A stretch of DNA of 64,000 nt from an uncultured Candidatus Saccharibacteria bacterium (GCA_964607655.1 CAZSKX010000001.1:83434-147433), one strand, 5' to 3'. Shown: positions 1 to 64,000, counted from the stretch's first letter. Numbers and translations are program-made. The notes: generated by a model not told the origin, from the letters alone.

Positions 1-147
1 GCGTGCCCAGAGCTCGCGCTCCAGCTCCCACCGCTCACGCCGTGGACGAGCTCGACCGACACCACCTTTAAGCCCTAATACGGCCCCAAAAGGGAATCAA
101 CACCCCCGGCCTTGCGCCGGGGGTGTTGTTTATGGTATAATGCAAGG

Positions 148-1107
148 GTGGTAAAACGACATCTTTTAGGGGGGGTGGTAAGCGTCTTTGCGGGTGCCAT
201 TTTTGGCATTTTCACCCTCGCGTTTGTCAGCAACCATCTCTTAAACTCGCCTTCGCTCGCGGCGGTGATTTCGGCTGTGCTTGTCGACCTGACCAATGGC
301 GATCGAGCCGCGCACACGGTCGGCGGCCTCTCGGTAAATCCTCTCCTCACCGCCGCTGCACAGGCCAAGGCCAACGACATGGCAGCGCGCGGCTACTTCG
401 CGCACGTCTCCCCAGACGGGAAGAATTCCTGGTACTGGTTCCGCGAAGCGGGGTACTCCTTTATCTACGCGGGAGAAAATCTCGCGGTAGATTTCTATGA
501 TTCGGGAGATGTCGAGCGTGCGTGGATGAACTCACCGACCCATCGTCGAAATATCCTCGATGGCAACTTTACCGAGATCGGGATCGCGACGGCGCAAGGG
601 ACCTATCAAGGCCGCCCGACTACGTTCGTCGTACAGATGTTCGGCACTCCAGCGCGCGCTACCGCAGCCGTAGCTCCGGTACGCACGACGGCCTCGCCAG
701 CGGAGCCGACCGAGCCAGCACTCGCGACGACAGCGTTTGCTACGACCTCCACGGTTACGTCACCAGCCGCGGCTACGACCGTAGCCTCCGCGGTTACGGA
801 TCTGAACGCCTCACCAGAGACGACAGAGACTCCTGTGCTCGGTACTGCTGCGACCGGTCTCGCGACTCCCGATCAGGCTCCATGGTGGCAGCACCTCCTC
901 GCTTCGCCTAAGGAGCTTATGCGCTACGGTTACTATGCACTTTCTATAATCGTGCTCGGTGTGCTCGCGTACGTGACTGAGCTCGAGTTCCATCGTCGCC
1001 ATACGAGGCACCTCGTCGCGGCGATCGTACTCTTAGTCTTGATGGTGGCACTCATCGTTTTGGCAAATGTCTTCCTCTTCACGCAGCCGGTTATTGCTGC
1101 GCTCTAG
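148..1107 (+). CDS. Membrane-anchored SCP/CAP (cysteine-rich secretory protein family) domain protein with a Thr/Ala/Pro-rich linker and a C-terminal transmembrane segment. The start is uncertain (GTG at 148 or 175); the track ORF start at 112 lies inside an upstream hairpin.
   Basis: CAP/SCP motif block GYFAHVSPDGKNSWYWF...YAGENLA...WMNSPTHRRNIL. N-terminal hydrophobic helix, TAP-rich low-complexity spacer, C-terminal TM helix. Extended -10 TGgTATAAT at 132-140 just upstream. Confidence 0.6.
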   Translation: MVKRHLLGGVVSVFAGAIFGIFTLAFVSNHLLNSPSLAAVISAVLVDLTNGDRAAHTVGGLSVNPLLTAAAQAKANDMAARGYFAHVSPDGKNSWYWFREAGYSFIYAGENLAVDFYDSGDVERAWMNSPTHRRNILDGNFTEIGIATAQGTYQGRPTTFVVQMFGTPARATAAVAPVRTTASPAEPTEPALATTAFATTSTVTSPAAATTVASAVTDLNASPETTETPVLGTAATGLATPDQAPWWQHLLASPKELMRYGYYALSIIVLGVLAYVTELEFHRRHTRHLVAAIVLLVLMVALIVLANVFLFTQPVIAAL

Positions 1108-1252
1108 TATCGAACGTTTGAGGGATTACTGGAGGCCTCCAGCAAGTCCGGGGACGAGTGATAGCACCATCCCGACTCCCAGAAGGATAACGATAACTAC
1201 CGCAAAAAATCGTTTCATATAAAGGGAGGATACCAAATCTCGGCCGCTAGAT

Positions 1253-2977
1253 CTAGTGGGTATTAGTGCGGAGCATGTCGCGCTCGATGTCGGCGAAGGT
1301 GCCGCCGACTTTCTTGCCTGGATTGAAAATATTTTGAGGATCGAAGATTTGCTTGGTGCGTTCGAAAAGGGCGACCATCTCGGGGCCGAAGAGCATCGGC
1401 AGATACGGGGTGCGGATGATGCCATCGTTGTGCTCACCGGTGGTCGTGCCGCCTTCTTTGATCACGAGCTCATAGACCTTTGGTGCGAGCTCGAGAATGA
1501 TCTTCCGATTCTCTTCTTTAGTTAGATCCATAAGAGGGATCAGGTGGAAGTTGCCGTTGCCGACGTGTCCCGCGATCGTGTAGATCATGTGGTCCTTATA
1601 CTGGTCGAGGAGCGCCGTGAGCTTCGGGAGAAATTCTGGATAGCACTGGGGAGGCACGACGAAGTCGTCGATAAAGGGTACCGGATAGAGGTCTTTCATA
1701 TTCTTACGCAGTAGAGAGAAGCTCTCGCGGCGCACGATCCAGTATTTCTCAGATTCCTTCTCGTCCTTCTCGATCTTACACTTCACGTCGAGGTCGTGGA
1801 GGGCGAGCTTGGCCTCGCCGACGCGGCGATCGGCAGCCTCGATCGTATCAGCAGAGAATTCTGCCATGAGAATCATCTCAGGCACGCCACCAAAGAGGAC
1901 CATGAGCGTCTCGGGGATAAACTCGACCCCGAGTCGTGCTGCCTTAGCCATGCCCATCTGCTCGAGCATCTTGGGGAGGAATTTTACCGCGAGCTCGAAG
2001 GTGTGTTTGTCGTAGCTCTCAAATGATTCGGGGTTGAAAGGGAGAATGCGCTTCACGATCTCAGGCAGCGTCTCAAGATCTTTTAGGAAGATGACGAGCA
2101 TCGCGCGATGCTCCTTAGGCTTCACGAGCTTAAGCTTCGCCTTGGTCCAGAGCGCGAGGGTGCCCTGCGAGCCGCAGATAAGCTTGGCGAGGTTAGTCGC
2201 CCCCGTCTTCTCATCGCGAATACTCCAGAGCGCATACCCAGCTGAATTTTTAGATACTTTTGGCTTGTGTGTAGCGATGAGCTTCGCGTTCTCGGTGAGG
2301 AGGGCGTCCATCTCGCGATAGATATGACCCTCCATCGTACGCAGCTTCTTCTTCTCCTCGACCTCTTCGGGCGAGGTGGGCTTAAAGGTCGCCATCGAGC
2401 CGTCAGAGAGGACGACCTCAACTTCTTCGACATAACGCTCAGTCTGGCCATACTCGAGCGTGCGTTCGCCTGCAGAATTGTTCGAGACGATGCCGCCCAT
2501 CGCACAGAGCTCGCGGCTCGCAGGGTAGGAGGGGAGTATGAGCCCTTTCTCGAGCGTCGCCTTCTCGAAATCACGGTAATACACGCCGGGCTCCGTAATC
2601 GCGTACCCATCACTTGGGGGTGAAACCCCCAAGTGGACCTCGCCCATGGTGTTCATGTGTTCTTTAAACGAGACCATGATGCTGGTGGTGAGCGATCCGC
2701 CGGACATACAGGTCCCTGCCGCACGCGCGGTGAGCGAGACGTCGGTGTCACAGCTCTTTAGGTGAGCCACTTCTTTCACCAAGATCTGGAGATCGTCAGC
2801 GTCCTTAGGCGACACGACGACGGTGGGCGTGCGGGTGAAGAGGGAAGCGTCGCGACTGGCCTTGGCGAGTGTTGCTGGGTCTTCGCGTACCTCGCCCCGG
2901 AGTGCTTTTTTCAGAATAGGTTTCCAGTCTGCGCAATCAGGCATTCTTTCAGTATACTTGGCATATCGATTAATCAT
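1253..2977 (-). CDS. FAD-linked oxidase (GlcD / D-lactate dehydrogenase / FAD-binding PCMH family). The true start is possibly the internal Met at 2944 (MPDCADW...), which follows a TATACT box.
   Basis: FAD-binding-4 N-terminal region and C-terminal FAD-oxidase motif GGTTTGEHNDGIIRTPYLP...IFDPQNIFNPGK. 574 aa. Contains the in-frame 25-nt palindromic element (HLGVSPPS). Confidence 0.8.
   Translation of the reverse strand: MINRYAKYTERMPDCADWKPILKKALRGEVREDPATLAKASRDASLFTRTPTVVVSPKDADDLQILVKEVAHLKSCDTDVSLTARAAGTCMSGGSLTTSIMVSFKEHMNTMGEVHLGVSPPSDGYAITEPGVYYRDFEKATLEKGLILPSYPASRELCAMGGIVSNNSAGERTLEYGQTERYVEEVEVVLSDGSMATFKPTSPEEVEEKKKLRTMEGHIYREMDALLTENAKLIATHKPKVSKNSAGYALWSIRDEKTGATNLAKLICGSQGTLALWTKAKLKLVKPKEHRAMLVIFLKDLETLPEIVKRILPFNPESFESYDKHTFELAVKFLPKMLEQMGMAKAARLGVEFIPETLMVLFGGVPEMILMAEFSADTIEAADRRVGEAKLALHDLDVKCKIEKDEKESEKYWIVRRESFSLLRKNMKDLYPVPFIDDFVVPPQCYPEFLPKLTALLDQYKDHMIYTIAGHVGNGNFHLIPLMDLTKEENRKIILELAPKVYELVIKEGGTTTGEHNDGIIRTPYLPMLFGPEMVALFERTKQIFDPQNIFNPGKKVGGTFADIERDMLRTNTH
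2611..2635. repeat. Copy 1 of a 24-25 nt perfect palindromic hairpin element (CACTTGGGGG-TGAAA-CCCCCAAGTG), in-frame inside the FAD oxidase CDS.
   Basis: 10-bp perfect stem with a 5-nt loop. Identical 24-mer recurs at 26551-26574 inside leuS. Confidence 0.85.
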
Positions 2978-3050
2978 GAGTGGAAAACATGACGCAGTGT
3001 GGGTAGCGCTCCTTAGTGAGAGTTTTTTTGAAGTGCGGTAAAGTTAAGCG

Positions 3051-3773
3051 ATGAAGATACTTTTTCTTGATACCGAGACAACGGGGAATAGCGACAAGGA
3101 CCGCCTCTGTCAGCTCGCGGTTAAGGAGTGGCATGTAGACGAGCCGATCGTGAATGCGCTCTACAAGCCGCCCGTGCCGATCTCTATAGAGTCGATGGCG
3201 ATACACCACATCACCGAGCGGATGGTAGCAGACCGACCGGCGTTTAGAGACGCGCCCGAGTATGCAGATCTGAAAGACCTTCTCGAGAGTGAAGAGACAG
3301 TCGTCGTCGCACACAATGCCGCCTTTGATCTCGCGATGCTCTCGCGGGAGGGTATTATGCCGCGTCGATCTATCTGCACCTATAAGCTGGCCTATGCGCT
3401 CGATCCTGACGATCTGCTGCCGAATTATCGTCTCCAGTACCTGCGCTACCTGCTCGACCTCGAAGTCGAGGGCATTGCTCACGACGCGTGGGGCGACGTG
3501 CTGGTACTTGAGGCGCTCTTCGACCGACTGGCCAAGAAGATGGAGGAGCGACACGGGAGCGCGGAGGCGGCACTTGAGTCGATGCTCACCATCGGGGCGC
3601 AGCCACTCCTCTTCACCACGATCCGCTTCGGTAAGTACAACGGCAAGAAAATAGAAGAGGTCGTGAAGACGGACCGAGGGTACCTGGAATGGCTCCTACG
3701 CGAAAAGCGTAAGGATCCGGCAGCAGAAGGGGACTGGATCCACACCCTCGAGCATTACCTGAAGGGGGAGTGA
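3051..3773 (+). CDS. DnaQ-like DEDDh 3'-5' exonuclease with an exonuclease-X-type C-terminal domain.
   Basis: Exo I motif FLDTETTG at the N-terminus, HNAAFD (Exo II) and HDAWGD (Exo III with catalytic His). C-terminal KYNGKKIEEV...YLEWLL resembles the ExoX C-terminal domain. Confidence 0.7.
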   Translation: MKILFLDTETTGNSDKDRLCQLAVKEWHVDEPIVNALYKPPVPISIESMAIHHITERMVADRPAFRDAPEYADLKDLLESEETVVVAHNAAFDLAMLSREGIMPRRSICTYKLAYALDPDDLLPNYRLQYLRYLLDLEVEGIAHDAWGDVLVLEALFDRLAKKMEERHGSAEAALESMLTIGAQPLLFTTIRFGKYNGKKIEEVVKTDRGYLEWLLREKRKDPAAEGDWIHTLEHYLKGE

Positions 3774-3792
3774 GGAGAATTTTCCCCCACTA

Positions 3793-3824
3793 TTGACCCA
3801 TTTTAGATATTGGGTTAATATAAT
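3793..3824 (+). promoter_or_regulatory. Sigma70-like promoter (TTGACC - ~18 nt - TAATAT/TATAAT) upstream of a small peptide ORF.
   Basis: TTGACC at 3793-3798; TATAAT at 3819-3824 (spacer 20) or TAATAT at 3817-3822 (spacer 18). Confidence 0.45.
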
Positions 3825-3882
3825 AACTGACCCGTTCCCTAAACCCGCGACATCGCGGGCAAAACCATTCTGGAGGAGTAAA

Positions 3883-3981
3883 GTGAGAAAGCGCCATCAG
3901 TTTCTTGTCTGTTTGATGGTAGGCATGACCATCGGTATTGTGGTGTTCTACACTGCTGCCGTGGCTCGAGCCTGCCTGTGA
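3883..3981 (+). CDS. Small hydrophobic peptide (32 aa, MRKRHQFLVCLMVGMTIGIVVFYTAAVARACL), GTG start.
   Basis: Strong RBS GGAGGAG 5 nt upstream of GTG. Promoter upstream. Hairpin plus T-run downstream (about 4004-4035). Single TM helix. Confidence 0.35.
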   Translation: MRKRHQFLVCLMVGMTIGIVVFYTAAVARACL

Positions 3982-4097
3982 GGTGGAGAGGGTGTGAACC
4001 CGGGGCTGTCGAAAGACAGCCTTTTCCTTTTGTATACAAATAAAAAACGCCCCGGGGAGCGGAGCGAAGGAAGGTCCTTCGCTCCGCGTGGGGCGGG

Positions 4098-4637
4098 CTA
4101 GTCCATCTGAGTCACGAGTTTTACGAGTGCGTTGTCAGGATCTTGCCAAAAAGTGCTCCGTGTCTGCTTGAAAAACTGGCGGAAGAGCTCGGCCGCAGAG
4201 GCCGTCGCTTTCCCACTGGCTTGTTCCAGCTTAGGCAGGTCCTCCTTGAAACGTTCAGGTCGTATCCGTCTCGGAGCGCGGAGCAGATAGCTCCCGCCGC
4301 CGTGAGGATCAGGAATGGCATAGACGATGCGCGAGACGCGCATGCTAAGCAGCATTCCCATGCACATCACGCACGGCTCGAGAGTCGAATAGACCGTCAC
4401 GCCCCGGAGACTCCGTGGGCCGTTTCGGTTCGAGAGAGCGCTTCGGCAGGCGTGATACTCGGCGTGGTCGAGCCGGAAGTGCGCCTCACCCGTCTTCCGG
4501 CCGTGGGCGATTCGGTGGTCGTCCTTGGCGAAGATGACGCCAACGGGCAGTAGTTCATTTGTTAAAGCGATCTTCGCTTGATCGATCGCCAGCTGCATGA
4601 AATCATCATCGGTCCGGCTATGCATTGGTTTCCTCAC
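4098..4637 (-). CDS. tadA: tRNA-specific adenosine deaminase (CDA-fold zinc deaminase).
   Basis: H(A)E ... PCVMC zinc-binding motifs (HAEYHAC ... LEPCVMCMGML) with overall TadA-like layout. Confidence 0.75.
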   Translation of the reverse strand: MRKPMHSRTDDDFMQLAIDQAKIALTNELLPVGVIFAKDDHRIAHGRKTGEAHFRLDHAEYHACRSALSNRNGPRSLRGVTVYSTLEPCVMCMGMLLSMRVSRIVYAIPDPHGGGSYLLRAPRRIRPERFKEDLPKLEQASGKATASAAELFRQFFKQTRSTFWQDPDNALVKLVTQMD

Positions 4638-4683
4638 TCTGAACAGAATCTGTGTCCGCGGCCAGTATACCGCAGAGAGTGAT

Positions 4684-4742
4684 ATTAAAAAACCGCCCCT
4701 CTGCCGCGAGGTGAAGGGGTTTCCTTCACCTCGCGGGGGCGG
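4684..4742 (-). terminator. Intrinsic terminator module A, read on the minus strand as hairpin + GGCGGTTTTTTAAT. Shares a 29-nt identical core with module B.
   Basis: 14-bp stem CCGCGAGGTGAAGG/CCTTCACCTCGCGG plus an outer CCGCCCC/GGGGCGG stem. T6 run on the minus strand immediately 3' of gene 4747-5349. Confidence 0.7.
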
Positions 4743-4746
4743 ATGG

Positions 4747-5349
4747 TCAGATCTGCATGAGCATCTTCGCGTAGCGGATTTCTGGATCTGTCAGATACGC
4801 TATGCGATGAACACGTCTTCTCACGAGAGGGAACTCGAGCGGTTCGTCCATGTCGGGCGTCATGAGGCGACACATGACCACGAGTTCGTTTTCGAAGTCG
4901 CATTGCCAGAGTCCTCGATACCCGAACAGCATGCCGGTCAGATCGACCGCTTTTTCTTCTTGAAAGAGCGGGTGTCCGAGCGATTCGAGCGCGAGATGGG
5001 ATAGCTCGTGGGCGGCCGCAGTCACAGCAACTGCAAAAGGGGCTGCCGCGAGGAAAGGCTTCCTCATGCAAAGAGTTCTCCTTATGCGCGGGAAGAGACC
5101 CAAGCCGAAGAGAGAAACTTTTTCGAAGTGTACCCACGCCGGAGCGTTACCCGGGCCTGCGGCATCGACTAGGTCGATATTCAGATGATGCTTGATTCCG
5201 AACTGGGGTATCATTGCCTCAACCAGTTCGACGTAGCGGGCTTCAGTATGCAGTTCCTGGAGCGGTTTCGGATCGACGAGCGGACGCGGGTCACCGAACA
5301 GCTGAGTGAGCGTGGAGACCCAGGTGCGAATCTGGTCGAATGATTTCAT
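4747..5349 (-). CDS. Putative zinc metallopeptidase-like protein with an HExxH...H motif. Family uncertain, possibly YgjP/DUF45- or SprT-like.
   Basis: AAHELSHLALESLGHPLF motif. RBS AAGGGGG upstream of the start. Confidence 0.45.
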   Translation of the reverse strand: MKSFDQIRTWVSTLTQLFGDPRPLVDPKPLQELHTEARYVELVEAMIPQFGIKHHLNIDLVDAAGPGNAPAWVHFEKVSLFGLGLFPRIRRTLCMRKPFLAAAPFAVAVTAAAHELSHLALESLGHPLFQEEKAVDLTGMLFGYRGLWQCDFENELVVMCRLMTPDMDEPLEFPLVRRRVHRIAYLTDPEIRYAKMLMQI

Positions 5350-5444
5350 CGTGCGAACCCCCTTGTTTGATTAGTTTGGTACTCTCGGGCAAACGTCTAA
5401 ACGCATTGTACTTAACAGTGATGCTTTGTCAACGCTTGATTGCG

Positions 5445-5501
5445 CATTAAAAAACCGCCCCTCTGCCGCGAGGTTGGAAGATTTTTCATCTTCCAACCTC
5501 G
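5445..5501 (-). terminator. Intrinsic terminator module B. Same 29-nt core as module A but a different 15-bp stem.
   Basis: Stem GCGAGGTTGGAAGAT/ATCTTCCAACCTCGC with loop TTTTC. Lies 3' of the minus-strand gene ending at 5526, followed on the minus strand by GGCGGTTTTTTAAT. Confidence 0.7.
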
Positions 5502-5525
5502 CCGAGGTAGTGGTTATGTCGGCTC

Positions 5526-5798
5526 TCAGCCTGGAACCGGCTTTTCGTATGCGGTGAGACCGCCGATGAACGCAACGATGCCCATCGTGGTTGCCGGGTA
5601 TTTCAGCCAGTCGATGCTGAAGAAGACGCCGACAAGGGCGATTACAAGCGCCAGCAACATCATGACGAGGCACGCGATGCCCGGATACTTGAACTTGCGG
5701 CAGATCAACTGCGACAAGTCGCCGAGGCGGTGGTCGAGGTACAGGACGATTCCGTGGCTACGGATCCCTTTGCGGGGATCTCGGTCGGAAATAGGCAT
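5526..5798 (-). CDS. Small membrane protein (about 90 aa), function unknown.
   Basis: RBS AAGGAGG 10 nt upstream of the ATG at 5798. Two predicted TM helices. Terminator module B directly downstream. Confidence 0.45.
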   Translation of the reverse strand: MPISDRDPRKGIRSHGIVLYLDHRLGDLSQLICRKFKYPGIACLVMMLLALVIALVGVFFSIDWLKYPATTMGIVAFIGGLTAYEKPVPG

Positions 5799-5870
5799 TG
5801 CTAATATTCCTCCTTTCGAGCACTGCAATTGAGGTGTTAGGGCAGGCTCGCAATTTATATTGTACAGAAT

Positions 5871-7580
5871 ATGTACTCATTGTCAAGTAGTTTAGCCAAG
5901 GCCGTGATACACTTGGGATCTATGACACAGGGCGAGGCACTGACGATACTCAAGACGGGCGCCAACGTGTTTCTCACTGGCGAGCCGGGGAGCGGCAAGA
6001 CGCACACGATCAACGAGTTTGTCGCCTGGCTGCGCGCGAGCGGGGTCGAGCCCTCGATCACCGCGGCCACCGGTATCGCCGCGACGCACGTGGGCGGGAT
6101 GACGCTCCACTCCTGGAGCGGGATCGGGATCAATGAGTCGCTCTCGAGAAGCGAGGTGGATTTCATCGCGAGCAAAGAACGCATCGCCAAGCGGATCGCG
6201 AAAGCGAAAGTCTTGATAATCGAAGAAGTCTCGATGCTTGCAGCGCACACCTTCGAGATGGCAGATGCTGTCTGTAGGGAAGTGCGGCGAGTCGATGGGC
6301 CGTTTGGCGGGCTCACGGTTATTCTCGTGGGCGACTTCTTCCAGCTCCCGCCGGTGTCGCGAACGGGTGATGTGCAGTTTGCCTATGAGTCGCGCACCTG
6401 GCGCGACCTCCACCTCCTGACCTGCTATCTCACCGAACAGTTTCGACAGGACGATGCTGACTTTCTCGAGGTGCTCTCAGCGATCCGGCGAGGCGAGGTC
6501 GAAGAGCTCCACTTCGAGCATTTACAGGCACGTCAGGTCGGTGGCGAAGCGTTGCCAGAAGGCGCGCCGAAACTTTATTCCCATAATGCTGACGTTGATC
6601 GGCTGAACAACACCGAGCTCGCGAAGCTGCCGGGGAAAACGTACCCCTTTCGCATGGCGAGTAAGGGGAAGGACTCGCTCGTCGAAGGGCTGAAGCGCGG
6701 CTGTCTCTCACCCGAGAATCTCGAGCTTAAAGAAGGGGCGGTCGTGATGTTTACCAAGAATTCGCCGCAAGGGAAGTTTGTGAATGGGACGCTCGGCGTC
6801 GTCGAAGGGTGGGGAAGTGACGGATACCCCGTGGTGAAAACACGAGAAGGGACGAAGGTGACTGCCGAGCCGATGGAGTGGCAGCTCGAGGAACACGGTA
6901 AGGTGAAGGCGAGTGTCTCGCAGGTGCCGCTCCGGCTCGCGTACGCGATGACGGTACATAAGAGCCAGGGGATGAGTATGGACGCTGCGGTGATCGACCT
7001 CTCGAAGGCGTTTGAATACGGACAGGGGTACGTCGCGCTCTCGCGCGTGCGCCGCCTCGCCGGGGTGCACCTCCTGGGGATCAATCAGCGCGCGCTCGAG
7101 GTGCACCCCGAGATCCTCGAGAAGGACCAGGGATTCCGCGCCGCCTCAGAGGCGGCGCGCGAAGCCTTCGATGCGATGCCGCAGCCTGAAGTCGATGCGA
7201 TGCAGAAGAAGTTTGTAAAGGCGATGGGTGGCGCGTGGAGTACGGGTGCGATTGTGAAAAAGGGAAAGACGAAAAGCGCGGCTCTGCCGGGGCGTCTCGC
7301 GGAGACGCTTCAAGCAGTGAGAGACGGCTCGTCACTCAAGAGTGTTGCTAAAGAGCGTGGTCTCGCTGTCTCGACGGTCGTGACGCATCTCGAAGAGCTC
7401 GCCGAGCTCGGTAAGCTTACACGCGAAGATTTTATCCATCTGGTACCCACCGACTCTCTCGATGAGATCCATGAAGCGTTTAGAGAAGAGCAGAGCGATA
7501 AGCTCTCGCCAGTTTTTCATGCGCTGAAGGGTCGCTACTCGTTTGAAGTTCTTCGACTCGCGCGGCTTGCACGCTTGTAG
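5871..7580 (+). CDS. PIF1/RecD-family (AAA_30) ATP-dependent DNA helicase with a C-terminal helix-turn-helix region.
   Basis: Walker A LTGEPGSGKTHTI; PIF1-like motifs (LIIEEVSM, VGDFFQLPPV, MTVHKSQGMSMD...YVALSRV). C-terminal HTH-like SLKSVAKERGLAVSTVVTHLEEL. Confidence 0.8.
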   Translation: MYSLSSSLAKAVIHLGSMTQGEALTILKTGANVFLTGEPGSGKTHTINEFVAWLRASGVEPSITAATGIAATHVGGMTLHSWSGIGINESLSRSEVDFIASKERIAKRIAKAKVLIIEEVSMLAAHTFEMADAVCREVRRVDGPFGGLTVILVGDFFQLPPVSRTGDVQFAYESRTWRDLHLLTCYLTEQFRQDDADFLEVLSAIRRGEVEELHFEHLQARQVGGEALPEGAPKLYSHNADVDRLNNTELAKLPGKTYPFRMASKGKDSLVEGLKRGCLSPENLELKEGAVVMFTKNSPQGKFVNGTLGVVEGWGSDGYPVVKTREGTKVTAEPMEWQLEEHGKVKASVSQVPLRLAYAMTVHKSQGMSMDAAVIDLSKAFEYGQGYVALSRVRRLAGVHLLGINQRALEVHPEILEKDQGFRAASEAAREAFDAMPQPEVDAMQKKFVKAMGGAWSTGAIVKKGKTKSAALPGRLAETLQAVRDGSSLKSVAKERGLAVSTVVTHLEELAELGKLTREDFIHLVPTDSLDEIHEAFREEQSDKLSPVFHALKGRYSFEVLRLARLARL

Positions 7581-7653
7581 TCGCAGGCGTACGCTACGAG
7601 TACCCTCTGACCGCGAGAGGGACGGGACAGTATTCCAAGCGGAAAGGATGTAC

Positions 7654-7866
7654 ATGGGGCGACATTTGAGTACACATGGTGAAGGTCGAAGGCAGAGGAA
7701 TGGCTCCCGCCACAGAGAGGGGAGCTACCCGAGAGCGGTGCCGGAGGAGGCGCAGCATGCGCCGCCCAAGCCTCCCAAGCCGGCTCGGCCCGCAAAGAGA
7801 GAGATCATCAAGGTGCCGGACGAGAACGGGGACGGCATGAGAGAAATCGACATCACCGATTTCTGA
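7654..7866 (+). CDS. Possible small basic protein (about 70 aa), uncharacterised.
   Basis: RBS GGAAAGG 6 nt upstream of the ATG. Strong terminator directly after the stop. No similarity recognised. Confidence 0.25.
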   Translation: MGRHLSTHGEGRRQRNGSRHREGSYPRAVPEEAQHAPPKPPKPARPAKREIIKVPDENGDGMREIDITDF

Positions 7867-7871
7867 CGCAG

Positions 7872-7910
7872 GGGCCCAGGCGCGCACGCGCGCCTGGGCC
7901 TAGCTTTTTT
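7872..7910 (+). terminator. Rho-independent terminator.
   Basis: GGCCCAGGCGCG-CACG-CGCGCCTGGGCC followed by TAGCTTTTTT. Confidence 0.8.
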
Positions 7911-7936
7911 ATAGAAAATATTGTATAACTTAGGCC

Positions 7937-9148
7937 ATGCCTGAGGCGAAAATTACTGAGATTTTAAGCCGCCCTACGGTCTCGATTATCGAGCTGGTGG
8001 ACGCGCTCATCAGCGAAGCGCACTCCCGAGGAGCCTCGGATATACACGTAGATCCGTGTAAGGAGATGCTCCGGGTGCGGCTCCGTATCGACGGCGTCCT
8101 CACCGAGGCGTACCAATTCCCCAAGACGATCCACTCCGAGGTGATCGCTCGCGTGAAGATCCTCTCAGGCATGCGTACCGACGAACACCAGGCGACCCAG
8201 GACGGACGCTTCCGCCACCATTTTGATACTGGTGAGACGCTCGATATGCGTGTCTCGATCGCCCCTACCTACCATGGGGAAAATTTAGTACTCCGCCTCC
8301 TCTCCGACAGCGCGGCAAATCATACGCTCGAGATGCTCGGCTTTAGCGAGCAGGACCAGAAGAAGATCATGACCGCGATCAAGCGACCGCACGGCATGAT
8401 CCTCTCGACGGGCCCGACGGGAAGTGGTAAGACCACTTCGCTCTACACGATTATCAAGATGCTCAACACGCCAGGCGTGTCGATCGTCACGATCGAAGAT
8501 CCGATCGAGTACGCGGTTGACCACATCGAGCAGATCCAGGTGAACGCGCCGGCGGGACTCACGTTTGCAAACGGGCTCCGCTCCATCCTCCGCCAAGACC
8601 CGAACATCATCATGGTGGGCGAGATCCGTGACAGCGAGACAGCGACGATCGCCGTGAACACGGCGCTCACCGGCCACCTCCTCCTCTCGACGCTGCACAC
8701 TAACGACGCAGCAACCACGCTCCCACGCCTGCTCGATATGGGGATCGACACCTACCTCGTGGCCTCGACGATCAACATTGCGATCGGGCAACGACTCGTG
8801 CGCAAAATCTGCCCGGAGTGTAAGGAGGCGCATAAGATCACGCCTACCGAGGCCGCTGCGCTCGCGGTGATCCCGCTTAATACGCCGGTAAATGAGGGCG
8901 ATACCTTCTATCGTGGCAAAGGGTGTAAGGAATGTGGCAACTCGGGCTACACAGGACGACTTTGCATCAGCGAGGTGCTGGTCGCCGACAACGAGATCCG
9001 CGAAGCGATCATGCGCAAAGCCTCGGCCGCGGAGCTGCGAAATATTGCTATAAAGGGAGGTATGACCACCATGCTCGAAGACGGCTTCGCCAAGGCGCGC
9101 GATGGCCGCACTAGTATCGAAGAAGTGCTCCGCGTGGTATACGAGTAG
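7937..9148 (+). CDS. pilB: Type IV pilus / type II secretion assembly ATPase, PilB/GspE family. Short form lacking the N-terminal GSPII_E_N domain.
   Basis: Walker A GPTGSGKTT; Asp/His boxes; C-terminal tetracysteine CPEC...CKEC zinc motif typical of PilB/GspE but not PilT. Confidence 0.85.
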   Translation: MPEAKITEILSRPTVSIIELVDALISEAHSRGASDIHVDPCKEMLRVRLRIDGVLTEAYQFPKTIHSEVIARVKILSGMRTDEHQATQDGRFRHHFDTGETLDMRVSIAPTYHGENLVLRLLSDSAANHTLEMLGFSEQDQKKIMTAIKRPHGMILSTGPTGSGKTTSLYTIIKMLNTPGVSIVTIEDPIEYAVDHIEQIQVNAPAGLTFANGLRSILRQDPNIIMVGEIRDSETATIAVNTALTGHLLLSTLHTNDAATTLPRLLDMGIDTYLVASTINIAIGQRLVRKICPECKEAHKITPTEAAALAVIPLNTPVNEGDTFYRGKGCKECGNSGYTGRLCISEVLVADNEIREAIMRKASAAELRNIAIKGGMTTMLEDGFAKARDGRTSIEEVLRVVYE

Positions 9149-9154
9149 AGACAC

Positions 9155-10396
9155 ATGAGCAACGAAACCTTGATCAAGATTAAGAAGATTCGTGATCGGG
9201 TGACTCCTGCGCAGTCTCTCCGTATGCCACAGATGCCGGGGCTCCCAAAGTTTTCTAAATTTTCAATACCGCAGTTCTCAAAAAAGGGTGGGCTAGGAGT
9301 AGGTAAGCCAGGAACGTCCACATACTCGCTCAGCATGTCGATGGTCCGTTTCTCGTCTAAGGACCAGACACTCTTCGCAAAACGTCTCTCTTTTCTTATT
9401 AAAGCGGGCGTGCCGATCGTCGAATCGCTCCTCTTGCTGCGCACTCAGACGAAGAACAAAGGTAAGGCGCGCGTGCTCGACGCGGTAATCGCAGACGTCT
9501 CGAGCGGGCAGCATCTCTCTACGTCACTCGGGAAATTCAACCGCCTCTTCGGTGACTTCGCAGTGAACTTGATCCGTGTGGGAGAGACGAGCGGTATCTT
9601 GAGCCAGAACCTCGTGTATCTTGCCGAGGAACTACAGAAAAAGCAGGCCCTCCAACGCAAAGTGATCGGGGCGCTCGTGTACCCGATATTTATTAGTGTT
9701 GCAACGATCGGCGTCACCGCGATGCTGACGGCGTACATCTTCCCGAAACTCATGCCGATCTTTACGAGTCTCCACGTTGAACTCCCGCTCACCACGCGCG
9801 CGATGATCGCGGCCTCCGCCTATATCCGCAACTGGGGGTTGCTCACGGCACTGGGTATCGTCTTGTTTATCATGCTGTTTCTCTTTATCCGAAGCCGTTT
9901 CGAGCCGTTTCGTAAGGCGACCGATCGCCTGGTCCTCTATCTACCGCTCGCCGGCAGCATCGTGAAGACCTACAACCTCACCAACTTCACTCGTACTCTC
10001 GGGCTCATGCTGAAGAGTGGTATCAAGCTCACTGCTGCACTCGAGGTGACCGCCGACAGCACCAAGAATCGGGTGTACCGTGACGCCTGTAGGCACATGG
10101 CGACGCTCGTTGTGCGCGGTGAGCCGATCTCTAAAGGGCTCGCGGCGCACCCGCGTCTGTATCCCGACATCCTCACGCACATGGTGGCAGTGGGTGAGCG
10201 CACGGGCTCGCTCTCGAACACCCTCGCGTATCTTGGCGAGATGTATGAGAGCGAGGTCGATGATGCGACGAAGTCGCTCTCGAGCTCGATCGAGCCAGTA
10301 CTGATGATCTTTATGGGGCTCATGGTGGGAACGGTCGCAGTGTCGGTCATCACGCCGATCTACGACATCACGCAGCATCTTAATCCAAAAGGCTAA
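9155..10396 (+). CDS. pilC: Type IV pilus inner-membrane platform protein, PilC/GspF family.
   Basis: Two T2SSF-type repeats, three TM segments, typical length (413 aa). Positioned directly after pilB. Confidence 0.85.
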   Translation: MSNETLIKIKKIRDRVTPAQSLRMPQMPGLPKFSKFSIPQFSKKGGLGVGKPGTSTYSLSMSMVRFSSKDQTLFAKRLSFLIKAGVPIVESLLLLRTQTKNKGKARVLDAVIADVSSGQHLSTSLGKFNRLFGDFAVNLIRVGETSGILSQNLVYLAEELQKKQALQRKVIGALVYPIFISVATIGVTAMLTAYIFPKLMPIFTSLHVELPLTTRAMIAASAYIRNWGLLTALGIVLFIMLFLFIRSRFEPFRKATDRLVLYLPLAGSIVKTYNLTNFTRTLGLMLKSGIKLTAALEVTADSTKNRVYRDACRHMATLVVRGEPISKGLAAHPRLYPDILTHMVAVGERTGSLSNTLAYLGEMYESEVDDATKSLSSSIEPVLMIFMGLMVGTVAVSVITPIYDITQHLNPKG

Positions 10397-10397
10397 T

Positions 10398-10832
10398 ATG
10401 AACCGCGGTATGACCATGGTCGAGATACTGGTGACGCTCGCGATCTTCGCGCTCATCGTCGCGCTCGGACTTTTTATGAGCTTCGAGGCCTACCGTGGCG
10501 CGACGCGCCGGAGCGAGCGCGACACGATCGTCAGCCTGCTTGAGCGCGCGCGTAGCCGCGCGATGGCGAATATCGACCAAAGCGCGTGGAGCGTCTGCTA
10601 CGACGCAGGGAACTACATCATCGCGAAAGGTGCCTCTTGTAGCGACGCGATCGCCCATGACCGCGTCGAAGCGAACGCGGGCGTTGCGGCAGCGTCAAGC
10701 TTCAGCTCAACGTTCCCAACGGTAGAGTTCGAGCAGCTCACGGGGAACACTACCGCCGAAACCATTACCGTGGTGCAGGACGGCAAGAACGCAGTGATAA
10801 CAACCAACCATGAAGGCCGCATCAACTGGTAA
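10398..10832 (+). CDS. Prepilin-type (class III signal) pseudopilin / minor pilin.
   Basis: N-terminus MNRG|MTMVEILVTLAIFALIV: Gly-1, hydrophobic +1, Glu+5, hydrophobic helix. Confidence 0.7.
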   Translation: MNRGMTMVEILVTLAIFALIVALGLFMSFEAYRGATRRSERDTIVSLLERARSRAMANIDQSAWSVCYDAGNYIIAKGASCSDAIAHDRVEANAGVAAASSFSSTFPTVEFEQLTGNTTAETITVVQDGKNAVITTNHEGRINW

Positions 10833-12330
10833 ATTCCATAGGGGGGTGAGTATCGTCGAGATCCTGATCGCGCTCGCGATCCTGACCCTCACTGTCTCGG
10901 CGGTGATTATGGTCGTCTTCGGTAATCAGTCCCTCGCTGTCGATACCCAGACGAATATCGAAGCGTTGGCGAAGGCGCAGTCAGAACTGGAAGAAATCCG
11001 AAAGACGGCCAAAGGCAACTTTGTGGATGCGGTAACGGTCCCAACTCACGACTGGACTCCGCTAGGAGGATTAACCTACACCGCTTCCACTTCCGTGCGT
11101 GATGTGAACAAATGTCTGAAGCAGGCAACCAGTACTGTTTCTTGGACGATGGGCGGGCGTCATCTTGACGTATCTCTCACGACGTTTCTTTCCGATGTCG
11201 AAGAGGCCCTTGCGCTTGGTGGTCATTGTGCCACACCCCCAAAGGGCAAGTGGCAGACATTGGCTTCTGTGAGTGGCGGCGACGGCAGTGTCCACGCCAC
11301 AGACGTGTACGCGAAAGACGGGTACGCATTCGTCTCGGCCTACTCAGTGGCGGCCGGACCGGCAAAGAAGCCCGACCTGCTTATTTATTCTTACGACCCA
11401 GGGCCACCCAAAAGTGTGAATGAACACGGGACTCTGGACACCGCCGATATTCCGGCGCTGAGTACAAGTAACGGACTCAATGATCTCGTGGTAGTGGGTG
11501 ATTACGTGTACGCCGCGAATAACCAGAAGAATCAGCAGTTAGTTATCATCGATGTTGCAGACGTCGAGGATCCTCAATTCGTCAGCTCGGTGAATCTACC
11601 GAATATTACTAGCGGTTTTACATGCAATAACCCAACCAACTGTTTGCCGGGTGCTCGTAGTATTTATTATTACGACGGTTATCTATATATAGGAACCGGG
11701 TATCTTAGTTTCGGAACAGCTACCGAGAACCACGAATTTTATGTGTACTGTATTTCAGACACCAGTGTCCCGCTGTGTGCCCCAACGACTCCGGTCTTTA
11801 TTGGCAGCGTAAACATAGATCACAACGTAAATGATATCGTGGTGCGGGACGGATTCGCATACCTGGCTACGTCTGATGATCTTGGGGAGCTGACTATCGT
11901 TGATCTTAGTGACCTTAGCGCGTCGCCAGTACTCGTTAACGCGCCTGGGGATGACAATCGACATGGACTCAGTTTGTACCTAATCGGTAAGAAGCTCTAT
12001 CTGGGACGAGTCGAGGGATCAGCGGTCAAGCCGAATTTTATAATCTATGACGTTACGACCGGGGGAAGCGTGTCGTCGTGCGGCTCATGCGCTAAGCATC
12101 TTTCGTCTGGGAATATAAATGCGATTACGGTTTTCGACGACACGGCGTTTTTAGTCACAGAAGAAAAGCTAGAGATCCTCAACGTACAGAACTCATCAGA
12201 TATAAAAAACATTGCGTCATTGGCGTTACCAAAAGAGGGTACGGGCATTGATTATGATAGCGATTATCTCTACGTGCCGATAGTGGATCAGGGCGCGTAC
12301 CTCTTAAACATCTACTATTCAGGACCCTAG
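10810..12330 (+). CDS. Large pilin-like protein: prepilin N-terminal helix fused to an LVIVD-repeat beta-propeller. Candidate pilus tip/adhesin subunit.
   Basis: KFHRG|VSIVEILIALAILTL class III signal, then repeated LVIVD-type segments (LVVVGDYVYAANN...QLVIIDVADVEDP; IVVRDGFAYLATS...LTIVDLSDL; LEILNVQNSSD). Confidence 0.65.
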   Translation: MKAASTGKFHRGVSIVEILIALAILTLTVSAVIMVVFGNQSLAVDTQTNIEALAKAQSELEEIRKTAKGNFVDAVTVPTHDWTPLGGLTYTASTSVRDVNKCLKQATSTVSWTMGGRHLDVSLTTFLSDVEEALALGGHCATPPKGKWQTLASVSGGDGSVHATDVYAKDGYAFVSAYSVAAGPAKKPDLLIYSYDPGPPKSVNEHGTLDTADIPALSTSNGLNDLVVVGDYVYAANNQKNQQLVIIDVADVEDPQFVSSVNLPNITSGFTCNNPTNCLPGARSIYYYDGYLYIGTGYLSFGTATENHEFYVYCISDTSVPLCAPTTPVFIGSVNIDHNVNDIVVRDGFAYLATSDDLGELTIVDLSDLSASPVLVNAPGDDNRHGLSLYLIGKKLYLGRVEGSAVKPNFIIYDVTTGGSVSSCGSCAKHLSSGNINAITVFDDTAFLVTEEKLEILNVQNSSDIKNIASLALPKEGTGIDYDSDYLYVPIVDQGAYLLNIYYSGP

Positions 12331-12334
12331 ACGT

Positions 12335-12760
12335 ATGCGCGGATTCTCACTCATCGAAACGATCGTCTATATCGCGCTTCTGGGATTCATTATGTCGGGG
12401 GCGGTCATCACTGCGTATCAGGTAACGCAGAGCTCGTTTGTCGTGAGCGAGAAGGACACGGTCCAGGAGGAAGGGAACTTTGTGTTACGCAAGCTCGAGC
12501 ACGCGTTTGTTGGGGCACAAGACCTATACGTTAGCGGGAGCTTGCTTTCGGTCGATCCCTACACGGGATCGAATATCGTGTTCACTCTGTCTGGAGGCGC
12601 CCTGTTTGTAAATCGTGGATCAGGGGCAAAAGCGCTCACTACTGATAACGTTACGGTAAACAGCCTTGTTTTTACTGGGCATGCTGGCCCGCCTAAGGGG
12701 GTAACGGTGCAGTTCACTCTCGATGGGGAAGTGTTTACGCTTACAAAATATGTACGCTAA
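12335..12760 (+). CDS. Minor pilin (prepilin-type N-terminus).
   Basis: MRG|FSLIETIVYIALLGFIM with Glu+5. Confidence 0.65.
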   Translation: MRGFSLIETIVYIALLGFIMSGAVITAYQVTQSSFVVSEKDTVQEEGNFVLRKLEHAFVGAQDLYVSGSLLSVDPYTGSNIVFTLSGGALFVNRGSGAKALTTDNVTVNSLVFTGHAGPPKGVTVQFTLDGEVFTLTKYVR

Positions 12761-13148
12761 TTCGCACAAAGGCTTTATCGCACTGATGTCAGCCGTGATC
12801 ATTTCGGTGGTCCTGCTTCTCACGGTCGTAACGGGCGCCCTCTCGGGGATCTTCGCCCGGTCGAATGTGCTCGATGCTGAGCTGAAGACTCGGAGTAGGG
12901 CAGTGGCTGACGCTTGCCTCGAGCAGGCGCGGCTGCTTATCGCGAACAACTCCGCGTATGTCGCGGATGAGTATCAGAAGTTTAATGATCTGGATAGCTG
13001 CTATTTAGACGTTGACGATTCGGGGGCAGTTAAGCAGATATGGATACAAGGCAGCTCGACAGCAGCAGTCACGAATCTGGACGTGCTTTACGACCACCTT
13101 GCAGATCCGCCGAGCTTTATCTCTATAGAGGAGGTAGATAACCTCTAG
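12750..13148 (+). CDS. Minor pilin-like protein (prepilin-like N-terminus lacking Glu+5). Start overlaps the upstream stop.
   Basis: MYANSHKG|FIALMSAVIISVVLLLTVV hydrophobic helix. Position within the pilin gene block. Confidence 0.5.
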   Translation: MYANSHKGFIALMSAVIISVVLLLTVVTGALSGIFARSNVLDAELKTRSRAVADACLEQARLLIANNSAYVADEYQKFNDLDSCYLDVDDSGAVKQIWIQGSSTAAVTNLDVLYDHLADPPSFISIEEVDNL

Positions 13149-13226
13149 GCTTGCATTATTGATGAGATCTTGTATAGTCGCGGTAGGTAGCCCGTAGGGG
13201 CATATTTATTCAATAAATACAGATAA

Positions 13227-13679
13227 ATGAAGAAATTTAACAAAGCAGGAGGCTTTACGCTCATTGAGCTTCTCGTGGTGATCGGCATCATCGCGATCCT
13301 CGCTGCTATCGTTATCGTAGCTATCAATCCAGCTAAGCGCTTTGCTGACGCTCGTCAGAGCCAGCGCGCAGCTAACATTGAATCGATCTTAAGTGCTCTG
13401 CAGCAGAACATGGTAGACAACAACGGTATTCTTACTGGATCTGGATGCGACTCGATTCCGTCCGCAACCTCGACCATTGCTACCGGCCAGATCGACCTCG
13501 CGTCATGCTTGGCGGATTATCTAGCTATATTGCCTCTAAATCCGAGCACAACTACGGCTAAGTGGGAGAATAGCGGTGACTACTACACTGGATATCAGAT
13601 AAGAAAGTATGGCACCAATCAGATTGCAGTGATTGCTCCCGCAGAAGGAGTCGATCCGCAGATTATGGTCATTCGCTAA
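13227..13679 (+). CDS. pilA: Major type IV pilin (PilA-like).
   Basis: MKKFNKAGG|FTLIELLVVIGIIAILAAIVIVAI canonical class III signal with Glu+5. 150 aa. Strong terminator downstream. Confidence 0.8.
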   Translation: MKKFNKAGGFTLIELLVVIGIIAILAAIVIVAINPAKRFADARQSQRAANIESILSALQQNMVDNNGILTGSGCDSIPSATSTIATGQIDLASCLADYLAILPLNPSTTTAKWENSGDYYTGYQIRKYGTNQIAVIAPAEGVDPQIMVIR

Positions 13680-13702
13680 AGAATCCAATTCTTTAAATCA
13701 AA

Positions 13703-13727
13703 AACGCCCCGGCCGGGGCGTTTTTGA
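13703..13727 (+). terminator. Rho-independent terminator after the major pilin gene.
   Basis: CGCCCCGGCCGGGGCG followed by TTTTTGATTTT. Confidence 0.8.
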
Positions 13728-13852
13728 TTTTCATAAACTTCATCCACGCTTCAGTACACAAAGACTTTAATTAAGAAGCTCCTGACGTGGCGCAGCTCTA
13801 CGAGCTGGGCGAGGGTCATTAGCATTTTATTCGATCTTAAATTCTTATTATT

Positions 13853-15502
13853 ATGCCTCAATTATCATTCAGTGTTCGTTCACTCGCTGCGGCGGGCGTA
13901 AGCGTCGCGGCGCTCCTTGCGTTCGCCGCACCCACGTTCGCAGCACAAAGCCCAGCGGGCTGTAGTGCGGACAATAGTGTTGTGAATATCGCGAGTGATG
14001 TCTCAACATCTACCGCAGGAGACACCATCACCATTACGGTGCGTGCGGGTAACCCCACATCCGTCGTTGACGATGGGTGCGACATTACCGGTCGCACCAT
14101 GACCCTCACGCTCCCTGACGGGACGCAGAGCGTCTTTGGTCCCTTCAATTACCCGAATCCGACCGCACTCGAGTTCGTCGGCTCGGCTCCCTATGTCGCC
14201 GATAACGCAGACGCCGTAGGCGGCTTCTGGACAGCCAACGTCTCCTGGAACGGTACGCTCAAGAACGTCTCAGACGTCCCCTCGAGCGGGTCTAAGAACG
14301 CTGTAGTGGTGCAGATCCAAAAGGGTCGCATCATCGTCGATAAGGTGACTGACCCAGCGGCTGACCCGCAGTCGTTTGCCTTCACCACGAGCGGCACTGG
14401 CTACACAGGCTTTAGCCTGACCGACGCAGCCACGCCAAACGATCAAGAGCTCGACGCGGGCACTTACTCGGTAGCCGAAACAGCGGTTGCTGGTTGGACC
14501 CAAACGAGCGCGACCTGTACGGGCGGTGAGAATCCAGCGAACATCACCCTCGAAGCAGGGCAGACTGTTACCTGTACCTTCACCAACACCAAGAAGGGGC
14601 ACCTGATCGTCGAGAAGACGACCGTCCCTGGCGGTAGCGCCCAGAGCTTCGCGATCAATGCGTCAGGCACCGGTACCATCACAGGTGGCGGAGCCGGCTC
14701 GATCACTGATGCGACCGACAAGCATTACGAAGTTACTCCCGGTACGTACTCAGTCACCGAGACTCCGGTAGCGGGCTGGACAGAGACCTCAAACACCTGT
14801 GACGACGTCGTCGTGGCAGCGGGCGAGACCGAGACTTGTACGATCACCAACACACAGCAGTTGGGCCGGATCATCGTGGTCAAGCAGACCAATCCCGATG
14901 GCGACTTGCAAAGCTTCGAGTTCGACTCCAACTACGGCAGCAACTTCAATCTCGCCGATAACGGCCAGAACGATAGTGGAGAGCTTGCTGCGGGTACCTA
15001 CTCGGTAGCCGAGGTGAACATCCCTGCAAACTGGGCTCTCTCGAACGTCACTTGTAGCGATGGCTCAAATGCAAATAGTATCAATCTAGCGGCTGGTGAG
15101 ACGGTGACCTGTACCTTCACCAACACGTACACGCCACCGCCACCACCAGCGGGCGAGTACTGTAGTCCAGGGTACTGGAAGAATCATCCGCAGAGTTGGG
15201 TAGGGTATACGCCGAACCAGCTCTTCTCGAGTGTGTTCGAGAGCACGGCGATCAACTGGAGCGCCAAGGGTAAGCCCGGCTCAGTTGCTAACCCAACCCT
15301 CTTGCAAGCACTCGAGGGTAACGGCGGCGGCGTGACCTCACTCGCACGAGCTGCAGTCGGTGCACTCTTGAACGCTTCAGCGATCGACTCACCACTTGAA
15401 GTGGCTGACGTGATCAGCATCTTCAACGCTGCAAGCCCAAGTGGGAATCTCGAAGCGGCTAAGGCCGAGCTCACCTTCGCTGAGAACTGCCCACTTAACT
15501 AG
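13853..15502 (+). CDS. Secreted protein with a signal peptide, three tandem roughly 92-aa Cys-bracketed prealbumin/SdrD-B-like (SpaA-type) repeats and a C-terminal Cys-bounded domain.
   Basis: Signal peptide MPQLSFSVRSLAAAGVSVAALLAFAAPTFAAQS. Repeats share ...QSF.F...G...EL.AGTYSV.E...AGW....TC.....I.L.AGETVTCTFTNT. PPPPP linker. Confidence 0.65.
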   Translation: MPQLSFSVRSLAAAGVSVAALLAFAAPTFAAQSPAGCSADNSVVNIASDVSTSTAGDTITITVRAGNPTSVVDDGCDITGRTMTLTLPDGTQSVFGPFNYPNPTALEFVGSAPYVADNADAVGGFWTANVSWNGTLKNVSDVPSSGSKNAVVVQIQKGRIIVDKVTDPAADPQSFAFTTSGTGYTGFSLTDAATPNDQELDAGTYSVAETAVAGWTQTSATCTGGENPANITLEAGQTVTCTFTNTKKGHLIVEKTTVPGGSAQSFAINASGTGTITGGGAGSITDATDKHYEVTPGTYSVTETPVAGWTETSNTCDDVVVAAGETETCTITNTQQLGRIIVVKQTNPDGDLQSFEFDSNYGSNFNLADNGQNDSGELAAGTYSVAEVNIPANWALSNVTCSDGSNANSINLAAGETVTCTFTNTYTPPPPPAGEYCSPGYWKNHPQSWVGYTPNQLFSSVFESTAINWSAKGKPGSVANPTLLQALEGNGGGVTSLARAAVGALLNASAIDSPLEVADVISIFNAASPSGNLEAAKAELTFAENCPLN

Positions 15503-15532
15503 TTCTTTCACAACACGCCCATAGTGCGCCAG

Positions 15533-15561
15533 TCCACGCCGCCCTCACGGGCGGCGTGGAC
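15533..15561. terminator. Bidirectional terminator hairpin between convergent genes.
   Basis: GTCCACGCCGCCC-TCAC-GGGCGGCGTGGAC, 13-bp perfect stem. Confidence 0.6.
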
Positions 15562-15570
15562 CATTGTTGC

Positions 15571-16134
15571 TTAAGACTTCTTTGTGGATTCGCCGAAGGT
15601 CTTGTTAAGCGCGAGCACCTGAGCTTCGAGACGCTGAGTTCGCTCAGTCAAGCGATCTTCGAACTCCTTTACGTGCGTTGCGACACTCTCAGCGACGGCC
15701 ATCATCTCGCTGACATCTTCAATAGCAAGGAAGATGGTAGAAGGGAATGGTCTGGTCGTAGCGTCCTCGGTGAAGTGGATCTGACGAGCGTTTAGGATCA
15801 TCACCTTGCGGCCGATGGCAGGGAACTCGTGAGAGACTTCAAAACCCTTGAAGAAAGAATTTTGAGGCAAGATATTTTCCAGCAATTTTCTGAGGGCGGG
15901 TATATCCCACTGGCCATTGCCGAGGTCGTAGATGACTTCTCCCTCTGTTTCGCGACGGTCTACTTGGAACGTTTGGTAAAAGCAGTCATTGGCGGCCAAA
16001 ACGCGCAGGTCTTTGTCGAGTATGAGAATTGGTTCGTGCACAACATCAACGACCGTTTTGATGTAGGTCCAACTCTCATTCCATACTCGGTCTGCAAAGT
16101 TTGACGGAAGTGCTGGCGTTGTTTTGTTCGTCAT
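15571..16134 (-). CDS. Stand-alone PAS-domain protein.
   Basis: PAS-fold region ILDKDLRVLAANDCFYQTFQVDRRETEGEVIYDLG...; divergent from the ECF sigma gene. Confidence 0.55.
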   Translation of the reverse strand: MTNKTTPALPSNFADRVWNESWTYIKTVVDVVHEPILILDKDLRVLAANDCFYQTFQVDRRETEGEVIYDLGNGQWDIPALRKLLENILPQNSFFKGFEVSHEFPAIGRKVMILNARQIHFTEDATTRPFPSTIFLAIEDVSEMMAVAESVATHVKEFEDRLTERTQRLEAQVLALNKTFGESTKKS

Positions 16135-16287
16135 ACACTAGCACTGTCGCCCGGAGTGCATATGTATTACAAAAACCTCGGGCTGAGGCACGATCGGTGG
16201 TATACTGTATTTGTGTAATCGCCCACGATGGTGTGCGGCCTGTAATGTCTCTGTAATGGGGTGGAGCCTTAGTCGTCATCAGTACGT

Positions 16288-16812
16288 ATGATGTCGCCCA
16301 AACAAGAGCTCAGGCGTAGAGCTATTTTTACTCTGGCGTTCCGCGACTATGCTAAAAGCCTGGGTACCAGGGCGTATTTCAAAGTGCACAACAAGGATAC
16401 CAGCGACGACCTGGTCCAGGAGACATTTATGAAGATGTGGCTCTACCTGGTCAAGAACGGCAAGATCGATTCGATGCGAGCTTTTTTACATCACGTGTTA
16501 AATAACCTCATCGTTGACGAATATCGTAAACGTAGGACCACATCACTCGACCTTCTTTTCGAGAAGGGGTATGAGCCGGGGGTCGATGCACATGAGCGGC
16601 TCATCGACGTACTCGACGGGGCAAAGTCACTGCAGCTGATCGCTCGCCTGCCTTTGAAATATCAAAAGGTGCTTCGGATGCGCTATGTTGACGGACTCTC
16701 GCTACAGGAGATGGCACAGCTTACCGGACAATCTAAAAACACTGTCGCGGTACAAGCCCATCGAGGGCTTATTAAGCTGAAGGCGCTTCGCGAACACCAG
16801 CGAGTGTCATGA
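16288..16812 (+). CDS. ECF-type (sigma-70 family) RNA polymerase sigma factor.
   Basis: Region 2 (LVQETFMKMWLYL...LHHVLNNLIVDEYRKRR) and region 4 HTH (LSLQEMAQLTGQSKNTVAVQAHRGLIKLK). Confidence 0.8.
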   Translation: MMSPKQELRRRAIFTLAFRDYAKSLGTRAYFKVHNKDTSDDLVQETFMKMWLYLVKNGKIDSMRAFLHHVLNNLIVDEYRKRRTTSLDLLFEKGYEPGVDAHERLIDVLDGAKSLQLIARLPLKYQKVLRMRYVDGLSLQEMAQLTGQSKNTVAVQAHRGLIKLKALREHQRVS

Positions 16813-16879
16813 AAGCGCTCCTGTGTCGGCATTGAAGTAGGGTTAGCATAGCTCCGCATTATTTAATAACACTCACACT

Positions 16880-17242
16880 ATGGACTCAGAACACTCCGCG
16901 AGCACGAAGCCTCTCTATCGCGGCACACAAATTGTTTGGTATGTGCTCGGACTTGTCGAAGTATTGCTGGCATTTCGTTTCGCGCTGAAGCTTGCCGGAG
17001 CGAATCCGTCTGCCGGCTTCTCGAGCCTCATCTATAACGCTACCTATGCACTCGCGGCACCATTTCTGAGCGTGTTCCAGCAGACGCGGATCGAAGGAAA
17101 TATCTTTGAGTGGACAACTCTCCTCGCCATGCTTGTCTACTGGATGATCGCGCTCGGCATCATCAGGTTATTTTTGATGGGGAAGACCGTATCGACACCG
17201 GAGGCGTCTGCAAAGCTTGATTATCAAGAGCGTAACACCTAA
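16880..17242 (+). CDS. YggT-family (Ycf19-like) integral membrane protein.
   Basis: Two hydrophobic YGGT-like segments (VWYVLGLVEVLLAFRFALKL; LLAMLVYWMIALGIIRLFL). Confidence 0.5.
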   Translation: MDSEHSASTKPLYRGTQIVWYVLGLVEVLLAFRFALKLAGANPSAGFSSLIYNATYALAAPFLSVFQQTRIEGNIFEWTTLLAMLVYWMIALGIIRLFLMGKTVSTPEASAKLDYQERNT

Positions 17243-17248
17243 TAAGCT

Positions 17249-17380
17249 ATGTTGTGGACCATTATCGTTGTGCTCGTCGTGCTGTGGCTGCTCGGTTTTA
17301 GCTTCCAAGTGGGCGGCAATCTTGTTCACGCGCTGCTCGTCATCGCGCTCCTCGTTGTGCTTCTACAGCTGCTCTCGTGA
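17249..17380 (+). CDS. lmo0937-family small membrane protein (43 aa).
   Basis: MLWTIIVVLVVLWLLGF-FQVGGNLVHALLVIALLVVLLQLL matches the lmo0937 family signature. Starts 6 nt after the yggT-like stop. Not in the ORF track (shorter than 60 aa). Confidence 0.5.
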   Translation: MLWTIIVVLVVLWLLGFSFQVGGNLVHALLVIALLVVLLQLLS

Positions 17381-17466
17381 TCCGCTGTAATTCATAACAA
17401 ACGCGCGCGGCAGGAGATAAGGAGCGCACCCTCAAGCGCCTGAGATTTATACATAACAAAGCTACT

Positions 17467-17625
17467 ATGAACGAAAAAGATGACAAGCGACACGAGAAGG
17501 ATATCGAGGCCGACACTGCGGACGAGAAGGTCACCGATGCGCAGAAAGTAGCGGGAGATGCACACACGGCGGCCGCAGATTCGCACAAGGAGAAGACTAC
17601 GGAGTACGAAGAAAAGTCGACATAA
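17467..17625 (+). CDS. Possible small hydrophilic Lys/Glu/Asp-rich protein (52 aa).
   Basis: Intact ORF followed by hairpin CAAGACACCC-GTGCA-GGGTGTCTTG. No clear SD. Confidence 0.3.
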   Translation: MNEKDDKRHEKDIEADTADEKVTDAQKVAGDAHTAAADSHKEKTTEYEEKST

Positions 17626-17860
17626 CACTCCCATGAGTGAGTGACGATACAAGACACCCGTGCAGGGTGTCTTGTACGTTCCATTGCGACGATATGGGTG
17701 TTGTCAGCTATGCACTGCCACCCGTAGTTACTCGCATTCTCCTCACCGGTTTCTTACGCTCTGTAATGGGTATGTTCTGCGCTCGGCAGAGTAGATAGGT
17801 GTCACCAAGGTCGAGATTACTACGTAACTCATCATTTGCTCGTTATAGCTAACCTAATTT

Positions 17861-18124
17861 ATGAAAACTCCTACTCGTTTCTCTCGTCTCTCAACAAAAG
17901 CAGTTCTTGCAGCCGCGCTTGCCTCGTCGAGCCTTTTGGCTGTAGCGCTCCCGAGCTTTGCCCACGCTGCAACTTTTGCTTATGTGAACACGGCCGGTGA
18001 AGTTAATGCGGTGGTCGCCAACACGTGGATGGAGGCAATCGCCAACGCACCAAATATCCATGTACACAGCGGTGTCATGCTACTCACCAACCCTAGTGAC
18101 TCAATACTCAATACGAGCATCTAA
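17861..18124 (+). CDS. Small secreted protein (signal peptide), unknown function.
   Basis: N-terminal signal LSTKAVLAAALASSSLLAVALPSFAHA. Followed by hairpin AAGACACC-TGCGCA-GGGTGTCTT, a relative of the one at 17648. Confidence 0.4.
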   Translation: MKTPTRFSRLSTKAVLAAALASSSLLAVALPSFAHAATFAYVNTAGEVNAVVANTWMEAIANAPNIHVHSGVMLLTNPSDSILNTSI

Positions 18125-18193
18125 CGACGCACGCATTCGAGTAACCCCAAGACACCTGCGCAGGGTGTCTTTGTGGTAGGATGCACTGCCGAC

Positions 18194-18943
18194 ATGAACT
18201 TTTTGAGCTCGATGTTCTCGACGATACTCCACACCATCGGAGGAGTGTGCTCGACGATCGGCCTCGCGGTGTCGACATATTTTCTTGGGCTACCGCCGCC
18301 AATGCCCGCCGCGACCTCGACTCCGATCACGATCGAAAACGTTGCCACGTCGTCGCCACCAGCCGCCACTCCTTCGCGAGCGCCAGCGACGGAGCCTGCG
18401 AAGGTGGAGGTTCCCGTTTCCCCGGTGGTTAACAAGCCAATCCCGCCGCCACCTAAACCGCCCGTGGTCGAGACACCGCCCGTAAATCAAACCATAGGGA
18501 CCACGACACTCGTGGTGCAGACTATTCCGCTCCTCTCGGGAGGCGTGGTGCGCGCGGGACAGACGGTGCCTATTTCATATCTTCAAATTACTAACATCGG
18601 CACAGAAGGAGCGCGTCTAACGGGGTTTAGAGTGCAGCAAAACGGTTCTGCGCCAGACGCTGCAGTGATAGGGCTATCGACAGTCGATGATAGAGGCGGC
18701 TCGCGGGGCTTGGTCGGTGGCGACGAATCATCGCGCCCATTCCGGAATGGAGTAGCGCTCGCGCCAACAGACGCGTACTTCGCGCCGGGGCAAATGCGGC
18801 TCTTTACCATCAAAGCGATTCTTTCTGGACAAGCGTCGGCGCACATCGGCATGACACTTGCTGTGGTGGTCACCTCGGTCGAGACAACGGCGGATCCGAA
18901 AGGACAATTTCCTATAAGCGGTACGACCTGGACCATTCAGTAG
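18194..18943 (+). CDS. Membrane-anchored protein with a Pro/Thr-rich linker and a C-terminal globular domain, unknown function.
   Basis: N-terminal TM helix, PPPKPPVVETPP proline-rich spacer, roughly 150-aa C-terminal domain. Confidence 0.45.
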   Translation: MNFLSSMFSTILHTIGGVCSTIGLAVSTYFLGLPPPMPAATSTPITIENVATSSPPAATPSRAPATEPAKVEVPVSPVVNKPIPPPPKPPVVETPPVNQTIGTTTLVVQTIPLLSGGVVRAGQTVPISYLQITNIGTEGARLTGFRVQQNGSAPDAAVIGLSTVDDRGGSRGLVGGDESSRPFRNGVALAPTDAYFAPGQMRLFTIKAILSGQASAHIGMTLAVVVTSVETTADPKGQFPISGTTWTIQ

Positions 18944-19004
18944 CGCCGCTGTTTGTATAAAAAGTTGAAAGCGCCTCTGGTGTGAGACGCCTTCGGATGT
19001 GGGC

Positions 19005-19451
19005 TCATGACAGAATGACCTCCATAACGACTGGCCCGACGCCAGGTCCGGTTAGGCCGCACTTCTTAGCGGCTGCGAATGAGAAGTCGAGGACTCGTCC
19101 CTCGATGAAGGGACCTCGGTCGGAGACTTCGAGGTTGAAGTACGTGCCCGTGAGAGGGCAGTACACCCGAAGCTCGGTTCCGAGCGGCAGGCTCTTGTGC
19201 GCGACGATCGTCTCGTCGTACATGTCGAATTCCTCGCCGTTGGCCATTTCTAGCCCGTGGAACTGATCTGCATAGTAACTTGCGTAGACTACCCACAGCT
19301 GGGCATCAAGGCAGGTTTTTTCTGCGTAGACCAGAGGCACGGTCTCTGCCGCCGGGCAGACGTCACTGTTGATCCAGCAAACGCCCTGCGCAGCGGCGAT
19401 GGTAGGCATGAGCCCTGAGAGCATGAATAGAAAGAGCAAAATACGAAGCAC
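19005..19451 (-). CDS. RlpA-like double-psi beta-barrel (DPBB) domain lipoprotein/secreted protein.
   Basis: Signal peptide. DPBB signature YASYYADQFHGLEMANGEEFDMYDETIVAHKSLPLGTELRV...VSDRGPF. Confidence 0.7.
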   Translation of the reverse strand: MLRILLFLFMLSGLMPTIAAAQGVCWINSDVCPAAETVPLVYAEKTCLDAQLWVVYASYYADQFHGLEMANGEEFDMYDETIVAHKSLPLGTELRVYCPLTGTYFNLEVSDRGPFIEGRVLDFSFAAAKKCGLTGPGVGPVVMEVILS

Positions 19452-19765
19452 GAAAGAACCTCCTTGTGTTTGGTAAGCCTTGCCGATATGGCCGCGCTTA
19501 CTCTGGTACTTCTACCGTACCATATATTAAGTAGACGTGAAGAGTCAGATTTTCTTACAGAAAAGAAAATGGGTGCAGTCGCTTTCGCAACTGCACCCAC
19601 GGCTCTTTTCGTTCAGGGTAAGCCTAACCCCGCTAGTATGTTCACCTCAATCGTTTGCCTCCTTTTCGGCGCCGTATTGGCACTCCGGTCGTCTGGACCG
19701 GGGTTGTCGTGGATAGACATTGCAGAGATGGACGGTTCAGGCCGAACCGTCCGGGACGGGGCTCG

Positions 19766-20319
19766 TTACCCGAGCACCTCGACGAGCTCGCTGAGGATCG
19801 CGTCAGACGCGTCATCCGGACGAGCCCACACGAAGGCCTCGTTGAGCCTGGACAGCATCATGTCCAGGGAGTCGCGGTCGCCCTTCCCGCGCATCGCGGG
19901 GCGGCGCCACGCGACGAGCTGGAAGAGTCCCTGGACCGTGTCCTTGGTGAAGGTGACCTTGCGGCCCTTCACCGTGAGCTGCTGCTCGAGGATCGAGGAG
20001 AGCCGCGCCCAGAGGTCCTTCCCGGCGAGTTCTCGTGCGCGAGGCACGAGAACTCGCCGGGAAGGGCCATCATCAGCGGGAACACCGTGAGCAGGTGTTC
20101 CTTCGACTCCGCCGCGAAGCGGTTGCGCTCCGCGAGCGTGCGGTCGGGGCTCGGCGCCGCCGGGGCGGGGGCCTTCTGCCGGGAGGTCTTCTCCTGGCGG
20201 CTGACGCTCTCCTCGCGGTGGCTGTCGCGGCCCTTCTTCTGGTCGCGGCCCGGCTTCTCGTTGCGGTTCTGGTTGCGGTCGTTCTTCTGGTTCCTCGCCA
20301 TTGGGTTTCTCCTGCCCAT
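19766..20319 (-). pseudogene. Frameshifted gene with extreme GC3 codon usage. The N-terminal basic segment (frame of ORF 19969..20319) and the C-terminal segment (frame of ORF 19766..20380) join at a 22-bp perfect palindrome.
   Basis: Both halves show strong third-position G/C periodicity in different frames. Inverted repeat CCTTCCCGGCGAGTTCTCGTGC-GCGAG-GCACGAGAACTCGCCGGGAAGG at about 20019-20067. An arm length of 22 gives a +1 shift. Confidence 0.35.
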
Positions 20320-20499
20320 TTAAGGGCTCTGCGGACGTTTTGGCCCAGATCGGGATGATCGGGGTATCTGGGGAGATCATAGCACGAAGCTATAAATCTG
20401 TCAAGCACATGCTTGAAATATCTAGAAAATATGCTATATTTTTGAAAAAAAGAAGAGGGCGCGGCTGAGTATCAGCCGCGCCCGTTTTTGGCCCCTGGA

Positions 20500-21141
20500 T
20501 TAGGGCATCATTCCTTTCTCGATAAACGCTCTCTGCACGCCCGTGAGGGAGGGAGGCGTGGCGGTCGCCTGGTACTTCTCCCAGACGGGTTCCCAGTCGT
20601 CGCGGAAGACCTCGAAGAGCACTTCGTCGACGTAGGCTCCCTCGTGCAGGTGATGCTGCTTATAGCGACCCGCCGGTTTATAACCGCACTTCAAGAGGTG
20701 GCCGGCGCTCTGAGCATTGAATGCCTTCACGGTCGAGGTCAGCTTGCGCAGGCCGAGCACCATGAATGCGTGGTAGAGCAGGAGCAGCTTCGCCTCCGTG
20801 CCCAGTCCTCGGCCCTGTGCGCCCTCCGCGCCGATCATCGATCCGGTCGTTGCGAAGCCGTGCGGCCACGTAACGCCGTGGATCCCCATGTGCCCGACGT
20901 ACTGGTACGAGGTGCCGGCGCGCAGCAGCACTGCAAACACCTCCTTCTCGCCCTTGCTCTTGTCGAGCCCGCGGACCCACTCGACGCCACCAGCGTACGA
21001 GTAGGGAGGGCGCTGCAGAGTCCCTTCGACGCCGATGCGTCGATTGATCCACGGCAGAAAGAGTTTTACATATCCGGGGTGCATGAGCCCCAAGGCTACC
21101 TGCACCTTACCCTCATACGACACAGTATGACCATGTTTCAT
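20500..21141 (-). CDS. GNAT-family N-acetyltransferase (RimL/RimJ-like).
   Basis: Acetyl-CoA-binding motif region AEGAQGRGLGTEAKLLLLYHAF, typical GNAT fold length. Confidence 0.7.
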   Translation of the reverse strand: MKHGHTVSYEGKVQVALGLMHPGYVKLFLPWINRRIGVEGTLQRPPYSYAGGVEWVRGLDKSKGEKEVFAVLLRAGTSYQYVGHMGIHGVTWPHGFATTGSMIGAEGAQGRGLGTEAKLLLLYHAFMVLGLRKLTSTVKAFNAQSAGHLLKCGYKPAGRYKQHHLHEGAYVDEVLFEVFRDDWEPVWEKYQATATPPSLTGVQRAFIEKGMMP

Positions 21142-21170
21142 CTAGATTCTCCTATCAAGGTACATGCTCT

Positions 21171-21220
21171 GCTCCAGAAAACGAGAAATGCCTCGGCTCC
21201 CGCAGAGCCGAGGCATTTCT
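21171..21220 (-). terminator. Minus-strand hairpin + T-tract just upstream of the GNAT gene and downstream of a 24-codon ORF. Terminator or attenuator.
   Basis: AGAAATGCCTCGGCTC-CCGCAG-AGCCGAGGCATTTCT then CGTTTTCTGG on the minus strand. Confidence 0.5.
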
Positions 21221-21698
21221 AAGTGGTGGAGTAGTTGAGAAAGGCTTCGGCTATGCGCAAGCGAAGTGGGCAAGATCCGTAATCTTGCTCATCTCGCGCA
21301 CGCAGTAACCGAATACCTTGTTCATGAGATCAGTCTAGCTAAATTTCTCATCTTGTCAAGTGTTATAAACACTGGTGGCGCTTGACCGTGTATCGAGGAG
21401 GCGTACACTATAAGTGTAGATCTTTGGCATCTGATCTACCGCCGTTGATCCGGAGGATCAACAACGAGTGCAGCCTGTGAAGCTGACCGTTCGTATCGAG
21501 ACACTGATCATATGATCTCCGTCTCAGTTTTGGTCCGATTCACAAGCGCCTTTGGCCACCTTTCTCAAAAATATCGTTTTCTTCTTGCTCCTTCCTGCTC
21601 TTTCTAGACAATCTGTCATATCCCTCTTCCCGTCATTCCTTCTTCCTTCCTCTCCCGTCCTCCGCCCTCCTGTCCTTCCGCCCCTTGACCCATTGTCG

Positions 21699-21716
21699 CC
21701 CGAGCATATGCTCGGG
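21699..21716. promoter_or_regulatory. 18-bp perfect palindrome (CCCGAGCATATGCTCGGG) between TTGACC (21684-21689) and the ychF start. Candidate operator.
   Basis: Perfect dyad symmetry centred on CATATG, preceded by a roughly 100-nt polypyrimidine tract. Confidence 0.4.
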
Positions 21717-21773
21717 TTCTTTATTTTATGGGTGTGAGTTTCATTTTTGAGCTAAACAGTGTAAGTTGAGATT

Positions 21774-22871
21774 ATGTTAAAGATCGGCATTGTGGGTCTA
21801 CCGAACGTGGGGAAGTCCACGCTTTTTAATGCGCTTACTAAGGCAGCAGTACCGGCAGAGAATTATCCCTTCTGTACGATCGACCCATCGGTCGGCGTTG
21901 TCGGCGTGCCCGACGAGCGGCTCGAAGCGCTCGCCAAGCTTTCGAATTCAAAAAAGGTGATCCCAGCAGCCATCGAGTTCGTCGACATTGCTGGCCTCGT
22001 GAAGGGCGCTGCCGAGGGCGAAGGGCTCGGGAACCAGTTCCTCGCCAACATCCGCGAGTGTGACGCTATCCTCGAGCTTGTGCGCTTCTTCGACGACGGC
22101 AATGTCCACCATGTCTCCGGCGAGGTGGAGCCGTACAAGGATATCGAAGTGATTAACCTCGAGCTCGTGCTTGCCGACAGCGAGCAGGTACGTAAGCGCC
22201 GTGACAAGCTCGTAAGCGATATCAAGCGTCAGGATAAAGATGCGATCGCTGAGGATGCGGTCCTCGCGAAGCTCGAGCAAGGATTTAGTGACGGCAAACT
22301 TGCACTCCATGTCGATCTCTCCGAAGATGAGAAGAAGCGCGTGCAGTACCTAAACCTGCTCACGATGAAGCCGATCCTCTACGGGTTGAACCGTAAGAGC
22401 GGTGGGCACAATATCGACGAGCTCGCAGACGGTCGTGTTGACCGCGCTTTCGCGCTGATGAAGGAGCTCGGTAGCGGATATGTGTATCTCGACGCTGCTA
22501 CAGAGCGTGAGTTGAACGACGTGGCCGAGGAGGACAAGCAGACCTTCCGCCAAGAGCTCGGCGTACACGAAGACGGTCTCACCGGGCTCATCCGCGGCGC
22601 TTACCGCACGCTCGATCTTATTTCATTCTTCACTACAGGGCCTGAAGAGACGCGCGCATGGACTATTAAGCGGGGGAGTACTGCTCCGGTCGCTGGCGCG
22701 GCGATCCATACAGATTTTAAGGACAAATTTATTCGCGCAGAAGTAGTCGCGACGAACGACCTCCTCGCTGCCGGCTCATACGCCGCTGCGCGCGAACAAG
22801 CCAAGGTCCGTACAGAAGGGAAGGAGTACATCGTCAAAGACGGGGACGTCATCGTCTTCCTGCACGGTTGA
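21774..22871 (+). CDS. ychF: Ribosome-binding ATPase YchF (Obg-family GTPase with TGS domain).
   Basis: G1 GIVGLPNVGKSTLFNALT, NxxE YchF-type G4, C-terminal TGS (GDVIVFLHG). Confidence 0.9.
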   Translation: MLKIGIVGLPNVGKSTLFNALTKAAVPAENYPFCTIDPSVGVVGVPDERLEALAKLSNSKKVIPAAIEFVDIAGLVKGAAEGEGLGNQFLANIRECDAILELVRFFDDGNVHHVSGEVEPYKDIEVINLELVLADSEQVRKRRDKLVSDIKRQDKDAIAEDAVLAKLEQGFSDGKLALHVDLSEDEKKRVQYLNLLTMKPILYGLNRKSGGHNIDELADGRVDRAFALMKELGSGYVYLDAATERELNDVAEEDKQTFRQELGVHEDGLTGLIRGAYRTLDLISFFTTGPEETRAWTIKRGSTAPVAGAAIHTDFKDKFIRAEVVATNDLLAAGSYAAAREQAKVRTEGKEYIVKDGDVIVFLHG

Positions 22872-22952
22872 CGAATTAGTACTAATATTGTAGTCTAGCG
22901 ACAGACCCTCACGAGGCCTCTTGAAGGTGTGCGTGACGGAAGGAGACCGTCC

Positions 22953-23132
22953 ATGAGGAAAGCCATTCTTGTATTCGTTGGGTACGCGTCTGGCAACGCT
23001 CTTATCAACGACCTCAGATTCACTGAAATCGAAGTGGAACTACCTCCCGAAGGGCTCACCAGTGCGTTTCTGAAGAAGCACCGCGATGACCGAGGAGGGA
23101 CTCTCCTCAACGTGATCCATCTCGACGACTGA
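22953..23132 (+). CDS. Small protein (59 aa), unknown function.
   Basis: RBS GGAAGGAG 7 nt upstream of the ATG. Hairpin + T-tract terminator at 23185-23223. Confidence 0.45.
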   Translation: MRKAILVFVGYASGNALINDLRFTEIEVELPPEGLTSAFLKKHRDDRGGTLLNVIHLDD

Positions 23133-23184
23133 TTCCCACTGGAGGGCCTTCGTCCCTCCACCTCTCCGCAACGGAGCACCCCAA

Positions 23185-23223
23185 AGCGCCGGTAACCGAA
23201 AGGTCGCCGGCGCTCTTCTTTTT
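23185..23223 (+). terminator. Rho-independent terminator.
   Basis: AGCGCCGG...CCGGCGCT stem followed by CTTCTTTTTT. Confidence 0.6.
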
Positions 23224-23241
23224 GTGGTATAATCCACGCCT

Positions 23242-24192
23242 ATGGATACAAACAAAGCAAAGGCAACGCCGCGTGATTTCTTCCTCTGGGCAGGGGCTAT
23301 GGTCAGTTTTTACTGGAGCATTCTCGCGTTTATCTTCCTCCTTTTTAGTTACATCGACTACACCTTCCCGAACGCGCTGCAGTATTATCCTGCGAATCCC
23401 TATGAGAGCGGGATCAGTGCCCAGATGGCCTCGATCATCGTGCTTCTGCCGCTCTATCTAATACTTATCCGCGTGATCGCTAAGGATGCCGTCAAGGACC
23501 CGACGCGTCGCGAGATCTGGGTCCGTCGCTGGGCGCTCATCTTCACGCTCTTTGTCGCGGGTGTCGCTATCGCGATCGACCTGATCACGTTGCTCACCAG
23601 CTTCTTGAGTGGCGAAGCGCTCACTACAGCGTTCTTGCTGAAGGTATTGATCGTGCTGCTCGTCGCTGCCGGTGTGTTTATGCACTTCACCGCCGATCTA
23701 AAGGGTTACTGGGCGACCTATCCTAACCGTCGTCGTTATGTGAGTGTGGGGGTGGCAGTTGTCGCGGTCGCGAGTATCATTGCCGGATTCTTCATCGTCG
23801 GCTCGCCTTACTCCGCACGACAGACGCGCTTTGATGAGCAGAAGATCGAGGACCTGCAGCTTATACAGTCACAGGTCGCATACTTTTATCAGGCGAAACA
23901 ATCACTTCCTGCTACGCTCACCGAGCTCACAGACTCAGTGACCTTCGGCGGGACGGTGCCGGTCGACCCTGAGACGAATGAGCCATATGAGTATGAGATC
24001 ACGGACAAAACCTCTTTTAAACTCTGTGCGACCTTTAGCGCGGAGCGTCGGATCTATGATTCGATGGCGCCCTATGTCTACCGAAAGCAGGCGGGCATTT
24101 CTGACAATTGGGATCACGATGCCGGGCGTTTCTGTTTCGAACGAACCATCGATCCAGCCTTTTATCCTCCTCTCGGGAAAGGGATTGATTAA
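23242..24192 (+). CDS. Polytopic membrane protein with a C-terminal soluble domain, unknown function. Apparently leaderless.
   Basis: Five or six TM helices. Extended -10 TGgTATAAT at 23224-23232 ends 9 nt before the ATG. Confidence 0.55.
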   Translation: MDTNKAKATPRDFFLWAGAMVSFYWSILAFIFLLFSYIDYTFPNALQYYPANPYESGISAQMASIIVLLPLYLILIRVIAKDAVKDPTRREIWVRRWALIFTLFVAGVAIAIDLITLLTSFLSGEALTTAFLLKVLIVLLVAAGVFMHFTADLKGYWATYPNRRRYVSVGVAVVAVASIIAGFFIVGSPYSARQTRFDEQKIEDLQLIQSQVAYFYQAKQSLPATLTELTDSVTFGGTVPVDPETNEPYEYEITDKTSFKLCATFSAERRIYDSMAPYVYRKQAGISDNWDHDAGRFCFERTIDPAFYPPLGKGID

Positions 24193-24194
24193 TC

Positions 24195-27035
24195 GTGGCC
24201 TTCGATCATAAAAAAATTGAAAAAGAAGTACAGGCTAAGTGGGAGAGCCTGAATCTCTACGAGACCGATCTCGCGGACGACACAAAAGAACCGTACTATC
24301 TGCTCTGCGAGTTCCCGTATCCGTCGGGCGACCTGCACATCGGCCATTGGTACGCCTTCTCGGTGACCGATATCTACGCGCGTATCCTCCGCCTGCGCGG
24401 TAAGAATGTGCTCTTTCCGATAGGATTCGACGCGTTTGGGCTACCGGCAGAAAATGCTGCGATCAAGCACGGCCTCGATCCGAAGGAATGGACTTACGGC
24501 AATATCGAGCGCATGCGCGGCCAGCTCAAGAGCATGGGTGCGTCTTTCGACTGGAGTAAAGAGGTCGCTGCCTGCGACCCGAACTACTACCACTGGACGC
24601 AGGGGCTCTTTACCAAGCTCTTCGAGCACGGGCTCGCCGAGCATCGCGAGGCGAGTGTTAAGTGGTGCCCGAAGGACCTCACCGTGCTCGCGAACGAACA
24701 GATCATCGACGGCACGTGTGAACGTTGCGGAACCGAGGTAGAAGAGAAGCGTCTCACCCAGTGGTTCTTTAAGATTACGCAGTACGCCGAGCGCCTGCTC
24801 GAAGGGCTCGATACCCTCCCGTGGCGCGAAGAGATCAAGGAGGCACAGCGCGCATGGATCGGTAAGAGCGAAGGGGCTTATCTCGACTTCGCGGTCGCGG
24901 GTCGCGAGGAGAAGATTCGCGTCTTCACGACGCGGCCAGACACTCTTTTTGGATCCACGTACGTGGTGCTCGCGCCTGAACACTCTCTCGTACAGACTCT
25001 CGGCGATATTGTTTCTAATAAAGAAGAGGTCGACGCATATGTTAAAGCGACCGCGGCCAAGACCGAGCGCGAGCGCAGTGAGAATAAGGAGAAGACCGGC
25101 GTGTGTCTCGAGGGAGTGAAAGCGATTAACCCTGCGACTAAGGAGGAGATTCCAGTATACGTCGCCGACTATGTGCTCGGCTCTTACGGCACGGGTGCAG
25201 TGATGGCTGTCCCAGCCCATGACGAGCGCGACTTTGAATTCGCACAGAAATACAATCTTCCAATTAAGGATGTGGTGATGCCGGTGCTGCCTGATGTTTC
25301 TAATCCCCATCAGCCTGGCAAGGAGGTGGTATTCCGTAAAGCGACAATCAACGTCGTGTATGATCCAAAGAAGAAAAGATATCTCATTTTGAAATGGAAG
25401 AAGCAGCCGTGGATCACCTATGTGACGGGCGGTGTGGAGGAAGGGGAAGACCTCGTCGAGTCGGCAAAGCGAGAAATCGCAGAAGAGACGGGGTATACCG
25501 ATGTGAAGTTTGTGCGCAAGCTCGGCGGGGATGCGCAGGCAGAGTTCTACGCTGCTCATAAGGGTGTTAATCGGGTTGCGCGTAACTCCATGCTGTACTT
25601 TGAGCTACAGAGTGATCAGCGAGCTGACGTTGCCGAAGACGAGCAGGCACAACACGAAGTGGCGTGGGTAAGTAAAGACAAACTGCTCAAAACAAAGATC
25701 CAGCACTCAGAAGCGCAGCTGATACTCGATCGTCTCTTCGGCGGAATGGGTGCGCACACAGGGCCCGGGATACTTATTAGCTCCGGTGAGTTTGATGGCC
25801 GGTGGAACGAAGAGGCGAAGTGGGACATTGTTGCCTCTGCGGGAGGGGAGAAGGCCACGCAATATCGCCTGCGAGATTGGAGTATCTCGCGCCAGCGCTA
25901 CTGGGGCTGCCCGATCCCGGTCGTCTATGACCCAGAAGGGAAGCCGCATGCGATCCCAGCTGAGCATCTCCCGTGGCTCCTGCCGACCGATGTTGATTTC
26001 AAACCGACCGGCAACGCCTCGCCACTCGCGAGCTCGCAGGAGCTGAAAGATCGGGTGACGAGAATCTTTGGCGAGGGGTGGGCACCTGAGTTCGATACGC
26101 TCGACACCTTCGTCGACTCCTCGTGGTACTTCACGCGTTACCTCGATCCTAAGAATGATCACCAGTTCTCCGATCCTGCCCTGATGAAGAAGTGGTTGCC
26201 GGTGAATCGCTATTCGGGCGGGAGCGAGCACACGACCATGCACCTGCTCTACGCGCGCTTCTTCACCAAGGCGCTACATGATCTCGCACTCGTCGACTTT
26301 GACGAGCCATTTATCGAGCGCTTCAACCGCGGACTTATCCTCGGCCCCGACGGAGCGAAGATGAGCAAGTCGAAGGGGAACGTCATCAATCCCGACGAGT
26401 TTGTGCAGAAGTTTGGTGCTGATGCAGTGCGCATCTACCTGGCCTTTATCGGGCCATACAACGAACCGGGGAGCTATCCGTGGAATCTCGACGGGGTTAC
26501 CTCGATGCGTAAGTTCCTCGATCGCATAGAGCGCGTCGCCGATCGGGTCAACTTGGGGGTGAAACCCCCAAGTGAGGAGGAGGTGCTTAAGGGGGTGCTT
26601 GCAGTGGCGAGCCAGAAAATCTCAGTGGACGGTGATCGGTTTAAGTTCAACACAGCCGTGTCGGCACTGATGATCGCTCTTAACGAATTTGAATCTGCAG
26701 AGAGCGTCTCGATTGATGCGATGAAGACGTATCTCATTCTGCTTGCGCCATTCGCGCCGCATCTTGCTGAGCACCTCTGGGAGAAGCTTGGCGGGGAAGG
26801 CAGTGTGCACCAGCAGCCCTGGCCCGATCTTGCGGTCGAAGTAGCCGCTGAAGTAGAGGTGGTGGTGCAGGTTTCCGGTAAAAAGCGTGGGTCAATCACG
26901 CTGTCACTCGAGGCGTCAGAAGAGGAGGCTCTAGCTAGGGCGAAAGCCATACCTTCAGTCGCCACAGCCCTCGGGGACTCCGAGCCCAAACGGGTGGTGT
27001 ACGTGCCGGGCAAGATCCTTAACTTGGTCGTTTAG
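24195..27035 (+). CDS. leuS: Leucyl-tRNA synthetase carrying an inserted Nudix hydrolase domain (about residues 362-525) after the CP1 editing domain. Also contains copy 2 of the 24-nt palindromic element.
   Basis: HIGH (DLHIGHWYAF), CP1 (TRPDTLFGSTYVVLAPEH...GTGAVMAVPAHDERDFEFA), KMSKS, anticodon-binding and C-terminal domains. Nudix box GGVEEGEDLVESAKREIAEETGY matches GX5EX7REUXEEXGU exactly. Confidence 0.9.
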   Translation: MAFDHKKIEKEVQAKWESLNLYETDLADDTKEPYYLLCEFPYPSGDLHIGHWYAFSVTDIYARILRLRGKNVLFPIGFDAFGLPAENAAIKHGLDPKEWTYGNIERMRGQLKSMGASFDWSKEVAACDPNYYHWTQGLFTKLFEHGLAEHREASVKWCPKDLTVLANEQIIDGTCERCGTEVEEKRLTQWFFKITQYAERLLEGLDTLPWREEIKEAQRAWIGKSEGAYLDFAVAGREEKIRVFTTRPDTLFGSTYVVLAPEHSLVQTLGDIVSNKEEVDAYVKATAAKTERERSENKEKTGVCLEGVKAINPATKEEIPVYVADYVLGSYGTGAVMAVPAHDERDFEFAQKYNLPIKDVVMPVLPDVSNPHQPGKEVVFRKATINVVYDPKKKRYLILKWKKQPWITYVTGGVEEGEDLVESAKREIAEETGYTDVKFVRKLGGDAQAEFYAAHKGVNRVARNSMLYFELQSDQRADVAEDEQAQHEVAWVSKDKLLKTKIQHSEAQLILDRLFGGMGAHTGPGILISSGEFDGRWNEEAKWDIVASAGGEKATQYRLRDWSISRQRYWGCPIPVVYDPEGKPHAIPAEHLPWLLPTDVDFKPTGNASPLASSQELKDRVTRIFGEGWAPEFDTLDTFVDSSWYFTRYLDPKNDHQFSDPALMKKWLPVNRYSGGSEHTTMHLLYARFFTKALHDLALVDFDEPFIERFNRGLILGPDGAKMSKSKGNVINPDEFVQKFGADAVRIYLAFIGPYNEPGSYPWNLDGVTSMRKFLDRIERVADRVNLGVKPPSEEEVLKGVLAVASQKISVDGDRFKFNTAVSALMIALNEFESAESVSIDAMKTYLILLAPFAPHLAEHLWEKLGGEGSVHQQPWPDLAVEVAAEVEVVVQVSGKKRGSITLSLEASEEEALARAKAIPSVATALGDSEPKRVVYVPGKILNLVV
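26551..26574. repeat. Copy 2 of the 24-nt palindromic hairpin element (ACTTGGGGGTGAAACCCCCAAGTG), in-frame in leuS (encodes NLGVKPPSE).
   Basis: Identical to 2612-2635. Confidence 0.85.
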
Positions 27036-27756
27036 CTTTCCAAACCATCTCGAAGATTTGTCGCAGGGTGTCGGTGAGATCTTTGTTTTCAATAATAAGA
27101 ACCTTGCGATCTCGGTGGAGAAAGATTCGAACAAATGAGTCGGTGATTTCAATTGATGCGCGTGCGCTGAATTCATTCTCGGGCAAGTGGATGGTGGTTC
27201 GTTCCGGGAGCCTGTCGAACTTTTCAAATGCTTTAAGAGAGTGATGCTTGGGGACAAAGCTTCTTACTTTAGTTTTTTGTTTAGCGAGCCGCTCGTTGTG
27301 CTCGAGATAGACACCCGGGATCTTTTTCCCATCTGATTTAGCATAGAACGCCAACACCTCCTTACCGGTGAGGTCGCTCTCTTTATAGGCGATTGCTCGT
27401 GAGAGGTCGCTTGCCGTTTCGAAGAGGAGCATGCGCGTGCCTTTCTTGTGTTCGCGACTGAGTGCTAAGAGCTCAGGAAGTGCGCGCTTGGCGTAGGCGA
27501 GACGTTCTTCTTGGAGAGCGAAGAGTTCGTTTGGTTCGCGGGCGATAAACATTTGCTTCTTACTGTGCGGCACCTTAAGCGCGAGACCTTTGAGTCGAAG
27601 CTCGTCGAGGATCACATAGGTGATAGGGCGTTTAACATCGGCCTGTTTGGCAATGGCATATGCCGTGCCTCGCCCAAGCTCGACAAGCGCAATGTACACA
27701 CGAGCCTGCTTCTCGGTGAGGCCGAGCTCTTTGAGATGAGTGACTAGGTGCTCCAT
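27019..27756 (-). CDS. TrmB-family transcriptional regulator.
   Basis: N-terminal TrmB HTH LGLTEKQARVYIALVELGRGTAYAIAKQADVKRPITYVILDELRLKGL plus a C-terminal effector-binding domain. Confidence 0.7.
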   Translation of the reverse strand: MEHLVTHLKELGLTEKQARVYIALVELGRGTAYAIAKQADVKRPITYVILDELRLKGLALKVPHSKKQMFIAREPNELFALQEERLAYAKRALPELLALSREHKKGTRMLLFETASDLSRAIAYKESDLTGKEVLAFYAKSDGKKIPGVYLEHNERLAKQKTKVRSFVPKHHSLKAFEKFDRLPERTTIHLPENEFSARASIEITDSFVRIFLHRDRKVLIIENKDLTDTLRQIFEMVWKAKRPS

Positions 27757-27902
27757 ATAGGAGAGGGTAGCTCAGGGTTATAAATAGTCAATTATTTTGA
27801 CTACGTAACCCACTCGTCACCGCGAGCGATAGGTACGTGCTTTTATGCGCGGGCGAGTACGTTGTTGGTGACAAGGGTCTTTACGGCGCCTAGGCTAGAG
27901 GC

Positions 27903-28883
27903 ATGGCGAAGCTTGAAGTCAGAGACTTAGTGTTCTCGGGCAGGCACGGCACGACGGGCCGCGAGCGGTATGACGCGCAGCGGTTCAAAGTCGATATCGT
28001 GATCGATATTGATACCACACGCGCCGAGCAGTCTGACAGCATTACTGATACCTATGACTACAAGCACGCCAAGAATATAGCTCAGGAGGTGATCGAAGGA
28101 GCGCATCAGGTATTAATCGAAACGCTTGCCGCGCGCATCGCTGAGAGAGTCGCAGCGAAGAGTCCGGTCGAAGCGGCGACCGTTACGATCCAGAAGCTAG
28201 ACGCTTCTTCGAACGGTCTGCCGGCTATTACCATCGAGAAGAAACGCACACCGCAGGAACAGGAGGAACACTTGCTAGATTTTAATCTCATCAACACACT
28301 CACGCTCCTAGATACCCAGGGAGCGGTTTCTCTTCCCATCTTGAGCGAAGCGTATCGAAGGACGCTCCTCGAAGAGGCGCAGACCTACGAGTACGCCAAG
28401 CAGCCCGAGTTTGTCGGGCCTAACAACGTGCGCGAAGAGCTTTCTTCGGTGACCGATTTTCCGCGGCACAGCAAGTTCTGGCAGCTGAAGGAGGACTTCG
28501 AAGAATGCATCGGACGCAAGTGTGCGCAGGCGGGAGTCGATCCCTTTGTGCGGGTGGGGCCGTCCCGGTGGCCGCTCGATTTCAACGAGTTGTCGCTTCA
28601 GCACTATGCTCAGGGTAGCTTTGGGATTTCGCCGCACCAGGATTTCTCCAATCGGGTTAATCTCATTGCGGTGTTTATCCTCACGGGTAAGGCGCGGTTT
28701 GCCTTATGTGACGATAAAGCGGGTTCTAATCCGCGCTATCTCGACACGAGTCCAGGAAATGTGATCTTGCTGCGGGCCCCAGGCTTTCTGCGCTCGAGCG
28801 TACGACCTATCCACGTGCTTCGTGACATCGAAGAGGACCGGATCGTTTTCGGTCTTCGGCAGAAAGGAGAAGTTGATCTTTAG
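27903..28883 (+). CDS. folB: Fusion protein: N-terminal dihydroneopterin aldolase (FolB, T-fold) plus a C-terminal AlkB-like 2OG-Fe(II) oxygenase-type domain.
   Basis: FolB motifs LEVRDLVFSGRHG...FKVDIVIDID...YDYKH. C-terminal HxD (SPHQD) ... H (PIHVLRD) ... RIVFGLR resembling the AlkB HxD...H...RxxxxxR arrangement. Confidence 0.65.
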   Translation: MAKLEVRDLVFSGRHGTTGRERYDAQRFKVDIVIDIDTTRAEQSDSITDTYDYKHAKNIAQEVIEGAHQVLIETLAARIAERVAAKSPVEAATVTIQKLDASSNGLPAITIEKKRTPQEQEEHLLDFNLINTLTLLDTQGAVSLPILSEAYRRTLLEEAQTYEYAKQPEFVGPNNVREELSSVTDFPRHSKFWQLKEDFEECIGRKCAQAGVDPFVRVGPSRWPLDFNELSLQHYAQGSFGISPHQDFSNRVNLIAVFILTGKARFALCDDKAGSNPRYLDTSPGNVILLRAPGFLRSSVRPIHVLRDIEEDRIVFGLRQKGEVDL

Positions 28884-28902
28884 ATACTTTGCTCTTTCAT
28901 CC

Positions 28903-28938
28903 AGGGGTCCCGCCAGGGACCCCTGTTTGATTCTTTTT
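28903..28938 (+). terminator. Rho-independent terminator.
   Basis: AGGGGTCCC-GCCAG-GGACCCCT followed by GTTTGATTCTTTTT. Confidence 0.7.
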
Positions 28939-28952
28939 AATCCTCGACACCT

Positions 28953-29741
28953 ATGACCAAAATCATCGGAATCCTCAATCTCTCGTCTGAAAGTTTTAGC
29001 GGCGATGCGGTAGTCTCCCAAGCGGAGGTCCTGAGCCGAGCCGAAGAGATGGTCGCCCAAGGCGTTGACGTGATCGATGTGGGCGCTCAGACAACCAGGC
29101 CGCTCGCCACTCCGCTTACGGCCGAGCAAGAACTTTCTCGGGTGCAAGACGTAATCAGTGCTATACGACAAGCGTGTCCGCACACTCCGATTTCAATCGA
29201 TACGACTAAGGCAGAGGTGGCGCGCCTCGCGCTTCAGGAAGGGGCGAATATCGTCAATGACATATCGGGAGGTCGTTTTGACGAATCTATACTTTCCGTT
29301 GTGGCGGAAGCAGGCGCACAATATATACTGACTCACTCGCAGGGAACCTTTGCCCAAATGCATGCCCCCTATGTGTATGAGGACGTGGTGGGGGAGATTG
29401 AATCTTATTTCCATGAACGGATCGACTGTTGTCTGAAACAGGGGGTTGCCAAGGAGCACATTATCCTCGACCCGGGGATAGGTTTTTCCAAGTCTGAGCA
29501 AGAAAACAGAACCATCTTACGAGAGCTGCCTCGGCTCAGAGAGCTCGGATTCCCAGTCTGCGTGGGACTCTCTCGTAAGCGCTTTATTGGGACGTGGATC
29601 GGGGAGTCGGTGCCTGCTCGGCGGGATACGGCCACCACAGTGCTTCATGCCCTCTGCTGCATGCATGATGTAGAGTATCTGCGTACGCATAACGTCCGGG
29701 CGCTCTGGGAATGCCGTGAAGTTCTGGCGCAGATGGGCTAG
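28953..29741 (+). CDS. folP: Dihydropteroate synthase.
   Basis: Pterin-binding DHPS motifs (ILNLSSESFSGD, DVIDVGAQTTRP, SIDTTKAEVA, VNDISGG). Confidence 0.85.
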   Translation: MTKIIGILNLSSESFSGDAVVSQAEVLSRAEEMVAQGVDVIDVGAQTTRPLATPLTAEQELSRVQDVISAIRQACPHTPISIDTTKAEVARLALQEGANIVNDISGGRFDESILSVVAEAGAQYILTHSQGTFAQMHAPYVYEDVVGEIESYFHERIDCCLKQGVAKEHIILDPGIGFSKSEQENRTILRELPRLRELGFPVCVGLSRKRFIGTWIGESVPARRDTATTVLHALCCMHDVEYLRTHNVRALWECREVLAQMG

Positions 29742-29814
29742 CGCGGGGAGGATTTTGGTGGTATAAGGAAGGGGTATTGACGATTATTAACTGGTTTGCT
29801 ATAAATTAGACCAC

Positions 29815-30900
29815 ATGGCAACAGCAAAAAAGGCCGGAAAATCAATCAAATCGAAGGGTGTCAAGACCCAGGCGGCCTCTTTCTCTTTCGATAGTAATGC
29901 GCTGGTGAAAAAGCTGCTTGCGGCCGCTCCTGAGCGTAGCCGTAAGGTGCTGATGCAGCGCTTCGGCCTCGGCACTGACGCTGAGCGCGAGACCCTCGAG
30001 GCGATCGGGGATCGTTTGAATATTACGCGCGAGCGCGTTCGCCAGATCGAGGCAGCTGGTCTCTCAGCGATCCGCGCGAGCAAGGCCTTCAAGGAGGCTT
30101 CAGGAGCTTTTGATGAGATCAAGGAGCACATTGAGTCGATCGGCGTGATCATTTCTGAAGAGGAGCTCTTCACGATGCTCGGCAAGGATGAGAAGACGCG
30201 CAATCGTTTCAGGTTCCTCCTCATGGTCGGGTCGTCCTTCCTCCGCGAGCGCGAGACTGATGAGTTCCTCGCGCGCTGGCATGTCGACCACGCTACGGCT
30301 TCGAAGATTCACGAAGCACTTACGCGCCTCTACTCCTCACTCAAGGACGACGAAGTATTTACTGAAGCAGACCTCCTCGATCGTTTTCTTGATGAACTTA
30401 AGACGGTTAATGACGCCTACAAGAACGAAGAGGTTTTGAAGCGTTGGCTCTCCCTCTCTAAGGGTATCGGCAGCAATCCGCTCTCACAGTGGGGTAAGAC
30501 GAGCGCGCCGGCGATCCACATCAAGGGCATTCGCGATTACGCCTACCTCGCGGTAAAGCGTCACGGTAAGCCGATGCACTTCTCTGATGTATCGAAGGCG
30601 ATCGCACAGCTCTTCTCAAAGAAGGCACACGTTGCGACCACGCACAACGAGCTCATTAAGGACCCTCGCTTCGTGCTTGTTGGTCGTGGCCTCTACGCGC
30701 TCACCGAATGGGGCTACCAGCCGGGCGTGGTGCGCGACGTGATCAAGGAGGTGCTCGACAAGAACGGTCCATTGAAGAAGGACGACATCATCAAGCACGT
30801 TCGTCTCGCACGCTTCGTGAAGGACAATACGATTTTGGTGAACTTAAACGATTCGCGCTACTTTAAGCGCATGAAGGACGGACGTTTTGCAGTCGCGTAA
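29815..30900 (+). CDS. Sigma-70 region-4-like HTH DNA-binding protein with a long C-terminal winged-helix-like extension (CPR-typical sigma factor-like HTH protein).
   Basis: RFGLGTDAERETLEAIGDRLNITRERVRQIEAAGLSAIR (sigma region 4.2-like) at the N-terminus. No sigma regions 2/3. Confidence 0.5.
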   Translation: MATAKKAGKSIKSKGVKTQAASFSFDSNALVKKLLAAAPERSRKVLMQRFGLGTDAERETLEAIGDRLNITRERVRQIEAAGLSAIRASKAFKEASGAFDEIKEHIESIGVIISEEELFTMLGKDEKTRNRFRFLLMVGSSFLRERETDEFLARWHVDHATASKIHEALTRLYSSLKDDEVFTEADLLDRFLDELKTVNDAYKNEEVLKRWLSLSKGIGSNPLSQWGKTSAPAIHIKGIRDYAYLAVKRHGKPMHFSDVSKAIAQLFSKKAHVATTHNELIKDPRFVLVGRGLYALTEWGYQPGVVRDVIKEVLDKNGPLKKDDIIKHVRLARFVKDNTILVNLNDSRYFKRMKDGRFAVA

Positions 30901-30940
30901 GTACTAGAAACACCCGCGGCTCCGAAGGAGCCGCGGGTGT

Positions 30941-32329
30941 TTGCTATACTGGGTGCATTATATGGCTTCGCTCTTTGAAAGCGTCGACAAGAAAGTTGAA
31001 AAGCTGAGTGACAATTTCAGCATTAAGTTTGAAGCACGGCCGGTGTTCGTGGCGGTGCTGGTGGTCATCCTCGCGTTGAGCATGGTGTTCCCGGAGGTGG
31101 CTTCAGTCGCCATCAAGGGAGCGCTTTTCCTTGCGCCGGTATGGCTTCCTTTTCTTGTAGTCGGAGGAGCGATCGAGATGTGGTACATCCTTAAACAATC
31201 CGAATTTCTTTCCAATCAGAAATATATCCTGCTTGAGATTAAGCCTCCGCGTGAGCTCGTGAAGACGCCGCTCGCGATGGAGGCATTTATCTCGACGCTG
31301 CACCTTACCGGAGGCGAGAGTAACTGGTGGCAGAGGATTACGGGCGGCCTGCGCCCACACTGGTCGCTCGAGATAGTCTCCTTTGAAGGACAAGTACACT
31401 TCTTTATCTGGGGCAGGGCAAACTTCCGTCGACTGGTGGAAAGCCAGCTCTATGCGCAGTACCCTGGAACTCAAGTGGTAGAGGCGATCGATTATACGCG
31501 GACGATCTCAGCAACACCGGAAGAATGGTTTGTCTGGGGCGTTGATTTCAAAGCCCTCGATGCCGATCCCTTACCGATCAAAACGTACGTCGAGTACGGG
31601 CTCGAGAAGACTCAGAAAGAGCCCGAGCAGATCGACCCGCTTGCGAACCTCATCGAGTTTATGGGCTCGATCGGGAAAGGAGAGTATCTCTGGCTGCAGT
31701 ACGTTATCCGTGCTCACAAAGGGGAAAAGTATCATAAGCTCAACAAAGAAGGTAAGCCTTTTACCTGGGCTGACGAAGGGAAGGAGTTGATAGAAAAAAT
31801 TCGTGCTAAAACGCGCGATCCGTATCTCGATCCGGCGACGGGAGAGGAGCGGCCCGGCTTCCCGAACCCTACTAAAGGACAGTCTGAGAAAATTGCTGCG
31901 ATTGAACGTAACACAGGAAAACTCGCGTTCGACGTCGGGATTCGTGCGGTGTACATCACCAAGCACGACAAAGTGAACGGAGGTACGATCACCCACCTGA
32001 TTGCTCTCTTTAAACCCTTCACCAATACCGGCTGGAACGGTCTCGACTCCACAGGATGGCTAAAAAACTTTAACGATTACCCGTGGGATGCCTTTTGGAC
32101 GAACCGAAAGAAGGAGCACTATCGGCGGGAGCTTGTCGAGGCGTATCGCCGACGTCAGTACTTCTACCACCCTCGCTTCGAAGGGGCGCTAAAAGCAAGT
32201 AAGACTATGGTGATGAGTACGGAGGAGCTCGCAACGATATATCACATCCCGTCACGCTCGGTCGAGACGCCAGGACTCGGTCGTATCGCCTCGACGACAA
32301 GCGAAGCACCGGTTAATCTTCCTATATAA
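30941..32329 (+). CDS. Hypothetical membrane-anchored protein (462 aa).
   Basis: Long intact ORF with two N-terminal TM helices, immediately downstream of the HTH protein. No recognisable domain. Confidence 0.45.
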   Translation: MLYWVHYMASLFESVDKKVEKLSDNFSIKFEARPVFVAVLVVILALSMVFPEVASVAIKGALFLAPVWLPFLVVGGAIEMWYILKQSEFLSNQKYILLEIKPPRELVKTPLAMEAFISTLHLTGGESNWWQRITGGLRPHWSLEIVSFEGQVHFFIWGRANFRRLVESQLYAQYPGTQVVEAIDYTRTISATPEEWFVWGVDFKALDADPLPIKTYVEYGLEKTQKEPEQIDPLANLIEFMGSIGKGEYLWLQYVIRAHKGEKYHKLNKEGKPFTWADEGKELIEKIRAKTRDPYLDPATGEERPGFPNPTKGQSEKIAAIERNTGKLAFDVGIRAVYITKHDKVNGGTITHLIALFKPFTNTGWNGLDSTGWLKNFNDYPWDAFWTNRKKEHYRRELVEAYRRRQYFYHPRFEGALKASKTMVMSTEELATIYHIPSRSVETPGLGRIASTTSEAPVNLPI

Positions 32330-32330
32330 C

Positions 32331-33335
32331 ATGCTTGGATTCTGCGGACGACTGATCGGAGGGGCGCTTACAGCGCTACATTTCCATGTCATGCGGTTTT
32401 ATCGACACTACGTCACGGTTCTATTAGTCGCGCTCCTGCTCCTTATCGGGGTGTATTTCTTGTTGCGCGCACCGCTGAACTTTGCTCCGGGCATGATCAC
32501 GATTAACCAGGGAGAATCAGCTCTTCAAGTCTCTGAAAAACTTTCGGAGGCCAATATAACCACGAGCAAGTGGCCGCTCTGGCTTATGCTGCGTGTTTCG
32601 AAAGGGGACAGTCTTTTGCGTACGGGCACGTACCGCTTCGACAAACCTGAAAATGTCTTTTCGGTCGCACGTCGACTCCTGACTGCCGACTACGGCATGC
32701 CAGTGGCGAAGCTCACCTTCTTCGAAGGGATCACGGTGCGTGAGATGGCGCTGCTCGTGAACGAGGCATTCCCGAGCATTGGCGTGGAGCAGTTCACCGA
32801 GCTCGCGGCGGCGCACGAGGGCTATCTCTTCCCGGACACTTATTTTTTCCCACCTTCAAGTGATGCGCAGTCGATCATCGATACCATGAGAGACACGTTT
32901 GATACAAAGACGGCCGTTCTGCGCACGCAGGCCAGCGCAAAGGGGAGGTCGTTAAGCGACACGGTTATCATGGCCTCGCTGCTCGAGAAGGAGGCGCGCT
33001 CTGATGAGCATCGCCGCCTCGTCGCGGGCGTTCTCTATAACCGTCTCGGTAAGGACATGCCGCTCCAGGTGGATGCCGTCTTTGGCTATATTTTTAATCG
33101 GGATACCTATTCACCGAAGCCCGCTGACCTTAAGGTTGACTCACCCTACAACACCTACCGTAACAAGGGTCTCCCACCCGGGCCGATCAATAATCCAGGA
33201 CTTGCTTCGCTCGAGGCCGCGCTTAACCCCACCAAGACGGCGCATCTCTACTACCTCACGGGCAATGATGGCACGATGCACTACGCGACGACTTATACGG
33301 GCCATAAGACGAATCTTCAAAAGTATTTACAATAA
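32331..33335 (+). CDS. mltG: Endolytic murein transglycosylase MltG (YceG-like).
   Basis: N-terminal TM helix. YceG motifs (LLEKEARSDEHRRLVAGVLYNRL, DSPYNTYRNKGLPPGPINNPG). Confidence 0.8.
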   Translation: MLGFCGRLIGGALTALHFHVMRFYRHYVTVLLVALLLLIGVYFLLRAPLNFAPGMITINQGESALQVSEKLSEANITTSKWPLWLMLRVSKGDSLLRTGTYRFDKPENVFSVARRLLTADYGMPVAKLTFFEGITVREMALLVNEAFPSIGVEQFTELAAAHEGYLFPDTYFFPPSSDAQSIIDTMRDTFDTKTAVLRTQASAKGRSLSDTVIMASLLEKEARSDEHRRLVAGVLYNRLGKDMPLQVDAVFGYIFNRDTYSPKPADLKVDSPYNTYRNKGLPPGPINNPGLASLEAALNPTKTAHLYYLTGNDGTMHYATTYTGHKTNLQKYLQ

Positions 33336-33340
33336 TAATC

Positions 33341-34894
33341 ATGGAACATTACCGTACATGGGGCATACGAGCGATCGTGGTGCTCGTAGTACTCGTAGCG
33401 GCAGTAGGAGTGGCATATCTGATGCCAAAGCAAGAGCGTCCAGAGAAAGAACAGAATCAGAGTTGGGATCGTCCGAGTGCGCTTGAGAAACGGGACTACT
33501 ATAAATTTTTTGTGGTAAAAGCGGGAACACCAGAAACGCGGGTGCGGGAACTTCTAGAACCACACGGGGTTGCCATCCTCGAATCGTATCCAAATACAGA
33601 ATTGCGGATGGGAGAGTATCATACGCTCGAGCTTGCGTCATCTTCAGACGTTTACGCAGTCGATTTTGATTTTAAGAGAGAAGACATATTTCAGGTTCTT
33701 CGCCTTATTGAGCAAGAGGCAGCCGATGTTCGAGGGGAAATTACGTTCGATAAGCACAGCGAAGAATCAGAATCTGCGTCGGTACTAGCGATCGATGGCA
33801 GATACATCCTAGTGAGCAGAGAACACGGGTATGGCCCCACGCTTGCCGAACTTGTATGGCACGATCTGCGTACGGGCGCTCGAAGCTCCTTCGGTGCCGC
33901 TACCGGAAGTCCTACGGTGTATGCGCTCCCGAGGCAGAAACTTTTTTGGGTATATGAGAGTGCGCCGCTCCCTCGGTTTCGTCTGATCGATGCTACGACG
34001 GGGGTCGTGACGAGAGAGTTTGTCCCGCCCATGGGTAATGTGCAAGGCTTTGCCCAGCTCGCTGCGGTGATTACGCCCAATGATGAAAAGATCTTTTTCA
34101 GCCTGCAACATGACGATCTGATAGAACCAGAGAGCTCCGACCTTTTTCAGCTCGATCTTGCGACTCAGGAGACGCGCTTCATGGCGACCTTTCCGGGCGT
34201 GCGTTTTCCGCAATCGCAAGGGCTGCGCGATGGCCGCCTCTATTTGGCGAGTAACGCACCCAAAGGTTGCGCGTACTATCCGTACCTAGGGTATGTCGAT
34301 CTCACTGATTTAAGCGTGCATGAGCTTTCAGAAGCAGAGACCACTGCGCTTAGAGAAGCCCCTCCTCGATGGCGTTCGCCAGAAGGTGCTCTCGCCGTAG
34401 TGGGGTACCCGCACATTCCTCCACGTGAAGAACTCGGGATGTGTGGTGGCACCATGATGGGCGAACTAAGGATTGAAAAGGCTGGCGAGGAGCCGATAGT
34501 TGTTGAGAGAGCCACCGCAGCATATGACTTGTTCGGTATCTCGTGGAGTGCCGACAGTGGCTCTTTCTACTACATGCGAGGATATGGAGATGCCGAAGAA
34601 GAGGGCGCAGAGTGGCGACGAGAGTGCGTGCGCTACGTAGTGAAGCTGGGTGTGCGAGAGGCGCAGACGTCGCTCGATCTTTGCCAACAGCTCGCTACGG
34701 AGAACGTACCAACCCGGTATGCTGCGCATGTTGCCAGCATTGAGACGCAGTGGCGTGGCTACTGGGATAACACAGGTGCAGTGCTACAAAGGATTTTCGG
34801 CACGAGGATTATTTTTCAGGGAGAAGTCATTGAGGAGTCGGTCTCTCCGCGAGCAATCACTTTCCATTTCCCAATGGCGTTGCCCGAAGCATAA
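33341..34894 (+). CDS. Hypothetical membrane-anchored protein (517 aa), bracketed by a degenerate duplicate of the mltG 3' end.
   Basis: N-terminal TM helix, no recognised domain. Duplicate of mltG's last roughly 70 nt at 34922-34992. Confidence 0.45.
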   Translation: MEHYRTWGIRAIVVLVVLVAAVGVAYLMPKQERPEKEQNQSWDRPSALEKRDYYKFFVVKAGTPETRVRELLEPHGVAILESYPNTELRMGEYHTLELASSSDVYAVDFDFKREDIFQVLRLIEQEAADVRGEITFDKHSEESESASVLAIDGRYILVSREHGYGPTLAELVWHDLRTGARSSFGAATGSPTVYALPRQKLFWVYESAPLPRFRLIDATTGVVTREFVPPMGNVQGFAQLAAVITPNDEKIFFSLQHDDLIEPESSDLFQLDLATQETRFMATFPGVRFPQSQGLRDGRLYLASNAPKGCAYYPYLGYVDLTDLSVHELSEAETTALREAPPRWRSPEGALAVVGYPHIPPREELGMCGGTMMGELRIEKAGEEPIVVERATAAYDLFGISWSADSGSFYYMRGYGDAEEEGAEWRRECVRYVVKLGVREAQTSLDLCQQLATENVPTRYAAHVASIETQWRGYWDNTGAVLQRIFGTRIIFQGEVIEESVSPRAITFHFPMALPEA

Positions 34895-35075
34895 TTTGAT
34901 ACGGTCGGCATACTTACAAGAAAGTCTCACAAGATGGCACGATGCACTACGCCACTACCTACGACGGGCACAAAACAAATCTTCGAAACCATTTACAATA
35001 AGGGCTTCTGGGGGGTAATATTGTCCCTGGGACCGTACGCAGCGGGCGTAGGGCAGCAGATCTTCGGAGCGAGGA

Positions 35076-35543
35076 ATGACAGAGGACAATAAGGAGATAG
35101 TGAAGCGGTTCGTCCACCTGGTGCGCGTGCATGCCTGGGACCACCCGGTGCATCTTTCGAAGAAGGAGAGAGAGCTTTTCAAGAAAGTCGTTGAGGCTTC
35201 CGGTTACGGGGCTCAGGAGGTGGTGGCCCGCGTCGTGGACGTCGAGTGTGTCGGCGCTGACCAAAAGCCCACGGGCGAACGACGGGTGCTGAACATGCTT
35301 TCTAAGCATGCGGTGATCAGCGTCGATGGGGTCACAGCGCACGCGGAGGCAACCGAATGGCTGAACGATCTTGTCGTCTACGTCCGTAACGCACACCTGG
35401 AGATCCGGGAACACGAGCAGCCCGCACTGATTCAGGAAGTGTGTCGACTCATCAACAAGAAACGATACAAGTTTACCCCGGTGCCTGAAGGCACGGCGGT
35501 GGGTACCAGCAAGACGGTGCACAGTCTTCCGTTTACGGTCTAG
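35076..35543 (+). CDS. Hypothetical protein (155 aa).
   Basis: Intact ORF with a hairpin + T5 terminator immediately after the stop (35557-35590). The competing minus-strand ORF is Arg-rich shadow. Confidence 0.4.
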   Translation: MTEDNKEIVKRFVHLVRVHAWDHPVHLSKKERELFKKVVEASGYGAQEVVARVVDVECVGADQKPTGERRVLNMLSKHAVISVDGVTAHAEATEWLNDLVVYVRNAHLEIREHEQPALIQEVCRLINKKRYKFTPVPEGTAVGTSKTVHSLPFTV

Positions 35544-35556
35544 ACCGTGCTGCCTC

Positions 35557-35590
35557 GGGCGAGAACGCATCTGCGCTCTCGCCCTTTTTC
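35557..35590 (+). terminator. Rho-independent terminator.
   Basis: GGGCGAGA...TCTCGCCC followed by TTTTTC. Confidence 0.65.
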
Positions 35591-35619
35591 TATATGAGCC
35601 GGCGTGCTTAGATGGGATC

Positions 35620-36543
35620 ATGGAAGTGAAAGGGAAAGAGGTTTTTGTCGGGCTCTCAGGCGGAGTGGACTCCGCTGTTTCGGCGGCGCTTCTTAAGGAG
35701 CAGGGAGCGGCGGTCATCGGGGTGTTTATTAAGGGGTGGTACCCACCGGGTATGCCCTGCACCTGGGCGGCAGATCGTCGCGATGCGATGCGGGTAGCTG
35801 CTCGGCTACAGATCCCATTCCGCACGCTCGACGCGAGCGCTGAATATAAAAAAGCGGTTATCGACTACCTGCTTGAGGAATATCGTGCGGGACGTACTCC
35901 AAATCCCGACATCATGTGTAATAAGGAAGTGAAGTTCGGTGCGTTTTATCGTTATGCCATCAAAGAGGGTGCGGACGCGATCGCAACCGGACACTATCTC
36001 CAGGGAGAAAAAGACCAGAGATACTTTCTCTGGGCGGTGCCTAGAGAGGCGCTCGAGCGGACCATCTTTCCAGTGGGGCAGATGGAGAAGGGCGAGGTGC
36101 GACGACTCGCCAAGAAATATCGACTGCCGGTAGCAGAGAAGAAGGACAGTCAGGGTGTTTGCTTCCTTGGATCGATATCGGTTAAAGAATTTCTCGAACA
36201 CGAACTACGTACCGATAACCCAGCGGTCCTTCACACGCTCGGAGAAAAGGTGAACGGTCAGTATGTGATCGCTAAGAATATAGAAAAGCGAGAAATAACC
36301 CTCGCGCCGACGCTCGAGATCACGATACGGGAGATTCGCTTTACCAAAGCTAATTGGCAGCGAGACGCAGACGAGGCGGTTGAGGCGCAGACGCGCTATC
36401 GGGGCCCACGCCTCTCAGGACGGATCGACCGAGATCGCTTCGTTGCCGACGAAGCGCTTCCTGAGCTAGCTGCGCCGGGACAGTCGATCGCCTTCTATAA
36501 TTGTCGCGGGGAACTCGTTGGGGGTGGTATCATTATTGGATGA
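35620..36543 (+). CDS. mnmA: tRNA-specific 2-thiouridylase MnmA.
   Basis: PP-loop VGLSGGVDSAV. MnmA catalytic Cys region (NPDIMCNKEVKFG) and C-terminal barrel domain. Confidence 0.85.
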   Translation: MEVKGKEVFVGLSGGVDSAVSAALLKEQGAAVIGVFIKGWYPPGMPCTWAADRRDAMRVAARLQIPFRTLDASAEYKKAVIDYLLEEYRAGRTPNPDIMCNKEVKFGAFYRYAIKEGADAIATGHYLQGEKDQRYFLWAVPREALERTIFPVGQMEKGEVRRLAKKYRLPVAEKKDSQGVCFLGSISVKEFLEHELRTDNPAVLHTLGEKVNGQYVIAKNIEKREITLAPTLEITIREIRFTKANWQRDADEAVEAQTRYRGPRLSGRIDRDRFVADEALPELAAPGQSIAFYNCRGELVGGGIIIG

Positions 36544-36944
36544 ATCATAAGCGTTTGTACCTCGCCGCGGCGATTATCGCGGGCGTTCTGGTGATCGGTT
36601 TCATACTTTCTGTGCCTCGGGTGCGCGATGGCGAGGTGCCTAAGGAGACGGTAGAAAGTACGATCCTGCCACCCGTTGCTCTCCGCGACACCTACAAAAA
36701 AGGTACCCACACGATCACGGGCACAGTGACTGCGCCGAACGCCTGTGCCACGCTCGAGGCGACCGCTACGACTACCGGCGATCCCGTCAGCGCGATCGTT
36801 ATCGAGCTCACTCTTAGAGAAGAAGGAGGGATTTGTCTGCAGGCGTCTACGCCACTCAAGTTCTCTACGACCGTTACTGCACCCGAAGGATTGCCGGTCA
36901 GCGCGATGGTGAACGGCGTTGTCGCGACAACGACCGCGCTATGA
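36540..36944 (+). CDS. Hypothetical secreted/membrane-anchored protein.
   Basis: Signal/anchor MNHKRLYLAAAIIAGVLVIGFILS. Thr-rich. Confidence 0.4.
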   Translation: MNHKRLYLAAAIIAGVLVIGFILSVPRVRDGEVPKETVESTILPPVALRDTYKKGTHTITGTVTAPNACATLEATATTTGDPVSAIVIELTLREEGGICLQASTPLKFSTTVTAPEGLPVSAMVNGVVATTTAL

Positions 36945-37810
36945 CAAGCCTCCCGACGATTATTAAGGCCGATGGAACGCGCGAGGTCTTTGATCCGATG
37001 CGTTTAGTCGGGTCACTCGCGCGTGCGGGCGCGCCCGAGCACGTCGCCGAGAGGATTGCCGAGACGGTGACGAAGACGATCGCGCCTGGCTCGACATCGC
37101 GTGAGATCTACACCCGAGCGTTTACAATGCTTCGGCACGAGGCGCGACCGGTCGCCGCTCGTTATGCGCTGCGTCGCGCACTCTTCGAACTCGGGCCGAC
37201 GGGGCACCCCTTTGAGGATTTGGTCGCTCACCTCTACCGCGCTCTCGGCTGGAGCGTAGAGACGCGAAAGATTATCAAAGGTCACTGCGTGTCTCACGAG
37301 GTCGACTTCTACGCCACCAGTCCAGATGGTAAGGAGCATATTGCCGCTGAGCTTAAGTACCATAACGATCCTGGGTACAAGACTGACTTGAAGGTGGCGC
37401 TTTATGTAAAAAGCCGGTTTGACGACATATTTGATTGTGATCCGACGGTGCGCGCCTGCCCGATTGATCGCGGGCTTCTCGTAACGAACACCAAGTTTAC
37501 GACCGAGGCGATCGCATACTCCGAATGCGCGGGAGTAGAGCTTCTTGGGTGGGGGTATCCGCTCGGCAATAGTCTTTTTATGCAAATGAGCAAGGCGAAC
37601 ATTTATCCGATCACCACGCTCACGGGTCTCTCACGCTCAGAGAAACGCCTTCTTATCGATCAAGGAACGATTGCGGTCGACCAGCTCTTGAAGGATCGCC
37701 GGACGCTCACGCCGCTTCATCTGCCGCCCGAGCGGGTAGGGGAGCTCTTGGCCGAGGCAGACGGGCTCCTCTCGCTCCCGCACGCGCTGGAAGATCCAGT
37801 AACTGAGTAA
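36941..37810 (+). CDS. ATP-cone domain fused to an Mrr-like (restriction endonuclease-fold) catalytic domain and a C-terminal HhH-like tail.
   Basis: ATP-cone IIKADGTREVFDPMRLVGSLARAGAPEHVAERIAETV. Mrr_cat-like ALGWSVETRKIIKGHCVSHEVDFYATSPDGKEHIAAELKYH. ATGA overlap with the upstream gene. Confidence 0.6.
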   Translation: MTSLPTIIKADGTREVFDPMRLVGSLARAGAPEHVAERIAETVTKTIAPGSTSREIYTRAFTMLRHEARPVAARYALRRALFELGPTGHPFEDLVAHLYRALGWSVETRKIIKGHCVSHEVDFYATSPDGKEHIAAELKYHNDPGYKTDLKVALYVKSRFDDIFDCDPTVRACPIDRGLLVTNTKFTTEAIAYSECAGVELLGWGYPLGNSLFMQMSKANIYPITTLTGLSRSEKRLLIDQGTIAVDQLLKDRRTLTPLHLPPERVGELLAEADGLLSLPHALEDPVTE

Positions 37811-37811
37811 T

Positions 37812-38597
37812 ATGGCACGTACTAGCAAACTTTTTGATCCTGCGTCGACCGAGCCCTTCACGCTCAGTCGCTCGAAGCTCGATCTCTTCTGCGAGTGTCC
37901 GCGCTGTGCGTATCTCGACCTTCGCCTTGGCGTGAAGCGTGTGTCGGGACCCTCATTCACGCTCAACAACGCGGTCGACGAACTCTTCAAACGTGAATTC
38001 GACGCGCATCGTACCGAGAAAACTCCGCACCCACTGATGAAGGCGTACGGGCTCGACGCAGTCCCCTTCGACGACGAGCGCATGGAGGAGTGGCGCGATG
38101 CGCTCCGCCGCGGCATCAAGGTTCATCATCAGCCAACGAATCTAATCTTGCGCGGAGGTATCGACGATGTTTGGGTCACGCCCACAGGCGAGTTGATCAT
38201 CGTCGACTACAAGGCGACAAGCAAGAAGGTGGGGCCGAGTACCGAGGACGATCTGTACGACGCATACAAACGCCAGCTTGAAATTTATCAATGGCTCTTC
38301 CGCGGTAACGGCTTCACGGTCTCGCCGACGGGCTATTTTGTATATGCGAACGGACTGTCTGATAAAAAAGCTTTTGACGGCAAGCTCGAGTTCGATGTCG
38401 TGCTCGTCCCCTACACGGGCAGCGACGCGTGGGTCGAAGGGAAGCTGATAGCTCTCAAAGAGATGCTCGTGAGCGACGAGATCCCTCCAGTAGGCACCGC
38501 CTTTGGTGGTGGCCCCTGCGACTTTTGCAGCTACCGCGAGGCGGCGGGGAAGGCTCTTAAAGAAGCTCATGCAAAGCAGAAGAGCAACGGGAAGTAA
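37812..38597 (+). CDS. Cas4/RecB-like PD-(D/E)XK nuclease with Fe-S cluster cysteines.
   Basis: N-terminal CECPRCAY and C-terminal GGPCDFCSY cysteines; IIVDYKATSKK (D-x-K) and QLEIYQWLF (QxxxY) motifs. Confidence 0.6.
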   Translation: MARTSKLFDPASTEPFTLSRSKLDLFCECPRCAYLDLRLGVKRVSGPSFTLNNAVDELFKREFDAHRTEKTPHPLMKAYGLDAVPFDDERMEEWRDALRRGIKVHHQPTNLILRGGIDDVWVTPTGELIIVDYKATSKKVGPSTEDDLYDAYKRQLEIYQWLFRGNGFTVSPTGYFVYANGLSDKKAFDGKLEFDVVLVPYTGSDAWVEGKLIALKEMLVSDEIPPVGTAFGGGPCDFCSYREAAGKALKEAHAKQKSNGK

Positions 38598-38847
38598 CTT
38601 TGCGGAGCGTGTGCGTGAGGCGGTGCGCCAGATCCCAAAAGGAGAGACGCGCAGCTACGCAGAGGTGGCAGCGGCAGTGGGGCACCTGGGTGCCGCGCGA
38701 GCAGTAGGCACAATCATGAAAAATAATTACGATCCGACCGTGCCATGTCATCGCGTTGTCCGTAGTGACGGCACCATCGGTGCTTACAACCGCGGCGGCC
38801 CTTCTAAAAAACGCGCGCTCCTTAAGGCTGAGGGGGCGATGGTGTGA
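38569..38847 (+). CDS. ogt: Methylated-DNA-protein-cysteine methyltransferase (Ogt/MGMT) DNA-binding/active-site domain protein, small form.
   Basis: Active-site motif PCHRVV with flanking YAEVA...GHLGAARAVG...NRGGPSKK. Confidence 0.6.
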   Translation: MQSRRATGSNFAERVREAVRQIPKGETRSYAEVAAAVGHLGAARAVGTIMKNNYDPTVPCHRVVRSDGTIGAYNRGGPSKKRALLKAEGAMV

Positions 38848-39518
38848 GTATGGAAGTGAAGATTGAACAGAGCTGGAAGGAGCGCCTGAAAGGGGAGTTT
38901 GAGCAGGAGTATTTTAAAGAACTCACCGAGTTTGTTAAGAACGAATACAAAGAGGGGGCAGTATACCCAGCGCCGAAGAGTATTTTTAGAGCCTTTGATC
39001 TATGCTCATTTGATCAGGTGAAGGTGGTGATCCTCGGGCAGGACCCGTACCACGGGGCAGGGCAGGCGAACGGCCTCTGCTTCGCTGTGAACGACGGCGT
39101 GGCGCTCCCGCCCTCGCTGCAGAATATTTTCAAAGAGATCGAGAGTGACCTCGGCAAGCCGCTCATGCACCGTTCCGGGGATCTCACTCGGTGGGCCGAG
39201 CAGGGCGTGTTGCTCTTGAATGCGACGCTCACAGTCCGCGCCAGCACCGCGGGCTCGCATCAGAATCACGGCTGGGAGCAGTTTACCGACGCGGTCATCA
39301 AGGCGCTCGCTGAGGAGCGTGAGAATCTGGTTTTTATACTCTGGGGGAATTACGCGAAAGCGAAGGGCGCACACATCGATCGTTCCAAACACCTCGTGCT
39401 CGAGTCGGCGCACCCGTCCCCGTTCTCGGCCTACAGGGGCTTCTTCGGCTCGAAGCCGTTTAGCAAGACGAACGAGTATCTGGCCGCGTGCGGTGAGACA
39501 CCGATCAATTGGTTGTAG
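38844..39518 (+). CDS. ung: Uracil-DNA glycosylase, family 1.
   Basis: VVILGQDPYHGAGQANGLCFAV water-activating loop, HPSPFSA (HPSPLS-like) motif. Confidence 0.85.
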   Translation: MSMEVKIEQSWKERLKGEFEQEYFKELTEFVKNEYKEGAVYPAPKSIFRAFDLCSFDQVKVVILGQDPYHGAGQANGLCFAVNDGVALPPSLQNIFKEIESDLGKPLMHRSGDLTRWAEQGVLLLNATLTVRASTAGSHQNHGWEQFTDAVIKALAEERENLVFILWGNYAKAKGAHIDRSKHLVLESAHPSPFSAYRGFFGSKPFSKTNEYLAACGETPINWL

Positions 39519-39603
39519 CGCTTGACACCAGTCCTTCGATATGCTACGGTAATCAGCGGCAAGATCCACAAATCACCAGCCTAGAGCTGGCCAAAGGAGC
39601 ACC

Positions 39604-40011
39604 ATGCACGGATCGGATTTGCAACTGATACCCATTTCTTCGCGTGGGCGCGCCGCGCTCAAGCACACCAAGAAGCATGACAGGCGTCGGCTCGAGGAAG
39701 AAGAGGTCAACGACTTCGACCCTGGGTTCGATTTTCCGGGCGAGCGTTTCTACGTCGCTCGGAGCGAGATGGACAAGGACTTCGATCTCCTCGACAACTT
39801 CGGCCAGAGGCGCTACGTCAGCCTGTTCGATCTCGATGACGAGGAAGAAGACCTCGGTCCGTACGATCGTCGTGGCCAGCTCGTCGGCGATCCCGACCCC
39901 GGCATGGACTGGTGGTTCTCAAGCGAGAACGACTGGCCCGATGACGAGGACGACTTCGGCTACGAGCTCGGCCGTCGCGACGAAAGGTTCATCGAGTCGG
40001 CTGCGGACTGA
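39604..40011 (+). CDS. Acidic hypothetical protein (135 aa).
   Basis: Intact ORF; Asp/Glu-rich. Hairpin GGCGGGGGCCG...CGGCCCCCGCC downstream (40018-40047). Confidence 0.35.
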   Translation: MHGSDLQLIPISSRGRAALKHTKKHDRRRLEEEEVNDFDPGFDFPGERFYVARSEMDKDFDLLDNFGQRRYVSLFDLDDEEEDLGPYDRRGQLVGDPDPGMDWWFSSENDWPDDEDDFGYELGRRDERFIESAAD

Positions 40012-40095
40012 ACCGTTCGGGCGGGGGCCGTTACAGCGGCCCCCGCCAAGAACAAATCTCTTCGATACAGTGGTATCTGAAGGGATTTTTTAATT

Positions 40096-40671
40096 TTGTA
40101 TACTAGGCACATGAACCATACGCCACAGATCAAGAAGGCGATACAGTTTGCCGCGCGTAAGCACCACGGCCAGATGCGTCGGGAGACTGAACCCTTGCCG
40201 TACATCACGCACCCGTTTTCAGTAGCGATCTTGGTGGCTGAAGATGGTGCTGAGGATGATGTGGTCACCGCTGCGCTCCTGCACGACGTGATCGAAGATA
40301 CGGGTACGACACGAGAAGAGATCGTTGAAGCTTTTAATGAGCATGTCGCGGCACTCGTTCAAGCAGTCACCGAGCCTAAAGACCTCGAATGGCGAGAGCG
40401 TAAAGAGGCGTATTTTAAAAATCTCCAGACCGCGCCCGTAGAAGCGTTGCTCGTCATGGCCGCGGACAAGATCGACAATATTGAGAGTAAGATCGAGGCG
40501 TATGAGAAGGAGGGGGAGGGTCTGTTTGCGCGCTGGCAGCGGCCAAAAAGTGACTATCTCTGGTATCACGGCGAGGCGCTCCGGCTGGCCGAAGAACGCA
40601 TTCCTGAGCATTCGCTCACCAAGCGTCTTGCCGAAGCACACGAGCGGGAGAAGCAGATTTTTGGCAGCTAG
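40096..40671 (+). CDS. HD-domain phosphohydrolase (RelA/SpoT-like HD_4; putative (p)ppGpp hydrolase).
   Basis: H...HD metal-binding motifs: KHHGQMRRETEPLPYITHP ... LLHDVIEDT. Leaderless-looking start after TGTATACT. Confidence 0.65.
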   Translation: MYTRHMNHTPQIKKAIQFAARKHHGQMRRETEPLPYITHPFSVAILVAEDGAEDDVVTAALLHDVIEDTGTTREEIVEAFNEHVAALVQAVTEPKDLEWRERKEAYFKNLQTAPVEALLVMAADKIDNIESKIEAYEKEGEGLFARWQRPKSDYLWYHGEALRLAEERIPEHSLTKRLAEAHEREKQIFGS

Positions 40672-40695
40672 ACCTGCATTTGTTAGAGTGGGTGG

Positions 40696-42021
40696 ATGGC
40701 GAAAGCAAAAGCTCCTATGAAGTCAGTCAAGCGTATGAAGCTCCCGGGTGTGACCTTCGTCCGTGAGCAGGGCGGTATCAGCGAGTACACGCTCGACAAA
40801 AACGGCCTTCGCATACTCCTCGCGCCAGATACGACTGTGCCGGTAGCGGGAGTGATGGTGACCTATCATGTCGGCTCGCGCGATGAGGCGACAGGGTACA
40901 CGGGCGCGACCCATATCCTCGAGCATCTCCTGTTTAAGGGTTCAAAGAAGTTCAACAGCAAGAGGGGAAATGGTGTATCAGAGCTCCTTGAGGTTAAGGG
41001 CGCCCTCTTAAACGCCACGACCTGGGTTGATCGTACTAATTATTATGAGGTGGTGCCCAAGGAGACGCTCTCTTCAGCGCTCGCACTCGAGGCTGACCGC
41101 ATGCGCCACGCGTTTATCAGAGAAGAAGATCGGCAATCTGAAATGACGGTGGTGCGGAACGAGATGGAAATGCACGAAAACACCGCATTTGAAGCCGTTG
41201 ATACGCAGCTATGGGCGTTGGCATTCCTCGCGCATCCGTATCACCACTCGACCATCGGATGGCGGAGCGATGTTGAGAACGTGCCGATCGAGCGACTACA
41301 GAAGTTTTATAACGACTTTTATCATCCCGATAACGCCACACTCACGGTGGTGGGGGACTTCGACGCGCAGCAGGTACTCGCGCAGGTAGCCAAGGAGTTT
41401 GGCGCGCATCCGCGACCGCGAACCCCGCGTCCGGTCATGTACACGCAAGAGCCTAAGCAAGAGGGAGAGCGTCGTGCGACGATCAAGCGGGCCGACACTA
41501 ACAACCGAGTCGGCATCGCACACAAGGTCCCCTCTGCTCAGGATCCCGACCAGCACGCCCTGCTCATGCTCTCGCTGGTTCTTGGCGATGGTAAGACCAG
41601 TCGACTCTATCGCGCACTTGTAGATACGGCAAAAGCGACGGACGTGTCAGTGATGAACTATCAGCTAAAGGATCCTTCACTACTGACCTGTCACGTCACC
41701 CCTACGCCGGCCACGACACACGCTGAGATTGAATCGGTGGTCAAGCAGGAGTATCGCAATATCGCCGAGAAGGGCATTACCGTTAAAGAGCTCGCTCACG
41801 CAAGGCAATCGATTCGTAGTTATGTGGCCTCGCGTCGTGACGGCCCGTATGCCTTGCTCAGCAATCTAAACGAGGAGATCGCGGTTGGGGACTGGACTCG
41901 TTTTGTGACGGTGCCCGAGGCGCTCGCTAAGGTAACCCCTAGGGATATCCAGCGTGTCGCTAAGAAGTACTTAGTCGACGAACAGAGCGTGGTGGTCTAT
42001 TACATCGGTACTGCAGTATGA
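40696..42021 (+). CDS. M16-family zinc peptidase (pitrilysin/insulinase-like), catalytic subunit.
   Basis: Inverted zinc motif HILEHLLFKG (HxxEH) and downstream E. Confidence 0.8.
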   Translation: MAKAKAPMKSVKRMKLPGVTFVREQGGISEYTLDKNGLRILLAPDTTVPVAGVMVTYHVGSRDEATGYTGATHILEHLLFKGSKKFNSKRGNGVSELLEVKGALLNATTWVDRTNYYEVVPKETLSSALALEADRMRHAFIREEDRQSEMTVVRNEMEMHENTAFEAVDTQLWALAFLAHPYHHSTIGWRSDVENVPIERLQKFYNDFYHPDNATLTVVGDFDAQQVLAQVAKEFGAHPRPRTPRPVMYTQEPKQEGERRATIKRADTNNRVGIAHKVPSAQDPDQHALLMLSLVLGDGKTSRLYRALVDTAKATDVSVMNYQLKDPSLLTCHVTPTPATTHAEIESVVKQEYRNIAEKGITVKELAHARQSIRSYVASRRDGPYALLSNLNEEIAVGDWTRFVTVPEALAKVTPRDIQRVAKKYLVDEQSVVVYYIGTAV

Positions 42022-43286
42022 GCACACAAACAAAAGCACAAGAATTTGCACTCTTTGGTGGCGGCAGGCTTATCGTCGCTCCGACACACGCTAAGGATGT
42101 GGTGACCATCCAAGGGAGCGTGCTCGGTGGCCCAAATTATTTCTCGAGTGACGAACGAGTGGTCCCCGGGCTTGGCTCGACGCTTCTCGACGCGGGTACC
42201 AGGACTAAATCTAAGGACGTAATTCGCGAAGGACTCGCAGAACGAGGGATGTCACTTAGCTTCTCGGCAGGAGGAGACCGAGTTAATTTTTCTGCACAGT
42301 GTTTTCCTGAAGACGTGTCGAAGTTGTTGGCGATCATTGCTGAATGTTTGGGCGAGGCCTCATTCCCTGAACAAGAGGTGGCGACCGCTAAAGCGGTCTT
42401 ACTCGCAGAGCTTGAAGAGGAGAGGTCAGACACGAGGGCACGAGCCGAGCGAGCGTTGGCGGGCCTGCTGTATGATCCGGCACATCCTCACTACGCCCGG
42501 CCGCTCGAGGAAGTGCGCGCGAGTGTCGAGCGGATCACTCGCGCAGACTTACAGGCGTTTCGTAAACGCCTCGGTAAGGCGGGGCTGTTATTGGTCGTAG
42601 CTGGCGACGTGGAGGCGGAAGCGATGCCTCGCGTAGTGGAAATAGCTTTTTCGAGGCTTGGGATAGGGGAGTCAGTGCCCCCAGTGAAGCCCATAAATGC
42701 CAAAGCGGTGCGCGCATCCGAGGTCGTAGTGCCGATCGCAGACAAGGCGAACGTCGATTTCCGGCTCGGTGTAGCGGTCCCTATCACGCTACTCGATCCT
42801 CAATACCGGCCTCTGTTTGTGCTCACGCAGATGCTCGGAAGCGGCACCTTCGACTCGCACCTCATGAAGACTATCCGCGATCGTGACGGACTTACGTATG
42901 GGATATGGGCTCAATTGACGGGCTTTGCATACGATACCGACGGATATTTTAGACTCGGAGCAACCTTCTCGCCGCTTTTGTACGGGCAAGCCGTGGTTGC
43001 GGTACGTCGGGAGCTGAAGGAGTTTCTAACGCGCGGTCTTACCGATAAGGCGTTCAAGAGTACTAAAGAGCGTCTGGCTGGGTCGTATAAGGTCTCGCTG
43101 GCGACGACCCGCGGGCTCGCGGTTACGCTCCACAACTTTGCGAGAAATGGCTATGCGGTTTCGTACCTTACCGAGTATCCGAAGTTGATCGAACAGGTCA
43201 CTCTGAAGGAGGTGAAAGAGGCGGCCACGCTGATCCCGCTCGACAAGCTCACCCTTGCTGCCGCAGGCACCTTCACGAAGAAATAA
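42018..43286 (+). CDS. M16-family peptidase, non-catalytic partner subunit.
   Basis: M16 fold length and layout without an HxxEH motif. 4-nt overlap with the upstream M16 gene. Confidence 0.65.
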   Translation: MSTQTKAQEFALFGGGRLIVAPTHAKDVVTIQGSVLGGPNYFSSDERVVPGLGSTLLDAGTRTKSKDVIREGLAERGMSLSFSAGGDRVNFSAQCFPEDVSKLLAIIAECLGEASFPEQEVATAKAVLLAELEEERSDTRARAERALAGLLYDPAHPHYARPLEEVRASVERITRADLQAFRKRLGKAGLLLVVAGDVEAEAMPRVVEIAFSRLGIGESVPPVKPINAKAVRASEVVVPIADKANVDFRLGVAVPITLLDPQYRPLFVLTQMLGSGTFDSHLMKTIRDRDGLTYGIWAQLTGFAYDTDGYFRLGATFSPLLYGQAVVAVRRELKEFLTRGLTDKAFKSTKERLAGSYKVSLATTRGLAVTLHNFARNGYAVSYLTEYPKLIEQVTLKEVKEAATLIPLDKLTLAAAGTFTKK

Positions 43287-43387
43287 GCGATCGAATAGGG
43301 CAGGTGCAAGGCCTTGCTCACTGTAATTTGCTATTGTATAGTACGAATTGGTTTTCAGTTCCACATACGTCAGAAGGAGACAAGCAG

Positions 43388-44692
43388 ATGATCAAAGTGA
43401 GCTTCGAAGCTCGTGGCAGTTGGCGTTCACGCGGGGGAGCGGTGCACGAAAAGATGGCGACCGAATCGGTTCGCACATTTTTTCGGACATACGAACAACC
43501 GCCCGAAGAGGTGCTGGTCGTGGCCTATTCGGCCGAGCGCGGAGGGCACGGTCACAATCCGGTCCGCCTAGTAAAGACAAAGCCGGACCCTCGCGCCGCA
43601 GGTGTACCGGTCATGATCCACGTCAAGGGATCACAGGGGCTCAAGTGCCTCGTGCAGGTCCCTGGATGGACCGATCGGCACCTCGAGAAGGTGATCTCCG
43701 ATGGTCCGTACCTAGTGAAGCGCAAGAGGTGCGACAACGGTGCGGAGGCGGAGATCATCGACCAGGCTCAGGAGTCTGCCGAGGTGCCGCAGGACGATCA
43801 GGCCATCGACTGGTCGGCGTACGAAGAGCCGGCGGGCGAAGCAGATCCGATCGAGGTTCCCGAGGAGCCGACAGCGCCCCCTGAGGAACGCGAGGTTGCG
43901 GTCGTGCTGACCGCTCCTGTCGTGCCGACAGTTCGGGAGACTCCGCTCGAGAAGCTGCGCAGGGCGAAGGTCCCACGGGAGGAGATCGAGCGGCTGCGGA
44001 CGACCATGGCATCGATCGTCTACCGTAAGGTGGGTGATAGGGAAGTCCCAAACACCCTGCAGATTTCGGTGACGGCCATCTCGACTGCGGCGCGTGAGCA
44101 CATGCAGCTTCCGATGAACAAAGTGGGCGACTATCGTGGAATTATCAACAATTTCTACAAGTCGCGCATCGCGCTCTTCGGCTACAAGCATGAAAGCTCG
44201 CTCGATCCCGACGCGCAGCTCGCCGACTGGATCATCGACGCCGAGCTCGTCATGGACTTCGTGGGCGGCAAGAATCAACTCGCCGCGCTGACGAAAGTTC
44301 GCGATCTCGAGGTCGCTGCCCGCAAGCGGCACGAAGAGGAGGCGGCAGCCGCTGTTCCTCCGCCGAGTGCAGTTGCGGTCGAGGAAGCCACAGAGACCGG
44401 TTTCCTCGAGGCCGAAGCGCTCCTCAACATGGCGGCACGAACGCTCGAAGCGCGTCGTGCTGCTGAGGAAGAGCTTCGTCTCGCGCGGGAGAACGCCGAG
44501 CAGCTTGCCGAAGAGGTCAGGCGTCGCGAGGCGGAGCTCACGGAGGCCAGGGCGGCTCACGAGAGCTCGCTCGCGCTCGTCGCCGAGGCAGAGACCAAGG
44601 TGGGCGAGTTTGTCCTCAGTCCTGACGTCGTCGAGAAGATCCGGAGAGCAAAGCAGCGCCTCGATGCGCTGGTGAGCGATCTCGGCATCTGA
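43388..44692 (+). CDS. Hypothetical protein with an acidic linker and a C-terminal coiled-coil.
   Basis: RBS AGAAGGAGA 7 nt upstream of the ATG. Long intact ORF. Ala/Glu/Arg-rich heptad-like C-terminus. Confidence 0.5.
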   Translation: MIKVSFEARGSWRSRGGAVHEKMATESVRTFFRTYEQPPEEVLVVAYSAERGGHGHNPVRLVKTKPDPRAAGVPVMIHVKGSQGLKCLVQVPGWTDRHLEKVISDGPYLVKRKRCDNGAEAEIIDQAQESAEVPQDDQAIDWSAYEEPAGEADPIEVPEEPTAPPEEREVAVVLTAPVVPTVRETPLEKLRRAKVPREEIERLRTTMASIVYRKVGDREVPNTLQISVTAISTAAREHMQLPMNKVGDYRGIINNFYKSRIALFGYKHESSLDPDAQLADWIIDAELVMDFVGGKNQLAALTKVRDLEVAARKRHEEEAAAAVPPPSAVAVEEATETGFLEAEALLNMAARTLEARRAAEEELRLARENAEQLAEEVRRREAELTEARAAHESSLALVAEAETKVGEFVLSPDVVEKIRRAKQRLDALVSDLGI

Positions 44693-44761
44693 TCGGATCG
44701 GCCCAAGGCCCTGTCGCGCAAGCGGCAGGGCCTTCCTTTTTTTGTTATAGTACTTTTCATC

Positions 44762-46633
44762 ATGACCGTCGCCGAAGTGCGCAGCCGATATCTCGAATTT
44801 TTTAAGAAACGAGGACATGTGGTGATCCCGTCTGCGCGCATAGTGCCGGGCAATGATCCTACGACGCTTTTTACCTCTTCCGGGATGCAACCCCTCTTGC
44901 CGTATTTCTTGGGAAAGCCACATCCAGAAGGTACGCGGGTGACCAACTCCCAACTTTCCTTCCGTGCAGGTGACATTGAGGAGATTGGCGACAATCGGCA
45001 CACCACCTTTTTCGAGATGCTCGGTAACTGGTCATTTGGTGACTATTTCAAACAGGAACAGTTGCCGTGGATTTTTGAATTTCTCACGAGTCCAGACACG
45101 GGATTCGGTATCGATCCTCAAAAGCTCTACATCACAGTTTACGCAGGGGACCCTGAGGCCGGTATCGCCGTAGACACTGAGGCGGTCGAGATCTGGCAGC
45201 GCCTCTTTAAAGAGAAGGGTATTGACGCAGGGTTTGCTTCAATTGGAAGCGAAGCAGCTGGATACGAGCGTGGGGTGCAGCAGGGTGAGCGAATCTTCGC
45301 CTATACCGATAAGAACTGGTGGAGCCGCTCAGGTGTGCCGGCCAAGATGCCCTCAGGAGAACCAGGCGGTCCAGATTCAGAAATCTTTTATGACTTCGGC
45401 ACACCGCATGATCCGAAATTTGGCACTCATTGCCACCCGAACTGTGATTGTGGACGGTTCGTGGAGATCGGGAATTCAGTGTTTATGCAGTTTGTGAAGA
45501 AGGAAGACGGCTCCTTTGAAGAATTACCGAGTAAAAATATCGACTTTGGTGGCGGGCTCGAGCGTATCACGATGGCGACTGTGGGCCCGGACATTTTCAT
45601 GCTTGATATTTTCGACCATGCGCGTGAGGTGTTAGGAAAGCGGGCAGGAGTGACCTACGGGACAGACGAAGCGGCCACAAAATCATTCCGCATCATTCTC
45701 GACCATATGCGCGCGGCCGCCTTTATGCTCGCAGAAGGTCTTACGCCGTCCAATACTGAAGCGGGCTACATCTTGCGTCGACTTATTCGCCGTTCTATCA
45801 GAGAGGCCGATCGCTTGGGGATCAAGGAGGCCGTTTTGGCAGATGTTGCAGAAGGTTTTGGTATGGCGTACGCAGACTTCTATCCATTCGTCTTAGACGC
45901 GGCCAGTAAGATCCGCGAAGAGTTAGAAAAAGAAGAAGAGCAGTTCCGTAAGACGCTCGTACAAGGCATGCGCGAACTCGAGAAGATGGGGCAGGAAATC
46001 GATGCGTTTACACTCTTCACGACCTACGGCTTCCCGGTTGAGCTCACTGCTGAGATAGCGAAGGAGCGGGGCGTTGCGCTTGATCTCGAGGCGGTACAAA
46101 AGAAGATGGAGGAGCACCAGGCGCTCTCGCGTGCGGGCGCAGCGCAGAAGTTTGCGGGCGGGTTGGCTGACCACGCCGAGCAGACGGTGCGTTACCACAC
46201 CGCACACCACATCCTCTTGAAAGCACTTCAGATAGTGCTTGGGCCCGAGGTGCACCAGCGCGGCAGCAATATTACAAGTGAGCGCCTGCGCATCGACTTC
46301 TCCTACGGGGCCAAGATGACCGACGAGCAGAAGAGGGAAGTGGAAAAGACTGTGAACGAGAAGATCGCAGAAGCGATTCCGGTCATCCGCACCGATATGC
46401 CGAAAGATGAAGCTGAGAAGCTTGGTGCTGAGCACGAGTTCGGCGCGACGTATCCAGACACGGTATCGGTCTACTCGGTAGGCTCGCTCGACAATGCGTT
46501 TTCAATAGAATTTTGTGGCGGGCCGCACGTCTCTAACACCAGCGAGCTCGGCGAGGGTGGGAAGAAATTTAAAATAGTTAAAGAAGAGGCTTCGTCAGCG
46601 GGTGTCCGGCGTATCAAAGCGGTTTTGGAATAG
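44762..46633 (+). CDS. alaS: Alanyl-tRNA synthetase, short form (catalytic + tRNA-recognition + editing-core; C-terminal C-Ala/oligomerisation domain absent).
   Basis: Class II motifs (FTSSGMQP, GNWSFGDYFK), editing HxxxH (HTAHHILLKALQIVLG) and CxxxH-region equivalents. 623 aa versus about 875 in typical bacteria. Confidence 0.85.
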   Translation: MTVAEVRSRYLEFFKKRGHVVIPSARIVPGNDPTTLFTSSGMQPLLPYFLGKPHPEGTRVTNSQLSFRAGDIEEIGDNRHTTFFEMLGNWSFGDYFKQEQLPWIFEFLTSPDTGFGIDPQKLYITVYAGDPEAGIAVDTEAVEIWQRLFKEKGIDAGFASIGSEAAGYERGVQQGERIFAYTDKNWWSRSGVPAKMPSGEPGGPDSEIFYDFGTPHDPKFGTHCHPNCDCGRFVEIGNSVFMQFVKKEDGSFEELPSKNIDFGGGLERITMATVGPDIFMLDIFDHAREVLGKRAGVTYGTDEAATKSFRIILDHMRAAAFMLAEGLTPSNTEAGYILRRLIRRSIREADRLGIKEAVLADVAEGFGMAYADFYPFVLDAASKIREELEKEEEQFRKTLVQGMRELEKMGQEIDAFTLFTTYGFPVELTAEIAKERGVALDLEAVQKKMEEHQALSRAGAAQKFAGGLADHAEQTVRYHTAHHILLKALQIVLGPEVHQRGSNITSERLRIDFSYGAKMTDEQKREVEKTVNEKIAEAIPVIRTDMPKDEAEKLGAEHEFGATYPDTVSVYSVGSLDNAFSIEFCGGPHVSNTSELGEGGKKFKIVKEEASSAGVRRIKAVLE

Positions 46634-46742
46634 GGCCCAACCCAAGTTTGACGGTAGATTCTAAAAAGGGTATACCTTTCTCCAGTTGGTTCTGCTGTAA
46701 ATTTTCTACGGCAGATCGTGCAAAGAAAAGGAGAGGGTTCAT

Positions 46743-47048
46743 ATGGTCAAAGTCACGTTGCTTTTGCATTTCTACGATGACGACGGCGTCTTCATCGCGC
46801 AACGTCTCACGCCGATCGAAGCGCCAAGTCTCGAGGTCCTGCAGGAGTTGATCGCGCAGGTGGAGCAGGTTGGGGATGGCGAGCCTTCCGCGCTTCCACT
46901 TCTTTTTTCGCTGGGCAAGGAAGATATTGCCTTCGTGCACAGACGCATCAAGGACCTGTTCCTTGTCGCAAGTCCTGACGGAGACAATCTCGGCTCGATT
47001 CGCGTCATGCAGGTCCTTCCGTACGATCTCACCAAGCTCGGGGCCTAA
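46743..47048 (+). CDS. Hypothetical small protein (101 aa).
   Basis: Intact ORF followed by a terminator hairpin at 47052-47094. Confidence 0.35.
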   Translation: MVKVTLLLHFYDDDGVFIAQRLTPIEAPSLEVLQELIAQVEQVGDGEPSALPLLFSLGKEDIAFVHRRIKDLFLVASPDGDNLGSIRVMQVLPYDLTKLGA

Positions 47049-47051
47049 AAG

Positions 47052-47094
47052 CACCCGGCAGGGGCCCTGGCCTCTGCCGGGTGTCCTCTTTTAT
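47052..47094 (+). terminator. Rho-independent terminator.
   Basis: CACCCGGCAG-GGGCCCTGGCCT-CTGCCGGGTG followed by TCCTCTTTTAT. Confidence 0.7.
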
Positions 47095-47143
47095 GTGCAC
47101 CCCTGCCATTGTGATTTTGGAGAGACTGCTATACTAGGAGGGT

Positions 47144-48355
47144 ATGCACAAATTTGACGACATCATCCCCCCATCACGCCGTAAGGATGGGGAAGCTATC
47201 AGCAATGCTCCTCGTGCCCATCGCCGCAGCCGGTTCCCGTATCTGACCGTTGGCGTCGTACTCGTTATTATCATTGGTTCGGTTGCTGCGCTCATGTACT
47301 TCTCGAGCGCTCGGATCGAGGTAACGCCAAACTCTGCCACGGCAGAGGTGCAGAGCACCTTCACCGCGACCGCAGGCACGGGGGAGCTTCCTTTTAAGGT
47401 CATCACGGTAGAGAAGATCGCTTCACAGAGCGTGAAGGGCACCGGCACGAAGAACGTCACCTCCTCGGCTTCAGGGATGATCACGATCTATAACACCCAG
47501 AGTAAGCCACAGACGCTTATCACCAAGACTCGTTTCCAGACCACGGCTGGTTTGGTTTACCGTATTCAGGCACCCGTCACGATCCCCTCAGGGTCGACTG
47601 ATAAGCCAGGCAGCGTTACGGCAAAGGTTGTTGCCGATCAGCCGGGGAGCTCGTACAACGTAGGTCCGAGCTCCTTCACGGTCCCGGGCTTCGCCGGTAC
47701 GCCTCAGGCTGACCAGGTCTATGCTAAGTCAACCGCGCCGATGGCGGGCGGAGCTTCGGGGGCTGTGCCGACGGTCGCGCCGAGCGATGAGGTCCAGGCA
47801 CGCGCAGCCCTTAAGACGGCTCTGGCGACCGATCTGCAGAAGGGTCTCGAAGAGCAGCTCGCTACTACCTACCCAGGTTACGTACTCCTTCCGGGCTCGG
47901 CCACGACCACCTACACCGCGCTCGAAGCAGCTCCTTCAACAACCGAAGGTATGGCCGACGTAAAAGAGCAGGGGACTATCACAGCAGTTATATTCCCGAA
48001 CCAGGCGCTCGCTAAGGCGGTGGCCGCATCAGTCGCAGGTCTCGGATATCAAGGCGAGGCCATCCTCTTCTCCTCGACGGACAGCTTGAAGATTGCTCCA
48101 ACGGCAGGCTTTCCTGACGCAAACGCTGCCTCCTTCAGCTTTGCGCTCTCGGGTACTGCACCGCTTGTCTATGATGTGGACACGTCGCGTATCGCAGCTG
48201 CCGTAGCGGGTAAGACTAAAACAGCTGCCGAGACAGCGCTTACGGCCTATCCAGAGGTAAGCAGGGCGATCATCATCCTGCGCCCCTTCTGGAAGCAGAC
48301 CTTCCCCGAGGACCCAGCGGCCATAGAGGTCACGGTCGTTGAGCCGGCTAAATAG
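47144..48355 (+). CDS. Membrane-anchored Thr/Ala-rich extracytoplasmic protein, unknown function.
   Basis: RBS AGGAGGG 4-5 nt upstream of the ATG with TATACT upstream. One TM helix (LTVGVVLVIIIGSVAALMYF). Confidence 0.5.
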   Translation: MHKFDDIIPPSRRKDGEAISNAPRAHRRSRFPYLTVGVVLVIIIGSVAALMYFSSARIEVTPNSATAEVQSTFTATAGTGELPFKVITVEKIASQSVKGTGTKNVTSSASGMITIYNTQSKPQTLITKTRFQTTAGLVYRIQAPVTIPSGSTDKPGSVTAKVVADQPGSSYNVGPSSFTVPGFAGTPQADQVYAKSTAPMAGGASGAVPTVAPSDEVQARAALKTALATDLQKGLEEQLATTYPGYVLLPGSATTTYTALEAAPSTTEGMADVKEQGTITAVIFPNQALAKAVAASVAGLGYQGEAILFSSTDSLKIAPTAGFPDANAASFSFALSGTAPLVYDVDTSRIAAAVAGKTKTAAETALTAYPEVSRAIIILRPFWKQTFPEDPAAIEVTVVEPAK

Positions 48356-48384
48356 TTGACCAAAGAGAGCCTTCCTGATAGATT
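48356..48384 (+). promoter_or_regulatory. Sigma70-type promoter (TTGACC - 17 nt - TAGATT) for the infA-rpmJ-rpsM-rpsK-rpsD-rpoA-rplQ cluster.
   Basis: Near-consensus -35 and plausible -10 with 17-nt spacing, 16 nt upstream of the infA ATG. Confidence 0.55.
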
Positions 48385-48399
48385 AATGCAGTACCCCGC

Positions 48400-48636
48400 A
48401 TGAGTGATGGAACAGTGAAAGAAACGACGGTAGGCACCGTTGAAGAGGTGTTGCCTGATTCGCTTTTTCGCGTTCGTATTCCTGCGGTCGAGGAGGGAGG
48501 TGAGGGACAGCTCGTGCTCGCCTATTTGGCGGGTAAGATGCGCCTTCACCGCATCCGCGTGTTGGTCGGTGACCAGGTCGATATGGTGCTCGACCCCTAT
48601 GGGGGACGGGCCCGCATTGTGCGTCGTTTATCGTAA
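48400..48636 (+). CDS. infA: Translation initiation factor IF-1.
   Basis: S1-like OB fold; [16 protein letters not shown]...[10 protein letters not shown] matches the IF-1 consensus. Confidence 0.85.
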
Positions 48637-48656
48637 ACTTAAGCTTTATCCCATTC

Positions 48657-48773
48657 ATGAAAGTTCGAGCCTCTATCAAGAAGCAACAGCCGGGAGATCA
48701 GCTCGTTCGCCGTGGCGGACGCCTTTTTCGTATTAATAAAAAGAACCCGCGCCGCAAGGCTCGCCAGGGTTAA
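48657..48773 (+). CDS. rpmJ: 50S ribosomal protein L36, cysteine-free (C-minus) form.
   Basis: MKVRASIKK...RRGGRLFRI...KARQG matches the L36 frame, but all zinc-ligand Cys/His are replaced. Not in the ORF track (38 aa). Confidence 0.7.
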
Positions 48774-48784
48774 TTCGTTTTCGT

Positions 48785-49165
48785 ATGCGTATTGCCGGTG
48801 TAACCATCTCTGACGAAAAGCAGCTCTCATACGCACTGCCGTATATCTTCGGCATTGGCCCGATGCGCGCTAAGGAAATCCTCACCAAGGCGGGCGTCGC
48901 CTTCACCAAGAAGGGTAAGGAGCTCACCTCAGATGAAGAGCAGAAGATCCGCTCGCTCGCTGAAGCGTTCCTGATCGAAGGCGAGCTTCGCCGCGAGGTC
49001 GCTCAGAACGTTAAGCGTTTGAAGGATATTAAGAGTGCACGTGGCGAGCGTCACGCGCGCGGGCTCCCCGTACGCAACCAGCGCACGAAGACTAATTCGC
49101 GCACGCGCCGCGGCAACGTCCGTAAGACGATGACGTCAGGTCGCCGTACGCTTGAAAAGACATAA
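48785..49165 (+). CDS. rpsM: 30S ribosomal protein S13.
   Basis: MRIAGVTISDEKQLSYALPYIFGIGPMRAKEIL. Confidence 0.9.
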   Translation: MRIAGVTISDEKQLSYALPYIFGIGPMRAKEILTKAGVAFTKKGKELTSDEEQKIRSLAEAFLIEGELRREVAQNVKRLKDIKSARGERHARGLPVRNQRTKTNSRTRRGNVRKTMTSGRRTLEKT

Positions 49166-49170
49166 TCACC

Positions 49171-49605
49171 ATGGGTAAAAAACGAATCATTAAGAAGAGC
49201 GGGAAAGGACTCGATGCGGGACGCAAGGACCGCGCGATGGGCAAGGCGACCAAGCGTCACCTCGAGAAGGGCGTGCTCCACATCGAGGCAACCTTCAACA
49301 ACACCAAGGCCGTCCTTACCGACGAGAAGGGCAATGCTGTCGTGAGCTCGTCAGCGGGCGCACTCGGCTTCTCTGGTGCGCGCAAGTCGACGCCGTACGC
49401 AGCAGCGAAGGTCGGCGAGTTCCTCGGCGAGAAGGGTACGATGATCGGCCTTAAGGAGGCATCAGTAGTGATCCGTGGTGTTGGCGCTGGCCGCCAGTCG
49501 GTGCTCCGCGCGTTTGCAACGAAGGGTATCCAGATCCGCTCGATCAAGGACGCAACCCCGGTGCCACACAACGGTCCGCGCCCACCACGCCCACGCCGCG
49601 TATAG
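49171..49605 (+). CDS. rpsK: 30S ribosomal protein S11.
   Basis: HIEATFNNTKAVLTDEKGNAVVSSSAGALGFSGARKSTPYAA. Confidence 0.9.
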   Translation: MGKKRIIKKSGKGLDAGRKDRAMGKATKRHLEKGVLHIEATFNNTKAVLTDEKGNAVVSSSAGALGFSGARKSTPYAAAKVGEFLGEKGTMIGLKEASVVIRGVGAGRQSVLRAFATKGIQIRSIKDATPVPHNGPRPPRPRRV

Positions 49606-49619
49606 TCTTTTAAATAAAT

Positions 49620-50237
49620 ATGAAAACTGGTCCACGATACAAAATAGCTAAGCGACTCGGCGTCTCTGTCTTTGAAAAGGCACAGACCCAGAAGTTCGCG
49701 CTCTCTGCTGACCGCAGCGCCCGTGCCAAAACTGGCAAGAAGGGGCGCGGTCGTCAGAGTGAATACGGTAAGCAGATGCTCGAGAAGCAGAAGGTGCGCG
49801 TCACCTATGGTCTTACGGAGAAGCAGTTCCGTAGCTATGTGAACAAGTCCCTTGCCGCTCGCAGCGCTAAGCCGACGGAGTTTCTTCACGAGCTCCTCGA
49901 GACTCGTCTCGACAACGTCGTCTGGCGTCTCGGGCTCGCGTCGACGCGCCGCGCGGCACGTCAGATGGTCGCTCACGGCCACGTGCTTGTGAACGGTAAG
50001 AAGGTTCGGGTGCCATCGCACGCGGTGAAGATCGGTGAAGCGATCGCCGTGCGCGAAGGTTCGAAGGGTCATGGTGCGCTCGTGGGCTTTGGTGAGCGTT
50101 TTCTCGAGCGCTCACTCCCGAGCTGGCTCTCCTTCGATGCTAAGACGATGGCCGGGTCGCTCAAGGAGCGTCCGACCATGGTCTCGGCAGATCCGGCCGG
50201 AGACTTGGGTCAGGTGCTCTCGTTCTACACGCGTTAG
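49620..50237 (+). CDS. rpsD: 30S ribosomal protein S4.
   Basis: N-terminal MKTGPRYKIAKRLGVS, S4 RNA-binding domain (RLDNVVWRLGLASTRRAARQMVAHGHVLVNGKKV). Confidence 0.9.
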   Translation: MKTGPRYKIAKRLGVSVFEKAQTQKFALSADRSARAKTGKKGRGRQSEYGKQMLEKQKVRVTYGLTEKQFRSYVNKSLAARSAKPTEFLHELLETRLDNVVWRLGLASTRRAARQMVAHGHVLVNGKKVRVPSHAVKIGEAIAVREGSKGHGALVGFGERFLERSLPSWLSFDAKTMAGSLKERPTMVSADPAGDLGQVLSFYTR

Positions 50238-50267
50238 TTTATTAATCTTAGGTAATACGATTTTGTT

Positions 50268-51218
50268 ATGGAATACCACATCACACTGCCAAGCAAGCCA
50301 CGCATTGTTTCAGAAGAAGGAGTGCAGGGCGTTTATGAAATAGATTCACTCTACCCGGGCTACGGTCACACGCTCGGTAACAGCCTCCGCCGGATTATCC
50401 TCTCATCACTCCCGGGTGCTGCGATCACGCAGGTCAAGATCGAGGGTGTTCCGCACGAGTTCGCGACCGTCGACGGTATGCGCGAGACGGTGATGGAGAT
50501 GCTTCTTAACTTGAAGCGTGTTCACTTCGTGCTTCACGGCGACGAGCCACAGACGATCACTCTGAACGCTAAGGGCGCAGGAGAGGTCACTGCAAAAGAT
50601 TTCAAACTCCCAAGTCAGGTCGAGATCCAAAACCCTGATCAGCACATCGCTGATCTTGAGGCGAAGGCCGTTCTCGAGATGGAAGTAACCATCGACCGCG
50701 GCCTTGGCTACGTTTCTCGCGAGGTGCTCACCAAGGAGAAGGTAAATATCGGCACGATCGCGCTCGACGCGACCTTTACCCCGATCCGCCGCGTGAACTA
50801 CGAAGTAGAGAACATGCGCGTGGGTGACCGCACCGACTTCAATCGTCTCCGCATCTTTATCGAGACGAACAACACGATCACGCCGCGCACCGCGCTTGAA
50901 AAGGCGATCGAGACGATGATCCACCAGCTTAAGGCGATTATCGGATTCCAGGAGGAGTCAGCGATCGGAAACGGAGGCGGCAAGGCTTCAAGCGAAGCTG
51001 ATGATTCGAGCTTCGACGCGGGTAAGGTAAAGGTCGCTGACCTTGGCCTCTCAGCACGCGTGACGAGCGCGCTCGAAGATGCGGGGATTAAGACCGCTGC
51101 CGGCCTCGCTCGTAAGAGCGCGGGTGCCTTGAAGGAGCTCGATGGTATCGGCGACAAGGCGGTCGACGAGATCGCGAAGGCACTCGCCGGTATGGGGCTC
51201 ACCCTGAAGGCCGACTAA
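50268..51218 (+). CDS. rpoA: DNA-directed RNA polymerase alpha subunit.
   Basis: Alpha N-terminal domain motifs (GYGHTLGNSLRRIILSSLPGAAIT) and C-terminal alpha-CTD HhH (LGLSARVTSALEDAGIKTAAGL). Confidence 0.9.
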   Translation: MEYHITLPSKPRIVSEEGVQGVYEIDSLYPGYGHTLGNSLRRIILSSLPGAAITQVKIEGVPHEFATVDGMRETVMEMLLNLKRVHFVLHGDEPQTITLNAKGAGEVTAKDFKLPSQVEIQNPDQHIADLEAKAVLEMEVTIDRGLGYVSREVLTKEKVNIGTIALDATFTPIRRVNYEVENMRVGDRTDFNRLRIFIETNNTITPRTALEKAIETMIHQLKAIIGFQEESAIGNGGGKASSEADDSSFDAGKVKVADLGLSARVTSALEDAGIKTAAGLARKSAGALKELDGIGDKAVDEIAKALAGMGLTLKAD

Positions 51219-51226
51219 CTAGGACT

Positions 51227-51580
51227 ATGGCGTACACGAAGAAAGCACGAGTATTTGGACGACCGGCGAATCAGCGCCGCGCTTTGATGCGCTCGCTTGC
51301 GCGCTCGCTCGTTATCCACGAGACGATCTCGACTACCGAGGCCAAGGCTAAGGAGCTGCGACCTTTTGTCGAGCGCCTGGTCACGTACGCCAAGACGAAC
51401 ACGCTCGCGAGTCGTCGTCTCGCTATAAGCCGTCTCCAGGACGAGGAGGCCGTAAAGAAACTCTTCACCGCTATTGGTCCTCGCTACGTCGACCGCAAGG
51501 GTGGCTACACGCGCGTGGTGAAGCGCGCAAAGCGCGGGAGTAACGACGGACGCAAGCTTGCGTACATCGCATTTGTCTAG
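51227..51580 (+). CDS. rplQ: 50S ribosomal protein L17.
   Basis: MAYTKKARVFGRPANQRRALMRSLARSLVIHETI. Confidence 0.9.
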   Translation: MAYTKKARVFGRPANQRRALMRSLARSLVIHETISTTEAKAKELRPFVERLVTYAKTNTLASRRLAISRLQDEEAVKKLFTAIGPRYVDRKGGYTRVVKRAKRGSNDGRKLAYIAFV

Positions 51581-51589
51581 TACGGTGCT

Positions 51590-51973
51590 TTGATCAAGGA
51601 CATGAAAAAAGTTACGAAACCAACATCCATCACCTACACGATCGACGCGACTGACCGTACGCTTGGTCGCGTATGTAGCGAAGCGGCACACGCTCTCCTC
51701 GGCAAGCGTTCAGTAACGTTCGCAAAGAATGTTACCGCCGACATTACGGTCATCGTCGAGAACGCGAGCAAGCTCCACCTCCCTAAGAAGCGTCAGGAGG
51801 GTAAGATCTACACGCACTACACCGGCTACCCGGGTGGTCTCCGCGAGGTGCGCATGGACATGATGATTAGCAAGAAGGGTATCGAGGAGGTCGTACGCAA
51901 GACCGTCGACGGGATGATCCCGCGCAACAAGCTACGCACCCCGCGCATGAAGCATTTGATCGTTAAGGCATAA
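51590..51973 (+). CDS. rplM: 50S ribosomal protein L13.
   Basis: TYTIDATDRTLGRVCSEAAHALLGK...HYTGYPGG. Confidence 0.85.
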   Translation: MIKDMKKVTKPTSITYTIDATDRTLGRVCSEAAHALLGKRSVTFAKNVTADITVIVENASKLHLPKKRQEGKIYTHYTGYPGGLREVRMDMMISKKGIEEVVRKTVDGMIPRNKLRTPRMKHLIVKA

Positions 51974-51975
51974 CT

Positions 51976-52371
51976 ATGGCAACTACTTTTATTACCGCAG
52001 TCGGGCGCCGCAAGACTTCAACCGCGAGTGTGCGCATGCAGAAGGCTGCCAAGAACAGTGTCACGGTTAAGGGCAAGAGCGTGCTCGATTTCTTTAAGAC
52101 GGCTGAGCGTGCCAAGGTCGCCGAGGAGGCGCTCAAGATCGCTGAAGCAGCTGAGAACTACGAGATCAAGGCACACGTCGAGGGAGGCGGTGTCGCTTCA
52201 CAGGCAGGCGCGCTTCGCCACGCGATCGCTCGCGCCCTCGTGAAGGCAGAGCCAGCGACGCGCGCTAAGCTCAAGGAAGCAGGATTCCTCACGCGCGACC
52301 CACGCGCTAAGGAGCGCAAGAAGCCGGGTCTTGTCAAAGCCCGCAAGCGTAAGCAATGGTCTAAGCGCTAA
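51976..52371 (+). CDS. rpsI: 30S ribosomal protein S9.
   Basis: GRRKTSTASVRM...GGGVASQAGALRHAIARAL...KPGLVKARKRKQWSKR. Confidence 0.9.
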   Translation: MATTFITAVGRRKTSTASVRMQKAAKNSVTVKGKSVLDFFKTAERAKVAEEALKIAEAAENYEIKAHVEGGGVASQAGALRHAIARALVKAEPATRAKLKEAGFLTRDPRAKERKKPGLVKARKRKQWSKR

Positions 52372-52378
52372 GCGCAGC

Positions 52379-52406
52379 AAAACCCGCCTCAGGCGGGTTT
52401 TGTGTT
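52379..52406 (+). terminator. Rho-independent terminator after rpsI.
   Basis: AAACCCGCC-TCAG-GCGGGTTTTGTGTTT. Confidence 0.8.
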
Positions 52407-52717
52407 TATGGGTAAAACGAAACCCGCGACATGCGCGGGTAGTGAAGGTGCAAGAAAGTAAACGAGGCGGGGTCGGACGGAGAGAGAAAGGAGATGAAAC
52501 TCCCTCCGTCCGACCCCTTGAGGGCGCGAGCGGGTATCGCGCGTCCGAGGTGGGGGGGGATGGCTCGGACACGACACGCCCCCATGGCCGCAAAGGATGG
52601 AGGGCCTCCTTCTGCGTCCAGCTCTACTATAGCACCATTTCGAAATGATATTCAAGCCAGTCAACTGTACAGGTGCGGAATGTGCTAAGCTCGAAGCAGA
52701 TCAAGGAGGTTGATACG

Positions 52718-53011
52718 ATGGGATACAAAGGTCGCCAGTCCGTAGCAGAGAAGCGGCGGCACGACGCTGCGAAGGAACTCGCGAAGAAGCGCGCAGCGGT
52801 GCTCGGACACTTTATCGGAAGCTGGTGGGAAGTCTCTGGAGGATGGCGCGGGGGATGCGTGAATCCCGACTGCCAGGCGCATGTGATTCTGAGCACCAGG
52901 TCGATAAATTTCGGAGAAGTCTCAAGTCCGACATCGCTGAAGCGGAGCTGTCCGTATATCGTGCGGGAAGTACGGATCAAGGGTCGCAAGATGCTCAAGC
53001 AAGCGTCCTAA
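52718..53011 (+). CDS. Small Cys-containing hypothetical protein (97 aa).
   Basis: Strong RBS AAGGAGGT 7 nt upstream of the ATG. CVNPDC...C motif. Confidence 0.45.
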   Translation: MGYKGRQSVAEKRRHDAAKELAKKRAAVLGHFIGSWWEVSGGWRGGCVNPDCQAHVILSTRSINFGEVSSPTSLKRSCPYIVREVRIKGRKMLKQAS

Positions 53012-53055
53012 GACGCAACAAGGCCGGGAGGTTCTACCTCCCGGCCGGTTTCGTT

Positions 53056-53382
53056 TCAGCTCGCGCGGCGGACGCCACGCATCGCCCGCGTGCGTCGCGC
53101 TCTCTTCCGCACTTCCTGCTTCCACAGGTCGTACTGGACGATCTTGCCGCCGATGGTCTCCTGGAAGACCTCGAGCTTGAGGTTGAGACGGGCGACGTTC
53201 GCGACCGCACGCCGCACTTCCTGGTAGCCGCTCGGGCAGCGGTAGAGATTGCGTCGTACGCCGTCAGAGCAGAGCATGTCGTGACATTCTGCCTCCGGGT
53301 GCTGCTCGCCGATGACCTGGGCGAGGAACTCGTTGGTGTGGGTGTTGTCGTTGATCGAATGCAAGTACCACCGCGTATCCAT
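53056..53382 (-). CDS. Small Cys-containing hypothetical protein (108 aa) with a basic C-terminal tail.
   Basis: RBS GGAGGAGG 6 nt upstream of the ATG on the minus strand. Convergent with the previous gene, with a shared hairpin at 53022-53046. Confidence 0.5.
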   Translation of the reverse strand: MDTRWYLHSINDNTHTNEFLAQVIGEQHPEAECHDMLCSDGVRRNLYRCPSGYQEVRRAVANVARLNLKLEVFQETIGGKIVQYDLWKQEVRKRARRTRAMRGVRRAS

Positions 53383-53448
53383 CCTGTACCTCCTCCGTAA
53401 GGGACTCCTGTTCTCACCCTACACCCACGCGAGAACAAGGAAAGGGGG

Positions 53449-53476
53449 TTGACAAATAGGCCTATTCGTGTATACT
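53449..53476 (+). promoter_or_regulatory. Sigma70-type promoter TTGACA - 16 nt - TATACT.
   Basis: Consensus -35 at 53449-53454 and -10 at 53471-53476, upstream of gene 53561-53905. Confidence 0.5.
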
Positions 53477-53560
53477 GGTACACAGTAAGTTCAGGGCCAG
53501 GCGTTTGTGGAGCCGGGTACCTATTTGACAACTACCACAGAACAGAAGGGAACCAAGAAG

Positions 53561-53905
53561 ATGAAAGAAATCTCTGCGGCTGTTGGCATCCTCGTGGGAG
53601 TGTTCGCCCTCGTCTGGGCGATCCAAGGCAACGATTTCTTCATGTACAAGGTGTTCGCACCGAAGTACGAAGAGGCGCGTCGCGAGGTCTTCGAGAACAC
53701 GAAGTCCTACAACGACGGCATGAAGCAGGAGCTCGAGAACATGCGTTTCGACTACGAGCAGGCCTCGCCCGAAAGCAAGGCGGCGCTCGCGTCGATCATC
53801 CTGCACCGCGTCGCCGGCTACGGAGAGGACAAGCTCTCGCTGGAGATGCAGAACTTCGTCAACAAGCTTCGCGCTCAGCAGAGCAGCAACAACTTCGCGC
53901 ACTGA
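53561..53905 (+). CDS. Small membrane-anchored hypothetical protein.
   Basis: RBS-like GAAGGGAACCAAGAAG upstream. N-terminal TM helix ISAAVGILVGVFALVWAI. Confidence 0.45.
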   Translation: MKEISAAVGILVGVFALVWAIQGNDFFMYKVFAPKYEEARREVFENTKSYNDGMKQELENMRFDYEQASPESKAALASIILHRVAGYGEDKLSLEMQNFVNKLRAQQSSNNFAH

Positions 53906-53930
53906 GCGCGAGAACAAGGAGACTGAAGAA

Positions 53931-54458
53931 ATGAACCTGAAGAAGTGTCTCGTCGTACTGGGCGTCCTCGTGGCGCTCGGCGGATGCGGTCCTCTGCCGG
54001 AATCGTCGGATCAGAAGCAGCGTCGCGAGCAGGAAACGATCCTGCAGGAAGCGACCGCGCAGACGGGGATGCCGGCCATCAAGAACTTCCGCGAGCGGAA
54101 GATCCTGAAGGACATCATCGAGCTGCGCGACCAGGAAGGCCTGGTGACCTTCACCTACCTCTACAACGAGATGACGGGCAAGCTCGTCTTCCTCGGTGAG
54201 AGCGTGGGATACGGGATCCCGTACGCGACGCAGTACACGAATCCCGAGAAGGTGATCTACCACGATCTCGCGATTCCGCAGGCGGATCCGAACGGGCTCT
54301 TCTCACCGGCGTCCGCAGATGGGACCTGGGTCCTCCTGAAAAACCCGAATGGCAACGACGTGAGGCCGGTGTTCATCGAGCCTCGCATCATCGTTTCGCC
54401 GTTCAAGCTGAACGCCGAAGGTAGCCCGGTCACCTCGACCGGTAAGCCGACGTCGTAA
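53931..54458 (+). CDS. Lipoprotein, unknown function.
   Basis: Lipobox LVALGG|C after a signal peptide. RBS AAGGAGA upstream. Terminator 54475-54527 downstream. Confidence 0.55.
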   Translation: MNLKKCLVVLGVLVALGGCGPLPESSDQKQRREQETILQEATAQTGMPAIKNFRERKILKDIIELRDQEGLVTFTYLYNEMTGKLVFLGESVGYGIPYATQYTNPEKVIYHDLAIPQADPNGLFSPASADGTWVLLKNPNGNDVRPVFIEPRIIVSPFKLNAEGSPVTSTGKPTS

Positions 54459-54474
54459 GGCGCCATAACAACGT

Positions 54475-54527
54475 CCCCGTGTGGAGCTAGCAATCCAGCT
54501 AGTAGCCACACGGGGCGTTTTCTTTTT
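54475..54527 (+). terminator. Rho-independent terminator.
   Basis: CCCCGTGTGG ... CCACACGGGG followed by CGTTTTCTTTTT. Confidence 0.75.
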
Positions 54528-54560
54528 GACTACGCAAACCATTTCAGGCATAGTGGGAGC

Positions 54561-55109
54561 ATGAAGCCCTGGCACGGAGACGATATTGCAGACGAAGATA
54601 TTATGCTCGAAGCAGAGAACAATGAGCCCCCGAAGGGTGGTGATGCTGAGAAGAAGGTGGCGAAGCTTAAGGCCGACCTCGCCGCAGCGCTTGAAGAGAA
54701 GCAGGCGAACCTAGACGGCTGGCAGCGAGCTAAGGCCGACTATGTGAACCTCTTGAAGCGCGGAGAAGACGCTGCCAAGGCAGCAGAGCTAAAGGGTAAG
54801 CTGAAAGCGGTTGAGACGCTTCTCCCGGCCTTCGATGCGCTCGAGCGGGCGAAGGAGCACGGCGAGGTGCCCGAAGGTTTTGTTGGGATCGCCAAGCAGC
54901 TCGAGAGCGCGTTCGCCTCACTTGGTCTCGAGGCAGTGGGGGAGGTGGGTGAAGAATTTAATCCAGCCCTGCACGAAGCGTTTGGTCAGGACAAGACTGA
55001 GAAACCCGAAGAGGATGGTAAGATTACGGCCGTACTTGAAAAGGGCTGGAAGATCGGTGATCAGGTGATTAGGGCTGCGAAGGTGCGCGTGGGACAGCAC
55101 GGTAGCTAA
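54561..55109 (+). CDS. grpE: Nucleotide exchange factor GrpE.
   Basis: GrpE coiled-coil plus C-terminal beta-domain (FNPALHEAFGQ...GWKIGDQVIRAAKVRV). Confidence 0.85.
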   Translation: MKPWHGDDIADEDIMLEAENNEPPKGGDAEKKVAKLKADLAAALEEKQANLDGWQRAKADYVNLLKRGEDAAKAAELKGKLKAVETLLPAFDALERAKEHGEVPEGFVGIAKQLESAFASLGLEAVGEVGEEFNPALHEAFGQDKTEKPEEDGKITAVLEKGWKIGDQVIRAAKVRVGQHGS

Positions 55110-55219
55110 TTTCCATACATTGACAAACTGTTCTCAGTATGCTATGCTGAACATAGCGTATTAACGGTCTTTCTAGACCACAGCACACCCTGTGATTCAG
55201 GGTACAAAGGAGACCTGCC

Positions 55220-55828
55220 TTGGCAACGAAACTCGAAATGATCTCTTCCCGCAAGGGATTCTGGCATTCGCTCTTCTGGTCGCTCGTCTGGCTCGCGGTG
55301 CTCGGCGCCATTGCGTTCACTCTGTACGGGTGGGCGCAGGCCCAGCTGTGTCCGGACGATGGCTGGCGGAGCTGGCGTGGGTACTGCTCCTACGACGGCG
55401 AGGACGCCTACTGGTTGTACATGTTCCTGACCTGCGTGATGTCCGGCGTCATGGGCCTCATCGTGGTCGGTACCATCTGGGGCCTCGTCTACGGCTTCGG
55501 CGACACGCTTGCCTTCGAGATGGGCGAGAACGGTGTCTGGCACAAGGCCACGAAGAAGGGATACAGCTTCCCGGCCGGCGCCTACGCCATCGAGACTCTG
55601 TTCAACCGCGTTCTTCGGGTCGAGGTCGATCAGTCGACGATCAATCGTCTCTTCGATGTGGGCACGGTCCGTGTCCACGTGGTGACGTTCGTCAACGCCG
55701 AGATCGAGGAGCATGCCTTCTGCCTTTCGTCGGTGCTCCATCCCAACGAGCTGGCAGCAGCGATCATGTGGCACGCTGGCAAGCACGAAGGGATGGATCT
55801 CCGCATCGAAGACAAGCCCAGGGCCTAG
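55220..55828 (+). CDS. Membrane protein with a bacterial PH (bPH_2/DUF304-like) domain, inserted between grpE and dnaK.
   Basis: Three or four TM helices, then ETLFNRVLRVEVDQSTINRLFDVGTVRVHVV resembling bPH_2. Own terminator at 55851-55890. Confidence 0.5.
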   Translation: MATKLEMISSRKGFWHSLFWSLVWLAVLGAIAFTLYGWAQAQLCPDDGWRSWRGYCSYDGEDAYWLYMFLTCVMSGVMGLIVVGTIWGLVYGFGDTLAFEMGENGVWHKATKKGYSFPAGAYAIETLFNRVLRVEVDQSTINRLFDVGTVRVHVVTFVNAEIEEHAFCLSSVLHPNELAAAIMWHAGKHEGMDLRIEDKPRA

Positions 55829-55850
55829 GAAGCCTTGAACGGCCCCAACC

Positions 55851-55890
55851 GGGCCCGCGTACCTCACAGGTACGCGGGCCCGTTCTCTTT
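55851..55890 (+). terminator. Rho-independent terminator.
   Basis: GGGCCCGCGTACC-TCACA-GGTACGCGGGCCC followed by GTTCTCTTTT. Confidence 0.75.
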
Positions 55891-55893
55891 TAC

Positions 55894-55922
55894 TTGCACC
55901 ATACTTTTTCTTTCAGTAGAAT
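55894..55922 (+). promoter_or_regulatory. Sigma70-type promoter TTGCAC - 17 nt - TAGAAT upstream of dnaK. No CIRCE inverted repeat present.
   Basis: Good -35/-10 with 17-nt spacer, 28 nt before the dnaK ATG. Confidence 0.55.
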
Positions 55923-55949
55923 GAACACTCTAAATCACATTTACACACT

Positions 55950-57851
55950 ATGGCAAAAATTCTTGGAATTGACTTGGGTACGACCAACTCCGCGATGGCG
56001 ATCGTTGAGGGTGGTGAGCCGCGTGTTCTCGAGAATGCAGAGGGCGCCCGCACCACTCCCTCGATCGTCGCGGTAGGGAAGAGTGGCGAGCGCATCGTCG
56101 GCACGCTCGCGAAGCGTCAGTCGGTGACGAATCCGCTGAACACGATCTTCCAGATCAAGCGCTTTATCGGCCACAACTTCGACGAGGCCGATGTCCAGAA
56201 GGATAAGACCGTGGTGCCCTTCGAGATGCAGAAGGCGGCCAACGGCGGCATCGAGGTCAAGATGAACGATAAGTGGTATCGCCCTGAGGAGATCTCGGCG
56301 ATGATCCTCGGTAAGCTCAAGGCCGATGCCGAAGCTAAGACGGGCGAGAAGATCACCGAAGCGGTGATCACCGTGCCCGCATACTTCAACGACGATCAGC
56401 GCAGTGCCACCAAGGCAGCAGGCGAGATCGCCGGACTTACAGTCAAGCGCATCATCAACGAGCCGACCGCTGCTGCGCTCGCGTACGGATTCAATAAAAA
56501 GAAGGATGAGAAGATCGCCGTCTTCGACTTCGGCGGGGGCACCTTCGATATCTCGATCCTCGATGTTGGCGATGACACTATTGAAGTGAAGAGTACCGAC
56601 GGCGATGCACACCTCGGTGGTAAGGACATCGATCAGAAGATCATCAATTGGCTTGCCGATGAATTTAAGAAGACCACGGGTGTCGACGTGCGTAATGACG
56701 CGCTCGCGCGCCAGCGTCTCGACGAGGCGGCTGAGAAGGCGAAGATCGAGCTCTCGAGTGCTGTGGAGACCGAGGTGAACATCCCATTCCTCACCTCGAC
56801 CGACGCAGGACCACAGCACCTTTTGGTAAAGATGAGTCGGGCCAAGCTTGAAGAGCTCACGGGTGAATACATCGAGCGCGCAATGGCGATCACTAAGCGC
56901 GCGATGGAGGCTTCGCCCTTTAAGGTTGCGGACATCAACGAGGTGATCCTTGTGGGCGGCCAGACTCGTATGCCAGCGATCCAAGCAGCGGTAGAGAAGT
57001 TCTTCGGTAAGAAGCCGAACCTTTCGGTAAACCCTGACGAAGTGGTCGCGATGGGCGCAGCGATCCAGGCAGGTATTCTCCAGGGCGACGTGAAGGACAT
57101 TCTCCTCGTCGACGTGATCCCGCTCTCGCTCTCGATCGAGACGATGGGTGGCGTCGCGACGAAGCTCATCGAGCGAAACACTGCGATCCCAACCAGCCGC
57201 TCACAGATCTTCTCGACAGCTGCAGACAACCAGCCGTCCGTAGAGATCCACGTGACCCAAGGCGAGCGCGCGATGAGTGCCGATAATAAGTCGCTCGGTA
57301 AATTTATGCTCGACGGGATTCCACCCGCACCACGTGGCCTGCCACAAGTGGAGGTGACCTTCGACGTGGACGCTTCAGGCATTCTCACTGTGAAGGCGAA
57401 GGAGAAGACAACCAATAAAGAGCAGTCGATTCGCATCGAGGGCTCGACGGGTCTCTCAAAGGACGACATCGAGAAGATGAAGGCCGATGCCGCGACACAC
57501 GAGGTTGAGGACAAGAAGCGTCAAGAGCTCGTCGAGGCACGCAACATCGCCGACCAAGCAGTCTACGCAGCCGAGAAGGCGGTTAAAGAGAACGGTGATA
57601 AGGTCACGCCTGAGGTAGTGAAGGAAGTACAGGACAAGATCGAAGCGGTGAAGACTGCTCAGAAGGGTGAGGACGCCGCGACGATCAAGACGGCGACCGA
57701 GAACCTATCGCAGAGCCTAATGAAGATCGGCGAGGCGATGATGAAAGCGCAGGAGAATCAGACACCACCAGCCGCAGACGGCGGTACACCACCTCCGCCA
57801 GAAGGTGCTGGTCCAACGGACGCAGAGTTTACCGAGAAGCCAAAAGAGTAA
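55950..57851 (+). CDS. dnaK: Molecular chaperone DnaK (Hsp70).
   Basis: [29 protein letters not shown] motifs. Full-length 633 aa. Confidence 0.95.
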
Positions 57852-57972
57852 ATTTAGAACATGTGTCCGCAAGACCCGCCGCGAGGCGGGTCTTGACTTA
57901 TATAATAAAGTTGTGTACTCTGATTGCAGAGCGGCCTAGGAATGCTAGCGTTGCAAAAGGAGGTGGAAGTCA

Positions 57973-58470
57973 ATGACGAATCGGACGAAGCAGAAACTGA
58001 TGATCGCTGGAGCAGGAATCCTGGCCTACGTAATCGTGTGGGGTTCGGTGATGGCCGGCAGGGCGTGGGGAGCAGAAACGGCGGATTCAGTGGCGGCGTC
58101 TTACGCGGAGCAACTCCGAGTGATGTACGTTGCTTTGACGCCCGAGAAGCGCTCGGTCGTCGAAGAGAGCGCGAGGCTCTACTACGCCAACATCAAGTCC
58201 GTGCGGCCGAGTGGGGCTCAGGTCTACGAAGACGATCCCGAAGCTGTCGAGGTGGTGAAGATCACCTTCACGTGCAAGGTGGGCGTCCTCAACAAAGTAC
58301 AGAAGGGGGATCTCCGCACAGCAATCGGCGTCGCCAATGCGCAGTGTGACTGTGTCAACAGTTCTCTGTCCAAACGTAAGGACCTGAACGGGATCGCTCT
58401 CGTATGCGGTTGGAGAAACCAGGCGCAGCCGGAGGAGTGGAAGCCGCGGCCTTGGATCAGGCTTCAATAG
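57973..58470 (+). CDS. Hypothetical secreted/membrane-anchored Cys-containing protein, inserted between dnaK and dnaJ.
   Basis: RBS AAAGGAGGTGG 5-7 nt upstream. N-terminal TM/signal segment. Four cysteines. Confidence 0.5.
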   Translation: MTNRTKQKLMIAGAGILAYVIVWGSVMAGRAWGAETADSVAASYAEQLRVMYVALTPEKRSVVEESARLYYANIKSVRPSGAQVYEDDPEAVEVVKITFTCKVGVLNKVQKGDLRTAIGVANAQCDCVNSSLSKRKDLNGIALVCGWRNQAQPEEWKPRPWIRLQ

Positions 58471-58512
58471 CGGACATCCTAAAACCAATCCGAAAACAAG
58501 GAGGCGAAAGCC

Positions 58513-58737
58513 ATGATGAGCAAAAGGTCGAAGAAGAGGTTCTACTCGGGGGTGCTCTGTGTCGTCATGGGGATCCTCGTGATCCCGATGATCTTCGTCC
58601 TCGTCGGAGGCGACGGTGGTCCTTCCCCGGATGAGGTGCAGAAGTGCCTGGACTCGTATCTCGGCGACGGCGCGGATACGTGGTCCGCAGACTGGGCGTC
58701 GGCTCATCGCTGGTTCCTCAAATTCTGCTCCGAGTAG
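58513..58737 (+). CDS. Small membrane protein (74 aa).
   Basis: RBS AAGGAGG upstream. One TM helix. Terminator at 58763-58799. Confidence 0.45.
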   Translation: MMSKRSKKRFYSGVLCVVMGILVIPMIFVLVGGDGGPSPDEVQKCLDSYLGDGADTWSADWASAHRWFLKFCSE

Positions 58738-58762
58738 CAGACAGACGGCGACGCGAGCAGCA

Positions 58763-58799
58763 GCGGCGCGGGAGAGGAAACTCCCCGCGCCGCTTTTCA
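58763..58799 (+). terminator. Rho-independent terminator.
   Basis: GCGGCGCGGGAG-AGGAAA-CTCCCCGCGCCGC followed by TTTTCAT. Confidence 0.75.
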
Positions 58800-58843
58800 T
58801 ACATTTTGCATACAAAAACCACAAAGCGTATACTTGAGAAAAC

Positions 58844-59932
58844 ATGGCGAAGGATTACTACAACGTACTGGGCGTCGACAAGAAAGCCTCTCCTGATGAT
58901 ATTAAAAAGGCGTTTCGTAAGCTCGCGCACAAGTACCACCCTGACAAAGGCGGTACGGACGAGGCTAAGTTTAAGGAGATCACTGAGGCGTACTCAGTCT
59001 TAAGCGACGACAAGAAGCGTCGTGAGTACGATGCGTATGGACAGTCTTTCCCGGGTGGTGGCGCGCCAGGTGGGGCGGGCGGTAATCCGTTTGGCGGCTT
59101 CGACTTCTCACAGTTCCAGCAAGGGTTCGGTAATGGCGGTGTAGAGTTCGACTTCGGCGATATTTTCGGCGACATCTTTGGTGGTCGTAGCGCCCAGCGC
59201 GGTACGCCGCGCGGTCGCGATATCTCGATCGACATCGAGCTTACGTTTAAAGACGCAGCGTTTGGCGTCGAGCGCGACGTGCTCATTGGTAAAGTTTCTA
59301 CCTGCGACATCTGTAGCGGGCACGGCGCGAAGCCGGGCACCGAGCTCGAGAGCTGTAAGACCTGTAACGGGAGCGGGAAGGTCCACGAGGTGCGTAATTC
59401 GATCCTCGGTCAATTCGCCTCGGTCCGTACCTGTGCCACCTGCGACGGTTTAGGGAAAGTGCCTAAGGAGAAATGCACGAACTGTAAGGGTCACGGCACC
59501 TTGCGTAAACAGGAAGAGATTCATATCAAGATCCCAGCCGGTATCGACAACGGCGAGATGATCCGGATGCCGCGCCAAGGCGAGGCGGTGAAAGGGGGAG
59601 TCGCGGGCGATCTCTACGTGAAGGTGCACGTGAAGCCGCACAAGCTCTATCGGCGTGAAGGTCAGAATCTCGTTATGGACCTCCCAGTCAAGCTCACCGA
59701 CGCGCTCCTCGGCAGCACAGTAAACATCGAGACGATAGACGGGAAGACGCTCGAAGTGAAGATTCCGGCGATGAAGCGCGCTGAAGAACTCCTCCGCGTG
59801 CGGGGGCAAGGGATCCCGGGTGCCGGCTCTCAGCGCGGCGATCTGATCATCCGCCTCGAAACTGCCTTGCCACAAAAACTCTCAAACAAAGCACGCAAGG
59901 CACTCGAAGATCTAAAGGGGGAGGGACTCTAG
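58844..59932 (+). CDS. dnaJ: Molecular chaperone DnaJ (J domain, G/F region, four CxxCxGxG zinc-finger repeats, C-terminal domain).
   Basis: HPD motif (KYHPDKG); [32 protein letters not shown]. Confidence 0.9.
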
Positions 59933-59933
59933 A

Positions 59934-60257
59934 ATGAAAACTCTTAAGTTCTCGGCCGATCTGGTATCTCTGATTCGATCGGGTACGAAGACTTCGACCT
60001 GGCGGTTGTTTGACGATAAGGATCTGCAGGTTGGTGATGAGGTGGCGTTTTATAATAAAGAGACCGGCGAGCAGTTCGGCACGGCTTGTATAACCGTCCT
60101 CACTATCCGTACGCTCGGCACCCTTACCGAGGCTGACTGGGAGGGTCATGAACGGTACGCGTCTGAAGAAGAAATGTATGAGAATTTTAGAAAGTATTAT
60201 GGACCACAGGTAAATCCCGATACGGAGGTAAAAATACTAACGTTTGATTTTAAGTAA
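59934..60257 (+). CDS. ASCH (PUA-like) domain protein.
   Basis: MKTLKFSADLVSLIRSGTKTSTWRLFD...GDEVAFY pattern typical of ASCH. Confidence 0.6.
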   Translation: MKTLKFSADLVSLIRSGTKTSTWRLFDDKDLQVGDEVAFYNKETGEQFGTACITVLTIRTLGTLTEADWEGHERYASEEEMYENFRKYYGPQVNPDTEVKILTFDFK

Positions 60258-60258
60258 C

Positions 60259-60888
60259 ATGGAACTCTTCTTAACCTCGAGCGTGCATGCAGTGGCGCAC
60301 GATATCGCTAAAAAGGTAGATCTATCGAAAGGGAACAAGCTCGTGTTCATCACGACACCGGCCGAAGATCCGAAGTTTGCAGGAGAGGATACGCAGTGGC
60401 AGACGAACGATCGTCAGGCACTTTCTGATGCTGGGTGGGAGGTGACCGACTATACGATCACCGGTAAGACCGGCGAGCAGCTAGAGCAAGACCTTTCTGG
60501 CTATGACTTTATCTATGTGTCAGGCGGTCAGCCACCCTACATGCTCGAGCAGTCGCAGAAGAGCGGATTCATCCCCGTGATTAAAAAACTTGTGCGAGGA
60601 GGTAAGCCCTACATCGGTACGAGCACAGGATCTATTATCTGTGGCCCTAAGCTTCCAGAATGGTTTGACGATGACGCTATACAGTTTTCAGACCGCAGCT
60701 GCTATGGATTCGTTAATTTTATCATCGGCCCACACTGGGGCGAGAAATATTTTAAAGATGAGTATTTTGGCACGCGCATGAAGGAAATGTATCAAGAGAA
60801 TCAGGTCCCTTTAATTCTGCTCACGGATTCCCAATATGTGCATGTGCAGGACGATCAATTCAACATAGTCGATGTCAACAAAGTTTAA
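60259..60888 (+). CDS. Peptidase S51 (peptidase E / cyanophycinase-like, class I glutamine amidotransferase-like fold).
   Basis: Nucleophile-elbow region YIGTSTGSIICGP, preceded by FIYVSGGQP. Length about 210 aa. Confidence 0.6.
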   Translation: MELFLTSSVHAVAHDIAKKVDLSKGNKLVFITTPAEDPKFAGEDTQWQTNDRQALSDAGWEVTDYTITGKTGEQLEQDLSGYDFIYVSGGQPPYMLEQSQKSGFIPVIKKLVRGGKPYIGTSTGSIICGPKLPEWFDDDAIQFSDRSCYGFVNFIIGPHWGEKYFKDEYFGTRMKEMYQENQVPLILLTDSQYVHVQDDQFNIVDVNKV

Positions 60889-61489
60889 AGCCATCGGATT
60901 TGACTATGGGGGAGTTCTGGAGACTTTCGAGAATCCATTTCCTTTTGAAAAAATCGCGGACCTCGCCGGGGCGACCCTTGAGGACTATCGTCGCGAATAC
61001 TTGAAGCGTAATCATCTCTCGAATGTGCATAATCTCGATTGGTATGAGGTGGTTCGGCAGACCCTCGAGGCGCTCGGGACCCCGCCAGAGCAGCAAGTAG
61101 AGGCGATCGCTTTGCTTAGAAACCATGCGAGCGGAGCAGCACTAAACACCGAGCTCCTCAACGTCATCCCACGCTTGCGACAGCAAGGACTGAAGGTGGG
61201 TCTATTGAGTAATGCATGGGCCACGAGGCGCGAGATTGTCGAAGAGAATGGCGTCGCAGCACTCTTCGACGCAGTTTTAATCTCTGGCGAGATCGGCGCG
61301 CAGAAGCCCGATCGAGAGGCCTTTGATCCGCTCTTTAAGGCACTCGAGGTCAAGCCGAGCGAGCTTGTGTTTGTCGATGATTCTCCCTTTAGTCTCGCGA
61401 AGGCCGCCGAGATCGGCTACACGCCCATCTTGTACCAAAACAACGAACAACTTTTTGCTGACTTGCGTAAGCTAGGGATATCTACGTAA
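60872..61489 (+). CDS. HAD-superfamily hydrolase (subfamily IA-like).
   Basis: Motif I FDYGGVL, motif II LLSNA(S/T), motif III/IV K...VFVDDS. Confidence 0.7.
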   Translation: MSTKFKAIGFDYGGVLETFENPFPFEKIADLAGATLEDYRREYLKRNHLSNVHNLDWYEVVRQTLEALGTPPEQQVEAIALLRNHASGAALNTELLNVIPRLRQQGLKVGLLSNAWATRREIVEENGVAALFDAVLISGEIGAQKPDREAFDPLFKALEVKPSELVFVDDSPFSLAKAAEIGYTPILYQNNEQLFADLRKLGIST

Positions 61490-61519
61490 TCGTTAACAGC
61501 GAAGCGGTATACTAGACGC

Positions 61520-62041
61520 ATGAACGCGAGTAGCGGTTTAGATGGGGTGAATGCGCTGGCGACGAACACGGCGCTGTCAGTTTGGAATATCGCCGGTGAC
61601 TTTGTGATCGTGATCGTGCTGCTTGCAGTCTTCTTCGTCTTTGCGTGGTATGTGGGGAGGGGGCCCTTTGTTGCGACCTTGTTCGCGCTTTACGCGGCGT
61701 ACGCGACCTATATTGTTTTTCCGTACATGTCGTATCTCCCGTCGGCGCCGGCCTCGAGCTCGGTGCTGGCCCATATCGGCCTCTATGCAGCGCTGACGCT
61801 TATTTTCTATATCATCCTGCGCCGCGTGGTGGTCTCAGACTTCCTCTATATCGCAGTCTTGGGCCTGGTGATCTTAGCGCTCCTTGCGTCTGGGTTTGTC
61901 ATCGCGCTCGCGTACCACACGTTCGAAGTAACCTCTATATACCAATTCACCCCAGCTATCGACGCGCTCTTCGCGCCTAAGGAGTACTTCTTCTGGTGGT
62001 TTGCCGGCCCGGCTATCGGCCTCTTCTTCCTCGCTCGGTAA
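61520..62041 (+). CDS. Polytopic membrane protein, unknown function.
   Basis: Four or five hydrophobic helices across 173 aa. Confidence 0.45.
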   Translation: MNASSGLDGVNALATNTALSVWNIAGDFVIVIVLLAVFFVFAWYVGRGPFVATLFALYAAYATYIVFPYMSYLPSAPASSSVLAHIGLYAALTLIFYIILRRVVVSDFLYIAVLGLVILALLASGFVIALAYHTFEVTSIYQFTPAIDALFAPKEYFFWWFAGPAIGLFFLAR

Positions 62042-62062
62042 CGGTAGAGCTTAGTGGTATAA

Positions 62063-63850
62063 TTGCTCGTTATGACTTCAATGTGGCGTAATGATCTGCC
62101 ACGGAACACTAATCCGTTCCGTTTTATGCTTTTCTCCTCCCGCCCTCACGCGGTGGCGATGAGCATTGCTCTGCTTGCGGTGGTGTGTGCTTCTACGCTC
62201 AACATTGTCAGCACCTACGTGTTTAAAAATGTTGTGGACGCGGTGGCTGCCCTTAAGGGGGCGGGGGGCTCTCTTACGACCGTGCAGGAAGCGGTTATTG
62301 TGTATGTCCTGATATCGCTCCTCTCCACACTCCTCTGGCGTATCAGTGGATTTATCGGCATGCATTGGTCAACGGGGGTTCGAGCAACAGGTCGATATGC
62401 GCTCACAGCGTACGTCACCAAACATAGTCAGCAATATTTTTCGAATCGCTTCGCCGGTTCTATTTTGAGCAAGATAGCGAACGCATCAGGCAGTGTGAAA
62501 GATATGGTCGAGCAGATCTTGTGGCAGTTCACGGGATTTATCATCTCAATGATTGCGGCTGTTGTGGTGCTGTATTTTACAAATCAGACCCTGGCGGCCA
62601 TCTTCTTGGGGTGGGTTTGTATCATTACACCGCTGAATATCTACTTGGCGCGCCGCAGGACACCCCTCTCGTCAGCGACCCAGAAGGCAGAGACAGCGCT
62701 CGGAGGGGCCACGGTAGACGTGCTCTCAAACATGACAACGGTGCATGAATATGCCAATCGCCAGTACGAGCTCGGGCGGCTTAAAGATCTGATAATCGGT
62801 CGTCGAGTTACTGGTCTCCGAAATTGGCGCTACGGAGAATCGGTCTTGTTGGGTAATGGTCTACTCCAGATACTCTTCATTGGAGCTCTGTTGCTCGTGT
62901 CAGTAGAGCTGGTGCGCGACGGTCTGTTGTCGGCGGGCGATATTGCTCTTATTCTCATGATCGTGGTGTACGTAGAAGACCGACTCACGTTTATTGGTCA
63001 GCAGATGAACAATTTTGCCGACGCGTGGGGGCAGGTGTCCGAGAGTCTAGAAGACATCCTCGAGCCGCACGATGTTCCTGATCAGGATGAGGTGACAAGA
63101 CTTCCTGCGCTTCTTGAGTCAGTCGAATTCAAGGATGTCTCGTTTGATTATGAGAATCTTCGCGTATTTGACCAGTTCTCACTCCACATCCCCAAAGGTC
63201 AAAAAGTTGGGCTCGTGGGCAGGAGCGGGGCGGGTAAGTCGACGCTCGTCAAGCTCTTGTTGCGTCACTATGACCTCAGTGAAGGGGAGATTACGATCGG
63301 AGGGACGAATATAGCGCATGTCTCGAAAGAGCATCTGCGCGAGCACGTCGCCGTGGTACCGCAGGAGCCGCTACTATTCCATCGCACTATTCGAGAAAAT
63401 ATTTCGTATGGGAACCATAGCGCCACGGAAGAGCAGGTGCTAAACGCTGCGACTTTGGCAGAGGCGCACGACTTCATCATGCGGTTGTCTGAAGGGTACG
63501 ACTCGATGGTGGGCGAGCGGGGCGTGAAGCTCTCTGGCGGGCAGCGCCAGCGCATCGCGATCGCTCGAGCGATACTTAAAGACGCGCCGATCCTTCTCCT
63601 CGACGAGGCCACGTCAGCACTCGATAGCGAGAGCGAAGTGGCAGTCCAGAAGGCGCTCTTTAATCTCATGCAGGGCCGTACCGTGATCGCAATCGCGCAC
63701 CGGCTCTCGACCCTTCGAGCGATGGATAGGATTATTGTGATGGATCAGGGGCAGATTACTGAGGACGGTACTCACGAAGAATTGCTTGAGAAAAAAGGCC
63801 TGTATGCGAGCCTCTGGAGTCACCAGGCGAGCGGCTTTCTTGAGGAGTAA
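62063..63850 (+). CDS. ABC exporter, fused transmembrane + ATP-binding protein (MsbA/lipid-A or multidrug exporter family).
   Basis: Six-TM N-terminal domain. Walker A GRSGAGKST, signature LSGGQRQRIAIARA, Walker B ILLLDEATSALD, H-loop IAHRLST. Confidence 0.85.
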   Translation: MLVMTSMWRNDLPRNTNPFRFMLFSSRPHAVAMSIALLAVVCASTLNIVSTYVFKNVVDAVAALKGAGGSLTTVQEAVIVYVLISLLSTLLWRISGFIGMHWSTGVRATGRYALTAYVTKHSQQYFSNRFAGSILSKIANASGSVKDMVEQILWQFTGFIISMIAAVVVLYFTNQTLAAIFLGWVCIITPLNIYLARRRTPLSSATQKAETALGGATVDVLSNMTTVHEYANRQYELGRLKDLIIGRRVTGLRNWRYGESVLLGNGLLQILFIGALLLVSVELVRDGLLSAGDIALILMIVVYVEDRLTFIGQQMNNFADAWGQVSESLEDILEPHDVPDQDEVTRLPALLESVEFKDVSFDYENLRVFDQFSLHIPKGQKVGLVGRSGAGKSTLVKLLLRHYDLSEGEITIGGTNIAHVSKEHLREHVAVVPQEPLLFHRTIRENISYGNHSATEEQVLNAATLAEAHDFIMRLSEGYDSMVGERGVKLSGGQRQRIAIARAILKDAPILLLDEATSALDSESEVAVQKALFNLMQGRTVIAIAHRLSTLRAMDRIIVMDQGQITEDGTHEELLEKKGLYASLWSHQASGFLEE

Positions 63851-64000
63851 CGGGTGGTATAGTTGAGGCATGATTTTTAGAAAGGCGACGAACATACGAC
63901 CAAGTGATATTGGCTCGCTTGTGGCTAACTTGAAGGCTCGTGGGCTCGTCGAGCATGCGTCTGCTGACCTTGGTCTTATCCTGGGGACGCCGCGCACAGT

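What the first reader, a model, noticed from the sequence alone, without database searches (positions are those of the whole stretch)
36941..39518. ATP-cone::Mrr-like endonuclease fusion in an overlapping operon with a Cas4-like Fe-S nuclease, an Ogt-like MGMT and UDG
Four plus-strand genes are chained with overlapping starts and stops (ATGA at 36941; 37810/37812; 38569 inside 38597; 38844/38847). The first fuses an ATP-cone, the allosteric (d)ATP sensor of NrdR and ribonucleotide reductases, to a restriction-endonuclease-fold (Mrr_cat) domain plus an HhH-like tail. That implies a nuclease whose activity is gated by nucleotide pools. The second is a stand-alone Cas4/RecB-type PD-(D/E)XK nuclease with N- and C-terminal cysteine pairs, the Fe-S cluster signature. 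The third and fourth are Ogt-like and Ung. No CRISPR array or cas1/cas2 is nearby. Either this is a DNA-repair island or a nucleotide-sensing defence/restriction module.
Basis: partly seen in the sequence, partly recalled or inferred. Interest (0 to 1): 0.6.

Follow-up and report, generated by a model that had tools for sequence, protein, structure and literature searches.

The report
ATP-cone nuclease beside DNA-repair genes
Four tightly packed genes in a tiny-genome (CPR/Paceibacteria) bacterium encode a nuclease with an ATP/dATP-sensor domain, a Cas4/RecB-type exonuclease, a short alkyl-transferase and uracil-DNA glycosylase; this is a conserved housekeeping block, not a phage-defence system, and the sensor-nuclease belongs to a very large, database-annotated family that has never been characterised.

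Summary
All four plus-strand genes exist at the stated coordinates and every domain call passes its HMM threshold. G1 (36941-37810) is ATP-cone + Mrr_cat/AF1548-type PD-(D/E)XK nuclease + AF1548-like helical tail. The AF2 model has pLDDT 96, and E92/D122/E137/K139 are invariant in 97 diverse relatives.

The window is a Kaiserbacteria/Paceibacteria genome. The order mnmA-x-G1-(x)-G2-(G3)-UDG is kept in 76 of 80 species and persists down to ~40% G1 identity. Three points weaken the case for a coupled system:
- Flanking housekeeping genes are equally syntenic.
- An unrelated membrane-protein gene separates G1 and G2 in most relatives.
- Overlapping junctions are normal in this 92%-coding genome.

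I found no methyltransferase next to the cluster, and no CRISPR array, complete PADLOC system or phage copy. G1-G4 are the best-conserved proteins of the region. The defence reading is therefore not supported.

Outside Paceibacteria (Bacteroidota, Chlamydiota, an archaeon) G1 lacks G2-G4. There it often precedes a beta-CASP nuclease, an AMP/thymidine-phosphorylase-like gene and a PRPP-synthetase-like gene.

Most likely G1 is a housekeeping, adenine-nucleotide-gated nuclease that is autonomous and lies next to a small DNA-repair trio. It is a new member of a known, uncharacterised architecture. Interest is moderate to low.

The parts
36501..36944 (+). Upstream 147-aa ORF (start uncertain) with an N-terminal membrane anchor and no Pfam/NCBIfam hit. 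Its stop overlaps the G1 start (ATGA). Not part of the nuclease/repair set.
   Evidence: Conserved upstream of G1 in 78/80 relatives at about 47% identity.
36941..37810 (+). G1: 289-aa ATP-cone::AF1548/Mrr_cat PD-(D/E)XK nuclease::AF1548-like C-terminal helical domain.
   Evidence: Pfam. PDB 1Y88 by sequence, E 1.7e-19. AF2 model pLDDT 96.3. Foldseek hits to 1Y88, NrdR and RNR cones. Family alignment A1.
36956..37177 (+). ATP-cone domain of G1 (residues 6-79). The lid and helix-1 positions are I7, K9, G12, E15, F17 and R21 (K in the family).
   Evidence: PF03477 26.4 bits. Superposes on NrdR cones at 1.7-2.2 A over about 84 residues. K9 and G12 are invariant; F17, K21 and T53 are at least 90% conserved. 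The equivalent NrdR residues K53, E59, F61 and K65 contact adenine.
37193..37555 (+). Nuclease core of G1 (about residues 85-205). It contains the invariant linker/helix-1 motif LGPxGxPFE (G85, G88, F91, E92) and the catalytic residues E120, D122, E137-x-K139. R159, D162 and N183 are also invariant.
   Evidence: AF1548's predicted catalytic D38/E51/K53 (PMC1821046) align with D122/E137/K139.
37556..37807 (+). C-terminal helical domain of G1 (about residues 206-289), homologous to the AF1548 C-terminal domain (Pfam AF1548-like_C in relatives). Presumed DNA-binding.
   Evidence: The phmmer alignment to 1Y88 extends to residue 274. Five helices in the model. PF22357 is annotated on homologues.
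37812..38597 (+). G2: 261-aa RecB/Cas4/EXO5-type PD-(D/E)XK nuclease with a four-cysteine site (C29-x2-C32 ... C236-x2-C239).
   Evidence: PDDEXK_1 44.3 bits. Cas4 equivalog only 28.4 bits vs cut-off 65. Invariant D118/D119, D132-Y-K134, Q155..Y159 and the four Cys. Model pLDDT 87.9. Foldseek hits to AdnAB, RecE, Cas4, EXO5 and AddB.
38569..38847 (+). G3: 92-aa single-domain MGMT-family protein (C-terminal DNA-binding/active-site domain only, PCHR motif present).
   Evidence: PF01035 99.4 bits; TIGR00589 79.1 bits. Present in 40/80 close relatives.
38844..39518 (+). G4: family-1 uracil-DNA glycosylase (Ung). The start is GTG 38844 or ATG 38850.
   Evidence: NF003592 332 bits vs cut-off 162. 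Present in 65/80 relatives.

Best explanation
The locus is a conserved core-genome block of a Paceibacteria (CPR) bacterium. It is not a mobile or defence module.

G1 is one member of a very large, uniformly built but experimentally uncharacterised family. Its architecture is an N-terminal ATP-cone, an AF1548/Mrr_cat PD-(D/E)XK nuclease core with an intact E-D-ExK active site, and an AF1548-like helical tail.

The most likely mechanism has three steps:
1. The cone binds adenine nucleotides (ATP/dATP).
2. As in NrdR and ribonucleotide reductases, binding changes the oligomeric state or the domain packing through the invariant LGPxGxPFE junction.
3. This switches a non-sequence-specific nuclease on or off according to the cell's nucleotide status.

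G1 acts autonomously. G2 (a RecB/Cas4-type nuclease; 5'->3' exonuclease activity is assumed from family knowledge), G3 (single-domain MGMT) and G4 (Ung) form a small DNA-repair trio that lies next to G1 by conserved synteny. At most they share the general theme of DNA maintenance or turnover with it.

Shown: domain identities, fold, conservation of the active site and cone lid, synteny, core-like conservation, and absence of defence hallmarks.

Inferred: nucleotide binding, gating by oligomerisation, DNA as substrate, and any cooperation with G2.
For: Domain identity and fold:
- Domains pass their HMM cut-offs.
- The C-terminal two-thirds matches AF1548 by sequence (E 1.7e-19) and by fold (TM 0.78).
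- The N-terminus superposes on NrdR/RNR ATP-cones at 1.7-2.2 A.
- The model has pLDDT 96.3 and pTM 0.92.

Conservation of functional residues:
- E92, E120, D122, E137, K139, K9 and G12 are invariant across 97 representatives at 32-71% identity.
- The cone-lid positions match the adenine-contacting residues of E. coli NrdR.

Family size and uniformity:
- 1038 clusters at 50% identity, 376 of them with E<1e-30. The 150 best listed are mostly ~270-310 aa and match nearly the full length of G1.
- More than 7500 clusters at 90% identity around a Bacteroidota member.

Housekeeping character:
- The window encodes Hsp70/DnaJ/GrpE, aminoacyl-tRNA synthetases, ribosomal proteins and RpoA.
- The order mnmA-up147-G1-G2-UDG is kept in 76-78 of 80 species.
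- Median identities are G1 72%, G2 73%, G3 71% and G4 74%, against 47-66% for flanking genes.

Autonomy of G1:
- 67 of 76 close relatives have 0.4-3.2 kb inserted between G1 and G2, usually a 158-aa membrane protein gene.
- Some Paceibacteria keep mnmA-G1 without G2/G3/UDG.
- 60 of 80 diverse metagenome loci lack G2-G4 altogether.

Against defence:
- G1 has no PADLOC hit and no complete system appears among the 70 window ORFs.
- There are no phage matches, no CRISPR-like repeats and no full-length viral fold match.
Against: - No biochemical data exist for any family member. AF1548 is a structural-genomics 'protein of unknown function'.
- The ATP-cone HMM score is only just above threshold.
- The second basic residue of the canonical cone 'KR' motif is Ala/Ser in this family (A10). 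The ligand could therefore differ from ATP/dATP.
- G1-G2 adjacency does persist to ~40% G1 identity in Paceibacteria. In other phyla a different nuclease (beta-CASP) occupies the +1/+2 position. This could mean that G1 does work with a downstream nuclease, which would argue against full autonomy.
- The substrate (DNA or RNA) is untested.
Confidence: 0.55

Rival explanations
1. G1 is the gated entry enzyme of a nucleic-acid turnover / nucleotide-salvage route and has no functional tie to G2-G4. When the adenylate or dATP pool is out of balance, G1 opens nucleic acid. A processive nuclease then produces (d)NMPs, and the ribose-phosphate is recycled. In this CPR genome only G1 of that route sits at this locus.
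For: - Outside Paceibacteria the commonest neighbour is a 457-aa beta-CASP/RMMBL nuclease at +1/+2 on the same strand. It occurs in 20 loci, roughly half of those with enough downstream sequence.
- Annotated plasmids of Pontibacter (Bacteroidota) and Criblamydia (Chlamydiota) carry the same cassette: ATP-cone protein, MBL-fold hydrolase, thymidine-phosphorylase-family protein, ribose-phosphate pyrophosphokinase.
- A third genome has G1-LGT-TP-Prs.
- The TP homologue scores 495 bits on the AMP-phosphorylase model.
- Usp and P-type ATPase genes recur nearby.
Against: - None of beta-CASP, TP or Prs is at the window locus.
- Contexts in Bacteroidota are heterogeneous. G1 is solitary in Sporocytophaga and lies next to a cation ATPase in a Flavobacterium.
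- Orthologues at ~40% identity may have diverged in role.
- In the window's clade every identifiable neighbour downstream acts on DNA damage.
Confidence: 0.27
2. G1-G4 is a true co-functional DNA-repair operon. G1 nicks at or near lesions or abasic sites left by Ung, or at stalled structures. G2 resects 5'->3'. G3 reverses alkylation. The ATP-cone restricts cutting to times when dNTPs are available for repair synthesis.
For: - There are tight or overlapping junctions and only a weak + strand terminator-like pattern inside G4.
- G1-PDDEXK-MGMT-UDG recurs at 40-45% G1 identity.
- The UDG slot is filled by family 1 in some lineages and family 4 in others.
- An archaeal homologue sits between LigD_N and EndoIII genes.
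Against: - The obviously unrelated mnmA and AlaRS genes are just as syntenic, or more so.
- Unrelated genes (a TM protein, MgtC, HAD) are inserted between G1 and G2 in most lineages.
- G1 persists without the trio in one Paceibacteria subclade and in all other phyla.
- Overlaps are the genomic norm.
Confidence: 0.12
3. It is a nucleotide-sensing restriction or anti-phage module. G1 would be a type IV/Mrr-like restriction enzyme triggered by pool changes during infection, with G2 as a Cas4-like accessory.
For: - There is an Mrr_cat HMM hit.
- The fold resembles MspJI/AspBHI catalytic domains and ligand-gated Can2.
- G2 has weak Cas4 PADLOC hits.
Against: - G1 has no PADLOC hit.
- There is no modification-reader domain and no methyltransferase in the flanking genes.
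- There is no CRISPR array or cas1/cas2.
- G1 has a fixed position in a housekeeping block in 80/80 species, and is more conserved than MnmA.
- The family is absent from 50,697 phage records.
Confidence: 0.04

Closest known systems
AF1548 of Archaeoglobus fulgidus (PDB 1Y88; Pfam Mrr_cat + AF1548-like_C)
   Same: G1 residues 94-274 align to it at E 1.7e-19 and the fold match has TM 0.78. It has the same D...ExK triad (predicted D38/E51/K53, PMC1821046) and the same helical C-terminal domain.
   Different: The solved AF1548 chain is 199 aa and its match to G1 begins after G1's ATP-cone, so it appears to lack a cone. It is itself functionally uncharacterised, so the match names the fold and not the function.
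ATP-cone of NrdR and ribonucleotide reductases
   Same: The fold superposes at 1.7-2.2 A over about 84 residues. The lid and helix-1 residues that cover adenine in E. coli NrdR (K53, E59, F61, K65, L66) correspond to K9, E15, F17, R/K21 and L22. The expected mode of action is nucleotide-driven oligomer switching.
   Different: The cone is fused to a nuclease rather than a Zn-ribbon or a reductase. The canonical second basic residue (KR) is A/S. The HMM score is only marginally above threshold. Ligand binding is untested.
Mrr / type IV restriction endonucleases (Mrr_cat; MspJI, AspBHI catalytic domains)
   Same: The catalytic-domain family is the same: PF04471 25.6 bits vs cut-off 21, with Foldseek hits.
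   Different: There is no N-terminal modified-DNA reader domain. The gene is not in a defence island, is fixed in the core genome and has no PADLOC hit. It shares the catalytic fold but is not a restriction system.
Can2/Card1-type CARF nucleases (ligand-gated PD-(D/E)XK nucleases)
   Same: The design logic is the same: a small-nucleotide sensor domain fused to a PD-(D/E)XK nuclease. Can2 appears among the fold hits (E 2.6e-3).
   Different: The sensor is an ATP-cone, not CARF. There is no CRISPR type III context. The similarity is confined to the nuclease core, and this is an analogy rather than family membership.
Cas4 / AddB / AdnAB / EXO5 / RecE nucleases (for G2)
   Same: G2 has the RecB-type motifs (D118/D119, D132-Y-K134, QxxxY). 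Fold hits include AdnA/B, RecE, SSO0001 Cas4, type I-C Cas4, EXO5 and AddB. Four conserved cysteines bridge the N- and C-termini.
   Different: G2 scores below the Cas4 equivalog cut-off (28 vs 65 bits). There are no cas genes nearby. The cysteine pattern is CxxC...CxxC rather than C...CxxCx5C, so the metal (Fe-S or Zn) is undetermined.

Membership tests
ATP-cone (PF03477) | Profile HMM score at or above the gathering threshold | tested here: met
   26.4 bits vs 25.8, residues 6-79. The margin is small.
ATP-cone (PF03477) | Beta-hairpin lid plus four-helix cone fold | tested here: met
   The AF2 model (pLDDT 96) superposes on NrdR and RNR cones at 1.7-2.2 A over about 84 residues.
ATP-cone (PF03477) | Binds ATP/dATP | not testable with these tools
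   Lid residues K9, E15, F17 and K/R21 are conserved, but R10 of the KR motif is A/S. Binding must be measured.
PD-(D/E)XK nuclease, Mrr_cat/AF1548 family | Profile or sequence match and fold | tested here: met
   PF04471 25.6 bits vs 21. 1Y88 E 1.7e-19. TM 0.78.
PD-(D/E)XK nuclease, Mrr_cat/AF1548 family | Intact catalytic E/D...(D/E)xK residues | tested here: met
   E92, D122, E137 and K139 are invariant in 97 sequences. They align with AF1548 D38/E51/K53.
Type IV (Mrr-like) restriction / anti-phage defence system | Modified-DNA reader domain, defence-island or patchy distribution, match to defence-system models | tested here: not met
   There is no reader domain and no PADLOC hit for G1. 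The gene has a fixed syntenic position in 80/80 species. There are no phage copies.
Type II R-M system | Cognate DNA methyltransferase adjacent | tested here: not met
   The flanking genes are mltG, mnmA, a TM protein, G2-G4, an HD_4 hydrolase, M16 peptidases and hypothetical ORFs. None matched a methyltransferase model.
Cas4 (TIGR00372) for G2 | Equivalog score at or above the cut-off | tested here: not met
   28.4 bits vs 65.
Cas4 (TIGR00372) for G2 | CRISPR-cas context | tested here: not met
   No cas1/cas2 among 70 ORFs. No arrays.
RecB/Cas4/AddB-type Fe-S nucleases (G2) | Four-Cys cluster with the C...CxxCx5C pattern that binds [4Fe-4S] | tested here: inconclusive
   Four Cys are conserved (C29/C32 invariant; C236/C239 at least 90%), but in a CxxC...CxxC arrangement. 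The metal is not determinable here.
Ogt/MGMT (G3) | C-terminal DNA-binding domain with the PCHR active site | tested here: met
   PF01035 99.4 bits; TIGR00589 79.1 vs 46.4. The PCHR motif is read in the translation.
Ogt/MGMT (G3) | N-terminal Ogt domain | tested here: not met
   The protein is 92 aa and the domain starts at residue 10. Full-length Ogt/Ada equivalogs score far below their cut-offs.
Family-1 uracil-DNA glycosylase (G4) | Equivalog HMM at or above the cut-off over the full length | tested here: met
   NF003592 332.3 bits vs 162, residues 3-223.

The most novel reading that the evidence does not exclude
The ATP-cone::AF1548 nucleases may be a previously unrecognised class of adenylate/dATP-gated nucleases. 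They would open nucleic acid for a downstream nuclease: Cas4/RecB-type in Paceibacteria, beta-CASP in Bacteroidota and Chlamydiota. Together these would form the regulated entry point of a nucleic-acid-to-PRPP salvage route, with an AMP-phosphorylase-like enzyme and a Prs-like kinase, used under energy or oxygen stress. For CPR bacteria such a route would feed the nucleotide economy (from general knowledge, many are reported to depend on salvage; not tested here).
Probability: 0.2. Interest if true: 0.65.

Novelty: new member of a known kind. Interest (0 to 1): 0.35.

Why it matters
For the scan, this finding is largely explained. It is a correctly read but ordinary, conserved housekeeping cluster of a CPR bacterium, and its headline architecture is already present in Pfam and NCBI annotation ('ATP cone domain-containing protein', 'restriction endonuclease').

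Its residual value is at the family level. Thousands of uniform ~280-aa proteins across CPR, Bacteroidota, Chlamydiota and at least one archaeon combine the classic dNTP-pool sensor with an intact nuclease, and nobody has tested what they cut or what switches them. If the cone really gates cutting, it would extend ATP-cone allostery beyond nucleotide synthesis (RNR/NrdR) to nucleic-acid breakdown. Cultured Bacteroidota such as Pontibacter and Flavobacterium carry the gene and could serve as experimental hosts.

Tried and rejected
- Defence reading. PADLOC on G1-G4 and neighbours and on all 70 window ORFs gave only weak generic hits (Cas4-like for G2, DEDDh, RecD/PIF1-like, a sigma-factor fragment) and no complete system. 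The phage collection gave no match. The viral structure library matched only separate Mrr-like or RNR-cone domains.
- CRISPR search. TRF and an interspaced direct-repeat search found nothing.
- RNA elements. There were no Rfam hits and no tRNAs in the window.
- Literature. Searches for ATP-cone with nuclease or restriction endonuclease, for 'ATP cone domain-containing protein' and for AF1548 found no functional study. The only relevant item was the GOS paper's prediction that AF1548 is a restriction-like nuclease.
- Burkholderia lxa locus. I recalled it as a possible home of the Usp/ATPase/acetate-kinase context. The paper mentions no ATP-cone, MBL or phosphorylase gene, so this stays an unverified analogy.
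- A limitation of my own making. Distant contexts had to come from the metagenome scan and from exact look-ups.


Full report
**Observation.** ORF listing and direct reading of the four junctions confirm a chain of plus-strand genes.
- An upstream 147-aa ORF ends at 36944 and overlaps the G1 start (ATG 36941) as ATGA.
- G1 ends at 37810, and G2 starts at 37812 after a 1-nt spacer.
- G3 starts at ATG 38569, 29 nt before the G2 stop at 38597.
- G3 stops at 38847. G4 starts at GTG 38844 or, more probably, at ATG 38850.

All domain calls are supported:

| Gene | Model | Score | Cut-off |
|---|---|---|---|
| G1 | ATP-cone | 26.4 bits | 25.8 |
| G1 | Mrr_cat | 25.6 bits | 21 |
| G2 | PDDEXK_1 | 44.3 bits | 22 |
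| G3 | MGMT C-terminal domain | 99.4 bits | 27 |
| G4 | Ung equivalog | 332 bits | 162 |

The window is about 92% coding. Of 46 same-strand junctions, 20 are 10 nt or shorter and 12 overlap. Tight chaining is therefore typical here and is weak evidence for a functional operon. The ORF that overlaps G1 is an unrelated membrane-anchored protein.

**Source organism and setting.** The best homologues of G1 and G2 come from Candidatus Kaiserbacteria, Paceibacterota and Parcubacteria MAGs. The rest of the window encodes Hsp70/DnaJ/GrpE, LeuRS, AlaRS, ribosomal proteins, RpoA, type IV pilus parts and similar genes. There are no tRNAs, Rfam hits, tandem arrays or CRISPR-like repeats.

**Anatomy of G1.**
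- Residues 94-274 match the structural-genomics protein AF1548 (PDB 1Y88) at E 1.7e-19.
- An AlphaFold model built on 97 diverse family members has pLDDT 96.3 and pTM 0.92.
- Foldseek returns 1Y88 first (E 7.6e-13, TM 0.78). It then returns the catalytic domains of MspJI and AspBHI, Can2, and Bax1. The N-terminal 84 residues match the ATP-cones of NrdR and several RNRs at 1.7-2.2 A.
- Across representatives sharing only 32-71% identity with G1, these residues are invariant: K9, G12, G85, G88, F91, E92, G114, E120, D122, E137, K139, R159, D162, N183 and P223.
- D122/E137/K139 align with the D38/E51/K53 triad predicted for AF1548 (PMC1821046).
- The cone-lid residues I7, K9, E15, F17, R/K21 and L22 correspond to V51, K53, E59, F61, K65 and L66. 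These cover the adenine in E. coli NrdR.
- The canonical second basic residue of the cone's KR motif is A/S in this family.

The nuclease is therefore almost certainly catalytically competent, and the cone plausibly binds an adenine nucleotide. Neither property was tested or can be tested with these tools.

**Family size.** An exhaustive search of 50%-identity representatives found 1038 clusters (376 with E<1e-30). The 150 best listed are mostly ~270-310 aa and match nearly the full length of G1. A search seeded with a Bacteroidota member hit more than 7500 clusters at 90% identity. Public names include 'ATP cone domain-containing protein', 'restriction endonuclease', 'ATPase' and 'Holliday junction resolvase'. 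Precomputed Pfam strings read ATP-cone + Mrr_cat + AF1548-like_C. The architecture is thus already catalogued. I found no functional study of it.

**G2-G4.**
- G2 carries the RecB-type motifs (invariant D118/D119, D132-Y-K134, Q155...Y159). It also has four conserved cysteines arranged CxxC (29/32) ... CxxC (236/239).
- The G2 model (pLDDT 87.9) matches the AdnA/AdnB nuclease domains, RecE, SSO0001 and type I-C Cas4, human EXO5, AddB and lambda exonuclease.
- G2 is far below the Cas4 equivalog cut-off (28.4 vs 65 bits). Its 2+2 cysteine pattern differs from the Cas4/AddB 1+3 pattern, so 'Fe-S' remains open.
- G3 is a 92-aa single-domain MGMT-family protein with PCHR.
- G4 is a bona fide family-1 Ung.

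**Conservation of gene order.** The table below counts genes found in window order in 80 species-level genomes carrying a 66-81% identical G1.

| Gene | Present in the same order |
|---|---|
| mnmA | 78 |
| upstream TM ORF | 78 |
| G2 | 76 |
| mltG | 70 |
| Ung | 65 |
| MGMT | 40 |
| HD_4 hydrolase | 32 |

Only 9 of 76 relatives have G1 directly followed by G2. Another 58 carry a ~0.5-kb insertion encoding a 158-aa membrane-anchored protein, and 9 carry 1.3-3.2 kb.

At greater distance (G1 40-45% identical) the frame sigma-like-DUF8128-YceG-MnmA-G1 ... AlaRS persists. The interior of that frame varies:
- G1-PDDEXK-MGMT-UDG.
- G1-x-MgtC-PDDEXK-HAD-MGMT.
- G1-UDG4.
- G1-MgtC-...-AlaRS, with no repair gene.

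The UDG slot is family 1 in Kaiserbacteria and one other lineage, and family 4 elsewhere (TIGR00758 179 bits vs cut-off 125). However, the unrelated mnmA is linked to G1 at least as faithfully as G2 is. The synteny therefore does not single out G1-G2 as a functional pair.

Median identity across the 80 species is 72, 73, 71 and 74% for G1-G4. It is 47-66% for the flanking genes. That is the signature of constrained core genes, not of fast-evolving defence genes.

**Contexts outside Paceibacteria.** I ran a metagenome scan with a consensus-first alignment. It returned 80 loci, and 60 of them have neither mnmA nor G2-G4.
- Neighbour clustering with Pfam/NCBIfam labelling shows a beta-CASP/RMMBL nuclease at +1/+2 in 20 loci. 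That is roughly half of the loci with enough downstream sequence.
- Usp proteins lie upstream in 12 loci. P-type ATPases occur in 9, thymidine/AMP-phosphorylase-like genes in 6, and MgtC/DUF4010 proteins recur as well.
- Two annotated plasmids from different phyla carry the same run: ATP-cone protein, MBL-fold hydrolase, thymidine-phosphorylase-family protein, ribose-phosphate pyrophosphokinase. They are from Pontibacter actiniarum and Criblamydia sequanensis.
- Another genome has G1-LGT-TP-Prs.
- Other members are solitary or sit beside a cation ATPase.
- An archaeal member lies between LigD_N and EndoIII genes.

**Defence tests.**
- G1 has no PADLOC hit, and G2 has only weak Cas4-like hits.
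- Scanning all 70 window ORFs gives no complete system.
- No flanking gene matched a methyltransferase model.
- The family is absent from 50,697 phage records and has no full-length match among predicted viral structures.

**Interpretation.** The best-supported reading (confidence about 0.55) is as follows. G1 is a housekeeping, autonomous member of the ATP-cone::AF1548 nuclease family. Its cutting activity is set by adenine-nucleotide binding to the cone, most plausibly through oligomer or domain rearrangement transmitted by the invariant LGPxGxPFE junction. It sits by conserved synteny next to a small DNA-repair trio (RecB/Cas4-type nuclease, MGMT, Ung).

The rivals are:
- A role for G1 in gated nucleic-acid turnover or nucleotide salvage, unrelated to G2-G4 (0.27). 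This is supported by the cross-phylum beta-CASP/TP/Prs cassette.
- A true co-functional repair operon (0.12).
- A defence or restriction module (0.04).

The first two rivals share the gating mechanism with the main reading. They differ only in physiological role and partner.

**Novelty and verdict.** The window's gene is a new member of a catalogued but uncharacterised architecture. The four-gene cluster is an ordinary conserved block of Paceibacteria genomes. Interest is moderate to low (0.35). It rests on the family being large, uniform and untested, and on the possibility that ATP-cone allostery also governs nucleic-acid breakdown.

Noticed in passing
L168 (Pontibacter actiniarum plasmid NZ_CP021236.1) 1972-6597; L169 (Criblamydia sequanensis plasmid NZ_LK031773.1) 7995-12602; L171 5001-9103: A cassette conserved across phyla: ATP-cone nuclease, beta-CASP/RMMBL MBL hydrolase, thymidine/AMP-phosphorylase-like protein, PRPP-synthetase-like protein. 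It is embedded among phosphoketolase, acetate kinase, glycogen phosphorylase, P-type ATPase, Usp and 2-hydroxyacid dehydrogenase genes. It looks like a stress or low-oxygen island with a nucleic-acid-to-PRPP salvage module.
   Followed up: partly
L127, L138, L146, L151, L157, L159, L164, L167 (+1 to +3 of G1) compared with window 38844-39518: The UDG position downstream of G1/G2 is occupied by family-4 UDG in many Paceibacteria. It is occupied by family-1 Ung in Kaiserbacteria (and in L161). This is an apparent in-place swap of non-orthologous uracil glycosylases.
   Followed up: partly
L004 6867-7343, L007 3208-3690 and about 56 other loci, between the G1 and G2 orthologues: A conserved ~158-aa protein with an N-terminal TM helix and the motif VESVTVPPPGVWVAVRE...LYRDDNNGxFD has no Pfam hit (a related sequence was scanned). 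It is inserted between G1 and G2 in most Kaiserbacteria but is absent from the window.
   Followed up: partly
window 39519-40095: A 577-nt stretch between ung and the HD_4 hydrolase gene holds two overlapping ORFs: 39604-40011, 135 aa and extremely acidic (D/E-rich); and 39644-40093, 149 aa and S/T/R-rich. The acidic ORF has no Pfam/NCBIfam/PADLOC hit and no tblastn match in 80 related genomes, where ung is often directly followed by HD_4. It may be a lineage-specific gene (a DNA-mimic-like acidic protein next to Ung?) or non-coding filler.
   Followed up: partly
L081 7123-7656; L098, L105, L106, L112, L150 (+1/+2 of G1); L091, L097, L120, L136, L166: MgtC-family or DUF4010 membrane proteins recur next to G1 homologues, both in Paceibacteria and in the Bacteroidota-type contexts. 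This is unexplained.
   Followed up: no
window 29815-32329; L081 372-2926; L084 1490-3867: A Sigma70_r4 + HARE-HTH/RNAP-delta-like protein followed by a DUF8128 protein forms a conserved pair. In the distant Paceibacteria loci L081 and L084 the pair sits directly upstream of YceG-MnmA-G1. In the window the second gene (30941-32329) has no NCBIfam hit, and its DUF8128 identity was not checked individually.
   Followed up: no
window 40096-40671: A 191-aa stand-alone HD_4 (RelA/SpoT-type hydrolase domain) protein lies downstream of the cluster. It is probably a small alarmone hydrolase and is syntenic in 32/80 relatives.
   Followed up: no
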